Origin: Paragordius varius
Lineage: Eukaryota; Animalia; Nematomorpha
Length of the DNA: 64,000 bases
Assembly: GCA_964247055.1 (NCBI GenBank)
Contig: OZ176058.1
Span: 62,001-126,000, forward strand
Direction of reading: 5' to 3'
In this document: piece after piece, positions 1 to 64,000 of the stretch
How positions within the stretch are numbered: the stretch's first letter is position 1
Layout of the letters: each line of letters begins with the position of its first letter
The notes under the pieces: model-generated
What the model saw: the letters and a program-made list of their open reading frames with translations, nothing else
Databases searched by the model: none
What the model was told of the DNA's origin: nothing
Program-made: the position numbers and the translations under genes

Positions 1-784
1 AACAATGGTTATATCATTATAAAAATCAAGATTTATAAAGTATGGTTGTCTTATAGATAAAAATATTGTCTGTATATTTTGATTTTTTTTCCGCATAATT
101 TCATTCGTTAGTATTGCAAAATTAAAAGACAAATGAAATAAATAAAGTTTGAAATCTCAATATAATAATTGTTTTAAGTGTCGTCTCATTCTTTAAGAAT
201 AAATTTTCAAAAAACTTATCTGTAATTTTCAATTTACAAGACGAAATATTATTTTTATGACACTCCCCCCTAACCACTCACATTACAAATAATTTTAAAA
301 CTATTCTATTTAACTCAAATCTTTCAATTACTGAAATTATACGGACAAAACGTAAAAATATAAACACCAATATTTTTTTCTAAAAGGCAACCATACTTTT
401 TAAACCTTAAATTTTCTAATATAAATTTTATAATTACAATTAAATATATAATTAATGTCACCAATATAGATATCAATTCTATAATTTGCAATTAGAAACA
501 ATGAGTTACATTAAAAAATGAAGTTTAAAAAAGTATAGTTTTTTAAAAAAATATTTTTTATATTTTTAAGTTTTGTCCGTATAATTTTAATTTTTACTGT
601 CATATCAATTTTTTAAACCAATCTCTATTCCATATTTGGCAATCTAAAACGATACGCATTATTAAAAAATTAGGAGCCTAAAATATAATTATTTTGAAAA
701 AATCATTAGTTTAATTTAGAAATTTAAAAATTCATATTTTAATTTTAATCTTTTTTTTACTTTTCAGAGTACTAAAATTTGAAA

Positions 785-883
785 ATGTCAGCAATTATAA
801 AGCGAACGCTTATTTCCAAAGACGTGGGTCCTTCCTCAGGCTTAGGTCTTGATGTATGGTCTCCAGAATTCAGTCGTTTACAA
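785..883 (+). CDS. Prm: Paramyosin coding exon 1 (MSAIIKRTLISKDVGPSSGLGLDVWSPEFSRLQ)
   Basis: TTTTCAG acceptor ends at 767, ATG 785, donor GTTAGT 884, phase 0. Non-helical head ending SRLQ, continued by DKIRLL. Confidence 0.88.
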
Positions 884-1470
884 GTTAGTTTTTTTTAGAA
901 TTTTAAAAAATTTTTTAAAAACTTTTAAAAACTTTATATATTTTTTTTTGGTTTATATTTTATTTTTATTTTTACGTTTACAAAGATTACTTGTTACTTG
1001 TAGTAATCGTAAAATGACCTTATTAAATTCATTTAATTTTAGCTGAATTATAATTGCAAATTTATTAAAATAGTTTTTAATTGTTATAAATACAGTGAAA
1101 ATTGAAAAAACGGACAAAACGTAAAAATATACAGACAAATATTTTTGTCTAAAAGACAAACCATATGCATTTTAAATCTTGATTTTTTAAATATAACTAA
1201 TTGATTTAAACTGCAAAATATAATATGGAAATTTAAATTAATATCACAATAATTTATGTAGTTTACGATTGTATATAAAAAGTATGGTTATCTTTTAAAA
1301 AAAAATATTTGTCTTTATATTTTTACGTTTTGTCCGTATAACAATTTTTATTCTACTTGTCAGTTTATTTGAATGCCTAATAAAATATTTTTTATCATTT
1401 GAAAAAAATATAGTTTCATACATTGTAAAAAATTTATTCAACTTTTATCAATTTATCCAATTGCTAACTA

Positions 1471-1763
1471 CAGTAAAAATTAAAATTTTACAGACAAAAT
1501 GTAAAAATATTAAGACAAATTTTTTTTTCAAAAGACAACCGACCATACTTTTATAAACCTTAATTTTTCTAAATATAACTCATTGTTTTAACTTATATAG
1601 AATTGATATTTAATATTGGTGAGACAATTTATTCTGTAACAATTATAACTAACTAGCTAATATGAGCAAAATTAAGGTTTTAAAAAGTATGGGGTTATCT
1701 TTTAGAAAAAAAAGTTGTCTTTTTATTTTTTACGTTTTGTCCGTATAATGTCAATTTTAACTG
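1471..1763. mobile_element. MITE-A copy (type example; ~290 bp, ~100-bp TIRs starting CAGTAAAAA, TA flanks); about 30 copies or fragments in the window
   Basis: TA|CAGTAAAAATT...TACGGACAAAACGTAAAAATATAAAGACAA ... TTGTCCGTATAAT...TTTTACTG|TA. TA flanks and CAGT ends are typical of Tc1/mariner-derived MITEs. Confidence 0.9.
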
Positions 1764-1783
1764 TATATATATTTCATAATTAG

Positions 1784-1840
1784 GATAAGATCCGATTATT
1801 GGAGGAAGATTTAGATGCAGAACGAGAATTGCGCGCCAGA
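1784..1840 (+). CDS. Prm: Paramyosin exon 2 (DKIRLLEEDLDAERELRAR)
   Basis: TAG|GAT ... AGA|GTAAG; 57 nt; signature paramyosin motif. Confidence 0.95.
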
Positions 1841-2000
1841 GTAAGAATTTTTATTTTATTGAAAATTTCTCTTTTTATAAATTATATCTCATCTTACAAG
1901 TTTTTTGATACAAAATAATGTTAAAAGTCAATTATAATCCCTTAAATATACATAATTTTAAATTAATGATATAACTCAGTATTCTGTTTTTAATAATATA

Positions 2001-2297
2001 CCATTTACAGTTCGAATTCACCTGAACAAATCAAAATCACCCTCAAAAAATTCAAATTCACCCTAAAAATAAATTGTGTTTTCAAACTAATATAACTCAT
2101 TAGTAATATGAAATATATCTTTATAGCATAGTTTATTATTTTTTCATTTAACTTAAAACAAATTTTAATTTTAAAAATATATAACAATATTGGTAATTTT
2201 TAATCTTAAAAACATATATTTTATTTCAGGGTGAATGAATTGTAATTGTTTAAGAGTGAATTTGAATTGTTTAAGGGTGAATTTGAATTGTAAATGG
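2001..2297. mobile_element. MITE-B (TA|CCATTTACA...TGTAAATGG|TA, subterminal 21-bp TTCAAATTCACCCTTGAACAA repeats)
   Basis: TIRs and TA duplication. Other copies at ~5535-5837, ~18552-18898, ~19585-19676 (partial), ~31999-32541 (with nested MITE-A), 47195-47574, 62654-63612. Confidence 0.88.
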
Positions 2298-3316
2298 TAC
2301 ATTATGAATAATAATTTTATTCAAAAAGATTAAAATATTTAAAAAAATTTTTTAATATATAAATATAAATGGGCTAGTATTGATTGATAAATTTAGATTG
2401 GGCAAAAAAATAATTGTGAATAGAAATAATTACTGCTCTTTTTTGTATACAGTAAAAATTAATTTTATGCGGAGAAAACGTATACAGTAAAAATATTTTT
2501 TTCTAAACGATATCCATAGTTTTAAAATCTTGATTTGTTTAAAAAAACCCATAGATTTAAACTGCAAAATATAGGAATGTTAATTGGTATCTAATATGTA
2601 TTTTACGATTGTGATTAAACGAGTTTTAAAGGATTTAGGTCTAAAATAGTATGGTTGACTTTTTTTAAAAAATATTTTTATCTCACGGTTTTGTCCGTAT
2701 GAGTTTAATTTTACAGTCCATCCCTTTTTTAAGTCGCCTTTTGTAAAAAAATTTTAAAACATATATTTTTTTTAGTTTCGTAGCCTTCTTAAAAAAGTAA
2801 AGACAAATATAATTTTTAAAAGACAGCCATTTTAACCTTAATAATCTATTAAAAGCTTTTATTTAATAACAATCGTAAGATATGTCATTGATTGTTTTAC
2901 CAATATATATCTTATTTTAACTTTGTAGTTTATATTTAAAATTAAGGTTAAAATAGTATGGGGTTGTCTTTTGAAAAAAAATTGTCTTTATATTTATACG
3001 TTTTTTCCGTATAATCTCAATTTTTACTGTAATTTTTGAATTGAATTTGTATATTTAAAATTAACGTGTAAAATAGTATGGGGTTGTCTTTTGAAAAAAA
3101 AATTTGTCTTTATATTTTTATATTTTGTCCGCATAAGTTTTTTCTGTAATTACTTTATCTGATACGTATGTGTATAATAAATAAGGGTTTTTAATTTATT
3201 AGTTTTAAAAGTTTTTTTGGCAACATATTTTTTATTTTATAAATTTTATTTTTGTTTTTAATTTTATTTTTTTAAATTGAATTTCTTTAAATTTAATTTT
3301 ATTCAAATATTTTTAG

Positions 3317-3403
3317 ATTGATAGAGAACGTAATGATTTGGGTGTCCAACTATTAGCCATTAATGATCGTTTAGAAGATGCTGACAATATTTCTGCCCAG
3401 CAA
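3317..3403 (+). CDS. Prm: Paramyosin exon 3 (IDRERNDLGVQLLAINDRLEDADNISAQQ)
   Basis: TTTTAG|ATT ... CAA|GTAAAT; 87 nt. Confidence 0.95.
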
Positions 3404-4760
3404 GTAAATACTTGCTTTTTGAAAGCTTATTTTTTTATTTTAAAGTTTATTAACCTATAAGTAAATACTAGTACTTTTTTATAAATTAACCATTTTTTGT
3501 AATTGTTAACTATAATGAATGTCTTTACATTTTTAGGTTAAAAATTATAAGACCATAAGTAAATACTAATACTTTTTATAAGTAACCATTTTTTTTTTAA
3601 TTTTTTTAACCTATACAACATTGTTAACTATTGATGTGTTTACATTTTAAAATTTAAAATTATATGAACCACAAGTAAATACTAGTATTTTTTTATAAAA
3701 TAACCATTTTTTTAAATTTATGTTACATTGTTAACTATAATAAATTTCTTTCAATTTTTTTTATTTTAAAGTTTAAAATTATAAAAACCACAAGTAAATA
3801 CTTGTTTTTTAAAACTCATTTTATTTTAAATTCCTGCCTGAGTACAATTAAATTGCACATTTATATTGGTTTTTCCACTTTATTGTTGGTGAATTTGTAA
3901 TAATACAGGAGCGTGTGTTTTAAAACAAATTTGTCCATAATTTAATAAACAAAGTGCAAGTAAATACTTGCTTTTTAAGAACTCATTTTTGAAAACTCAT
4001 TTTTTTAATTCCTGAGTACAGTTAGATTGCACATTTATATTGGCTTAATTCAAACATTATTGTTGGTAAATTTGAAATAATACAGTCGCGTGTGTTTTTA
4101 AACAAATTTTGTCCATAATTTTTAATGAACAAAGTGCAAGTAAATACTTGTTTTTGAGAAGAATATATTTTTTTAATTCCTCCCTGAGTACAGTTAGATT
4201 CCACATTTATATTGGCTTACTCACATTATTTTTGGTAAATATTTGTAATAATACAGGAGCGTATGTTTTAAAACAAATTTTGTCCATAATTTTTAATGAA
4301 CAAAGTGCAAGTAAATACTTATTTTCGAGAACTCGTTTTTTTAATTTCCTGAGTACAGTTAGATTGCACATTTATATTGGTTTTTCCACTTTATTGTTGG
4401 TGAATTTGAATTAATAGAAGAGCGTGTATTTTAAACAAATTTTGTTCATAATTTTTAATGAACAAAGTGCAAGTTATTTTTGAAAACTCGATTTAAATTT
4501 CCTGAGTACAGTTAGATTCCACATTTATATTGGCTTATTCACACATTATTGTTGGTGAATTTATAATAATACAGTAGCGTATGTTTTAAAACAAATTTTA
4601 TCCATAATGAACAAAGTGCAAGTAAATACTTATTTTTGAAAACTCATTTTAAATTACCTGAGTACAGTTAGATTCCACATATATATTGGCTTTTCCCACT
4701 TTGTTGGTGAATTTGTAATAATACAGCGTGTGTTTTAAAACAACTTTTGTCATAATTTTT
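3404..4760 (+). repeat. Tandem repeats (~105-bp, then ~160-175-bp units) carrying the exon-3 donor motif CAAGTAAATACT
   Basis: Motif at about 3460, 3558, 3671, 3790, 3957, 4137, 4308, 4620. Confidence 0.85.
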
Positions 4761-6136
4761 AATGAACAAAGTAATGTGTGAGAGGGGAAAAATTGTTTAA
4801 TTCAACCTTATCGTTCTTTTCCATACACTATTGTGTAGCCGATTGAACATTTATAATGTAAAGTAAGCTATCATAAATGTGCATACTGTAAAATATACTA
4901 CAGTCATGTATTATACTTTGTTTTATCAAAAATTTATTTTTTCTTACGTTAAATGGGTATAAATATTTGGTAAAGAATGCAAAAAATATGTGTTCTATGG
5001 TATAAATTAACAATAAAGTATAAAAATTACTATAGAGCTCTTGTTTTTTCCATTCTTTACCAGATATTAATACCCATTTAACGAAAAAAACAAATTTTTG
5101 ATAATATAAAGGATATACGACTGTAGTAATATTTATAAAGAAAGACTACTTTTTTATTTTGTTTTTTATATATACATAAATACAAATGTGAAATACAAAA
5201 TCAAGTAATGACAACCCTTTCTCTATATTTTATATCAGCGAACAAATATAAAAAATATATAATTTAATGATAGACTTTTATAGTAAAAGTCTATTAAAAT
5301 ATATATTTTTTATATTTGTACGCATTTTAGCTTATTTTTTTAATAAATTTAAATATAATGCATAATTCTCTCAATTTTAATACAAACATGATTGGTAGAA
5401 AATTAAAATACAGTATGATTAAGTATAAATTCATAGAAAATTATTAATTATTGCTAAATAGCATATATACAACAAAGGGCAGTATTATTGACTTACAATA
5501 GTAATAAGTGAAAAAAATAACTATAAGCCAATTATACAATTTACAATTCAAATTCACCCTCGAACAATTCAAATTCACCCTCAAATAAAATATATGCTTT
5601 TTAGGACTATAAAATTACCTATATTTTATATATTTTTAAAAAATAAAAATTTTGTTTTAATTTAAAATAGTACTGAAAATATAATAACCTACAGAAACAT
5701 CTATTTCTATTAATAATGAATATTAGTTCGAAAACACATAATTTATTTTTAGGGTGAATTTGAATTGTTTAAGGGTGAATTTGAATTGTTCGAGGGTGAA
5801 TTTAAATTGTTCGAGGGTGAATTTGAACTGTAAATGGTATATACTGCCCTTTGTTGTATTTATTTACTATTTGGCAATATTTAATAACTTTCTAGCAATG
5901 TATACTTACTCATATTATAAAATTTTATTTTGAGGATGCATTTCGATAGTTGATTATTTTACACTATAGTTGGAAAATGCGTAACACCACAGTAGTTTCT
6001 TGAAAAAAAGGAAAGGAGAAAATTGTTTATTCAACCTTTTGTTGTTTTTTCCCATACACTACTGTGGTGTTGGAAATTGCCCCCAACTATAGTGTAATAT
6101 AAGCAACCATTAAAATAAAATTATTTGAAGTATATA

Positions 6137-6408
6137 CAGTTAAAATTGAAATTGTACAAAGACAAATATTTTTTTCTAAAGGACAACCATACTTTTTAAA
6201 TCTAGATTTATATCAATATATCTCATTATTTTAAATGTCAAAGTGTGATATAAAGTTATATAATACTAACACAATCAATTCTATATTTTAGAATTATAAC
6301 TAAATAGTTTATATTGAAAAATTAAGGTTTTAAAAAGTATGGTTGTCTATGAGATAAAAATATTTGTCTTTATATTACGTTTTTTCCTTATATTTTCAAT
6401 TTTTACTG
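6137..6408. mobile_element. MITE-A copy
   Basis: TA|CAGTTAAA ... TTTTACTG|TA. Confidence 0.85.
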
Positions 6409-6884
6409 TATATTTTGCCAGCATATAGTAAAAATATAAAGACAAAAAATATAGACAATTTTCAATAAACATAACCATTTAAAAACCTAAATTTTTAATC
6501 TAACCTATATTTTCTCAAAATGGAAAATAAAGTTCTAAATTAGTTTCACACTAAATTATTAATGTTACCATTTTAATAATTATTACGAATCAAGGATATG
6601 TCTTATTTAGAAATATTAAAAAACATCATTTCACTTTTTACACTAAAACCTAAAATTATACGGACAAAACGTAAAATTATAAAGACAAATATTTTACTAA
6701 TTGTTTTTAAACTGCAATTAAGATGTTTGATATAATCAATTATATGAGAAAAAATTTTATGGTTGGTTATCTTTTAAAATATTCTTTATATTTTTACATT
6801 TTGTCCGTATATTTCAGTCTTTACTCTATGTTTAGTCTAGTGAAACAATCTTAATTTTTTATGTAACAATTTTTTATATTATAG

Positions 6885-7051
6885 GCCGATGTTAATCGAA
6901 AACGTGATCAAGAAATTGCCAAATTGAGAAAACTTTTAGATGATTTACATTTAGAACAAGAGGATTATGCCAACTCTGTTAGGCAAAAACATTCCTCTCA
7001 GATATCGGAACTCAATGAAATCATTGAACAACTCCAGAAAGCTAAAAATAA
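6885..7051 (+). CDS. Prm: Paramyosin exon 4 (ADVNRKRDQEIAKLRKLLDD...EQLQKAKN)
   Basis: ATAG|GCC ... AA|GTAAG; 167 nt; phase 0 to 2. Confidence 0.95.
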
Positions 7052-7926
7052 GTAAGAAGAGAATGTTAAATATTTTATATCGATCAAAATTGTATAAAAT
7101 ATGAAAGGTGCTTGTCCTTTTTCATTTGTACAGAAAGAATGTAAATTGTACGGACAAAACATAATTAAAAATATTTTTTTCTAAAAGACAACCAAATTTT
7201 TGAATCTTAATATTTATAATGATAACTCCTTTCAAACTGTAAAGTAAAAAATAAAGATGTAAATTGATAACACAAGAAATTCATTGTATTTGACTGCAAT
7301 TAAATTATTTTAATAGGATAGAAAAAGTAGCATGGTGTTGTATAGAAAAAAAATTTGTCCTTATATTTTTAGGTTCCGTATAATTTCTTTTACTGTTTTT
7401 GGTCGATCTTTCAAAAGGGCGACATAGAAAATTTTGAAACTTTGGTATTTTTCAACATAAATGGCTCGCTGCATTTTTGACTCAAAAATATTCAAAAAGA
7501 ATTTGTTCCAAGAATCAATTTTAAGGTTTTATGCGCATTTATTTACAAATTATGGATATTTTTCGCGGGCCGCACCAAATCTATTTAAAATAACGTCTTA
7601 ACCAGAATATTTTTTAAAATGAAACATACAGTAATTAAAATTGTACGGACATAACGTAAAAATATAAAATTTTTATCAAAGACAATGATACTTTTCCAAA
7701 CCTTTTTTTAACCTATAAAAATAATTTAATTACAATCGTATAATACCTAAATTGCTTGTGTTATCAATTCACATTTTCATTCTAGTTTGAAACAAGGAGT
7801 TATCATTATAAAAATTAAAATTCAAATTGTCTTTTAGAAAAAATATTATATTTTTATATTTTTACATTTTGTCCGTATATGTATTTTAATTTTAAAATTT
7901 AAAATTGGTAAAATTGTATATAATAG

Positions 7927-8005
7927 AATGGATAAAGATCGCCAGAAACTTCATATGGAATTGATTGATGCCACTTCACAATTGGATGCTGCCACAAAAG
8001 ATAAA
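7927..8005 (+). CDS. Prm: Paramyosin exon 5 (MDKDRQKLHMELIDATSQLDAATKDK)
   Basis: ATAG|A ... AAA|GTATT; 79 nt; phase 2 to 0. Confidence 0.92.
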
Positions 8006-8495
8006 GTATTTTAATGAAAATTTTGATTTTTTTAGAAGAATAATTTATAAGAAATAAATATATTTTTAAAAAAATTTAAACATATCTAAAATTATAATAA
8101 ATGCGAATATGCTTTACACTATGGTCACATAGTTAATTTTAATGACATAGATTGCCTCCCGATAAACCATCTAAAGGATATAAATATTAGGAAATTATAA
8201 ATAATATATATAATTTTAATCGTGGACGATGGGTACATTTTAAACCCCAATTTAAAAAGCGTGTTTTAAATTTACATGTGAAAGCACATATATAAACACA
8301 TTTTAATTCAATTATATGAGTATTAATTATTTATTGACAACTTTTTGAGTTCTAGAACATGTATATCTTGTCTTATATTTGTTTTTGAAAAATTATTTAA
8401 AATGGATATGATATTTTAAAATTAGACTTGAAAAACTTGAGATAATCTTTTGTTTCAATTAAAAGTATCGAAAAAAATGAAACCCTATAAAACAC

Positions 8496-8530
<35 letters not shown>

Positions 8531-8611
8531 CAGTTATACACTAAACCTATAGGTTTTAACTATAAAATTAATTTTTTTACCCTCCTTAACTTATATTTGT
8601 AAAAATCATAG

Positions 8612-8857
8612 CTTGCCGCAGATCGTACCATCGATAAACTGCAAAGTCAAGTAAATGAGTTTAACCTTAAAATACAAGAACAAATCAAGCTTTTGAATGA
8701 GGCAAATGCTGTGAGAGATCGCTTAGCTAAAGAAAACAATGACTTATTACAAGAAGTTAGAGATGCCAATGCAGCCAAAGAACAAATTTTATTGTTGAAA
8801 AATGATTTGCAAAGAGCTTTAGATGATACTCGCCGTGGTCTTGATGAGGAACTTAGG
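8612..8857 (+). CDS. Prm: Paramyosin exon 6 (LAADRTIDKLQ...RRGLDEELR)
   Basis: CATAG|CTT ... AGG|GTAAG; 246 nt; overlaps ORF 8693..8929. Confidence 0.93.
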
Positions 8858-9370
8858 GTAAGAATTTTTAATAGTTTTTTTAAATTGGAAATAATTTTTA
8901 AGCGTTTTATAGTGAAAAATTTTTTTTAGTTTTATTATGGTAGAATTTTTTTTAAGCATTTTACTTAGGGTAAGGATATTAAGTTTTTTTCTAAATTTTT
9001 AAGTAAATTTTTAAGCCTTTTATAGTGTAAATTTTTTTTAAGTTTTTAATGGATGTATTTTTAAGCATTTTACTTAAGGTAAGGCTTTTTAATCTTTTTT
9101 AAATTTTTGAGTGAATTTTGACCTTTTTATAGTGTAATAAATCTTTAGTTTTTTAAAGGGTAAGGATTTTTAATAGTTTTTTTGTTTAGTAGGATTTTTT
9201 TGAGCGTTTTATAATGTAAAAAATCTTTAGATTTATTATGGATGTATTTTTAAGCATTTTACTTAGGGTATGGTTTTTTAATAGTTTTTTTGTAGAGTAG
9301 AAATTTTTGAGTGAATTTTAAAGCGTTTTACAGTGTAAAAATCTTTAGTTTTTTATGGATATTTTTTTAT
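8858..9370 (+). repeat. ~100-110-bp repeats echoing the exon-6 donor (CTTAGG|GTAAG)
   Basis: Copies near 8963, 9072, 9155, 9261. Confidence 0.8.
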
Positions 9371-10080
9371 CGTTTTTTGTGCTAAAATTTTACCCGATGG
9401 CAAATTGAAAGAGTTTAAACAATTATATCAAACTAACGGCCTTCAACGATTGCGTTAGTGCAATCTGAAAAAATGTTAAAAAAAACAAGCATAGATTTTT
9501 AAATTTAAGGATAAATAACTAAAAACAGAATATACGGACAATATGTAAAAATATGTAGACATATTTTTTTATAAAAGATACCATACTTTTTTAAACCTTG
9601 ATTTGCTCTATAAAATATTTAATTACAATCGTAAACTACATTATTGATTGTGCTACGAATTTAAATTTCTATTTAAATATTTTTAAATTTTTAAAATATG
9701 GTTAAATCAAGATTCAAAAAGTATGGTTGTCTTTTAGAAAAAAATATTTGTCTTTAAAATTTTACATTTTGTCCGTATAACATCAATTTTTACTGTATAA
9801 ATTAGGTTTGACCGTTTATAAACGCATTCATGACCATAACATTAAAAAACAGCCATTTTTTTTATAAAAGTTAATATATGATATAAAATGTTTATTATCA
9901 AAAATTATTCTATATTTAAAATTGGGTAATATTTTTTGAAGATCCCCATTAATTATTAAATTACCACAATAAAATAAGCTATTTCAATATAATGAACCGT
10001 TGAATACGTTTTTATTTTACCAAGCAGCAATTTAATGATTTTTTAACTTTTTAATTTATATTTTTTTATTCCCACGTAAG

Positions 10081-10410
10081 ATTAAACAACAATTGCAAGT
10101 CAACTTGCGTAATTTGGAGGCTGAAGTTGATCATTTACGCGTTCAAATCGAGGAAGAGACTGAACTTAAACTTGAAATTGAAAGGCAACTCGTTAAGGCA
10201 AACAATGACGCGGCCGCCTTCAAAAGCAAGTACGATCAAGAGGTAATACTTCATCACGAGGAAGTAGAAGAGTATAGGCGAAAATTGGCTCAAAAGGTGG
10301 CTGAATTCGAAGAACAGTTATCTCAACTCCATGCTCGCTGTACTAACCTGGAAAAAGCTAAGACTCGACTCCAAAGCGAACTCGATGTCACGCTCATCGA
10401 TTTGGATAAA
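10081..10410 (+). CDS. Prm: Paramyosin exon 7 (IKQQLQVNLRNLEAE...TLIDLDK)
   Basis: AAG|ATT ... AAA|GTAAG; 330 nt; overlaps ORF 10093..10458. Confidence 0.93.
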
Positions 10411-11014
10411 GTAAGAACTTATTTATTGAATAATATAGTATATAGTAGACAGAAATAGGTGATCTCCACCATGTATGTGGGGGGAGTTTAAACTTTGACA
10501 CTGAGCAAATATTCTATCATCACTGTCTACCTTGGACAGGCGGGTGTCAAAGATTTTTAAAGTCCTGCGATAATTTAAGATCCACACTTTAGTATAAAAG
10601 CGACATTAAACTGTTTATTTTCAACCATATTAAAAATCTTAATATAGAGACAGTTTTTTCGCCATAAAATGTGATTGATTAAATATTTTAAACAATTTTA
10701 GTTAGTAACGAGTTATTAGTCATGGTTAATATAGCCAGCATCTCTGATAAATAATCAATTTTAATTATTTTTGGCTTTTTTTCAATGCATGTTTTTCAAA
10801 TCTTGGTATTGATCAAAGTATGCTCTGTATTTAAAATTTTAAAGTTACCTTATAAGAAACCATATTAATATCTTGAGTTCAGAAATTTAACAGAAATTAT
10901 TATGTGTGTTGGATTTGTAAATGATTCGACTTAAATTGTTATTTTCAATTTGGAATACGTTCGCTTTGAATTAAATAATGAGTAAATCTATATATTAATT
11001 AATCTCTTGTATAG

Positions 11015-11231
11015 GCAAATCAAACGATAGCCATGCTGGAAAGCAAAATCCAAAGTTTAGAAAAAGCTTTGGCCGAATACAAAATCAAGAACGAAGCTTT
11101 AATTCGCGAACTCGATGAAGCCCAAAAGCTGCTTCGAAGCGCCCAAGCTGAGTTAGCTAAGGCTCGCGCAGAAAATGAAAAATTAAATGAACGCAATAAT
11201 GCCCTTGTTAGAGAAAACAAAAAATTGAATG
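11015..11231 (+). CDS. Prm: Paramyosin exon 8 (ANQTIAMLESK...LVRENKKLN)
   Basis: ATAG|GCA ... G|GTATG; 217 nt; phase 0 to 1. Confidence 0.94.
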
Positions 11232-12870
11232 GTATGGAAAAATCACGTCTTTTTAAGTTAATTTTATAAAGAAATTTGGAGGTTCGCTTTAATTATTTGA
11301 TAAAAGTTAATTGTAAAATCCTGGTTATGAAAACACAAAAAATTGAATAGTATGCATTTTGTAGAATTCTCTCTTTAGTAACGCTTTATATGGCGAAAAA
11401 AAATTGATAAAAGTTTTAAGTTTGCGCAGAGAATGAAAAATTTGAGGAACGTACCAATGCCCTTGTTAGGAAGAACAAAAAATTGAATGGTATATACCTT
11501 TTTGAGAATTATATCTTGTCTTTTTTATATTAAGATTTAAGAAATTTAGAGTGTCGCTATAACTATTTGATAAAAGTTTTTAACTGCTTAATGCTGAGAA
11601 TAAAAATGGTCCGGGTTGGCAAAATTAAAAACTAATATAGTATATTATCTAAATTTATCATTTAGATTTAGGTTTTTTAAGTTGCCCAGCTTAGAAATTT
11701 AAAAATTAAATGAACGCAACAATGCCATTGTTAGGGAAAACTAAAAATTGAATGGTATATAATCTGTAAAAATCACGTTTTTATAAGTTTAGATTAAAGA
11801 AATTTAGAGTGTCGCTATAACTATTTGATAGTTTTTAACTGCTTAATGCTGAGATAGTAAAATTAATGATTTATTATCTAAATTTATGATTTAGATTTCG
11901 GTTTTTTAAGTTGCCCAGCTTAAAAATTTTAAAAATTCGATAAAGGCAACAATGCCCTTGTTAGGGAAAACAAAAAATTGAATGGTACATACTTTGAAAA
12001 AAATCATGTCTTTTTTAAGTTAAGATTTATGAAATTTAGAGTGTCTCTATAACCATTTGATATAACTGCCTAAGGCTGAGATTAAAAATGGTCCGGGTTG
12101 GCAAAAACTAAAAACTAATTGTTTATTATCTAAATTTATCATTTAGATTAGGTTTTTAAGTTGCCCAGCTTAGAAATTTTAAAAATTCGATAAAGGCAAC
12201 AATGCCCTTGTTAGGGAAAACAAAAAATTGAATGGTATATAATCTGTAAAAATCACGTTTTTTTTAAGTTTAGATTAAAGAAATTTAGAATGTCGCTATA
12301 ACTATTTGATAAAAGTTTTTAATTAATGCTGAGAAAATATAATCATCTGGGTTGGCAAAAACTAAGAACTAATGGTTTATTATCCAAATTCATCATTTAG
12401 ATTTCGGTTTTTTAAGTTTGCGCAGAAAATAAAAAATTAAATGAACGCAACAATGCCCTTGTTAGGGAGAACAAAAAATTGAATGGTACATACTTTGAAA
12501 ATGTCATGTCTTTATAAATTATGATTTAAGAAATTTAGAGTGTCGCTATAACTATTTAAAGTTAATTGTATGATCCTGGTTATGGAAACACAAAAAAATG
12601 AATGGTATATATAACTGTGCATGTTTTTTTAAGTTAAGATTAAAGAAATTTAGAGTGTCGGTATAACTATTTGTTAAAAGTTAATTGTAAAATCCTGGTT
12701 ATGGAAACACAAAAAAATGAATAGTATGGATTTTATAGAATTCTGTTTTTTAGTAACGCTTTTATGGCGAAAAATTGATAAAAGTTTTAAGTTTGCGCAG
12801 AAATTTAAAAATTGAATGAACGCAATAATGCTCTTGTTAGGGAAAACAAAAAATTGAATGGTATAAATTT
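11232..12870 (+). repeat. ~250-bp repeats echoing the exon-8 3' end and donor
   Basis: AATGCCCTTGTTAG...AAAATTGAATG|GTA near 11457, 11721, 11951, 12201, 12452, 12828. Confidence 0.92.
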
Positions 12871-13208
12871 TTTTGAAATTATATCTGTTTTATGGGTATT
12901 AAGTAATGATTTTTTCCTGATTTAAAGTCTGGAAATGGAAGTTAAAAAGTTTGATACAAGTTAAAGTGCTAGAAAATTAAACATTAAATAAACACATTAA
13001 GCAGTTAAATAAATATTGAATGAAAAATTTGTGAACTATTTTAAGGTTTTTGAGAAATGTTTTTTGTATGTTTTAAAGCGTAAATTCAATTTGTATATTG
13101 TTAATAATGGTTTTGTATTAATGGGGTTTTAGATGTTTTTAAAGTATGGTCTATTAAAGTTTTAAGTTCATTAGAAATAATGGGCTCGTAACAAAACATT
13201 GAATGTTA

Positions 13209-13498
13209 CAGTAAAAATTAAAATTATACGGACAAAACTCAAAAATGTAAAGACAAATATTTTTATCTAAAAAAAAACCATACTTTTTTAAACCCTGATT
13301 CATCCTATAACATTTAATTTAAATTGCAAAATACAATTGATTGTTTTACCAATTAACATCTCTATTTTTTTCTTTGGGGTTTAAAACAATGATTTATATT
13401 AAAAAATAGTTAAGGTTTAAAAAGCATGGTGGTCTTTTATAAAAGAATATTTGTCTTTATGTTTTTAGATTTTGTCCGTATAATTTAAATTTTTACTG
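13209..13498. mobile_element. MITE-A copy
   Basis: Both TIRs and TA flanks present. Confidence 0.88.
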
Positions 13499-14393
13499 TA
13501 AGAATTTAAATATGTTTGACCTTATGAAATTCACACTCTTTTTACATTTTATTTTTCTGTTCATCGCTTTACATAATTTACTCGATAATTTACTGTTTTT
13601 TACACATAAACCTTTATTTTTTATAATAAAGATTTAAATTATACGGACAAAATCTAAAAATATGAAGACAAATATTTTCTTTTTTTAAGACAACCATATT
13701 TCTTGAATTTTTTATATATATAACTGATTGTTTTAAACTGCAAACTAAATTTAAGATAGTGTAAATTCGTAACACAATCAATTTTGTAGTTAGCGATTGT
13801 AATTATATGTTTTTATATATCAAAAATTAAGGTATTAAAAAGTATGGTTGTCTTTCGAAAAAAAATATTTGTCTTTATATTTTTACGGTAATAGGTTAAA
13901 TAGTAAAAATAATAATTCAAAAATATGTTATTATGAAATTCTCACTCTTTTCACATTTTATTTTTCTGTTCATCGCTTTACATAGTTTTCGCGATATCTT
14001 TTCTTTTTTTACTGATAAACTTTCTTTTAGTGATAATTTTTTTTATTTTTTATAATAAATTGATTCATATAAATTCATTACTAATTTTGTTCATTCTTAC
14101 AGTAAAAACTAAAATTTAAGGACAAAACATAAAAATAAGTCAAAAAATTTTTATCAAAAGACAACCATACTTTTTAAAACCTTAATTTTTGATATCTAAA
14201 ATATTGATTACAATCGTAAACTACATAATTAATTGTGCTACCAATTCACATTTCTATTTTATAGTTTGCAGTTTAAAATTATTTATTTAAAGAAATCAAG
14301 ATCAAAAAAATTTGGTTGTCTTTTAAAAAATATTTGTCCTTATATTTTTACATTTTGTCCGTATAATTTTAATTTTATTATTGTATCCTTCAG

Positions 14394-14634
14394 ATGACAT
14401 AGTTGAATTACGTGGCCAATTAAGTGAAGCCCATAGACGAAACCATGAACTTGAAATTGCTCTCAAACGAACTGAGGATGAAAGAAACGAGTATGCCGCT
14501 CTTTACAAGGAAGCCGAAAACGGGAGAAGGATTGAAGAAGCCCGCGCTAATAAAGCTATCAGTGATTTGGCCGCTGCTAAGGTCGAGTTCGAGCGCAGAC
14601 TTCAAGAGAAAGAGGACGAACTTGAACATACAAG
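14394..14634 (+). CDS. Prm: Paramyosin exon 9 (DDIVELRGQL...ERRLQEKEDELEHT)
   Basis: TTCAG|AT ... AG|GTTTT; 241 nt; phase 1 to 2. Confidence 0.94.
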
Positions 14635-14799
14635 GTTTTATATATACCTTAAGCATAAAATTCTACTAAATATTCAATTTTTGTGGAATTTAAGCACAGA
14701 CTTTAGAAGTAACACGATTATATAAAGCACATAAAAGTTTTAAGAGATATTTTAATTTTGTGCAAAAACTGCCCACAGAAATGTGCCCAAATTATAGGC

Positions 14800-16090
14800 T
14801 ATATTTCTAAAAATCTTTGAATGTTATACCAAAATTCCATCAGTGATTTGGCTACCGCTAAAGTCGAGTTCGAGCGCAGACTTCAAGAAAAAGAGGATGA
14901 ACTTGAACATACAAGGTTATAATTTATTAAATTAGCGGTTAAGATACTATTACTTGACTGGTATAAAATTGCGGAGTAACTGGTTTTATAAGTTAAAATT
15001 TTATTTAGAGCTAAAAATATTTGTAGTCTAAGGGCAAAAATCAAGTATTTCTTAATTGTTGACTGAAAGATTAAATATCTCAAAAATTAAAATTTAAAAG
15101 CTTGCGATTGTTAATTTAGTCACTAGTTATTTGGCTGCTGATAAGGTTGAGTTCGAGCGCAGACTTCAAGAAAAAGAGGACGAACTTGAACATACAAGGT
15201 TTAGATTTTAAATTTAATTATAAATAGTGGTTTTTAATTTTACCTGACTGGTTAAAATTGGGAACCAAACTTATTTAGTTTAGTTAAAATTTTATTTAGA
15301 CATAAAAATGCAGTTTAAAGGGCAAAAGTTCAGTATTTTTAATTCTCAATTGTTGACTGAAAGTTTAAATATCTCAAAAATTAAAATTTAAAAGCCTGCG
15401 CTAATAAGGCCATCAGTGATTTGGCTGCCGCTAAGGTCGAGTTCGAGCGCAGACTCCAGGAGAAAGAGGATGAACTTGAACATACTAGGTTCGATAAAAT
15501 TTAATTATAAATAGTGGTTTTTAATTTTACCTGACTGGTTAAAATTGGGAACCAAACTTATTTAGTTTAGTTAAAATTTTATTTAGACCTAAAAATGCAG
15601 TTTAAAGGGCAAAAGATTTTGACTGAAAGTTTCAATATCCCAAAAATCTTTTCTTGCCTTATTAAAATTTAAAAGCTTGCGATTGTTAATTATTCAAATT
15701 TAAAATAAAGTCATTAGTTATTTGGCTTAAGGTTGAATTTGAGCGCAGACTCTAGGAGAGAGAGGATGAACTTGAACATACAAGGTTTTATATACCCTAA
15801 TATTCAATGAATGTATACAAATTATCTACAAGACATGCAAAATATATGAAAAGCTTATAGTTGTTGAAATTTGGCAGTATAAAGTCAAAAGTGGAATTTT
15901 TTAAGCACAGACTTTAGGAGGGAACATGAACTAAAGCACACTAGATAGAAAGTTGAAAGGTATGTTTTAACTTTACTGAATACTGCCTACCAAAATATGT
16001 TCAAATATAAGCTCATATTGGAAATTTAAAACTCAGTGTTTTGGCTGCCGCTAGGTAGAATTTGAACGATTTTAGGAGAAAGAAAAAGGT
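14800..16090 (+). repeat. ~290-bp repeats echoing the exon-9 3' end and donor
   Basis: GAGTTCGAGCGCAGACT...GAACTTGAACATAC near 14838, 15121, 15395, 15710; degraded copy near 16035. Confidence 0.92.
15395..15488 (+). CDS. Candidate short alternative to exon 9 (intronic copy of its last 94 nt)
   Basis: TTTAAAAG|CC ... AG|GTTCG; phase 1 to 2 like exon 9; 8 synonymous and 1 non-synonymous differences from exon 9. Confidence 0.35.
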
Positions 16091-16341
16091 GGATTTATTA
16101 AGATTCATCTGTATACAACCAATTTATCGATTTCAGTTACTTAAGTGTGGTTCAAACGTAAACTAGTTTTGAATGTTTTGAATAATGTAAATTGTTACGA
16201 AGAGGTACAAAATTATTTGGGTGTCTTTTAAGGATGACAGACTCAATCTATAAATATGTTGATACAAAAAACGATTGTGCGCGTTCTCAATACATTTTTC
16301 GATAGATGATATAAATTAAAATTGCTTTTTTTGTCTTATAG

Positions 16342-16384
16342 GAGAGCCATGCAGGCAGAGATTGATGCCTTAACATTTCAATAG
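16342..16384 (+). CDS. Candidate alternative exon 10a, duplicated exon-10 start ending in a stop ([14 protein letters not shown])
   Basis: TTGTCTTATAG acceptor; in phase with exon 9; TAG at 16382-16384 directly followed by GTGATA. Confidence 0.4.
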
Positions 16385-16544
16385 GTGATATAACATAAAA
16401 ATTATCGATTTTAATATATTAAGTGTTGTTAAAACACCTGTGCTGAATAATGAAAAATTGACAGACTCTTAAACTATAAATGTTCCCAATACATGTTTCG
16501 AGATCTTTAAGAAATGCTTAAAATTAATTTTATAACCCTTACAG

Positions 16545-16740
16545 AAAAGCTATGCAAGCAGAGATTGATGCCTTAACAGCCCGCATAGCTGATGTTGAAG
16601 CCAAAATGCGAGCTGAAATCCAAAGAATTCGTAAGAAACTCGGGGCAGAAATCGCTGAACTTGAACTCTCACTCGATCACGCCAACAAGACAAACATTGA
16701 AAACTTGAAGACTATCAAAAAACTTCAACAACAACTTATG
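16545..16740 (+). CDS. Prm: Paramyosin exon 10 ([13 protein letters not shown]...KKLQQQLM)
   Basis: TTACAG|A ... ATG|GTTAT; 196 nt; phase 2 to 0. Confidence 0.94.
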
Positions 16741-16784
16741 GTTATTAACATTATTTTGCATGTCTTTTTTAAGTTTTAAATTTA

Positions 16785-17082
16785 CTGTAAAAACTAAAAT
16801 TATACAGACACAACGTAAAAATATAAAGATAGTTTTTTTTTCTAAAAGAAAATCATACTTTTTTAATCTTATTTTTTTAATATAACTCATTGTTGTAAAT
16901 GGCAAAGTCTGAAATAGAGAATAGAAATATATATTACAGACACAATAAATTCTTTATTTTACAATTGTAACTAAATAGCTTATATGAGAAAAATCAAGAT
17001 TTAAAATGTATGGTTGTCTTTTAGAAAAAATCATTTGTTTTTATATTTTTACGTTTTATCTGTATAATTTTAAGTTTTACTG
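16785..17082. mobile_element. MITE-A copy (a near-identical neighbour lies at 17267-17560)
   Basis: TIRs present; shared internal AATGGCAAAGTCTGAAATAGAGAATAG. Confidence 0.85.
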
Positions 17083-17931
17083 TATAAAATATTTTTTTTT
17101 CATAATTTTAGGTCAAATAATGTTTAAAGTTTACATATAATTCGGTATATATCTTGTAACTTTTGTAAAGTGCATTTTAGAATAAATTTGGTCATATAAA
17201 AAAATTTAGATAAATTAAACAATAAGTAAAAAATTTTGCACAGCATCAAACCATATTTTTGAGATACAGTAAAAATTGAAATTATACGGACAAAATGTAA
17301 AAATATAAAGACAAATTTTTTTTCTGAAAGAAAACCATACTTTTTAAATTTTTTATTTCAATATAACTCATTGTTTCAAATGGCAAAGTCTGAAATAGAG
17401 AATAGAAATATAAATTTGAAACACAATAAATTCTTTATTTTACAATTGTAACTAAATAGCTCATATGAAAAAAAATAAGGTTTTAAAAAGTATGATTGTC
17501 TTTTAGATAAAATATTTGTCTTTATTTTACGTTTTGTCTGTATAATTTTAATTTTTACTTTATTTCTTCGTTTCAATGAGTAAAATAGAGTGTGATTAAA
17601 AATACATTGCTAGTTAGTTATCTTCTACCAAAGATAGGATTTACTAAACGCAATATGTGGTTCAAATTTGTACTAAGAAAAAATATATTTTATATTGCTT
17701 TGTATTTAATGCTCTTTGCTAATTAAACAAATTGTTTCTACTGTACAACATTATGTAGCTATTTAAACAGCTTTAAACTCAGATTTTTTAATTTTAATAG
17801 AAAATATTATATTTATAAGAAATTCGGAAATAAAAACAAACATTAGTTTATTACCCGCAGTTTGGGTTTGTGATGGCTTATCGTTTTTTCCCAGATATTT
17901 TCTTTAAACCTTTTAATATTTTATTATCCAG

Positions 17932-17952
17932 GAATTTGCAAAAGCATTTATG
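17932..17952 (+). CDS. Candidate 21-nt micro-exon (EFAKAFM)
   Basis: TTTTATTATCCAG|GAA...ATG|GTAAAA; phase 0-0, between exons 10 and 11. Confidence 0.4.
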
Positions 17953-18038
17953 GTAAAATTAATTTATTGAAATATTAGTAATATTTATTTTGCAAATATG
18001 TCAAAATAAAAAGAGTGGAAAACATTAAAAGCTATATA

Positions 18039-18217
18039 CAGTAAAAAGTGAAATTATGCGGACATAATGTATTTTCTAAAAGAAAGCCATACATTTTAAC
18101 TCCATTTTTTAAAATATAACTCAAAAAAGTGAAGTTTAAAATTATGGTTTTCTTTTAATAAAAAAATATTTGTCTTTATATTTAAACGTTTTGTCCGTAT
18201 AATTTCAGTTTTTACTG
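18039..18217. mobile_element. MITE-A, internally deleted copy
   Basis: TA|CAGTAAAAAG ... TTTTACTG|TA; 179 bp. Confidence 0.8.
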
Positions 18218-18411
18218 TATATATATTTTTTAAATTTTTTATTTCCTTTAAGGATCATTTTTTAATTTTTTATCATATAAAACAAAAAATGTTGATATAA
18301 ATATATCATAACAACTATTTATAGTATAAGTGATTTAAAATATGATTAATTATAAAAAAATAAATTTTTTTAAATTTTGCATAATTTTTAAATTTTTTTA
18401 TTTCCTTTAAG

Positions 18412-18540
18412 GATGTAAAATCTCAATTTGATGACGCGCAAAGGCAGTTGGCTAGCGCTTTAGATCAACTTTCAGTTTTCCAACGCAAGGCGGCAGCTCT
18501 CCAAGGCGAACTCGATGAAGTTCGTGCTCAATTGGATCAA
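18412..18540 (+). CDS. Prm: Paramyosin exon 11 (DVKSQFDDAQRQL...AQLDQ)
   Basis: CTTTAAG|GAT ... CAA|GTAAT; 129 nt. Confidence 0.94.
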
Positions 18541-19393
18541 GTAATTACTCGATATATTTACAGTTCGATTTCACCCTTAAACAATTCAAATTCATCCTCG
18601 AACAATTCAAATTCACCCTTGAATTCGAATTCACCCTCAAATAAAATATATGTTTTTTAAGATTAAAAACTACCTATAATATATTTTTCAAAAATAAAAG
18701 TTTTTTTTTAAATTAAAATAATACTAAAAAAATAATAAACTATACCATAAACATATATTTCATATTAATAATGAATTATACTAGTTCGAAAACACATAAA
18801 TTATTTTTAGGGTGAATTTGAATTGTTGTTCAAGGGTCAATTTGAATTGTTCGAGGGTGAATTTGAATTGTTCAAGGGTGAACTTGAACTGTAAATGGTA
18901 TATTTATCACTCTTTATCATACATATCAATTTATTTGTCAATTTACGTAATTCTTTGTTTTATAATTATTTTACCATTTTGAAAACACACAGATACAGCT
19001 GTATCAAATTTTTTTAAAAGCTTACTTTTTAAAATTATTTTATAATATGATTTTAATATTGGAATAGTTTCCTCGCAATTAAAAAATTTTAAAGGATATA
19101 AAAAAATAGTAAAATTTTTGAAAGATAGATTAAAAATTTAGTAAAATATGAATTTGATTCTAAAAAAAATAATAGATTTTGTTTTATTTTAACTTTGTCG
19201 TTTTAATCAATTGCATAAAATGATATAAATTTTATTTTTTCCTACAATGAACGCAACTTATGTAAAATCTGTATCGAACGTTAATTTTTTATAAATCCTA
19301 TTAAAATTTATATTTTATTTTTAAGCAATTTTATATTTTTACTCTATATTTTCTAAAAACTATTATTAAATTTTTGACTAATTTGATTTTAAG

Positions 19394-19549
19394 GCTCACC
19401 GAGCTAAGAAACAAGCGGAAACCGAAGCTGAGGAAGCCACTGCCCGTGCTAATGAGTTAGCAAGCGTGAATGCCTCACTCATTAATTTGAAGGCCAAACT
19501 CGAAACTGATTTAGCTGGAGCACATGCTGAGTTAGATGATGTCCATCGG
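19394..19549 (+). CDS. Prm: Paramyosin exon 12 (AHRAKKQAETEAEE...ELDDVHR)
   Basis: TTTTAAG|GCT ... CGG|GTAAA; 156 nt. Confidence 0.94.
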
Positions 19550-20326
19550 GTAAATATTTCAAGATATACTATTTGCATTTTAAGAATCCTTGAACACTTC
19601 AAGTTGGTCCTTGAACAGTTCAAGTTTTCAAGGACCATTTTGAAGTGTTCATGGACACTCTTGAAGTGCAAATGGTATATTTTAGTTGTTTCGATTTCAC
19701 AAAATTATTTGATTAAAATATTTATTTGCCTTCTCAAACTTATAATTTTACCAATAAGTTAGATATTACACATTTTCGTTTCATAAATAAATGGTCTAAC
19801 CCAGAATTGTTTATGTATTTATCTTTAAAAATGACTTCGTTGAAGAATTGAATATTTTACGGGTTAATATATTTATATTTGCAAGTTAAAAACACATTTA
19901 AGTAAAAATATGATACCCTTTTTCGTTATATTATATTAATAAATGGTCTAACCCAGAATTGTTTATATGAGTATAAACTATGTTTTTTTATTTTCTTTAA
20001 TATAAAAAACAACAATTTCATTATTTTTTTAAAAATCCTAACTCAAATTTAGTCTGGGTTATTTAGATACCCCAATTCGAATCGAAGTGTTTAAAAAAAA
20101 ATTTAAAATTTTATTCAAATTTTACCATTTTTTATCCTAATGTGTAAAACAAAAATATTATTATCGCGTTTAGGAATTGAAGATTTACCAAGAACGGGCC
20201 GCTAAGAAAACTTCCTCTTTTAGATAATATATGAAGTTAAATTAAATAAGGAAATAATGATCAGCTATTAAATCCTATAGTTTTAAAAATTTTTTTAAAA
20301 CAACAAAATTATTTTTGCGCGTTTAG

Positions 20327-20455
20327 GAATTGAAGATTTACCAAGAACGGGCCGCGAAAGCCACAGCAGATGCTCAGAGACTCGAAGATGAGCTCAGACA
20401 TGAACAAGAACAGCTCATGAAGATTGATACGTTAAGAAAGGCCGCAGAACAACAA
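20327..20455 (+). CDS. Prm: Paramyosin exon 13 (ELKIYQERAAKA...RKAAEQQ)
   Basis: TTTAG|GAA ... CAA|GTAAA; 129 nt. Confidence 0.94.
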
Positions 20456-21686
20456 GTAAATACTCTTATTCACAAAAGTTTCAACTAGATTTATAAGTTT
20501 TTGAGTATAGTAAGTATTTAAATGGTTGATAATCTATAACTGGTTCTCTGTTTGTGAATTATTCGGTCTGTAGAAGGAAAATTGATTTAATCTTTTATTT
20601 TTGAATATATCGGTGAGGTTTTGGAAAAAATACTTAAGGCATATTCAGGCCGCCGAACAACAAGTAAATACTCTTATTCACAAAGTTTTCAACTAGATTT
20701 ATAAGTTTGATTATAGTAAGTACCTAAATGTTTAGGCATTCAACTGGCTCACATTTATTGCTAATTATTAGCTCTGTAGAAGGAAAATTGATCTAACCTT
20801 TTATTTTTGATTATATCGGAAATATTTGAAAAATATGAACTTATAGGGCATATCTTAACATTTTCCAAATATATTCCATATTTTTTTACCTGATCATAAA
20901 ATATATATAAATAATTTTATTAAGCCCAATTTGTCGCTTAGTCGAATATAGTGTAAAAACTGAAATTGTACGGACAAAACGTAAAAATATAAACAATATT
21001 TTTTTTTAGAGAACAATTATACTTCTTCAAAACTTAATTTTTGATATAATAATGATTTAAAATTTTAAACTAGCTTGTTGATTGTGCTACCAATTAACAT
21101 TTCTATTTTAGATTTTGCAATTTAAAACAATCAGTTTTATTAAAAAAGTTGTTTAAAAAAAATATTTGTCTTTATATTTTTACATTTTGTCCGTATAATT
21201 TCATTTTTACTGTAAATACTTAAGTGTTTAGGCATTAAACTGGCTCACATTTATTGCTAATTATTAGCTCTGTAGAAGGAAAATTTATCTAACCTTTTTT
21301 TTTATTATATCGGTAAATTTTTGGAAAAAAATATGAACTTATAGGGCTTATCTCAAGTAAATAGAGTTTTTATAACAATTAAATAATTACTTTTTAACTT
21401 TACATTAATTTTCCAATGTTTTTATGGAGGAATACATTTTCGTGTGTAATTATTAATATAAAAACTCAGTAAAAGTTAAAACTATATTTTAGTCAAGTTT
21501 TAGATTTGAGAATAATAAATATTTGAATGATTGCTCATTCAACTGGCTCTCATTAATTTTCTTTTATTAGCTATAAGTCTCAGGGTTTTTGTATAGAAAA
21601 TTTACTGTTTTTTTGGAAAATATTTATGCCTTAACCCACCCACACCTTCCTTAAATCTTAAAAATGGTTCGGATCCATAATTGCTT

Positions 21687-21915
21687 TTTTAGAATGATAT
21701 AATGTAATATCAGCAAATTAATAATAAATTTATTAATGAATTTAAACGGATTTCTTCATAAATAGATACACATCTTTATTTTTATAAAATGTAAAATTTT
21801 ATTTTGTATCTTTATTTTATTTTTATGTTAATCCGAAGAAGTTAGAGGAATCTAACGAAAATTAATGAATAAATTTATTATTAATTTGCTGATATTACAT
21901 TATATCATTCTAAAA
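21687..21915. mobile_element. Young MITE-like element with perfect 48-bp inverted ends
   Basis: 21687-21734 is the exact reverse complement of 21868-21915. Confidence 0.75.
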
Positions 21916-22068
21916 CATACTGATTCAGCCTAATCAATAATTACTTTTTCAACTTTGATTAATTTTATTTAATTTAAATATTACTTTAAAATTGTCGCTT
22001 AGTGGAATATTATTACCATAGTTTAAATAAAAGTTTTTTAAAATGACCTTTATTTTTATTCTTTACAG

Positions 22069-22155
22069 GTGAAAGAATTGCAAATCCGTATTCAAGAAGT
22101 CGAAGCACAAGCTCTCTTAACCGCTAAGCGTATGGTTTCCAAATTGGAAGCACGA
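22069..22155 (+). CDS. Prm: Paramyosin exon 14 (VKELQIRIQEVEAQALLTAKRMVSKLEAR)
   Basis: TTACAG|GTG ... CGA|GTATA; 87 nt. Confidence 0.94.
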
Positions 22156-22169
22156 GTATATATTTTTAG

Positions 22170-23743
22170 TATTTTCGTTAACTTGAAATTGTACATACAA
22201 GACGTATAAATTATAAAGACAAAAACGTATAAATATAAAGACATATCAATTTTCGTTAACATATTTATTTACAGTAAAAATTGAAATTATACGGATAAAA
22301 TGTATATTTTTACAATTTTCGTTAACATATTAATTTACAGTAAAAATTGAAATTATACTATGGACAAAATGTAAAAATATAAAGACAAATATTTAAAACG
22401 CAACCATATTTATTTACAGTAAAAATTGAAATTATACGGACAAAATCTATAAATATAAAGTCATATTTTTATCATTCTCGTTAAACTTTATTAATTTAGG
22501 GTAAAAAATAAATTATAAAGACAAAAAATTAAATATAAAGACATATTTTTACCATTTTCGTTAATCTTTATTTACAGTAAAAATTGAAATTATACGGATA
22601 AAACGTACAAATATAAAGACACATTTTTACCATTTTAGTTAATCTTTATTACTTTAGAGTGAAAATTGAAATTATACTATGGACAAAACGTATAAATATA
22701 AAGACATATTTTTCAATTTTCGATAAACTTTATTACTTTGAAAATTGAAATTATACGGACAAAACATAAAAATATAAAGACAAATATTTTTACCATTTTC
22801 GTTAACATTATTTACAGTAAAAATTGAAATAATAGACAAACCATTAAAATAAAGACATTTTTTTACAATTTTCATTAACATATTTATTTCCAGTAAAAAT
22901 TGAAATTATACTATGGACAAAATGTATAAATATAAAGACAAATATTTTTACCATTTTTAAACTTTATTACCGTAATTGAAATTATACGGACAAAACGTAT
23001 ATTTTGACAATTTTCGTTAACATATTAATTTACAGTAAAAATTGAAATTATTCTATAGACAATAAATATAAAGACATATTTTTACAATTTTCATTGATTT
23101 ATTTACAGTAAAAATTGAAATTATACTATGGACAAAACGTATAAACATAAAGACATATTTTTACAATTTTCGTTAATCTTTATTTATTTACAGTAAAAAT
23201 TTAAATTTTACGGACAAATAGTTGTTTTAAAAGACATATTTTTTTCTAAAACACAACCATATTTTTTTCAAACCTAAATTAATCCTATAAAAATCATTAA
23301 ATAATAAGCCTAACATATTTATTTACAGTAAAAATTGAAATTATACTATGGACAAAACGTATAAATATAAAAACAAATATTTTTATAATTTTCGTTAACA
23401 TATTTATTTACAGTAAAAATTGAAATTATACTATGGACAAAACGTATAAATAAAAAGATATATTTTTACAATTTTCGTTAACATATTTATTTACAGTAAA
23501 AATTGAAATTATAGACAAACCATAAAAATATAAAGACAAAATGTATAAAACACAACCATATTTTTTTAAACCTAATTAATATATATAAAAATCATTTAAT
23601 AACAAGCCTAAAATATATAATTGATTGTGTTACCAATATATGTCTCTATTTTATACTTTGGAAGTAAAGAACAATAATTTAAACCTAAATTAATCAAAAT
23701 TCAAAAAGTACCTTTTGTACGTATAATTTCAATTTTCACTGTA
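22170..23743 (+). repeat. Satellite of ~80-bp units made from the MITE-A left TIR, closed by one right TIR at ~23700-23743
   Basis: About 15 head-to-tail TACAGTAAAAATTGAAATTATAC(TA)TGGACAAAACGTATAAATATAAAGACA units. Confidence 0.88.
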
Positions 23744-24113
23744 CTTATTTGTGCAATGAAACTTCCCCGTTAGAAGGGAAATTCATGGCACATTCTCCGC
23801 ATCATAAAATTTCTCAAAAAATAAGGAAATTAACCTTATTTAACTAATATTTAAAAAATTTCAATGATTTTTCAATATTTAACATATATTTGAAAACTAT
23901 ATATATAATTTATTTAATTGCTTTAAATATTTGTGGCTTTTTGTTAGGGTTACCAAAAAACATATACCATTAACTTTTATTCAAAATCGGAAATTAGTAT
24001 GATAATAAGCCTATGTAATTTAGTTTCATAGTCGCTGTTAAATATTCTATGGGATGGGTCAGTTTACCATTAATGTATAATATATTTTTTAATTTTTACT
24101 TTGCTTTTAAAAG

Positions 24114-24314
24114 GTCCGTGATTTGGAAACTCTGTTTGAAAGTGAAAAGAAAGCCCATCAAGAAACACACAAGAATTTGCGTAAAAAGGACCGGAGAGTT
24201 AAGGAACTTACTATTATGGTTGAGGAAGAACATCAGAAATCAACCAACTTCATCGATACCATCAACCTCCTTAATGAAAGGCTCAAAAAATATAAAGAAC
24301 AAGTTGGAGATATA
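24114..24314 (+). CDS. Prm: Paramyosin exon 15 (VRDLETLFESE...YKEQVGDI)
   Basis: TTTTAAAAG|GTC ... ATA|GTGAGT; 201 nt. Confidence 0.94.
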
Positions 24315-26800
24315 GTGAGTATTTACTTAATTAATCGAGGGATATTTAGTTTTTATCTAAAGTTTGATTTTTATTAATAGTTTATGCAGATATAATTGAC
24401 TTAAGTCCTTTTATAATATAAAATACTCTAGTTATTTGAAAATATAAAGAACAGTCGATATTGTAAGTATTAACTTGCTTACATATTACTCAAGGGATAT
24501 TTAGTTTTTGAATTTTAAAATTTGATTTTTTACAATAGTTTAAGGTTTTTAGCCTAGGTTGTTTAAAAATTATACATTACTTTAGTAATTTATCTAAAAA
24601 AGCATTTGATTGCTTACATATATTACTCAAGGGATATTTAGTTTTTGAGTTTTAAAGTTTGATTTTTTACAATAGTTTGCGTTTTTAGCCTAGGTTGTTT
24701 AAAAATTATACATTACGTTAGTAATTTATCTAAAGAAGCATTTACTTGTTTAAATATTACTCAAGGGATATTTTATTTTTGATTTTAAAATTTGATTTTT
24801 TATAATAGTTTTATGCAGATATTTTTAGCCTAGGTTGTTTATAAATTATACATTAGTTTAGTAATTTGAATATCTAAAGTATAAGCATTTACTTGCTTAC
24901 ATATTACTCAAGGGATATTAAAGTTTATTAATAGTTCTATGCAGATATTTTTGGCTTAAGTCCTTCCTTTAATTTTACAAAATACTCTAGTTATTTGAAA
25001 ATATAAAGAACAAGTCGGAAATATTGTAAACATTTACTTGCTTAGGGATATTTAGTTTTTAAATTTTAAAGTTTGATTTTTTACAATAGTTTAAGGTTTT
25101 TTGCCTAGGTTGTTTAAAAATTATATAAAATACTTTTGAAAATATAAAGATAAGCATTTACTTGCTTACATATTACTCAAGGGATATTTAAAGTTTGATT
25201 TTTTACAATAGTTGACGGTTTTTAGCTTAAGTCCCTTTAATTATATATAATACTTTAGTTATTTGAATATCTAAAGAACAAGTCGTAGATATTGTAAGCA
25301 TTTACTTAATTAATCGAGGGATATTTAGTTTTTGAATCTTAAAATTTGATTTTTTACAATAGTTTAAGGTTTTTAGCCTAGGTTGTTTAAAAATTATATA
25401 TAACTTTAGTTATTTGAATATCTAAAGAACAAGTCGGAGATTTTGTAAGCATTTACTTGCTTACATATTTCTCAAGGGATATTTAATTTTTGAATTTTAA
25501 AATTAGATTTTTATTAATAATTCTATGCAGATATTTTTGGCTTAAGTCCTTTAATTATATACAATAGTCTAGTTATTTCAAAATATAAAGAACAAGTCGG
25601 ATATATTGTAAGCATTTACTTGCTTACATATTACTCAAGGGATATTAAAGTTTATTAATAGTTCTATGCAGATATAAATGACTTAAGTCCTTTAGTTATA
25701 TATAATACTCTAGTAATTTGAAGATCTTTTTTTACCCTAACTGCAAAAGCAAGTGTAAATTGACCAAGCATGTTTTTTTCATATAATTCGTGAAGGATTT
25801 GATTTAAAAAGTTCAAGTTTTTGGCCTAAGTTGTTTTATACTACTTTATTAATTTAAACTCATTTTTACCTTTTTAACTGCAAAAGCAAATGTAAACCAA
25901 GGTTTATAGCCATTTAGCATGTTTCTTTTCATATAAATCGCGAAAAAATTTGATTTTTTACAATAGTTTAAGGTGTTTAGCCTAATTTGTTTAAAAATTA
26001 TATATTACTTAAGTAATTTGAATATGTAAAGAACAAGTCGGAGATATTATAAGCATTTACTTAATCGAATCGAGGGATTTGTTTTTTATCTAAAGTTTGA
26101 TTTTTTACAATAGTTTTATGCAGATATTTTTGACTTAAGTTGTTTTATATTACTTTATTAATTTAAACTCATTTTTACCTTATTAAATGTAAAAGCAAAT
26201 GTAAATTGACCAAGGTTTATAGCCATTTAGCATGTTTCTTTTCCTATAATTCGCGAAAAATTGGATTTTTAAAAAAGTTTGAGGTTTTTAGCCTAGATTG
26301 TTTAAAAATTATACATTACTTTAGTTATTTGAATATCTAATGAACAAGTCGGATATATTGTAAGTATTTACTTGCTTACATATTACTCACTCAAGGGATA
26401 TTTAGTTTTTGAATGATAAATTTTGATTTTTATTAATAGTTTTATGCAGATATTCTTGACTTAAGTTGTTTTATACTACTTTATTAATTTGAATATCTCC
26501 TTTATTACCTTTGTAACTGTAAAAGCAAGTGTAATTTTACCAAGGTTTTATAGCCATTTAGCATGTTTCTTTTCATATAATTCACGAAAAATTTAATTAT
26601 TTACAATAATAGTTTAAGGTTTTTGGTCTAAATTGTTTAAAAAATATACATTACGTTAGTAATTTGAAAATATAAAGATCAAGTCGGATATATTGTAAGC
26701 ATTTACTTGCTTACATATATTACTCAAGGGATATTTAGTTTTTTAATAATTCTATGCAGATATTTTTGACTTAAGTCCTTCCTTTAATTTTATAAAATAC
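24315..26800 (+). repeat. Complex tandem repeats echoing the exon-15 3' end and donor
   Basis: AAAGAACAAGTCGG.ATATT|GTAAG near 24440, 24997, 25270, 25420, 25580, 26027, 26337, 26668. Confidence 0.9.
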
Positions 26801-27029
26801 TCTAGTAATTCGAAGATCTTTTTTTACCGTAACTGCAAAAGCAAGTGTAAATTGACCAAGCATGTTTTTTTTCATATAATTCGTAAAGGATTTGATTTAA
26901 AAAGTTCATAGTTTTTGGCTTAAGTTGTTTTATATTACTTTATTAATTTGAATAACTCTTTTTTTACCTTTTTAACTGCAAAAGCAAGTGTAAATTGACC
27001 AAGATTTTATAGCCATTTATTAAAGCTCA

Positions 27030-28320
27030 TGGATAATTACTGAAATTAATTTATCAAATTATTTCTTTTTTTAAATATTTTTAACCAATACATAAACTTG
27101 TTAATTTTCACTAATTTACTGAAATTAATTTATCAAATCATTTCAATATATATTTTTTGAAACAGTTGAAATACTTTTTAAAATATAAATTGTTTTTTAC
27201 CAATCTTTTCGAAACTGCTATAGCAAAAAGTGTGAATTAAAGGTTTTATGGTCATTTATTAAAGCTAATGAATAAAATAATGTTTTCAATATATCAAATC
27301 ATACCATAAATTAATAACTTTATATTACTAGTTAAAGAAATAAATTTGTAAATTTTCATTAATTTACTAAAATTAATTTATATCATCTCTTTAAATAAAA
27401 TATTTTTAACCAATACATAAACTTGTAAATTTTCACTGATTTTCTGAAATTAATTTATCAAATTATTTCTTAAATAAAATATTTTTAACCAATTACCTGT
27501 GTTTTATTTTATCGTTCACTAGGAAATTTTTACTGATTTACTGAAATTAATTTATCAAATCAATTCGTAAAATAAAATATTTTTAACCAATGTATAAACT
27601 TGTAAAATTTCACTGATATACTAAAATTAATTTATCAAATCATATTCTAATAAAATTTATTTAACCTATATATAAACTTGCTTCTTAATGAAATTAATTT
27701 AGCAAATCATTTCTTTTCTTAAAATATTTTTACAAAAAACATAAACTTGTTAATTATTAGATTTTACTAAAATTAATTACAAATCATACCATAAATGTAT
27801 AATACAATGTATTTTATCCAAAATACCTTGTAAATTTTCACTGATTTACTAAAATTAATTTATCAAATCATTTCTCAAATAAAATATTTTTAACCAATAC
27901 AAACACTTGTAAATTTTCACTGATTTACTAAAATTAATTTATCAAATCATTTCTTAAATAAAATATTTTTAACCAATACATAAACCTGCTAATTTATTAG
28001 CATTTAATAAAATTAATTTATCAATTCATTTCAAATGTATAATACTTTTTATTTTTAACCAATACATAAACTTGCTAATTATCATTAATTTACTGAAATT
28101 TATTATTAAATTATTTCTTAAATAAAATATTTTTATTAACGCAAATCACCTAATATTTTTTTTATCGTTCTTCTGCTTTAGGAAACTTTGGCAGTAATTT
28201 ATTAAAACATCTCTTAAATAAAATATTTTTAACCAAAACATAAATTTGCTATATTAGAATTTACTAGCAAACTTTTTTTTAAATGTATAATAATTATCGA
28301 AAATTACTCGTAAATTTTCC
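27030..28320 (+). repeat. ~110-120-bp repeats upstream of exon 16, with duplicated acceptor copies
   Basis: TTTACTGAAATTAATTTATCAAAT...TTTTTAACCAATACATAAACTTG units; TTAG|GAAACTTTGGCAGT copy at 28182. Confidence 0.85.
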
Positions 28321-28326
28321 GTTTAG

Positions 28327-28557
28327 GAAACTTTGGCAGTTCAACACTTGGCAAAGAGTCGAAGATTCCAGAAAGAACTCGAAGATCAAGAAGCCCGGGC
28401 AGAAATGGCCGAAAATAATTTGGTGAGATTGCGCGCTAAAAACCGCGGTGGAGTTTTCGTGGGACCTGCGCCTGCCCCTATCGTTACTGCTCAGTTGGTT
28501 CCTCAGGCAGCTATCCCTTACGTTCGCGTGAGTAACAGTCAATCACCTTACCCTTAA
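28327..28557 (+). CDS. Prm: Paramyosin exon 16 (ETLAVQHL...PYVRVSNSQSPYP*), terminal in the short isoform; internal donor at 28528
   Basis: TTTAG|GAA; TAA 28555-28557; contains phase-0 CGC|GTGAGT. Confidence 0.92.
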   Translation, partial: ETLAVQHLAKSRRFQKELEDQEARAEMAENNLVRLRAKNRGGVFVGPAPAPIVTAQLVPQAAIPYVRVSNSQSPYP

Positions 28558-29075
28558 GAAATTTTCAACTAAAACCCACTTTTCAAAACTAAAAAACTCT
28601 CGATAACTCACCCCTGACCGTTTTTTTTCCTTTATATCACCCCCTCACTTGTAATTCTTTAAGAGGTGGTCCTAAACTTTTCTTAAACGAAATTATAAAC
28701 CAAGTTTTTGCAATTAATCAATCACCTTACCCTTAAACTCTAAAAAATTTACTGAAAATCTTAAAAATCACTTTTCAAAACTAGAAAAAAATCAAATTTT
28801 CAAGCAACTATTATAAATAACAACTGTACACCCTTTTTCCAATGAGGTTAACATATACACAAATTTAGACTACCTTATTTTAAACCGTCTTTTTCCCTCT
28901 CCCTTCTTTTAAACGGCTTTCACAACTAAAAATCAAACTACTTTTTAACTAAAAAACTCTCGATAACTCTCCCCCCCTGACCGTTTCTTTTCTTTATATC
29001 ACTCCCTTACTTATAATTCTTTAAAGAGGTCCTACTTAAACGAGATTTTAAACCAAGTTTTTGCAGTTAACATAA
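28541..29075 (+). repeat. Duplicated blocks in the short-isoform 3' UTR, including a second CAATCACCTTACCCTTAA stop motif
   Basis: 28590-28720 resembles 28945-29070; stop-region echo at ~28720-28737. Confidence 0.75.
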
Positions 29076-31256
29076 TCCACCCATCTATCCAACCATCTAT
29101 TTATCTTATATATATAAATTTGTGTATTTCTTTTTATGTTTTACCAATTTTTGGCTGCAAAGCTTATATTTTGTAATATGCGGCAATAATTAAAGTTTTT
29201 CTAATCAAAAATCCATTTTTGTATATTTAACTCTGCTTTTACTATTTTTTGTCTTACATTTTCTTATTATGATATGATATGTGCACATAAAATAACCCAA
29301 CCAACATTTGTAAAAATATTAATATTGATTGTATTTATCAATCTACCATAATTAATAATCAATTATGCATCCATTTTGAAGTGCAATATAACAAAATCTT
29401 ATTAACATTCACAGATTGTTGTATAATAAACAACCAAACTCTTGAATAATTTTTAAAGTTTGCCATAATTTAGATATATAAATCGGTGCGAATTGGCTTT
29501 TATTTTTAATTTTTCGTAAATTTTTTTTATATATCAGAGCTAGTTTAGGTAAGGTAGAGAGTAAACTTTATACGAAACAATTTGATATATCTAATACTTT
29601 TTTTACATACAATAATTACGAGCATTGAATCAATCATATATGTATAATTTCACCTTTTTTTTTCTCATTTAAAAAAGCGTTTTTTTTGTTTTACCAACAA
29701 GAAGATATTTTTTGCCTAATATCATTTCTATTTAACTGTACATTTTATTATATATTTCCTTATATGAGATACATTTATTTTTATATATGATTTTCCACAA
29801 CATTATTTTTACCCCAACATCTAAAAAATACATAAAATATCTCACAATTATGTGCAAATGATTGAAAATAAATACGGATTTTGATCAAATATAGCTTTTT
29901 CCTATTATATTTTTTATCCATAAAAAAAATTTAAATAGAAAAGCTTTTTAAAACTGGAATTATAAACTACATCATATCATAAAATCAGACAAATTTAACC
30001 ACCATATATTATCTGACCATATATACATTTTTTATCACGAACTGTATATAGAGTAAAAATTAAAATTATACGGACTAAATGTAAAAAATATAAAGAATTT
30101 TAAAAGACAACCATACTATTTTAATCTTATTGTTTTGAACTATATTTTAAAATAGAAATGTAAATTGGTAACACAATCAATTATGTAGTTTACGATTGTT
30201 AAATATTTCATATAAGTTTAAAAAAGTATGGTGTTTTATGAAAAAAAATATTTCTTTATATTTCTACGTTTTGTCCGTATAACTCAGTTTTTAATAATAT
30301 TATATTGAGACCTAGAAAAAATTGAAAACATACAGACGAATTGGTTAAACATTTAAATTTTTTGATAATCATAAATTATATTCAAAAATATTAAAGTTGA
30401 AAAAAAGATATCTAACTTAACAAAAAAGCATTTGAGTTTTAGTTATCACGTTTGTGTATTATATCAATTTTTATTGAAGTAAATAATGGATAATTAAAAA
30501 TTTATTATCGTTTTAAATTTAAAAGTTTTGACAGGTCAACATCCATTAAAGGAGTAGTTTTTAAGGCACATATATCGAAATTCTATCCTTTTTACATAGA
30601 TTAATCCCAAATATAGAAATTCTATCCTTTTTATATAGATTAATCCCAAAACTGCATGTTTTATATATAAAGAGTAATGCATGCTTATATTTTTTGGCTG
30701 GCTGAAAAAAAACGCTTTTTATTTAGAAATATTTTCTCGAAAACAAATATATTCCACATTTCAAATTACGTTAATTTCAATCCTCAACACATATCACCCC
30801 TTGCCTTTTCACATTCTAACCACTTAACAAAAAAATATTGCATTTTTAATTCCTTAAGTTTAACATTTCCTAAGATAATGGCTATTAATATTACAGTAAA
30901 AATTGAAATTATACGGACAAAAACGTAAAAACATAAAAACACATGTTTTTTTTAAAAAGCCTACCATAGTTAAATCCAAATTAATCCTGGTAAAATGCTT
31001 AGTAATATAAGCCTAAAATATATAATTTATTATGTTACCAATATAAATGACTTTGGAAATAAAAAACAATGAGTTAAATTTAAATCCATCAAGATTTAAA
31101 AACTATGGTTGTTTTTTGGAAAAATAGACTAAAAACTGGAAATATACAGACAAAAGGTAAAAATACAAAGATAAATATTTTTTTCTAAATGATAACCATA
31201 CTTTTTTAAACTCCATTTTTTAAAATATAACTAACTCATTGTTTTAAACTGCAAAA

Positions 31257-31299
<43 letters not shown>

Positions 31300-33285
31300 T
31301 AAAACAATCAGTTTATATATTTTACAATTGTAATAAAATATAGCTTATATTAAAAATTAAGGTTTAAAAAAGTATGGTTGGTTGTCTTTTGGAAAAATAT
31401 TTGTCTATATATTTGAACGTTTTGTCCGTATAATTTATTTTTTACAGTAAAAAACAATAATACAACTACTTGATAATTGTGCTATCCTATTCATAATTTC
31501 CAATTCGGGCCAAATAAACCAAATTATTGGTAGTTTATTTCAAATTTTCATTAAAAAAACCAATGAGTCAAATTTAAGTCTTAAATAAAAAATAATATAC
31601 TTGAAATAAATAAAAAAATAAAAACATTCGAAAAATATCAATCATATCAACAGCAAAAGTTGAAAATCGAAATTAAACTTTTGTTATAGATATTACAGTA
31701 AAAACTAAAATTATACGGAGAAAACGTAAAAAGACAAATATTTTTTTCAAAACCACCATATAAAAACTTAACAATCGTAAATACACAATTTATTGTGTTA
31801 CTAATTGACTATATTATAGTTTTTAGTTATAATCAATGAGTTATCTTTAAAAACAAGATTAAAAAAGTATAGTAGTCTTTTTAAAAAAATATTTTAATGT
31901 CCGAGTAATTTGACTGTAATTAATTGGGTATATAAATACTCCTGAATTTTTATAATAAGCGACATAGAGTAAAAATATTTAAAGGTATATATATACAACC
32001 ATTCAAAGCTCAAATTCATCTTTGAACACTTCCACCATATAATATTTAAATTCACCCTTTTAAAAAGGAGTGTTTTAGGATCTATCTAACTTATTATTTA
32101 TATCAAAAATATCTTAATGTCATAGTTTATCATTTCTTTTGTTTTAGGATGTATAAATTTCCATTTTATTTTTGTTACAGTAAAAATTAAAATTAGGACA
32201 AAAAGTAAAAATATAAAGACAAATATTTTTTAAAAGACAACCATAGTTTTCCAACCCTAATTTATTCCTAGTAAAATACTTAATAACAAGCCTAAAATAT
32301 AAGGGATTATGTTACCAATATACATCTCTATTTTTATACTTTGGAATTTAAAACAATGAGAAATTATTCAAGGTGTAAAAAGTATGGTCTATTAGAAAAT
32401 AATATTTGTCTTTATATTTTTATGTTTTGTCCATATATTTGATTTTTTAAAAACACCAATAATTAGGGTGAATTTAAAACGAAGGTAAATTTTAATGTTT
32501 AAGAGTGAATTCGTAATGTTTGAGAGTTTTGAGTTAAATGGTATGTTTTATAAGGTATATATATTTTGAATATGGAGGGTTTTTTCATACTCTTGTGTTC
32601 AACATACCTAATAGTGGCCATTTAGATATTTAATCATAAAATATAGCTGATTAACAAATATACATTATAATAATTAATATTATATAGGCAAAAAACAGAT
32701 TTTTTTAAATATTTTCATTGTATAAAAATATTGTTTATGGTTGCGTATACATAAAATGAAGTTTTATAGCAAATTTTTTATATAGTATAATTTAAATTAT
32801 ACGGAAGGATAAAAGTAAATATATAAAGACATATATTTTCATAAAGACAACCCCATACTTTTTAAAACCTTAATTTTTCTCATTTTAGCTATTTTGTTAC
32901 AATCCCAAATTACATAATTTTTATCTTTTACTTTGTAGTTTATAACAATCAGTTACATTTAAAGAATCAAGATTTAAAAAAATAGTTGTCTTTTAGAAAA
33001 AAAATTTTGTCCTTTTATTTTTACGCTTTAACGGTATAATTGTGGTTTTTACTGTATTATATTTTCTTAAAAAACTTATTTAAGACCGAACTCTTTTTAT
33101 TAAAATTTACCTTCAAATGTTAGTACCAAAAAAAATTTGATTTAAACATTATTTTTAAAAACAGTCATTTTCAAACCATGATTTATTATATATTATTTGT
33201 GATAAATTTATATATATTTGTGTTTAACATTTAATTATTATTTTTACTTTAAACAAGTTATATTTCAAAATGTCCTTGAATAATA

Positions 33286-33547
33286 CAGTAGAAGCTGAAA
33301 TTATACGGACAAAACTTATATAAAGACAATAATTTTTTTCTAAAAGACAACAATTTTTTAAAAAATTTTGACATATAAAATATTTAATTACCATCGTATA
33401 ATACATAATTGATTAATTTCTATATTATATTTGTAGGTTAAAACAATCAGTTAAAAAAATCAAGATTACAAAAGGTATAGTTGTCTTTTAGAAAAAAATA
33501 TTTGTATGTATATTTTTACGTTTTGTCCTTCATATAATTATTTACTG
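33286..33547. mobile_element. MITE-A copy in a dense MITE cluster (30050-33870)
   Basis: TIRs present; further copies at about 30050, 30893, 31130, 31696, 32178, 32795, 33647. Confidence 0.8.
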
Positions 33548-33969
33548 CATTATTTGTGATAAGTTGATATATAATTGAATAATACTTTAAATTTCAAATT
33601 AAACATTATTTCAAAAAGTACTTAAATAATACTTTAAATTTTAATTTACAGTAAAAATTGAAATTATACGGACAAAATAAATGATACTATTTCAAACCTT
33701 AATTTGTCCTATTAAAAACAAATACATAAATTGCTTCATTTTACACCTTTATTTCCTACTTTATAGTTAAAAACAATGGTTATATTGATATAAATCTAGA
33801 TTTATTGAGTATGGGGTTGTCTTTTAGAAAAACATATTTGTCTTTATAGTTATGTCCGTATTTCAATTTTTAATTTACTTTAAATTTCAATGAAATATAT
33901 TTCAAAAATACTTAAATAACACTTTAAACTTTCAATTTTTATTGTACTATCCCTTTTTATATATATTAG

Positions 33970-34167
33970 GATTACTATAATTTTGAAGAGTCTGTAATAA
34001 ACAGACGTCGTAGAGGAAGTATTATTGAAGGTGGTTCATCTGGAATTCAATATCAAACTGTTCACCAACATAGCTATAATCAACCGAGAATTTCTGGACA
34101 TTATGTTTCGGCTGTTTTACCTCAACCGCAAAACTCTTCTAGAAGATATTCAATCATTTCTTTTTAA
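33970..34167 (+). CDS. Prm: Probable alternative terminal exon 17 of paramyosin (DYYNFEESVINRRRRGSIIEGGSSGIQYQTVHQHSYNQPRISGHYVSAVLPQPQNSSRRYSIISF*)
   Basis: TTTTTATATATATTAG acceptor, phase 0 matching the GTGAGT donor at 28528; 65 open codons; variation among downstream copies is mostly silent in this frame. Not in the ORF track because it lacks a start codon. Confidence 0.72.
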   Translation, partial: DYYNFEESVINRRRRGSIIEGGSSGIQYQTVHQHSYNQPRISGHYVSAVLPQPQNSSRRYSIISF

Positions 34168-37100
34168 ACTCATTTTACTTTTTTTACATTTCAAAATGGA
34201 TAATAGTTAAAACATTTGCTTTTTTTATATAATTTGTTTATATTTTGGCTTAAATATATGGATATCGTAACAAATTTTATATTCAATATCAAACTGTTCA
34301 CCAACATAGCTATAATCAGCCAAGAATTACTGGCCATTATGTTTCGGCTGTTTTACCTCAACCACAAAACTCTTCTAGAAGATATTCAATCATTTCTTTT
34401 TAAACTGATTACTTTTTTTTTATTCCAAAATGGATTATAATAGTTAAAACATTTGCTTTTTTTATATAATGTTCATATTTTGGCTTAAATATATGGATAT
34501 CGTAACAAATTTTATATTCAATATCAAACTGTTCACCAACATAGCTATAATCAACCAAGGATTTCTAGACATTATGTTTCGGCTGTTTTACCTCAACCGC
34601 AAAACTCTTCTAGAAGATATTCAATCATTTCTTTTTAAACTCATTTTACTTTTTTTACATTTCAAAATGGATAATAGTTAAAACATTTGCTTTTTTTATA
34701 TAATTTGTTTATATTTTGGCTTAAATATATGGATATCGTAACAAATTTTATATTCAATATCAAACTGTTCACCAACATAGCTATAATCAACCGAGAATTT
34801 CTGGACATTATGTTTCGGCTGTTTTACCTCAACCGCAAAACTCTTCTAGAAGATATTCAATCATTTCTTTTTAAACTCATTTTACTTTTTTTACATTTCA
34901 AAATGGATAATAGTTAAAACATTTGCTTTTTTTATATAATTTGTTTATATTTTGGCTTAAATATATGGATATCGTAACAAATTTTATATTCAATATCAAA
35001 CTGTTCACCAACATAGCTATAATCAGCCAAGAATTACTGGCCATTATGTTTCGGCTGTTTTACCTCAACCACAAAACTCTTCTAGAAGATATTCAATCAT
35101 TTCTTTTTAAACTGATTACTTTTTTTTTATTCCAAAATGGATTATAATAGTTAAAACATTTGCTTTTTTTATATAATGTTCATATTTTGGCTTAAATATA
35201 TGGATATCGTAACAAATTTTATATTCAATATCAAACTGTTCACCAACATAGCTATAATCAACCAAGGATTTCTAGACATTATGTTTCGGCTGTTTTACCT
35301 CAACCGCAAAACTCTTCTAGAAGATATTCAATCATTTCTTTCTAAACTGATTACTTTTTTTTATTTCAAAATGGATTATAATAGTTAAAACATTTGCTTT
35401 TTTTGATTAATTTGTTTAATTTTGGCTTATATGGATATCGTAACAAATTTTATATTCAATATCAAACTGTTCACCAACATAGCTATAATCAACCAAGAAT
35501 TTCTGGACATTATGTTTCGGCTGTTTTACCTCAACCGCAAAACTCTTGTTCTCATAGAAGATATTCAATCATTTCTTTTTAAACTGATTACATTTTTAAT
35601 TTCAAAATGGATTATAATAGTTTAAACTTCAAAATTTGCTTTTTTCAAATAATTTGTTTATATTTTGGGTTAAATATATGGATATCGTAACAAATTTTAT
35701 ATTCAATATCAAACTGTTCACCATAGCTATAATCAACCGAGAATTTCTGGACATTATGTTTCGGCTGTTTTACCTCAACCGCAAAACTCTTCTAGAAGAT
35801 ATTCAATTATTTCTTTCTAATCAGATATTCTTTTTATTTCAAAATGGATTATAATAGTTAAAACATTTGCTTTTTTTAATCAATTTGTTTATATTTTGGC
35901 TTAAATATATGGATATCGTAACAAATTTTATATTCAATATCAAACTGTTCACCAACATAGCTATAATCAACCAAGAATTTCTGGACATTATGTTTCGGCT
36001 ATTTTACCTCAACCGCAAAACTCTTCTTCTCACAGAAGATATTCAATCATTTCTTTTTAAACTGATTACATTTTTAATTTCAAAATGGATTATAATAGTT
36101 TAAACTTCAAAATTTGCTTTTTTCAAATAATTTGTTTATATTTTGGGTTAAATATATGGATATCGTAACAAATTTTATATTCAATATCAAACTGTTCACC
36201 ATAGCTATAATCAACCGAGAATTTCTGGACATTATGTTTCGGCTGTTTTACCTCAACCGCAAAACTCTTCTAGAAGATATTCAATTATTTCTTTCTAATC
36301 AGATATTCTTTTTATTTCAAAATGGATTATAATAGTTAAAACATTTGCTTTTTTTAATCAATTTGTTTATATTTTGGCTTAAATATATGGATATCGTAAC
36401 AAATTTTATATTCAATATCAAACTGTTCACCAACATAGCTATAATCAACCAAGAATTTCTGGCCATTATGTTTCGGCTGTTTTACCTCAACCTCAAAACT
36501 CTTCTAGAAGATATTCAATCATTTCTTTTTAAACACATTATACTTTTTTATTTCAAAATGGATAATAGTTTAAACTTCAACATTTTGGCTTTTTTAATTA
36601 ATTTGTGTATATTTTGGCTTAAATATATGGATATCGTAACAAATTTTATATTCAATATCAAACTGTTCACCAACATAGCTATAATCAACCAAGAATTTCT
36701 GGCCATTATGTTTCGGCTGTTTTACCTCAACCTCAAAACTCTTCTAGAAGATATTCAATCATTTCTTTTTAAACACATTATACTTTTTTATTTCAAAATG
36801 GATAATAGTTTAAACTTCAACATTTTGGCTTTTTTAATTAATTTGTGTATATTTTGGCTTAAATATATGGATATCGTAACAAATTTTATATTCAATATCA
36901 AACTGTTCACCAACATAGCTATAATCAACCAAGAATTTCTGGACATTATGTTTCGGCTATTTTACCTCAACCGCAAAACTCTTCTTCTCACAGAAGATAT
37001 TCAATCATTTCTTTTTAAACTGATTACATTTTTAATTTCAAAATGGATTATAATAGTTTAAACTTCAAAATTTGCTTTTTTCAAATAATTTGTTTATATT

Positions 37101-40100
37101 TTGGGTTAAATATATGGATATCGTAACAAATTTTATATTCAATATCAAACTGTTCACCATAGCTATAATCAACCGAGAATTTCTGGACATTATGTTTCGG
37201 CTGTTTTACCTCAACCGCAAAACTCTTCTAGAAGATATTCAATTATTTCTTTCTAATCAGATATTCTTTTTATTTCAAAATGGATTATAATAGTTAAAAC
37301 ATTTGCTTTTTTTAATCAATTTGTTTATATTTTGGCTTAAATATATGGATATCGTAACAAATTTTATATTCAATATCAAACTGTTCACCAACATAGCTAT
37401 AATCAACCAAGAATTTCTGGCCATTATGTTTCGGCTGTTTTACCTCAACCTCAAAACTCTTCTAGAAGATATTCAATCATTTCTTTTTAAACAGATATTC
37501 TTTTTATTTCAAAATGGATTATAATAGTTAAAACATTTGCTTTTTTTAAATTATTAGTTTATATTTTGGCTTAAATATATGGATATTGTAACAAATTTTA
37601 TATTCAATATCAAACTGTTCACCATAGCTATAATCAACCAAGAATTTCTGGCCATTATGTTTCGGCTGTTTTACCTCAACCGCAAAACTCTTCTAGAAGA
37701 TATTCAATCATTTCTTTTTAAACACATTTTAATTTTCACTTTTTAAAATGGATTAATAGTTAAAACATTTGCTTTTTTTAAATTATTAGTTTATATTTTG
37801 GCTTAAATATATGGATATCGTACTAAATTTTATATTCAATATCAAACTGTTCACCATTATAGCTATAATCAACCGAGAATAACTGGCCATTATGTTTCGG
37901 CTGTTTTACCTCAACCGCAAAACTCTTCTCACAGAAGATATTCAATTATTTCTTTCTAAACCCATCTTTTTTTATTTTTACATTTCAAAATGGATTATAC
38001 TATGAAAGGACAAAACGTAAAAATATTTTCTACTAAAACCATACTTTTAGAATTTTAATTTATATATAACTCATTGTTTCAAACTCTTCTCACAGAAGAT
38101 ATTCAATCATTTCTTTTTAAACTGATTACTTTTTTTTTTCAAAATGGATTGTAAAAATAATTGCTTTTTCAAATAATTTGTTTATATTTTGGCTTAAATA
38201 TATGGATATCGTAACAAATTTTATATTCAATATCAAACTGTTCACCATAATTATCAACATAGCTATAATCAACCAAGAATTTCTGGACATTATGTTTCGG
38301 CTATTTTACCTCAACCGCAAAACTCTTCTAGAAGATATTCAATCATTTCTTTCTAAACAGATATTCTTTTTATTTCAAAATGGATTATAATAATTGCTTT
38401 TTTCAAATAATTTGTTTATATTTTGGCTTAAATATATGGATATCGTAACAAATTTTATATTCAATATCAAACTGTTCACCAACATAGCTATAATCAACCG
38501 AGAATTTCTGGACATTATGTTTCGGCTGTTTTACCTCAACCGCAAAACTCTTCTAGAAGATATTCAATGATTTCTTTCTAAACAGATATTTTACATTTTT
38601 ATTTTTTTAATTTTAGAGTTAAAACATTTGCTTTTTTCAAATTATTTGTTTATATTTTGGCTTAAATATATGGATATCGTAACAAATTTTATATTCAATA
38701 TCAAACTGTTCACCATCATAGCTATAATCAACCGAGAATTACTGGCCATTATGTTTCGGCTGTTTTACCTCAACCGCAAAACTCTTCTAGAAGATATTCA
38801 ATCATTTCTTTCTAAAACTAAAACTTTGATTTACATTTCAAAATGGATTATAATAGTTTAAACTTCAAAATTTGCTTTTTTTTAAATAATTTGTTTATAT
38901 TTTGGCTTAAATATATGGATATCGTAACAAATTTTATATTCAATATCAAACTGTTCACCATAGCTATAATCAACCAAGAATTTCTGGACATTATGTTTCG
39001 GCTGTTTTACCTCAACCGCAAAACTCTTCTAGAAGATATTCAATCATTTCTTTCTAAACTGATTACTTTTTTTTATTTTAAAATGGATAATAGTAGTTTA
39101 AACTTTAAAATTTGCTTTTTTTAAATAATTTGTGTATATTTTGGCTTAAATATATGGATATCGTAACAAATTTTGTATTCAATATCAGACTGTTCACCAA
39201 CATAGCTATAATCAACCAAGGATTTCTGGACATTACGTTTCGGCTGTTTTACCTCAACCGCAAAACTCTTCTTCTCACAGAAGATATTCAATCATTTCTT
39301 TTTAAAACTAAAACTTTGATTTTTAATTTTTAAAAATGGATAATAATAGTTTAAACTTCAAAATTTGCTTTTTTCAAATAATTTGTTTATATTTTGGCTT
39401 AAATATATGGATATCGTAAGAAATTTTATATTCAATATCAAACTGTTCACCAACATAGCTATAATCAACCGAGAATTACTGGACATTATGTTTCGGCTGT
39501 TTTACCTCAACCGCAAAACTCTTCTAGAAGATATTCAATCATTTCTTTTTAAACAGCTTTTTACTTTTTTATTTTTTGATTTCAAAATGGATTAGTTTAA
39601 AGTTCAAAATTTGTTTTTTTTTAAATTTTGGCGGAAAAATATGGATATTGTACAATATTATAGACTGTCATCAACTATTTTATTTATACATTTCAAAATG
39701 GATAATAGTTAAAACATTTGCTTTTTTTAAATTATTAGTTTATATTTTGGCTTAAATATATGGATATCGTAACAAATTTTATATTCAATATCAAACTGTT
39801 CACCAACATAGCTATAATCAACCAAGAATTTCTGGACATTATGTTTCGGATGTTTTACCTCAACCGCAAAACTCTTCTTCTCACAGAAGATATTCAATCA
39901 TTTCTTTTTAAACACATTTTACTTTTTTTTATTTCAAAATGGATAATAGTTAAAACATTTGCTTTTTTTTGAATTATTAGTTTATATTTTGGCTTAAATA
40001 TATGGATATCGTAACAAATTTTAAATTCAATATCAAACTGTTCACCAACATAGCTATAATCAACCAAGAATTTCTGGACATTATGTTTCGGCTGTTTTAC

Positions 40101-41240
40101 CTCAACCGCAAAACTCTTCTAGAAGATATTCAATCATTTCTTTCTAAACTGATTACTTTTTTTTTATTTCAAAATGGATAGTTAAAACATTTTCTTTTTT
40201 TATATAATGTTCATATTTTGGCTTAAATATATGGATATCGTAACAAATTTTATATTCAATATCAAACTATTCACCATAGCTATAATCAACCAAGAATTTC
40301 TGGACATTATGTTTCGGCTGTTTTACCTCAACCGCAAAACTCTTCTAGAAGATATTCAATCATTTCTTTCTAAACTGATTACTTTTTTTTTATTTCAAAA
40401 TGGATAGTTAAAACATTTTCTTTTTTTATATAATGTTCATATTTTGGCTTAAATATATGGATATCGTAACAAATTTTATATTCAATATCAAACTATTCAC
40501 CATAGCTATAATCAACCAAGAATTTCTGGACATTATGTTTCGGCTGTTTTACCTCAACCGCAAAACTCTTCTAGAAGATATTCAATCATTTCTTTCTAAA
40601 CTGATTACTTTTTTTTTATTTCAAAATGGATAGTTAAAACATTTTCTTTTTTTATATAATGTTCATATTTTGGCTTAAATATATGGATATCGTAACAAAT
40701 TTTATATTCAATATCAAACTATTCACCATAGCTATAATCAACCAAGAATTTCTGGACATTATGTTTCGGCTGTTTTACCTCAACCGCAAAACTCTTCTAG
40801 AAGATATTCAATCATTTCTTTCTAAACTGATTACTTTTTTTTTATTTCAAAATGGATAGTTAAAACATTTTCTTTTTTTATATAATGTTCATATTTTGGC
40901 TTAAATATATGGATATCGTAACAAATTTTATATTCAATATCAAACTATTCACCATAGCTATAATCAACCAAGAATTTCTGGACATTATGTTTCGGCTGTT
41001 TTACCTCAACCGCAAAACTCTTCTTCTCACAGAAGATATTCAATCATTTCTTTTTAAACTGATTACTTTTTTTTATTTCAAAATGGATTATAATAGTTAA
41101 AACATTTCTTTTTTTATATTTTGGCGTAAAAATATGGATATCGTAACAAAATTTATACACTGTCAACTCTAAAACTAAAAAAAAAAATTATTTCAAATGA
41201 ATATGGATATTGTAATAAATTTTATACACTGTCGACCTTA
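34168..41240 (+). repeat. Tandem array of ~226-247-bp units (28 full copies plus partials) derived from the 3' part and stop codon of exon 17
   Basis: Core ATTCAATATCAAACT...AGAAGATATTCAATCATTTCTTTTTAA counted 29 times including the exon; period visible in the ORF track. Confidence 0.97.
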
Positions 41241-42099
41241 AACTAAAAAATCTTTAAAATCGTTATAGCGGATTAGAATTTCAAATTTTTATAAAGAATA
41301 AGGATATCTATATCCTAAACAAATAACGCTTCTTAGAGAAAAATCAAAGCACCTTAAATTTCGCCTAAAAAAATGACTTTTTAGTTTTTAAGTTGACAGT
41401 TATTTGCAAAATAATTTGGACTTTAAATTTTATTTTAAGGTTTTTTTTTCATTTTTATTTGTAATTTTATAATTATTATATATACTGTCCTAAACGGTTC
41501 CGTTGTTTTTATGTAGCATTTCGCAATAACAAATATATTCTGTTCAAAAATTTAACAAATTTGCATATTAGACTAGTATTATATTTTATCAAAATCTTAT
41601 TAAACGCATTCATAATGAGTATCACTAATTTGAAAGCTTTTAATAGCAAATAATATTTCTTTATTTATATATGAAATTATTTCTTACAATGTGTGCAACA
41701 TTTTTTATTTTCAAAAATGCCAAATTTTACCAATTCTGGAATTTATACATATATACGAAACATTGAAAAATAAATGTGTTTGTGCTTTCTTATTTTTTAT
41801 TCGTTTACAAAATATTTATAAAGTTTAAAAATATAAATACAAAATTTATTTATAAAAGACCTCTTTACTTTTTATTCGTTTTAAATTTTTATATAAATTT
41901 TAAAATATAAAATTCTTTTTCAAAACCCTTTTATACATTTTAAAATTGACGTTTTTAATAAACTCATTGTTTTAACTGCAAAGTATGAAATAGAAATGTA
42001 TATTGGTAACAAAAACAGTAACATATTTTACAATTATAATTTAATAATTTATATGGGTAAATTGTTGGTTACTCTTACAAAAAGGAAATAATTTTCTTT

Positions 42100-42830
42100 A
42101 TATATATTTACGTTTTGTCCGTATAATTTAAATTTTTGCTTTATGTGGAAATATTATGGTTAAAAAAGGGATGGTTCTTTTTTGAAAAAAAATATAGTTA
42201 CGTTTCTAATAAATAATTTTAATTGTTTATAATTTATAACACACATTTTTAATTTTGTTTTTTTGAAAGAACAAACATACTAATCCTTAATTTTTCCTAC
42301 ATAAACTTCTATATAATTACAAAATTGTGAAATTTTTATATGTGTAAATTACCAATTTAAATTCGCAACCAAATAAAGAATATATATTTTAAAAAAAATG
42401 ATAATTTTAATATGATTTATTTTGTAAAAAATATAAAGCTTCATCTGTATAATATAATTCATCAAATTTTGCTCTTAATGGGCACATTTGTAACTATTTT
42501 ATTAGATTAAACATCATTCAATAATTCTCTACAAACACAATCTAATTAATATTAAATTCTAGTTCGTTGCTCAAATTTGAAAACTATTCAGATTTTATTT
42601 GTTTAAAAATACAATATTTACTAAAATTTTGAAAATAGCTTCGAGAAATTATGGAATTTATTTGGTATAGTTTAAAATAATTTGTCGGCCGCACTAAATA
42701 ACTTTAAGGGTGCGCGTATTAATTTATATGCGCTAAAAACTAATTACCAAGGGTGTTAATTTACGAGGGCGCTCCTTTGTAGATGGTTTATTTTTACTAA
42801 CGGAAATATAATGAATGTTAATTTCATAAA
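42100..42830 (-). pseudogene. Possible heavily decayed Tc1/IS630-type transposase remnant
   Basis: Fragments on -: ERPRKLTP (~42775-42750), YTDEAL (~42455-42434), LFGC (~42375), FFKKNHP (~42180), in the expected order but broken by stops and frameshifts. Confidence 0.3.
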
Positions 42831-42893
42831 ACAATATGGCCAAGGCCAGAATTATTTAATGTTTGTTAGCACAAAAATTATAAGGAAGTGTAG

Positions 42894-42934
<41 letters not shown>

Positions 42935-43477
42935 GATATTTTATTTAAATAAAAATTCAAATTATACGGAAATGCAAAAATATAAAGACAAATATTTTTA
43001 TCTAAAAAACAACCCCATACTTTTTAAATCATGTTTTATATCAAGAAAACTCATTGTTTCAAATTGCAAAGTGTGAAATAGATATATATTACATTAACAC
43101 AATCAATTCTATATTTTGCGATTGATATTAGATAGTTTTTATGGTATAAATCAAGGTTTTAAAAATATGGATGCATTTTGAAAATAAATTGTCTTTATAT
43201 TTTTACATTTTGTCTGTATAATTTCCATTTTTACTGTAAATAAAACACTTAAAACGTGACCTAGATATTAATTCTTTCATGTTTGCATAGGGGATACCCT
43301 CTTAAAAAGCCAAAAAATAAAATTATTTCAAGGGGAGTTTTTAATTGATTAACGCAATTAAGCAAACGTTTTAATTAAGGACTTGCAATATCAACCCTAC
43401 TAACTATTGCACAACATTTGTTATAAGAAAACCTTTAAAAGCCCTCCCTATAGGATATATAATTTTAGAGTTAATTA

Positions 43478-43763
43478 CAGTCTAAATTAAATTTATATTA
43501 AAACTTGAAAATATAAAGACAATCTTTTTTTTCAAAAAACAACCAAACTTTTTTAAACCTTAATTTATCCTATGAAAAACATTTAATTGAAATCGTAAAA
43601 TACACAATTGATTGTGTTACCAATTTACATTTCCATATTATAATTTAAAGTTGAAAACAATAAGTTATATTGAAAAAAAAATTAAAAAGTATGATTGTCT
43701 GTTAGATAAAAATATTTGTCTTTATATTTTCACATATTGTCCGTATAATTTATATTATTACTG
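43478..43763. mobile_element. MITE-A copy (others at ~42950-43236 and ~43892)
   Basis: TIRs and TA flanks. Confidence 0.8.
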
Positions 43764-45261
43764 TAATTAGTAGATCTAAAATATTGATTTTATAATGTAA
43801 ACTATTATCCTTTAACTAATATATTTTAAAACAGAAAATTAAAGTAAAAAATTTCATATAAGTAAAAATATCTAATGTAACTAATAAAAATACTGTAAAA
43901 ATTGAAATTATACTATGGACAAAAAGTAAATATATAAAGACAATATTTTATTTTTAAAAACTACCCCATAATTTCATTAATCCAAATTTTTTCATATAAA
44001 CTATTTATTTAAGAAATTATAAAATTACCAATATACATCATTATTTCATGTTTGGGATTTTAAACAATTACAATAAAAATTGAAGTTATACGGACAAAAC
44101 GAATAATAAAAAAATATTTATTTTAATAAGATAAACATAGAAAGTTTAATCTTGTTTGTTAAAATAAAACTCATTGTTATAAACTTAATATAAATATATA
44201 AATTGGTAACATAATCAATTATGTATTTTACGAATCTAGTTAAATGTTTTATATAGGATACAAATGTTTAAAAATGTATGGTTGTTATTGAAAAAGATTC
44301 TATGTATATATCAAAAAAAATCTTTGTTTTTTATGTTGTTTAATTTCAATTTTTATTGTAGATATATTTTTTGAAAGTCTTTTCTAACAAATATACCATA
44401 AAAGATCTAACATAAAATATTTTTAAGTTTTAAATGCTTTCACTCTAAATAAAATTATAAAAATTCACAAAATCTGAGTGGGTGTTTTATAATAAAATCT
44501 GATAATTTACCTAAAATGATTTGTATAGCCTTTACCGAGATGTGATTTTCCTCCAAATCATAACTGAACATGGTATTAAAGTAGAGGGACAAAATTTTTA
44601 AAATATTTCTGCAAAAGAGTTAATCAACATAAAAATATACTTGTAAGTTTTAAGATTTTGTCCTTTCACCTCGATAATTATATCAAATGTTGTTTCGTTT
44701 ATCCGCATTGCATTGAAAAATGCGTAATTATATTCGATAACATTGTGTGCGTATTTTGTCCTCCAAAACTAATTTTCTGGCATCCTAATTTTTCGGTTCT
44801 TGAACTAACATAAACTGAAGTATCCATGTAAATTTTAAATTTCAAAAATTTTAAAAATTTAAAAATTGATTGTAAAAAAATTGTACATGTGTATTAATTC
44901 AATTAACCACATCAAATAATTTTAAAAAAGGTTTAAAAATGCACGATATTCAATGTTCTAACTAATTGTTTATAATTTAGGCTAAAACATTTAAAATAAG
45001 CAAAAGGTACATAGTATTGTAATTTTTACTGTCTAAAATTATGTTAAACATCCTTTTTACCAAAATCATGATACAATTAATATAATTGGCTTACATACAA
45101 CATCTTTAAAACAAACAATACTTAACAACTAATTAGTCTGATATATATAAAAATAAAATATATTTACAGTTTTCTATGTTATTTTAGATAAATAGAAAGC
45201 TATTTAATACTATTTATTTGGAACAAAAATTTAAAATTTCTGTCAGATACTCAAACAATAA

Positions 45262-45285
45262 AATGAGATAATATCATCTTTATGC

Positions 45286-45322
<37 letters not shown>

Positions 45323-47910
45323 TATGATTAATGGTTTGTTATAAGTCCTAAAAGTCATTTAAGAAATATATATAATTTGTGCTAACTATTCTTATCAAAA
45401 TAGCAAAATTGCAAATAATGTTAAAAATATTTTGGTAAATGTTATACTTCAGATGAGAATTCTGATGCATTTTTTAGTCGGAAAAATAAATTTCGGTATA
45501 ATATTATTTTTGTGCATGTACAGCTTTGTTTTTGAATGTATTATAAGATAAATCTAAATAACACTTTGGAACATTTTCATTTTTTATATGCGATGACTAG
45601 GGATGTGCTGACCAAGTCATGACCAGATCAGTGACTATTTATTTTTTAACCATGGTTATTTTGCTAGATAATTCTATTTTTTGGTTGAGATATTAGGATT
45701 TTATTTTTTTATATATTTTAAAAATATATGATTAAATATTTAATTATATAATATAATCGATAGAAAATGCTGTATAATTAAGAATATATTATATGTGAAT
45801 ATAAATCCTTTGAAACAAACAACCGCAAAATATATAATTAATACATATATGTTAACCAAAATTATATGACAGGAAATCTTATAATTGTTCCGATATTTAT
45901 TTTGAAAGAAAGTGAAAACAAACTAGAATTTTATAAAATATAAAGTGTATCAAAAGCCATGTATTTGAGGATACAGAAAGCCATAAACATATGGCAAAAT
46001 TTATTTATATTACATTGACATTTAATATTATTAATAACAAAATTCTTGATTATGATAGAATATTGTAGGTAATAATCATCAAAAAAATCCTAATCTAATT
46101 AAGGAAATTGACATTATTATTGAAACACAAGTCTCGTTCGGGCATCCTTTACTTAGTCACCAATATTTTACTTAAGTAAGATATTTTTGTGAATACAATT
46201 TTTTTATAGTTTTGCTAAAAAAAATTAAAAAGTGGTCATGACCATGGTCTGACTGGTTCTGACCGGACTTTTTCAAAGCAGTCAAATGCCTAACCTTAGC
46301 TATGACATGGTTAGTCTTCAACCCAAAAGAACAAATGAGCAAAAAAACTATCTAAAATAGGGGTGCCTTGTACATATATATTTGCAGCTCTGAAATCATA
46401 GTTTTTATTTATTTATTTATTTGAGCCTAATTTTTATTGATTTTTCTACTAAGAAAATCCTAAATTTTGATTGTAATCCAATTTAAAACTTTTTAACATT
46501 TTTTAGAGCACTTTTGTGTCCCGAAAAAAAGCTTGTTGGACATCCCTGTTTTATTTTAAATTTAATTGTCAAAACCTCTTGTCCTGATATCAAAAAATTA
46601 TAATTAAGTTTTTAAACTCTGTATAATTTCAATTTTTACCATATAAATAGGTTGTATCGCTAAAATTAAGCTTTAAAAAAGTATGTTAGTTTTTTATGAA
46701 AAATATTTTTCTTTATGATTGTAAATGTTGATTGTTTAATTTTACTGTATATTATAACCCCTCGGCCATTATTTAAAAATATTTGAAATATTAATATTTA
46801 CTTCTTACAAATAACTTAATTTATTTTTTTTATAAAAAAGGAAACGTAATTGTACTTGCAGGGTTAATTAAAATTTCAAATGCACCCAAACTTATTTATA
46901 TTCATATTTATTAAGTAAATTTAAATATTTTAAAACTTAAATAACCAAAGATTACAACAAAACTAAATAATATTAAAGGACCATATAAGAAAATTTAAGT
47001 ATATTTTTTATAAAATTAAAATATATATTAATATATATATATCATATATTATACATTTAATATTTTTGCAGCAAAAATAACAAGAATTATACTATGGATA
47101 AAACGACAATATATAAATTCAAAAATATTATTCCAAAATACAACCACTTTATTATATTTCAAACATAAACTATTTAATTACAATTTTAAATATACCATTT
47201 AAAAATTCACTTTTCTTGAACAATTTAAATTCACCCTTTAACATTCAAATTTCACCCTTAAACATTTTAAATTCACCCTTAAACATTCATATTCATCCTT
47301 GATAAATGAATTATAAATTTTGTTAAACATGAAATTTAATATCTTAAGAGTTTTATTTGGCATTATTATATTTTAAACGTAATTTCATTTTTTTAAATAA
47401 AATAAAATATAGGTAATATTTAATCATAAAAAACACATAATTTATTTTAGGGTGAATTTGAATTGTTCGAGGGTAAATTTGAATTGTTAAAAATAATTTT
47501 AAATTGTCCAAAGGTAAATTTGAATATCAAGGTTGAATTTGAATTGTTTAAGGGTGATTTAGAAGTGTAAATGGTATATTTTAAAAAATTCAATATAAGG
47601 GTGGTTGTCTTTTAAAAATATATATTTGTCTATTTTTACATTTTGTCCGTATAATTTTAATTTTTACAGTAAAATAATAATACTAATATTAAATTTTTAA
47701 TTCAATCAACATTAATAAATGCACACAAATTTATTTATAATTAATAATCCATAATTTAAAATGAATTCAAAAAATTGGTAATATATATATATATATATAT
47801 TAATGAAAATGTGTAAAACAAATTAATGAAAAAGGACTAGATAGTAAAAAATTAAAATGTATAATTATAATAAATAATATATTTTTAAATAATTATTATA
47901 TATAAATAAA
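45262..47910 (+). repeat. Segment duplicated in direct orientation at ~61515-64000
   Basis: Long shared unique blocks: GTTATAAGTCCTAAAAGTCATTTAAG, GAGCACTTTTGTG.CCGAAAAAAAGCTTGTTGGACATCCC, TAATAAATGCACACAAATTT, GAAAAAGGAC.AGATAG. Confidence 0.9.
45598..46301. mobile_element. 704-bp insertion flanked by an ATGAC direct repeat
   Basis: ATGAC at 45593-45597 and 46302-46306; the empty site (single ATGAC, 61805-61809) is in the duplicated copy of the flanks. Confidence 0.75.
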
Positions 47911-47959
47911 ATTTAATAAAAATTAAAAAATAAAAAAATAATTTATAAAATAAAATTTA

Positions 47960-48105
47960 ATTATCGTTTAACATTGAAAGATCGTCTACCAATATTATTA
48001 ACATTAAAATTTTCATTGTAAGAAATATTTTTATTTTTATAAATTTTATTTGTCAGCTGTTTTGTGGCGCCAGCCAAACTATTTGGAGTGCAAACAGCTG
48101 ATGAT
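47960..48105 (-). repeat. Second copy of the last ~50 codons and stop of FHOD exon F
   Basis: ATTATCGTTTAACATTGAAAGA.CGTCTACCAATATT...CAGCTGTTTTG...GCCAGCCAAACT repeated ~190 bp apart. Confidence 0.88.
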
Positions 48106-48152
48106 TGTTAAAAAATATTTAAAAATAAAAATTTTTTTTTAAAAAATTTAAA

Positions 48153-48406
48153 TTATCGTTTAACATTGAAAGAACGTCTACCAATATTATTCAAATTTAA
48201 ATTTTCATTGTAAGAAACATTTTTATTTTTGTTAATTTTATTTATCAGCTGTTTTGCGCCAGCCAAACTGTTTTGAGTGCAAACAGCTGATGACATTAAA
48301 CAGCTGAGCAGATCATCTGATTTTGCGGTTTCAGGAATTTTGCTATTATTGTAATAAGTTGGTGATTTTCGATAAAATGGTACGCTTGGTGTAGATGAGT
48401 TTGAAT
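48153..48406 (-). CDS. FHOD: FHOD terminal exon F (...AKSDDLLSCLMSSAV...NIGRRSFNVKR*)
   Basis: CTTAG|AT; phase 1; TAA 48155-48153. DDLLSCLMSS resembles the DAD core (DEIMDLLVQS in FHOD1) and is followed by a basic end. Confidence 0.75.
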
Positions 48407-48656
48407 CTAAGTTGAATTTAAATTAAATTTTTTTAAAAAAGTTAAAAAAAATTTATTTTAAAATGGATAATATAAAAATTAAAAATTAATTTTAAATTGA
48501 ATTATTAAAAGAAAAATTTAAAAAGTTCAAAAAAAATTACAGTAAAAATTGAAATAATACGGACAAAACGAAATATAAAGACAAATATTTTTATCTAAAT
48601 AAAACTCCATACTTTTTTCATCTTGATTTTTTTAATATAAGATATTAACACAATTA

Positions 48657-48949
48657 CAGTAAAAACTGAAATTATACGGATGGACAAATCATATATAAAG
48701 ACAAATTTTTATTTCTAAAAGAAAACCATACTTTTTAAAACCTTAATATATCCTATTTAAATAATTTAATTTATAATAGTACACTGTTAAAATTGCTTGT
48801 TTTATCAATTACATTTTTATTTCCTACTTTAAAGTTTTAAACAATGAGTTATATTCAAAAAATCAAGATTAAAAAAGTAGGGTATCTTTTAGAAAAAAAT
48901 TTGGTCCTAATATTTTAACATTTTGTCCGTATAATTCCAAATTTTACTG
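48657..48949. mobile_element. MITE-A copy (others at 50770-51026, 53529-53781, ~57135-57411)
   Basis: TIRs and TA flanks. Confidence 0.85.
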
Positions 48950-49493
48950 TAAAATCGTAAAGAAAAATATGTTTAACTTTAATAACAATAAAAAAAACAA
49001 ATTTTTTAATAATTAAATGTTATATTATAAAAAAATTAATTTACTAATTTTTTTACATTTTGTCCTTATAAAGTATTTACAAAAATATTATTTTTTGATT
49101 TATTTAAAAAAAATATTAACATTAATAGACAAGGTTTTATAAATTTGATGTTTATTAACAAATATTTGTCTTTAAATTTCCACGTTTTCTCCGTATAATT
49201 TGCTCAATTTTAACTGTAAAATCGCATAGAAAAATATTTTTAACTTTAATAGCAAAATGATTTAATTAAATAAATAACTGAAAAATTTTTTTAATTTCTT
49301 TTCTTTAATTTTTGAAACTTTATATAAAAAAAGACAAGGTTTAAAAATTTAATTATATAATATAAAAAAAATATTTGTATTTATAAAAATATTTTTTCGT
49401 TTTGTCCGTATAATTTCATTATAAAAATATTCAAACTTTTAAATTCTTAAATAAAAAATTTAAAAAATATTTAAAAAATATATTTAAACTTAC

Positions 49494-49920
49494 TCCCTAA
49501 CAAGATATTTTGAAGTGCTTTATCAGCTGATGTCATACAACCGCTCGCTGAAAGGTTCCGATCATGTGATATTTTATTATTTTTAAAACTTTTTTCAATT
49601 TGTTCATTATTTTTATTATTTGTATTGTTTGTATTATTGTTACTATTATTTATAAAACTTTTCAGACTAAATTTGGCATTTTGAGATGGCGTATTTTGTG
49701 TAAAAGATATTCTTTCAAAACCATTATTTTTTTCGTTACAATTATTAAAATTGCTATTTTTCCTTGCAGAACTTTTCAGAGGTTCGGTCACGATCACCTG
49801 ATTTTCATCAAGAAGCGCCGAACTTAAAAAAGCTCCATTTGTTTCAATATAAGCATTTCCACTATTTGAAATAGTAGAGCGGAAGGAAGTAGCCAATGAT
49901 GTAGGTATTTTTTTGATTGA
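49494..49920 (-). CDS. FHOD: FHOD exon E (Ser/Asn-rich linker SIKKIPTSL...DKALQNILLG)
   Basis: TTTTTAG|TCA ... A|GTAAGT; 427 nt open; phases fit exons D and F. Confidence 0.8.
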
Positions 49921-50520
49921 CTAAAAAATATAAATTTGAAAATAAAAGATTAAATTTATGAAAGTTTAAAAATTTAGAAAGTTTTTAAATTATAAATTGA
50001 AAATTATTTTAAAAGATTAAATTTATAGAAAATTTTTTAATTTATTTTTAAGTTAAAAAATTTAAAATAATAAAATTAAAAGTTTCGAAATGCTTTTTTC
50101 ATAAACTTATCAAAAAGATATAATATATAATGCTAAAAATATTACCTTTTATTAAATTAAATGCTAAAAATAATATTTTTACATAAAAAACAATATTATT
50201 CATGGGTATTTTTTGATTGACTAGATAAATTTATAAATTAAAAATTATTTTTAAAAATTAAATTTATGAAAAGTTTAAAATTTCTTTTTAAGTTGAAATA
50301 TTGAGAAATAATTAAATTATTCGAAATACTTTTTTCATATACATCTTATCACAAATATATAATTGGAAGAATGTTATTAATTTAAATACTAAAAATAAAT
50401 TTTTTAACATAAAACAATTTTATTTATGGATAATTTTTTGATTGACTAGGAAATATAAAATTGAAAATAATTTTAAAAGATTAATTATACGGAAATTTTT
50501 TAATTTATTTTTAAGTTTAA
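49921..50520 (-). repeat. ~230-bp repeats echoing the FHOD exon-E acceptor
   Basis: TTTTTTGATTGACTA (+) at about 49910, 50212, 50435. Confidence 0.8.
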
Positions 50521-51059
50521 AACTATCGAGAAATAAATTATTTAATATTTTTAAATTTTTTTTGATAAAAATAAAAAAAAATTATTTGGTTATTTTGCAT
50601 TAAAAATAATATTTGAAAATATTATGAAATTAATTATAAAAATTGAAATATATAATAAGTATAAAAAATTAAAATTTTTTATTTAATAAAATACAATTTT
50701 TTTACCCATTAATTGGCAAAGAAAATGTATAGGAATAAATAAAATATATTATTTTTTTCAGAAATACTACAGTAAAAATTGAAATTATAAGGAAAATCGG
50801 ACAAAAATATAAAGACAAATTATTTTTCTAAAGACAATCTTGATAAACTTAACTCATTGTTTTCATTTCCAAAGTATAAAAGAGATGTATATTGGTAACA
50901 AAATAAATTATATATTTTAGGCTTGTTATTAAGTATTTTACAAGGATTAATTTAGGGTTGAAAAACTATGGTTGTTTTTTAGAAATAAATAATTGTCTTT
51001 ATATTTTTACGTTTCAATTTTTACTGTATTATATTTATTCTACCTTAATTTAATTTCTA

Positions 51060-53056
51060 AAAAAATTAACTTATTACATCAATTCATTTTTCCACGGGTT
51101 AAGTATTGTTCTTTAGAAGTTTGCTTTTTTCTTAAGAAATTTTAAAACTTTATAATTTAAACTAATTTTTTTTACAAAACATTGGAAATTTTACATAAAA
51201 AATTATTCTTTCTAAAAATAACATATAATCAATAATATATAAATTATATCAATTATCATTTTTCCACGAGTTAACCTTCGTTTTTTAAATAGTTTTTTGT
51301 TACATATAATGTTTTCAATAAATATTTTAACAAAAAAATGAATATTTAATTTGGTTTTTAAAGATTTTCACTAATAACTTATCTTTATAGATAATTTAAA
51401 TTTTTAAATAAAAATAAAATTTGAAATAAATTCTAATTTTTCAATATTTAAATTCTAAAAAATTAACTTATTTTTCTTACATCAATTATCATTTTCCACG
51501 CGTTTCAGGGATTTTAAAATTTCAAAAAAATTATACCAAACATTTTTACAAAACATACGAAATTTTAAATAAATTTTATTTTTTATAAATCTTAAAAAAA
51601 TATGAAAACAAAAAATTAACTTATTTTTCTTACATCGATTATCATTTTTCCACGCGTTAAGCATCGTTTTTAAATAGTTTTTTGTTGAGAGATTTTAAAT
51701 TTTAAAAATTTTTACTAAACTTTTAAATTACAATATAATATTTGAAATAAATTTTAATAGATTTTCGAAATTTAAATTCTAAAATTTTTTTGAATTATAT
51801 ACATCAATTATCATTTTTCCACGCCGTTCCTTAGAAATTACCTTTTCTTTAGGGATAACAATATTTTAAAACCAATTTTTACAAAAAAATCAAGAATATT
51901 TAAAAAAATATCTAATCTAAAAAATTTTACATCAATTATCATTTTTCCACGGGTTAAGTTTCTTTCCTTGGAAATTTGTTTTTTCTTAAGGGAACCAATA
52001 TTTTTAAAACAATTTTTTAAAAAAAGGAATATTTTTAAATAATTTTAATTAACAAAATAAAAATTAATATAAATTTATTTAAAAATCTTTAAAAATCTTA
52101 AAATTACATAAAAATTTTTTGAATTATTTTTCTTACATCAATCATCATTTTTCCACGGGTTAAGTTTCGTTCTTTGGAAATTTGTTTTTTCTTAAGGGAT
52201 TTTAAAATTTAAAAAAAATTATTCTATCAAATTCGGGTTATAAAGAATTTTACAAAAAATGAATATTTTTAAATAATTTAGAATTTTAAATAAAAAAAAT
52301 CAAAATTTTTATAAAATTCTAAAACAATTTATTAAATTATTTACATCAATTATCATTTTTCCACGGGTTAAGTTTCGTTCCTTGGAAATTTGTTTTTTCT
52401 TTAGGGATTCCAATATTTTTAAAACAATTTTTTTTAAAAAAAGGAATATTTTTAAATAATTTTAAATAACAAAATTAAATTTGAAATAAAAAATTTTACA
52501 TCAATTATCATTTTTCCACGGGTTAAGTTTCGTTCCTTAGAAAATTGCTTTTTCTTAAACGATTTTAAAAAATTTAAAACAATTATTCTATCAAATTTGG
52601 TTTTTAAAGATATTTTTCAATTATAAATTTTTTAAATTAATTATTATTTTTTTTTAAAAAATTTTAAATAACAAAATTAAAATTCCAAATTTTTTTTTGA
52701 ATTATTTTCCTTACATCAATTATCATTTTCCACGCGTTAAGTTTCGTTCCTTGGAAATTTGTTTTTTCATAAGAGATTCCAATATTTTTAAAACAATTTT
52801 TTTTAAAAAAAGGAATATTTTTAAAAATCTTAAAAAATCTTAAAAAATCTTAAAATTCTAAAAATTTTTTGAATTATTTCCTTACATCAATTATCATTTT
52901 TCCATGCGTTAAGCTTTGTTCTTTGCAAATTCTTTTTTAAAGGGATTCCGATATTTTTAAAACAATTTTTGAAAAAATCAAGAATATTTAAATAAATTTT
53001 TTTAAAAAATCTTAAAAAATCTTAAAATTCTAAAATTTTTTTTTAATTATCTTTAC
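51060..53056 (-). repeat. About 11 repeats echoing the FHOD exon-D 3' end and donor
   Basis: TACATCAATTATCATTTTTCCACG(G/C)GTTAAG (+) near 51075, 51248, 51478, 51630, 51802, 51928, 52134, 52344, 52497, 52713, 52883. Confidence 0.93.
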
Positions 53057-53297
53057 ATCAATTATCATTTTTCCACGGGTTAAGTTTCGTTCCTTGGAAA
53101 TTTGTTTTTTCTTAAGGGATTCCAATATTTTTTCCCTTACAGTTTTGTATTCGAGGGCGAAATCCGTTATAATTCGACAAAATTTTGTAATGCCAAAGAA
53201 GGCGCCCCCTATGTCAGGTGATCTGATTGCTGAATTATTTCCCCCACTGCTGGGTATAATAGGTATTCCGAAAAATTCTTGCAATAGTCGCTTATAT
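53057..53297 (-). CDS. FHOD: FHOD exon D (YKRLLQEFFGIP...FCRIITDFALEYKTVREK...ERNLTRGKMIID)
   Basis: CCTAG|A ... GAT|GTAAAG; 241 nt; FALEY.T.RE and ERN.TRGKMI motifs. Confidence 0.92.
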
Positions 53298-54432
53298 CTA
53301 GGATTGAATAAAAAATTAGGAACATTTTTAAAAATATATATTTTTTAAAGTATAGTTTTTGTGAAAAAATTTTATTAAATGATTTTTTGTCTTATAATAT
53401 ATTTATAGTGATAGGTAATTTGTAGAATATTATATTCTCCTTTTGATAATCATATGGAAATATTGCTTACATTTTTAAAATATATAAATATTAAAAGTAA
53501 TTTTTATTTATATTTAAAAATTTATTTACAGTAAAAAATTGAAAATATACGGAAGGACAAGTTAAATTAAGGAAAAATATTTATAAAAACAATCAAACTT
53601 TTTAAATCTTGATTTTTTTGCATAAAATACAAAGTATTATATAGAAATAAAAATTATTAACAAAATCAATTATATATTTTACAATTGTAACTAAATTTTT
53701 TTTCGAGTTATACAAAGTATGGTTGTCTTTAGAAAAAAACCATTAATTTTCCATTTTGTCCGTATAATTTTAGTTTTACTGTAAATTTTTAAAGTTTTGA
53801 TTTATAAAAAAGATGGTATATTATAACCATGTTTTACCAAAAAAATCAATATATAATTGATTTTTATAAAAAAATATTTTTTATTATTAAATAAAAGGTG
53901 TAATTAAAGATAATGTTTATAAATAATTATGAATAATATATATTGATATTTATTTTAAATAATTACTTTTTACTTAAAAAAGAAATTTTTTTTTAAAAAA
54001 TCAAAAATTCATTAAAAATATTAAATTGAAAATTATTTTTATATTCATTATTAAATTTTAACGAAAATATAAATAATATATATTGATATTTTATATAATT
54101 ACTTTTTTCTTAAAAAAGAAATTTTTTTTTTTAAAAAATCAAAAATTCATCATAAATATTATTAATAATTTTAAATTGAAAATTATTTTTATATTCATTA
54201 TTAAATTTTAACGAAAATATAAATGTATAAAATATTTTAATTATACTTTTTTTTAAAAAAAGAAAATTTTTTTTAATCCAAATCAAAAATTCATTATAAA
54301 TATTATTAATAATATACAAATAATTAATAAATTTATATTAAATTTCAACCATAATAAATATTTTAAAATAATTATTTCAAAATATATAAAAATAAAAAAA
54401 ATTAAAAAATAAATTTAAAATATAAAATTAAC

Positions 54433-54507
54433 CGATTTAAAAGCCTTCGATGGACAATTTGCAAAACCATTATACGCCCAGCACAATCATTCAAGAATTC
54501 GGACATT
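54433..54507 (-). CDS. FHOD: FHOD exon C (MSEFLNDCAGRIMVLQIVHRRLLN)
   Basis: TGTCAG|A ... CG|GTTAAT; 75 nt; FL.DCA.RI..L.IVHRR motif. Confidence 0.92.
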
Positions 54508-55019
54508 CTGACAATAAATAATTAAAATAAAATTATATTAATAAATATTTAATAATTAACATTTTTTTTAATTGTAAATAAATTTAACTTTTTTTATAAT
54601 ATATTATCTACTAACTAACAAATATTCCAAATAAATATAAAATTAATTAAAAAATTTTACATGTATTGGAAAAATATAAAATAATCAATTAGGCTCTAAA
54701 ATATTGGAATATATACATTATTGAAATATAGAAATATAAATATTTTTTTTCAAAAGACATCAATAATTTTTAAATCTTGATTTTTTAAATTATTGTTCAA
54801 AAATTGCTATATTTTTTTTACAATATATAAATATTAATATATATATATTTACTTTAAATATAATGATGGAACTAATTAAAAATATTTAATAAAAATAATT
54901 TAATTAAAATATATACATTCATAGCTACAAAAAAATTAATATAAATAATATTTTATAAAAACATTTAAATATAAAAATTTTTCGAAAATAATTTTTTTGA
55001 TTATTTCTTAACCAAAAAA

Positions 55020-56139
55020 TAAATTTTTTATTTTTACAAAAATTACCTAATTTTTAAAACTGGACCAGTCTCATACATAAAATTATAAATTCATCAAAAT
55101 AAACAGAATAATAACTCCTAAAAATGATTTACTTATTAAATGAAAAATAATTTTTTTATTTATTTCTTATTTTCAAATTAAATTTTTAATTATTTTTATT
55201 TTTTAAATAAAAATTTTTTTTTAGAAATAAAAAAAAATTACCTAATTTTTAAAACTGGACCAGTCTCATACATAAAATTATAAATTCATCAAAATAAACA
55301 GAATAATAACTCCTAAAAATGATTTACTTATTAAATGAAAAATAATTTTTTTATTTATTTCTTATTTTCAAATTAAATTTTTAATTATTTTTATTTTTTA
55401 AATAAAAATTTTTTTTTAGAAATAAAAAAAAATTACCTAATTTTTAAAACTGGACCAGTCTCATACATAAAATTAAAAAATAAACAGAATATTAACTCCT
55501 AAAAATGATTTACTTATAAAATAAAAAATATTTTAGAATATTTCTTATTTTTAAATAAAATTTTTAATTATTTTTTTATTTTTTAAAAATATTTTTAAAA
55601 CTAATATTAACTAATTTTTAAAACCGGACCAGTTTCATACTTGAAATTAAAAATAATTAAAATAAACCGAATATTAACTCCTAAAAAAATTTACTTTAAA
55701 AATGAAATTTATAAAAAATTTTTTCAGAATTAAAATAATTTTTTAACAAAAAAAATAAATTTTTTATTTTAGAACCGGACCAGTTTCATACTTGAAATTA
55801 AAAATGATCAAAATAAATCGAATATAAACTCCTAAAAATAATTGATTTACTTTAAAAATGGAAATTATAATTTTTTCTGAATTATAAAAGTTTGATTTCT
55901 TAACGATAAAATAAATTTTTTAATTTTTTTAATTTAATTTTTTAAAATTAATTTAATTACCTAATTTTTAAAACCGTTCATATTTAACAATTGCCAAAAT
56001 AATCAAAATAAACCGAATATTAAAAAAATTTACTTTAAAAATGGAAATTATAATTTTTTCTGAATTAATAAAAATTTTTAAAAAAATAAATTTTTTTTCA
56101 TAAAATAATTTTAAAACTTTTTTTTATTTTTTAATTTAC
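55020..56139 (-). repeat. ~170-195-bp repeats echoing the FHOD exon-B 3' end and donor
   Basis: AAC(C/T)GGACCAGT(T/C)TCATA (+) near 55058, 55254, 55449, 55623, 55773. Confidence 0.92.
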
Positions 56140-56255
56140 CGAATTTTTAGAACCGGACCAGTTTCATATTTAACGATTGCTTTCAAATGATTCCAGGATT
56201 CTTTACATAACTGTTCAGTTTTCTTAAGCGTATTTTCTAATTCTTCGAAATCAAC
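56140..56255 (-). CDS. FHOD: FHOD exon B (VDFEELENTLKKTEQLCKESWNHLKAIVKYETGPVLKI)
   Basis: TATAG|GTT ... CG|GTAAAT; 116 nt; VDF...CK.SW.HL..I.K motif. Confidence 0.92.
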
Positions 56256-57449
56256 CTATAAAAAATTTTTTTAAAATAAAATTTTTTTCAAAAAATATTT
56301 TTAAAACCCTAATTATTAATAATTTATTTTTATATGAATAATTTGTTGAAAAAAATTATAAAATTTATTGGTTTTTTAAATTATTTAAGTTATTTTAAAA
56401 TAAATTGTATAAATAATTTTTGACAAAATTAAAACATTAATACTAATAATATACTTAAATAAGATTATTAAGGAAAAATGAAATTAATTCTGCTAATTAA
56501 TGTACTTAAACAGATTATTAAGGAAAATAAATTTATATTTTAAAAAATATTTTTTAAAACCTCAATAATTAATAATATATGAATATTTTATAAATTGTAC
56601 AAAAGATTAAAATATAAAGACAATATTTTTTTCTAAAACAACCTCATAATTTAAAATCTTAATTAATTTACATTTAACTAATTGTTTTAAATTCTAAATA
56701 AAGATATATATAACTAATTTATTTTATATTTTAGGTTTGTTATTAAATGATTTACTAGGATTAATTTAGGTTTTAAAGTATAGTTCTTTTAGTAAAAATA
56801 TTTGTCATTATATTTTTACGTTTTGTTTTCCGTATAATTTAAATTTTACAATAACATATTTATATTTTTAAATTGTTTAAAAAAATTATAAAATTTTTTA
56901 GTTTATGGATTAAGTTATTTTAAAATGATTTTTATAAATAATTTTTAAAAATAAAATTAAATTGGTAATTAAAAAGAAAATCATTTTGAAACTATCAAAA
57001 GAAAAAAAATGATAATATATAAAAAGATTAAACGAAAAAGTAAAAATGAATTTATATTTTTTTTCACTACATCCATTTATAGTAATAAAAAAATTCTTAA
57101 AATAAATATTTCAAGAATTATCTATAAATACATTAAAAAGTGAAATTAATCGGACAAATTTAAAGTAAAGACCTTTATTCCTAAAAAACAAACATACTTT
57201 TTTAAACCTTAATTTATCCTTTTAAAATAATTTAATTATTATAATACATAAATTCGCTAAGTTATAAGTTTAAAACTTTATTTTCTACTTTATAGTTTAA
57301 ATGAATGAGTTATCATTATAAAAATTAAGATTCAAAAAAGTATGGTTGTCTTATAGAAAAAATATTGTCTTTAATTTTTACGTTTTTATCGTATAATTCT
57401 AATTTTTACTGTAAAATTTTTGAAACTATCCAATAAAAACTAATTTTTA

Positions 57450-59742
57450 TGATGAAATTTTTTACTAACATTATTAAAATAAAATTTTAAAGATATATTG
57501 TAATCAAAAAATAAATGATAATTAGAAAATTATACAAATATTTCTACAATTACCTTGAATTAAAAACTAAAAAATAAATAAAAAATTAAAAATTTTAAAA
57601 TTTAAAAACTAAAATCCAAAAAAATAAAAAATAAAAAAAATCAAAATAATAATTACTCTTGAAGATCGAACTATAAAACAATCCGTAATTCAACAAATAT
57701 TTTTACATTAACTTTAAACTAAAAACTAGAAAAAAATAAAAAATAAAAAATTTGAAAATTACTGATAATTTAAAAATCCAAATAATTAAAAAATGTAAAT
57801 TGTATTTTTACAATTACCTTAAATTAAAAACCAATAAAAATTTCAAAATAAAAATTAAAATAAAAAAAAATACTCTTGTAGATCGAACTATAAAAACAAT
57901 CCCTAATTATACAAATGTTTTTACAATATCTTTAAATTAAAAACCAAAAAATAAAAACTAAAACCAAAAAATAATTTTTAAAAAAATTACTGATAATTTA
58001 AAAATCCAAATTAAATATTTTTTTTCAACCAAAAAATAACTATAAAATCAAAATTATATCAAAATTCAAAAAATAAAATAATAAAAATATTCTTGAAGAT
58101 TTATTGTAATCAAAAATCCTTAATTATACAAATATTTCAACAATTACCTTGAATTAAAAACTAAAAAATAAATAAAAAAATTAAAAATTTCAAAATTTAA
58201 AACAAAAACTAAAATAAAAAAATACAAAAATAAAAAATTTGAATATTACTGATAATTTAAAAATTAACATTATAACTAATTTTAATTTGAAATATTTCAA
58301 CCTCAAAAACCAAAAAATAACTATAAAATCAATAAAAAAAATATAAAATTTCAAAAAATAAAAAATTTGAAAATTACTCTTGAAGATCGATCATTAAAAC
58401 AATACTTAATTATACAAATATTTTTACAATTACCTTAAATTAAAACTAAAAAATAATTATCAAAATCAAAAAATAAATTAAAAACCAAAAAATAAAATAA
58501 TAAAAAATTTGAAAATAAATACACTTGAAGATCGAACATTAAAAAACCCCTAATAATACAAATATTTTTACAATTACCTTAAACTAAAAAAATCAAAATA
58601 TCAATCAAATAAAAAATCAAAAAATAAAAAATTTCAAAACAAATAATTAATATTTTTACATTACTTTTAAACTAAAAATCAAAAAAACCAAACAAAATTC
58701 TAAAAATAAAAATATAAACTGAAACCAAAAATTAAGTTTAAAAAAAATGCCTGATAATTTAAAACTCCAAATTATAACTAATTTTAATTTGAAATATTTT
58801 TTCAACCAAAAAATAAAAACCAAAAATCAAAAATTAAAAAATTAAAATAAAAAATAAAAACTAAAATAAAAAATATAAACTAAAATAAAAAAAATTAAAA
58901 ATCAAAAAAAATTATCAAATAAAAAAATTCAAAATAAATACTCTTGAAGATCGAACAATAAATAACCCTTATTTTAACAATTACTTTAAACTAAAAATCA
59001 AAAAATAAATTAAAAACCAAAAAACTAGAAAATAAAAAATTAAAAGATTTCAAACTAAAAAATAACTATAAAATTATCAAAAAAAAATAAAATATTTGAA
59101 AATCTCTTGAAGATCGAACTATAGAGCGTAGATCCTTAATTATACAAATATTTCTACAATTACCTTGAATTAAAAACCAAAAAATAAGTATCAAAACCAA
59201 TAAAATAAAAAATTAAAATAAAAAAAAATATACTCTTGAAGATCCAACATTAAAACAATACCTAATTATACAAATATTTCTACATTATAAACTAAAATCC
59301 AAAAAACTAGAAAATAACAAATAAAAAGATTTCAAAAAACCTTAATTATACAAATTATAACTACTACTAATTTGAAATATTTTTACAATTACCTTAAATT
59401 TAATACTAAAAACCAAAAAATTATCAAAAGTAACAAAAAAATAAGTTTTAAAAAATTACTGATATCTCACAAAATCCTTAATTATTTATACATTTACTTT
59501 AACTAAAAACCAAAAAACTAGAAAATAAAAAATAAAAAAATAAATTATCAAAAAATAAAAACTAAAATCAAAACAATACTTAATTAGACAAATATTTCTA
59601 CATTAAATTTAAACTAAAAACTAGAAATGAATAAATATATATATATATATATATATATAAAATAATAAATTTTTTTCCCAAATAAAGACAAAAATAATTC
59701 ACAAAAAACTAAAATAAAAAAAATTAATAATTTGATAATTAC
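57450..59742 (-). repeat. A-rich repeats echoing the FHOD exon-A donor
   Basis: TACTCTTGAAGATCGAAC (+) near 57655, 57872, 58090, 58376, 58521, 58940, 59103, 59232. Confidence 0.9.
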
Positions 59743-59904
59743 TCTTGAAGATCGAACTATTGAGCCTAGATCTGAGTAAAGGTCAGAACTTTGCGGGCAA
59801 TGTTGTAAAACTATGTCACAAACATGGAATAGCAAACTTTGTTTCGTTACAGTATCTTTTATTTCTGGTAATTTTGCCAAATATTCAATGTGGAAACCAA
59901 AACA
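59743..59904 (-). CDS. FHOD: FHOD formin FH2 exon A (CFGFHIEYLAKLPEIKDTVTKQSLLFHVC...SDLYSDLGSIVRSSR)
   Basis: TTATTAG|TGT ... AGA|GTAATT on -; 162 nt; matches the FHOD motif GF.L.YL.K..EVKDTV...SLL.H.C. Confidence 0.92.
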
Positions 59905-60518
59905 CTAATAAAAAAAGTAAAATTAATTTTAGAAATTTTTTTTTTATAAAATATTCATTATAAAAAATAAATTAAAAATACTGCGCCCACTTTTGTACTG
60001 CTTTTTGAAATAAAAAAAATTAATTTTTAAATATACATTATTTACCTTTTATTTATTCAAAAAAAAATATTTTAGAATTTAATATAGTACCCTCTGTAAA
60101 AATAACCTCATAATTGGTAAAGAAATGCATTTTGAGGTACAAAACTAATCTGCTCGAAATATACATAAAACATAGGATTACGGCCTTTCGCGCAGTGGCG
60201 AAACTATAAATCTCGGAGTCTACACCGTAAGATTCAGACTAATGGTTCTTTCACTTATCGTTTAAAATTAAAAATCTAATTTATGATATTTTTATAAATG
60301 TTTCACAGTTAGAAAGTTTATTTTTTGTTACAATTATTAAACGGAAAATTATATAGAAAAATTTAAAATTTATTATATATGGCAGATGATTTCGAAATAA
60401 CCTTTCGTAAAAAATAGAGTTTCTACGATATCCATACTCATTAGGTTGTAGGTATGATATTTCTTAATTTTTTTCCTAAACATTAATTTTTATTTTTTTT
60501 ATACAGTTTAGAGTCTCT

Positions 60519-60692
60519 TTTTTCCTTTTTAATTAAAGGGCAAGGACTTAAATTGTATCCGGACTTGTGAAGGCTTTAACTTTCGCCTGCCCAGGGCTGA
60601 CAGTGATGATGGAAAAACTGCGTAGTTTCGAGGTTCAAACTCTGTCATGCAGTGCAAGAGTCCGGCGCCCTACCTACTATACCATCACGCCT
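60519..60692 (-). mobile_element. tRNA-derived SINE-like element (tRNA-Lys-like head)
   Basis: On -: A-box TGGTATAGTAGG (60684-60673), B-box GAGTTTGAACC (60642-60632), 30 nt apart; GACTCTT anticodon-loop remnant; unrelated body and A-rich tail. Confidence 0.7.
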
Positions 60693-61356
60693 CTGAACAT
60701 TAATTTTTATTAGTTATCTTATTTTTTTGCATAAATAAAACTGAGATATTTTGTTGAAGCTTACTTCAAACTGTTTTGAAGCATCATGGAAACTGTATAA
60801 CGCTTTGAGATATAATAAAATTCTTTTTCCAAATAATTCGATGATGTTGAACATTCATAGTTTAATGTTTACTTGCAAATTTTGGTGCATTTTTGTGAAA
60901 AAAACAATTTTTATTTAACATAATTTTGAAAACGAACAAATATTTCAATCAAAATCCGTGTGAGAAATTATCATTATCGAATTATATATATATAAAATGT
61001 TATAACATCTCAACCGTTTATATCGTTTCCATCATGCTCAAAATAGTATGAAAAGGAATTTTACGTTTATTTTAAGAGAACGGTTCATTTTAAAAGAGCC
61101 AAAAAAATTGGAACTTTTAGAGCCACATCTAAAAATTTAAAATTTTTAAAACATTGTTTTGCTTTTTATATGGAGTTTATGTTATATTTTAGTGATATTT
61201 TTTGAAATTATACATTTAGCATTCACCAAAAATATATTTGAAAAATTGCGCCCCTTTTGCAATTATTTACGGAGCACTTACTGTAAATAACTTTTTTTAA
61301 TAACTCGTAAAGGTTTAAACCAAAAGCACCATGATAATCCTGATATTTTCCTATCA

Positions 61357-61398
<42 letters not shown>

Positions 61399-62653
61399 CA
61401 TCAGGATATTTTTAACTGTGGAATATTCCACACCGATGGTTTAAAAACAAGGCACAGTATGTTTTAATTTTGTACTGCGTTCAAGTTAAAAATATCTGGT
61501 CACATTACTTAAATATGAGATAAAGATATTATTTTTATGCATAAATATATATATATATATATGTATATATAATTGGTGCGCTTGTTATAAGTCCTAAAAG
61601 TCATTTAAGAAATATATATAATTTGTGCTAAATAATTCATATCAAAATAGGAAAGTTGCAAATTAATTGTATTGTTAAAATTTATATTCAGATGATGCCT
61701 TTATTAGAATATATATTTCGGTAAAATATTAGTTTACAGCTTTTTTGAATGCACACATGATAAATCTTAATAACACTTTGGAACATTTTCATTTTTTATA
61801 TGCGATGACATGGTTAGTTTTTAACCTCTGAAAACAAAGGAGCAAAAAAATTATTGTTTTAAATTAGGGTGCCTTATACAAATATATTTGCAGCTCTGAA
61901 ATTTTTATTTATTTATTTAACCCTAATTTATAGATATTCATCAAAAAAATCCTAAATTATAATTGTAATTCAATTAATAACTTTTTAACATTTTTTAGAG
62001 CACTTTTGTGTACCGAAAAAAAAGCTTGTTGGACATCCCTGTTTTTTTTTAAATTTCATTGTCAAATCTTGTCCTGATATCAAAAAATTATAATTAAGTT
62101 TTTAAAATCTGTATAATTTCAATTTTTACCATATAAATAGGTTGTATCGCTAAAATTAAGCTTTAAAAAAGTGTAATTGTCTTTAATGAAAAATAATATT
62201 CTTTATGGTTTATGTTGATTGTATAATTTCATTTTTACTGTATATTATAACCCCTCGCATTTTTTAAAAAATATTTGAAATATTAATATTTACTTCTTAC
62301 AAATAACTTAATTTATTTTTTTATAAAAAAGGAAACATAATTGTACTTGCAGGGTTAATTAAAATTTCTAATGCCAGATATTTTATAAACGTGGATTGCA
62401 AATTTATTTTTTCATAATAAATATTTAAAAAAATCAAAATTCAATATCCATAAATAAAAGATCAGATAAGAAAATTGTGTATATTATAAAATTAAATATA
62501 TATTAATAAATTATATATTTTTTTTGACAAACAATAAAAATTGGAGAAAAGAAAAAAATGTAAAAACAATTTTTTTTGAAGACAGCCCCATTTTTATATT
62601 TAAAATATATTGATTTTTCCAACATAAACCCTTTAACAATTTAAAATGATATA

Positions 62654-63612
62654 CCATACAATTCGAATTCCCCTTTAACATTTCAAATTCACTTTTTTCT
62701 AACAATTTAAATTCACCCTTTAATGATTCAAATTTCACCCTTAAAATTCAAATTCACCCATAAATTCACCCTTAAATTCACCCTTGAACAATTCAAATTC
62801 ACCCTAAAATGAATTATAAATTTTCAGGCTATTATATCCTCATTAATATGAAATATAACTTTAAGGCATTTTATCTATTTTTCAATATTTAATAATTTTA
62901 AACAGAATTTCTTTTTTAAATAAAATAAAATATAAATAATATTTAATCATAAAAAACACATAATTTATTCAAGGAATTTAAATTGTTCAAAGGTAAATTT
63001 AAATAAGTGTAAATTTATTGGTCGAGGGTTGAATTGTTCAAGGGTGAATTTAAATTGTTCAAGGGTGAATTTGAAGGTGAATTTGAATTGTTTAAGGATG
63101 AATTTGAATAGTTCAAGGGGTGAATTTGAATTGTTCAAGGGTAAATTTAAAATCGAGGGTGAATTTGAATAGTTCAAAATTTGAATTGTTCAATGGTAAA
63201 TTTGAATAGCTCAAGGGTGAATTTTTATTGTTCAGGGTTGAAATTGAATTCTTCAAGGGTGAATTTAATCTTAAAAAACACTTAATTTATTTTTAGGGTG
63301 AATTTGAATTCAAGAGAGATTTTGAATTGTTCGAGGGTGAATGTGAATTGTTCAATGGTAAATTTGAATAGCTCAAGGGTTTTTTATTTTCAAGGGTGAA
63401 TTTGAATTGTTTATGGGTGAATTTAAAACGTAAATGGTAAATTTGAATAGTTCAAGGGTGAATTTGAATTGTTAAAGGGTGAATTTGAATTGTTCAAGGG
63501 TGAATTTGAATTGTTCAAGGGTTTTGAATAGTTCAAGGGTAAATTTTAATTGTTAAAGGGTGAATTTCAACAGTTCAAGGGTGAAATAAGGGTGATTTAG
63601 AAGTGTAAGTGG
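62654..63612. mobile_element. MITE-B copy expanded by amplification of its 21-bp subrepeat
   Basis: About 25 (AAG)GGTGAATTTGAATTGTTC units in the right arm. Confidence 0.85.
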
Positions 63613-63821
63613 TATTTTTGAAAAAATTTAATTTGAAAAGTATGTTGGTTGTCTTTTAGAAAAGAATTTTTGTTTTTATATTTTTAAGTTTTGTCTGTAT
63701 AATTCGCTCAATTTTTACTATAAAATATAATTATACTAATATTTAATTTTTAAATCAATATTAATAAATGCACACAAATTTATTGATAAATCCATAATTC
63801 AAAATGAATTCAAAAAATTCG

Positions 63822-63824
<3 letters not shown>

Positions 63825-63892
<68 letters not shown>
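63825..63892. repeat. (TA)n microsatellite (others near 8499, 31259, 42896, 45290, 47781, 59634, 61361, 61544)
   Basis: Directly visible dinucleotide runs. Confidence 0.95.
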
Positions 63893-63895
<3 letters not shown>

Positions 63896-64000
63896 TAATA
63901 AAATAATTTAAAACAAATTAATGAAAAAAGGACCAGATAGTATAAATTAAAATGTATAATTGTAATAAATAATATATTTTTAAATAATTATATATAATAA

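Follow-up and report, generated by a model that had tools for sequence, protein, structure and literature searches.

The window (the whole stretch of 64,000 nt analysed here) carries a gene for a headless, paramyosin-like myosin tail. Its exons, searched singly, match PF01576 (Myosin_tail_1; 52.5 bits), a profile search for Myosin_head returned no match anywhere on the contig, and the nearest gene with a tail-like match is on contig 5. The product is a Myosin_tail_1 coiled coil without a motor domain, the combination by which a paramyosin is recognised. Beyond the penultimate coding exon the gene has two alternative ends, a short read-through tail and a separate terminal exon (Table 1). Both can be compared with a paralogous locus. 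The two penultimate exons differ by seven substitutions, all seven of them synonymous. The read-through region is 80-100% identical between the loci in 60-nt windows, the whole intron being ~85% identical. The terminal exon has 97% protein identity to the paralogous copy, the sole other one in the genome, with the acceptor conserved there and the flanking intron at ~80-85% identity. No relatives of the tail peptide were found by a word-based protein search, which covers proteins of 36-114 aa, or in a metagenome scan.

Table 1. Features at the 3' end of the paramyosin-like gene and in the adjoining array, in positions of the window.
Feature	Position	Strand	Description
Penultimate coding exon (exon 16 of the original prediction)	28327..28528	+	End of the coiled coil; acceptor cgtttag|GAA, donor CGC|GTGAGT, phase 0
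Read-through alternative	28529..29430	+	Tail VSNSQSPYP and TAA (stop 28555-28557); conserved 3' UTR of ~0.9 kb, AATAAA at ~29425
Alternative terminal exon (exon 17 of the original prediction)	33970..34167	+	DYYNFEESVINRRRRGSIIEGGSSG, unit 0 and TAA; acceptor tatatattag|GAT, phase 0
Unit 0, the expressed copy	34045..34280	+	40 codons and TAA (34045-34167), variable spacer, conserved 42-nt block (34239-34280)
28 further units, u01-u28	34281..41057	+	Built like unit 0, from coding part to conserved block with TAA and variable spacer between; groups of 2-4 units form higher-order repeats
590-bp perfect match to 34045-34634	34752..35341	+	Most direct sign that the expressed exon end and interior units have exchanged sequence
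MITE-derived insertion and 5'-truncated thirtieth unit	37999..38120	+	MITE fragment 37999-38080; unit 38081-38120, the last 13 codons and TAA
Spacer-only repeat of 'terminal type' within unit 22	39553..39700	+	GGCG..., then ...TATAGACTGTCATC replacing the coding part; resembles the end of the two-unit paralogous array
Array end	41058..41262	+	Last spacer and two degenerate spacer-only repeats, junctions at 41157 and 41226

The array starts inside the terminal exon. Anchored on the unit start, it consists of 29 head-to-tail units of 226-253 bp, namely the true exon end at 34045 and 28 copies of it, the last of which begins at 40932; TRF reports arrays of period 226-253 spanning 34045 to 41119. 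A typical unit is 236 bp long, with ~123 nt derived from the exon and ~110 nt of flank, and the first 25 codons of the exon are absent from the copies. Translated in the exon frame, every one of the 29 units gives 39-43 codons ending in ...RRYSIISF, followed by TAA. The degenerate spacer-only repeats at the far end are an older satellite of ~115 bp, the base on which the 236-bp unit was built. At the paralogous locus there are two units as against 29 here, both counts coming from one assembly. Blocks that end a sub-array (after u22, after u28 and after the second unit of the paralogue) are the diverged ones.

The copies vary in the manner of coding sequence. Distinct substitutions among the units comprise 12 synonymous and nine non-synonymous changes and no stop, with 14 of the 21 at codon position 3. 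Diversity at codon positions 1, 2 and 3 is 0.023, 0.003 and 0.065, respectively, and piS of 0.095 and piN of 0.0135 give a ratio of 0.14, which is as low as the ~0.2 obtained when the two expressed exon ends are compared. In six units, which have four different nucleotide sequences, the encoded peptide is exactly that of unit 0. Neutral resampling was done with a substitution spectrum taken from non-coding DNA of the same genome, under five mutation models that included a tenfold boost of CpG and a fourfold boost of transitions. The probability of at least 12 synonymous changes was 1e-4 to 3e-3 and that of at least 14 changes at position 3 was 3e-4 to 1.6e-3. The synonymous excess is confined to the exon frame: the other five frames yield just 1-7 synonymous changes out of 20, and the 27 in-frame nt immediately upstream of the coding part hold five variants, none synonymous and one a stop. 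Length variation points the same way. All four coding indel events in the array units, and the one in the second unit of the paralogue, are multiples of 3, whereas in non-coding DNA this holds for 7 of 64 indels and in the spacers of the array itself for 3 of 18 (~11-17%); the indel test gives a probability of 8e-5 to 5e-3. The coding-type signature of the copies is real. The second unit of the paralogue has no private coding change, although the non-coding DNA of the two loci differs by 12-15%.

These figures agree closely with the original prediction, which had described 28 tandem copies of the end of exon 17 with its stop, about 11 synonymous against 6-8 non-synonymous variants, and indels of only -3, +3, +6 or +9 nt in the exon-derived part; the same indel sizes were recovered, and the stop is kept in all units. 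Of the two mutational processes that had been thought to contribute, CpG decay explains none of the pattern, since CpG sites are not hypermutable in this genome (28 of 104 CpG-involving sites differ, versus 268 of 757 other C/G sites), and triplet slippage is plausible at the (CAN)n and TCT-TCT sites only. Conservation extends to every codon position (pi 0.025) in a 63-nt stretch made up of the 42-nt block and the first 21 nt of the unit, and the part with the synonymous excess follows immediately downstream. By thirds of the unit, the ratio of non-synonymous to synonymous changes goes from 1.5 through 0.8 to 0.36, in numbers too small for a test. The tail variants include S/T at position 17, loss or gain of Q (Q8 being lost in some interior units), and gain of SH adjoining an RRYS phosphorylation-type motif. 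The +1 frame, in which nearly the whole unit is open (a 238-aa ORF lies at 36345-37061), was considered as coding and rejected, with 4 synonymous against 15 non-synonymous changes.

Could the interior units be expressed in their own right? As had been predicted, there is no AG acceptor within the 40 nt preceding any of the 28 copies, and an in-frame TAA stands nine codons upstream of the coding part. Since the first 25 codons are absent as well, normal splicing does not join the interior units to the upstream exons. Every unit does contain an AG, in CATAG|C or CCAAG|A. However, all constitutive AGs inside the units are in phase 2, whereas the strong donor of the preceding exon is in phase 0, and such a join yields Leu and then a stop. 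The units lack the in-phase 3' splice site of their own that alternative terminal exons have. Two weak phase-2 donors are present, with exon ends at 28493 (CA|GTTGGT) and 33989 (GA|GTCTGT). Less usual routes were also examined. U6atac is present in the genome; from the penultimate exon as far as the array, the + strand has no RTATCCTY donor for U12-type splicing. Dscam-like docking/selector pairing with the upstream intron gave a best duplex of -30.9 kcal/mol, judged no better than shuffles (-26.2 +/- 2.5), and the conserved element by itself has no stable fold, again no better than shuffled controls. For a -1 frameshift at AAATTTT from the ATG of the block, no stimulatory structure was found. 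A search of the array for known RNA families found none.

The expressed copy has taken part in recent exchange. A stretch of 590 bp, which takes in the expressed exon end with its spacer, the whole of the following unit and the greater part of the third, recurs without a single difference in units 3-5, and this identity begins exactly at the first homologous base of the unit. Perfect repeats of 590-750 bp occur within the array, and at least five recombination events (Rm) are detected within the 123-nt coding part. The expressed exon end and its paralogous counterpart differ at four sites, and all four differences are also present in array units. Most of the visible growth of the array has been internal amplification of blocks of 2-4 units, not serial import.

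The consequences of exchange were explored in toy simulations with 8 units, whole-unit conversion and a fixed copy number. A passive 'archive', with selection on the first unit only and exchange in one lineage, and with or without conversion biased from the first unit, had to be discarded: piN/piS was 0.7-0.95 and never 0.2 or less, and nearly all snapshots held copies with stops. In population simulations selection acted on unit 0 only and the effective piN/piS was read from the silent units. It was 0.13-0.17 with 4N*lambda reaching 30. At 4N*lambda of 10 it was 0.16 with free recombination and 0.34-0.39 with limited recombination, and at 3 or less it was 0.67-0.95, so that rarer exchange loses the fit. 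In these models exchange explains the pattern only at the level of the population, provided that it is frequent in comparison with drift. When the fit is scaled up to 29 units, it corresponds to a synonymous heterozygosity near 2% and would imply that each unit undergoes ~1,600 exchanges for every point mutation, an ordinary rate among minisatellites.

The interpretation that we tentatively favour, and regard as close to an even call, is that this is a 'mirage'-type minisatellite, the first unit of which is a real exon edge, with array and exon evolving in concert. The array would have arisen by unequal crossing-over on the older ~115-bp satellite, which lay immediately 3' of the alternative last exon, the 236-bp unit being a complete 3' module composed of the last 40 codons, the stop, a variable 3' flank and the conserved 42-nt block. 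Through unequal crossover and gene conversion, the single expressed position would keep receiving sequence from other units and giving sequence to them, and with exchange frequent compared with drift (4N*lambda ~30) all copies would share the purifying selection on the expressed copy. We infer that the copies have stayed intact through this shared selection and not through expression of their own. Thus, of what the original prediction made of the array, exchange with the working exon stands in view of the 590-bp identity, whereas a passive archive fails in simulation and programmed donor cassettes do not fit the conservative variation and purifying selection. One feature speaks against shared selection: in layout the conserved 63 nt, with the AG of CATAG|C following them, resemble a 3' splice region. 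The conserved block fits shared selection only if the expressed unit, whichever it is, needs it in the 3' flank, and the absence of private coding changes in the second unit of the paralogue requires either inter-locus exchange or direct constraint.

Alternatively, the copies might be snapshots of alleles, taken recently and without selection from working exon ends in highly divergent haplotypes; unequal exchange between alleles would stack them, and they would disappear again before decay set in. Synonymous bias, in-frame length variants and a neutral-looking 3' flank would then arise with no selection on the copies at all, and the 590-bp event suggests that working-exon sequence does enter the array. 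We nevertheless consider this unlikely. Twelve synonymous variants, if alleles, need a synonymous theta of ~0.12, near the highest known for any species, and the visible growth is mostly internal. At equilibrium a unit lineage occupies the expressed position ~1/n of the time, and hence the copies should decay. Finally, the interior unit at the paralogous locus shares at least five states with interior units of the array, which sampling of a locus's own alleles does not explain.

Somewhat less likely still is that the interior units themselves serve as genuine alternative last exons and are read in the exon frame by way of a route that has no visible canonical signals. A piN/piS as low as that between two expressed exon ends would follow naturally from direct expression, and so might the fully conserved 63 nt adjoining the synonymous-biased part on its upstream side. 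An AG in every unit, taken with the two weak phase-2 donors, offers conceivable junctions, and at least one internal echo exon of the same gene (15392-15491) has an acceptor, a donor and 8 synonymous versus 0 non-synonymous differences. Standing against these points are the phase clash with the strong donor, the stretches free of AG ahead of every unit, and the want of an upstream U12-type donor, docking-type complementarity or a stable fold. We regard direct expression as quite improbable. The same applies to the more general proposal that the interior units are used, be it as last exons by an unrecognised splice route with the 63-nt element as the 3' splice region, or as a recombinational bank in germline or soma that supplies tail variants. 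If so, an animal muscle gene would have a working cassette array, and direct expression in particular would represent a novel way for a thick-filament protein to obtain alternative C-termini. A parallel would be the Drosophila Mhc and Dscam clusters, in which tandemly duplicated exons are spliced alternatively or in mutually exclusive fashion (reviewed in PMC9013439). Shared with those clusters are serial exon duplication in a muscle-protein gene, coding constraint and a conserved element before each copy; however, their copies have splice sites of their own, while an acceptor matching the phase of the upstream donor is lacking from the units here. As for a neutral satellite with a coding-like pattern due to chance or mutational bias, or an assembly artefact, the array was picked post hoc out of a very large scan, some of its indel sites are triplet-repeat-like and the assembly is a single one, but the substitution and indel tests, the confinement of the synonymous excess to the exon frame, its absence from the 27 nt upstream and an independent two-unit copy with the same properties at a second locus make this explanation very improbable.

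Shared selection has a counterpart in the theory of Ohta and Nagylaki for multigene families under concerted evolution and purifying selection, in which between-copy diversity grows with the product of copy number and heterozygosity. There, as here, conversion and unequal crossover share mutations and selection among copies; the difference is that here a single member is ever expressed and the other 28 would be protected second-hand. Silent-cassette banks lie beside an expression site in Neisseria (pilS/pilE), Borrelia (vls/vlsE) and the chicken (pseudo-V genes). These systems are programmed, fast and one-directional, with diverse cassettes under diversifying selection. The array resembles them in that truncated, unexpressible copies adjoin an expressed copy, keep open frames and undergo recombinational exchange. 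In contrast to such banks, its variants are few and conservative (S/T, V/I, Q loss or gain, SH gain) and selection is purifying, not diversifying, so that nothing suggests a programmed donor-cassette system.

The closest likeness is to the mirage minisatellites of amphioxus, found at Adh3 and at the globin genes BflGb6 and BflGb9. According to the available text of that report, each of their units combines an exon edge with adjacent non-coding DNA and the authentic exon edge lies at one end of the cluster; units are 81-100% identical, and evolution is concerted inside the cluster, with the boundaries excluded from homogenisation (PMC3087553). The present array has the same head-to-tail units of exon and flank with the expressed exon edge at one end, and the same concerted interior and diverged boundary blocks. 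Two differences emerge from comparison with that text. The amphioxus arrays span exon-intron junctions, whereas the units here hold a stop codon and 3' flank with no splice site duplicated, and here there are 29 units with a quantified protein-coding signature in the copies, which the text does not report for the amphioxus arrays (PMC3087553).

Tandem copies that cannot be spliced would be expected to decay, yet in 28 of them, and in one more at a second locus, the frame, the stop and the amino-acid sequence are preserved as the silent sites drift. Were shared selection the true explanation, the array would offer a clear-cut case in nature of silent repeats being protected by an expressed one beside them. 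Coding-like variation alone would then be no proof of translation, which matters for annotation and for dN/dS scans of function. Furthermore, many introns of this genome are lengthened by exon-edge arrays, and the present one offers a way to approach the rates of exchange in them. Within the same gene, the exon ends at 11.2, 14.6, 20.5 and 24.3 kb have 1-7 echo copies in their introns, and its other arrays do span donor sites. Such echo arrays at other exons of the gene favour a generic recombinational cause.

Variation among the array units is of a coding type, and this property is real and far beyond chance. In all 29 units, that is, the expressed unit 0 at the end of the terminal exon and 28 further copies, the exon frame is kept for 39-43 codons and closed by TAA. 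The distinct substitutions among units comprise 12 synonymous, 9 non-synonymous and none at stops, 14 of the 21 being at codon position 3. Under the neutral substitution spectrum taken from a 3.2-kb non-coding alignment of the window locus with the paralogue, random changes should be synonymous in only 20-28% of cases and gain or lose a stop in 7-10%, and the probability of 12 or more synonymous changes is 1e-4 to 3e-3 (five mutation models). The mostly synonymous variation claimed in the original prediction holds when set against neutral models. A synonymous excess was not found in other reading frames, and of the five variants in the 27 in-frame nt directly upstream of the units, none is synonymous and one is a stop. 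Synonymous and non-synonymous diversity (piS and piN) are 0.095 and 0.0135 (ratio 0.14), and diversity at codon positions 1, 2 and 3 is 0.023, 0.003 and 0.065. Pi is 0.148 in the spacer's variable half vs 0.025 in the 42-nt block ahead of each unit. The predicted in-frame indels and kept stop were likewise recovered: coding-part indel events are all multiples of 3 (four in window units, five with the paralogue's second unit), compared with 7 of 64 events in alignments of non-coding DNA (7 of 48 once simple slippage is excluded) and 3 of 18 in array spacers (Fisher tests, 0.005 and 8e-5).

The array also exchanges sequence with the expressed copy. The segments 34045-34634 and 34752-35341 match exactly, beginning with the first homologous base. 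The 123-nt coding part requires a minimum of five recombination events, and the two expressed exon ends, of the window and of the paralogue, differ at four sites, all four states of which recur in array units. Of the proposed exchange between array and exon, the exchange itself is shown, the exact repeat including the exon end, and the passive archive form fails in single-lineage simulation. The copies could be kept codon-clean if one expressed unit were under selection and frequent exchange passed that selection on to all others. We consider this the best-supported cause, with about an even chance of being correct. In a toy Wright-Fisher population model (8 units, whole-unit conversion, unit 0 alone selected; lambda, exchange rate), effective piN/piS was 0.67-0.95 at 4N*lambda values up to 3; at 10 it was 0.34-0.39 with limited and 0.16 with free recombination; at 30 or more it was 0.13-0.17 if haplotype recombination was at least 0.05 per generation, and at 100 with tighter linkage it was 0.31. 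Silent diversity between units remains substantial at 4N*lambda 10-30. Scaled to 29 units, the model would fit if synonymous heterozygosity were near 2% and each unit underwent roughly 1,600 exchanges for every point mutation.

An unlikely alternative to selection shared through exchange is that the copies were sampled from very divergent alleles, which would require a synonymous theta near 0.12. Slightly less probable still is direct expression of the copies. As originally noted, no canonical AG lies ahead of them: it is absent from the 40 nt preceding every unit. All AGs within units belong to AGC and AGA codons and lie in phase 2, so that joining the phase-0 donor to them yields Leu and then a stop; the only phase-2 donors are two weak ones, with exon ends at 28493 and 33989. 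On the + strand from the penultimate exon to the array, no U12-type donor was found. The genome has a minor spliceosome, since a U6atac gene is present at C2:4857045-4857187 (66 bits, over the Rfam cut-off). For the conserved element neither docking-type pairing nor a fold was found beyond that of shuffled controls, and no Rfam family matches within the array. In a single-lineage model combining conversion and unequal crossover, where only the first unit was selected and piS was matched at about 0.1, piN/piS came to 0.7-0.95, never 0.2 or below, and stop-bearing copies appeared in nearly every snapshot; with all units selected the ratio was 0.14. A passive archive is thereby rejected.

Head-to-tail repetition begins at codon 26 of the terminal exon (34045) and runs through 29 units of 226-253 bp, the final one starting at 40932. 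The array closes at about 41262 with two degenerate spacer-only repeats, which, together with one within unit 22, represent an older ~115-bp satellite, the base of the 236-bp unit. The +1 frame is open through almost every unit of 34216-41100 (55-93 aa, once 238 aa over three units, 36345-37061), which is unusual at 22% GC; it was rejected as a constrained frame, having 4 synonymous vs 15 non-synonymous substitutions. A short MITE-like family (core GGACAAAACGT / ACGTTTTGTCC) has 17 exact cores in the window, scattered over the gene's introns (for example, 33460-33560 and 37999-38080), and one fragment wiped out two thirds of an array unit.

The host is an animal genome of 110.6 Mb and roughly 22% GC, and the + strand of the window carries a headless myosin-tail (paramyosin-like) gene whose exons match Pfam Myosin_tail_1 in an exon-wise search; neither a myosin head nor a second myosin-tail gene was found on the contig. 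Read-through of the penultimate donor probably gives a second isoform, whose 3' UTR would be a ~0.9-kb stretch with 80-100% identity to the paralogue that ends near AATAAA at about 29425. No relatives of the tail were detectable in a word-based search of 36-114-aa proteins or in a metagenome scan.

Coordinates of features at the two loci (window positions unless prefixed; C9, contig OZ176058.1; slash, splice boundary)
Feature	Position	Strand	Detail
Echo copies of internal exon 3' ends	11320-12864 (7), 14819-15794 (4), 20647-20708 (1), 24998-26708 (7 copies)		each with donor
Penultimate coding exon	28327-28528	+	strong phase-0 donor CGC/GTGAGT
Read-through of penultimate donor	28529-29430	+	tail VSNSQSPYP, stop, probable ~0.9-kb conserved 3' UTR
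Alternative terminal exon	33970-34167	+	65 codons; acceptor tatatattag/GAT at 33970
MITE fragment, then truncated copy behind it	37999-38120	+	
Inverted partial duplicate	C9:26334-36314 / 27592-36348 (= L014:1592-7741, L015:50-348)	minus	last three exons and two-unit array
Candidate start 1	C9:36348		ATGACT/GTAAGT
Candidate start 2	C9:36336		ATGTCGGAG/GTAAGG

We class the array as a terminal-exon variant among mirage minisatellites, whose units hold an exon edge with its flank and whose first unit is the authentic edge. Amphioxus mirages are described as having the same build, concerted evolution and boundary exclusion (PMC3087553). Echo copies, tandem repeats of the ends of four internal exons, fill the introns downstream of each. 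Several are decayed by stops or 4-5-nt indels, and their exon-end-plus-donor core is better preserved than the remaining unit. The echo at 15392-15491, of the exon ending at 14637, is intact, with AG ahead and GT after, and all 8 of its differences from that exon are synonymous. It is likely to be a real alternative, shorter exon.

The only other copy of the locus in the genome, which was used as a control, is an inverted partial duplicate on the same contig, at 12-15% non-coding divergence. Its two exons preceding the terminal one differ from those of the window by 12 substitutions at 100% amino-acid identity, from which we conclude that the duplicate has some form of expression. One additional unit, also intact, lies behind its terminal exon and carries ACT, GGC, SH-insertion and TTC states, all present in the window's interior units, so that either a layout of two or more units is older than the duplication or the loci have exchanged sequence. 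Two candidate starts, both in frame and with good donors, are found directly upstream of its first exon, next to a TIR-bearing element, and imply introns of 51-69 nt. The duplicate could be an independent gene, a 'mini-paramyosin' of about 210 aa.

CpG decay, originally put forward as part of the pattern, was dropped: between 28265-31069 plus 41239-42054 and the paralogue, CpG-involving sites changed in 27% of cases vs 35% for other C/G sites, and CpG is therefore not hypermutable. This suggests that CpG mutation driven by methylation is slight or absent in the genome. Among non-coding differences between the window and the paralogue, 37% are A-T transversions.
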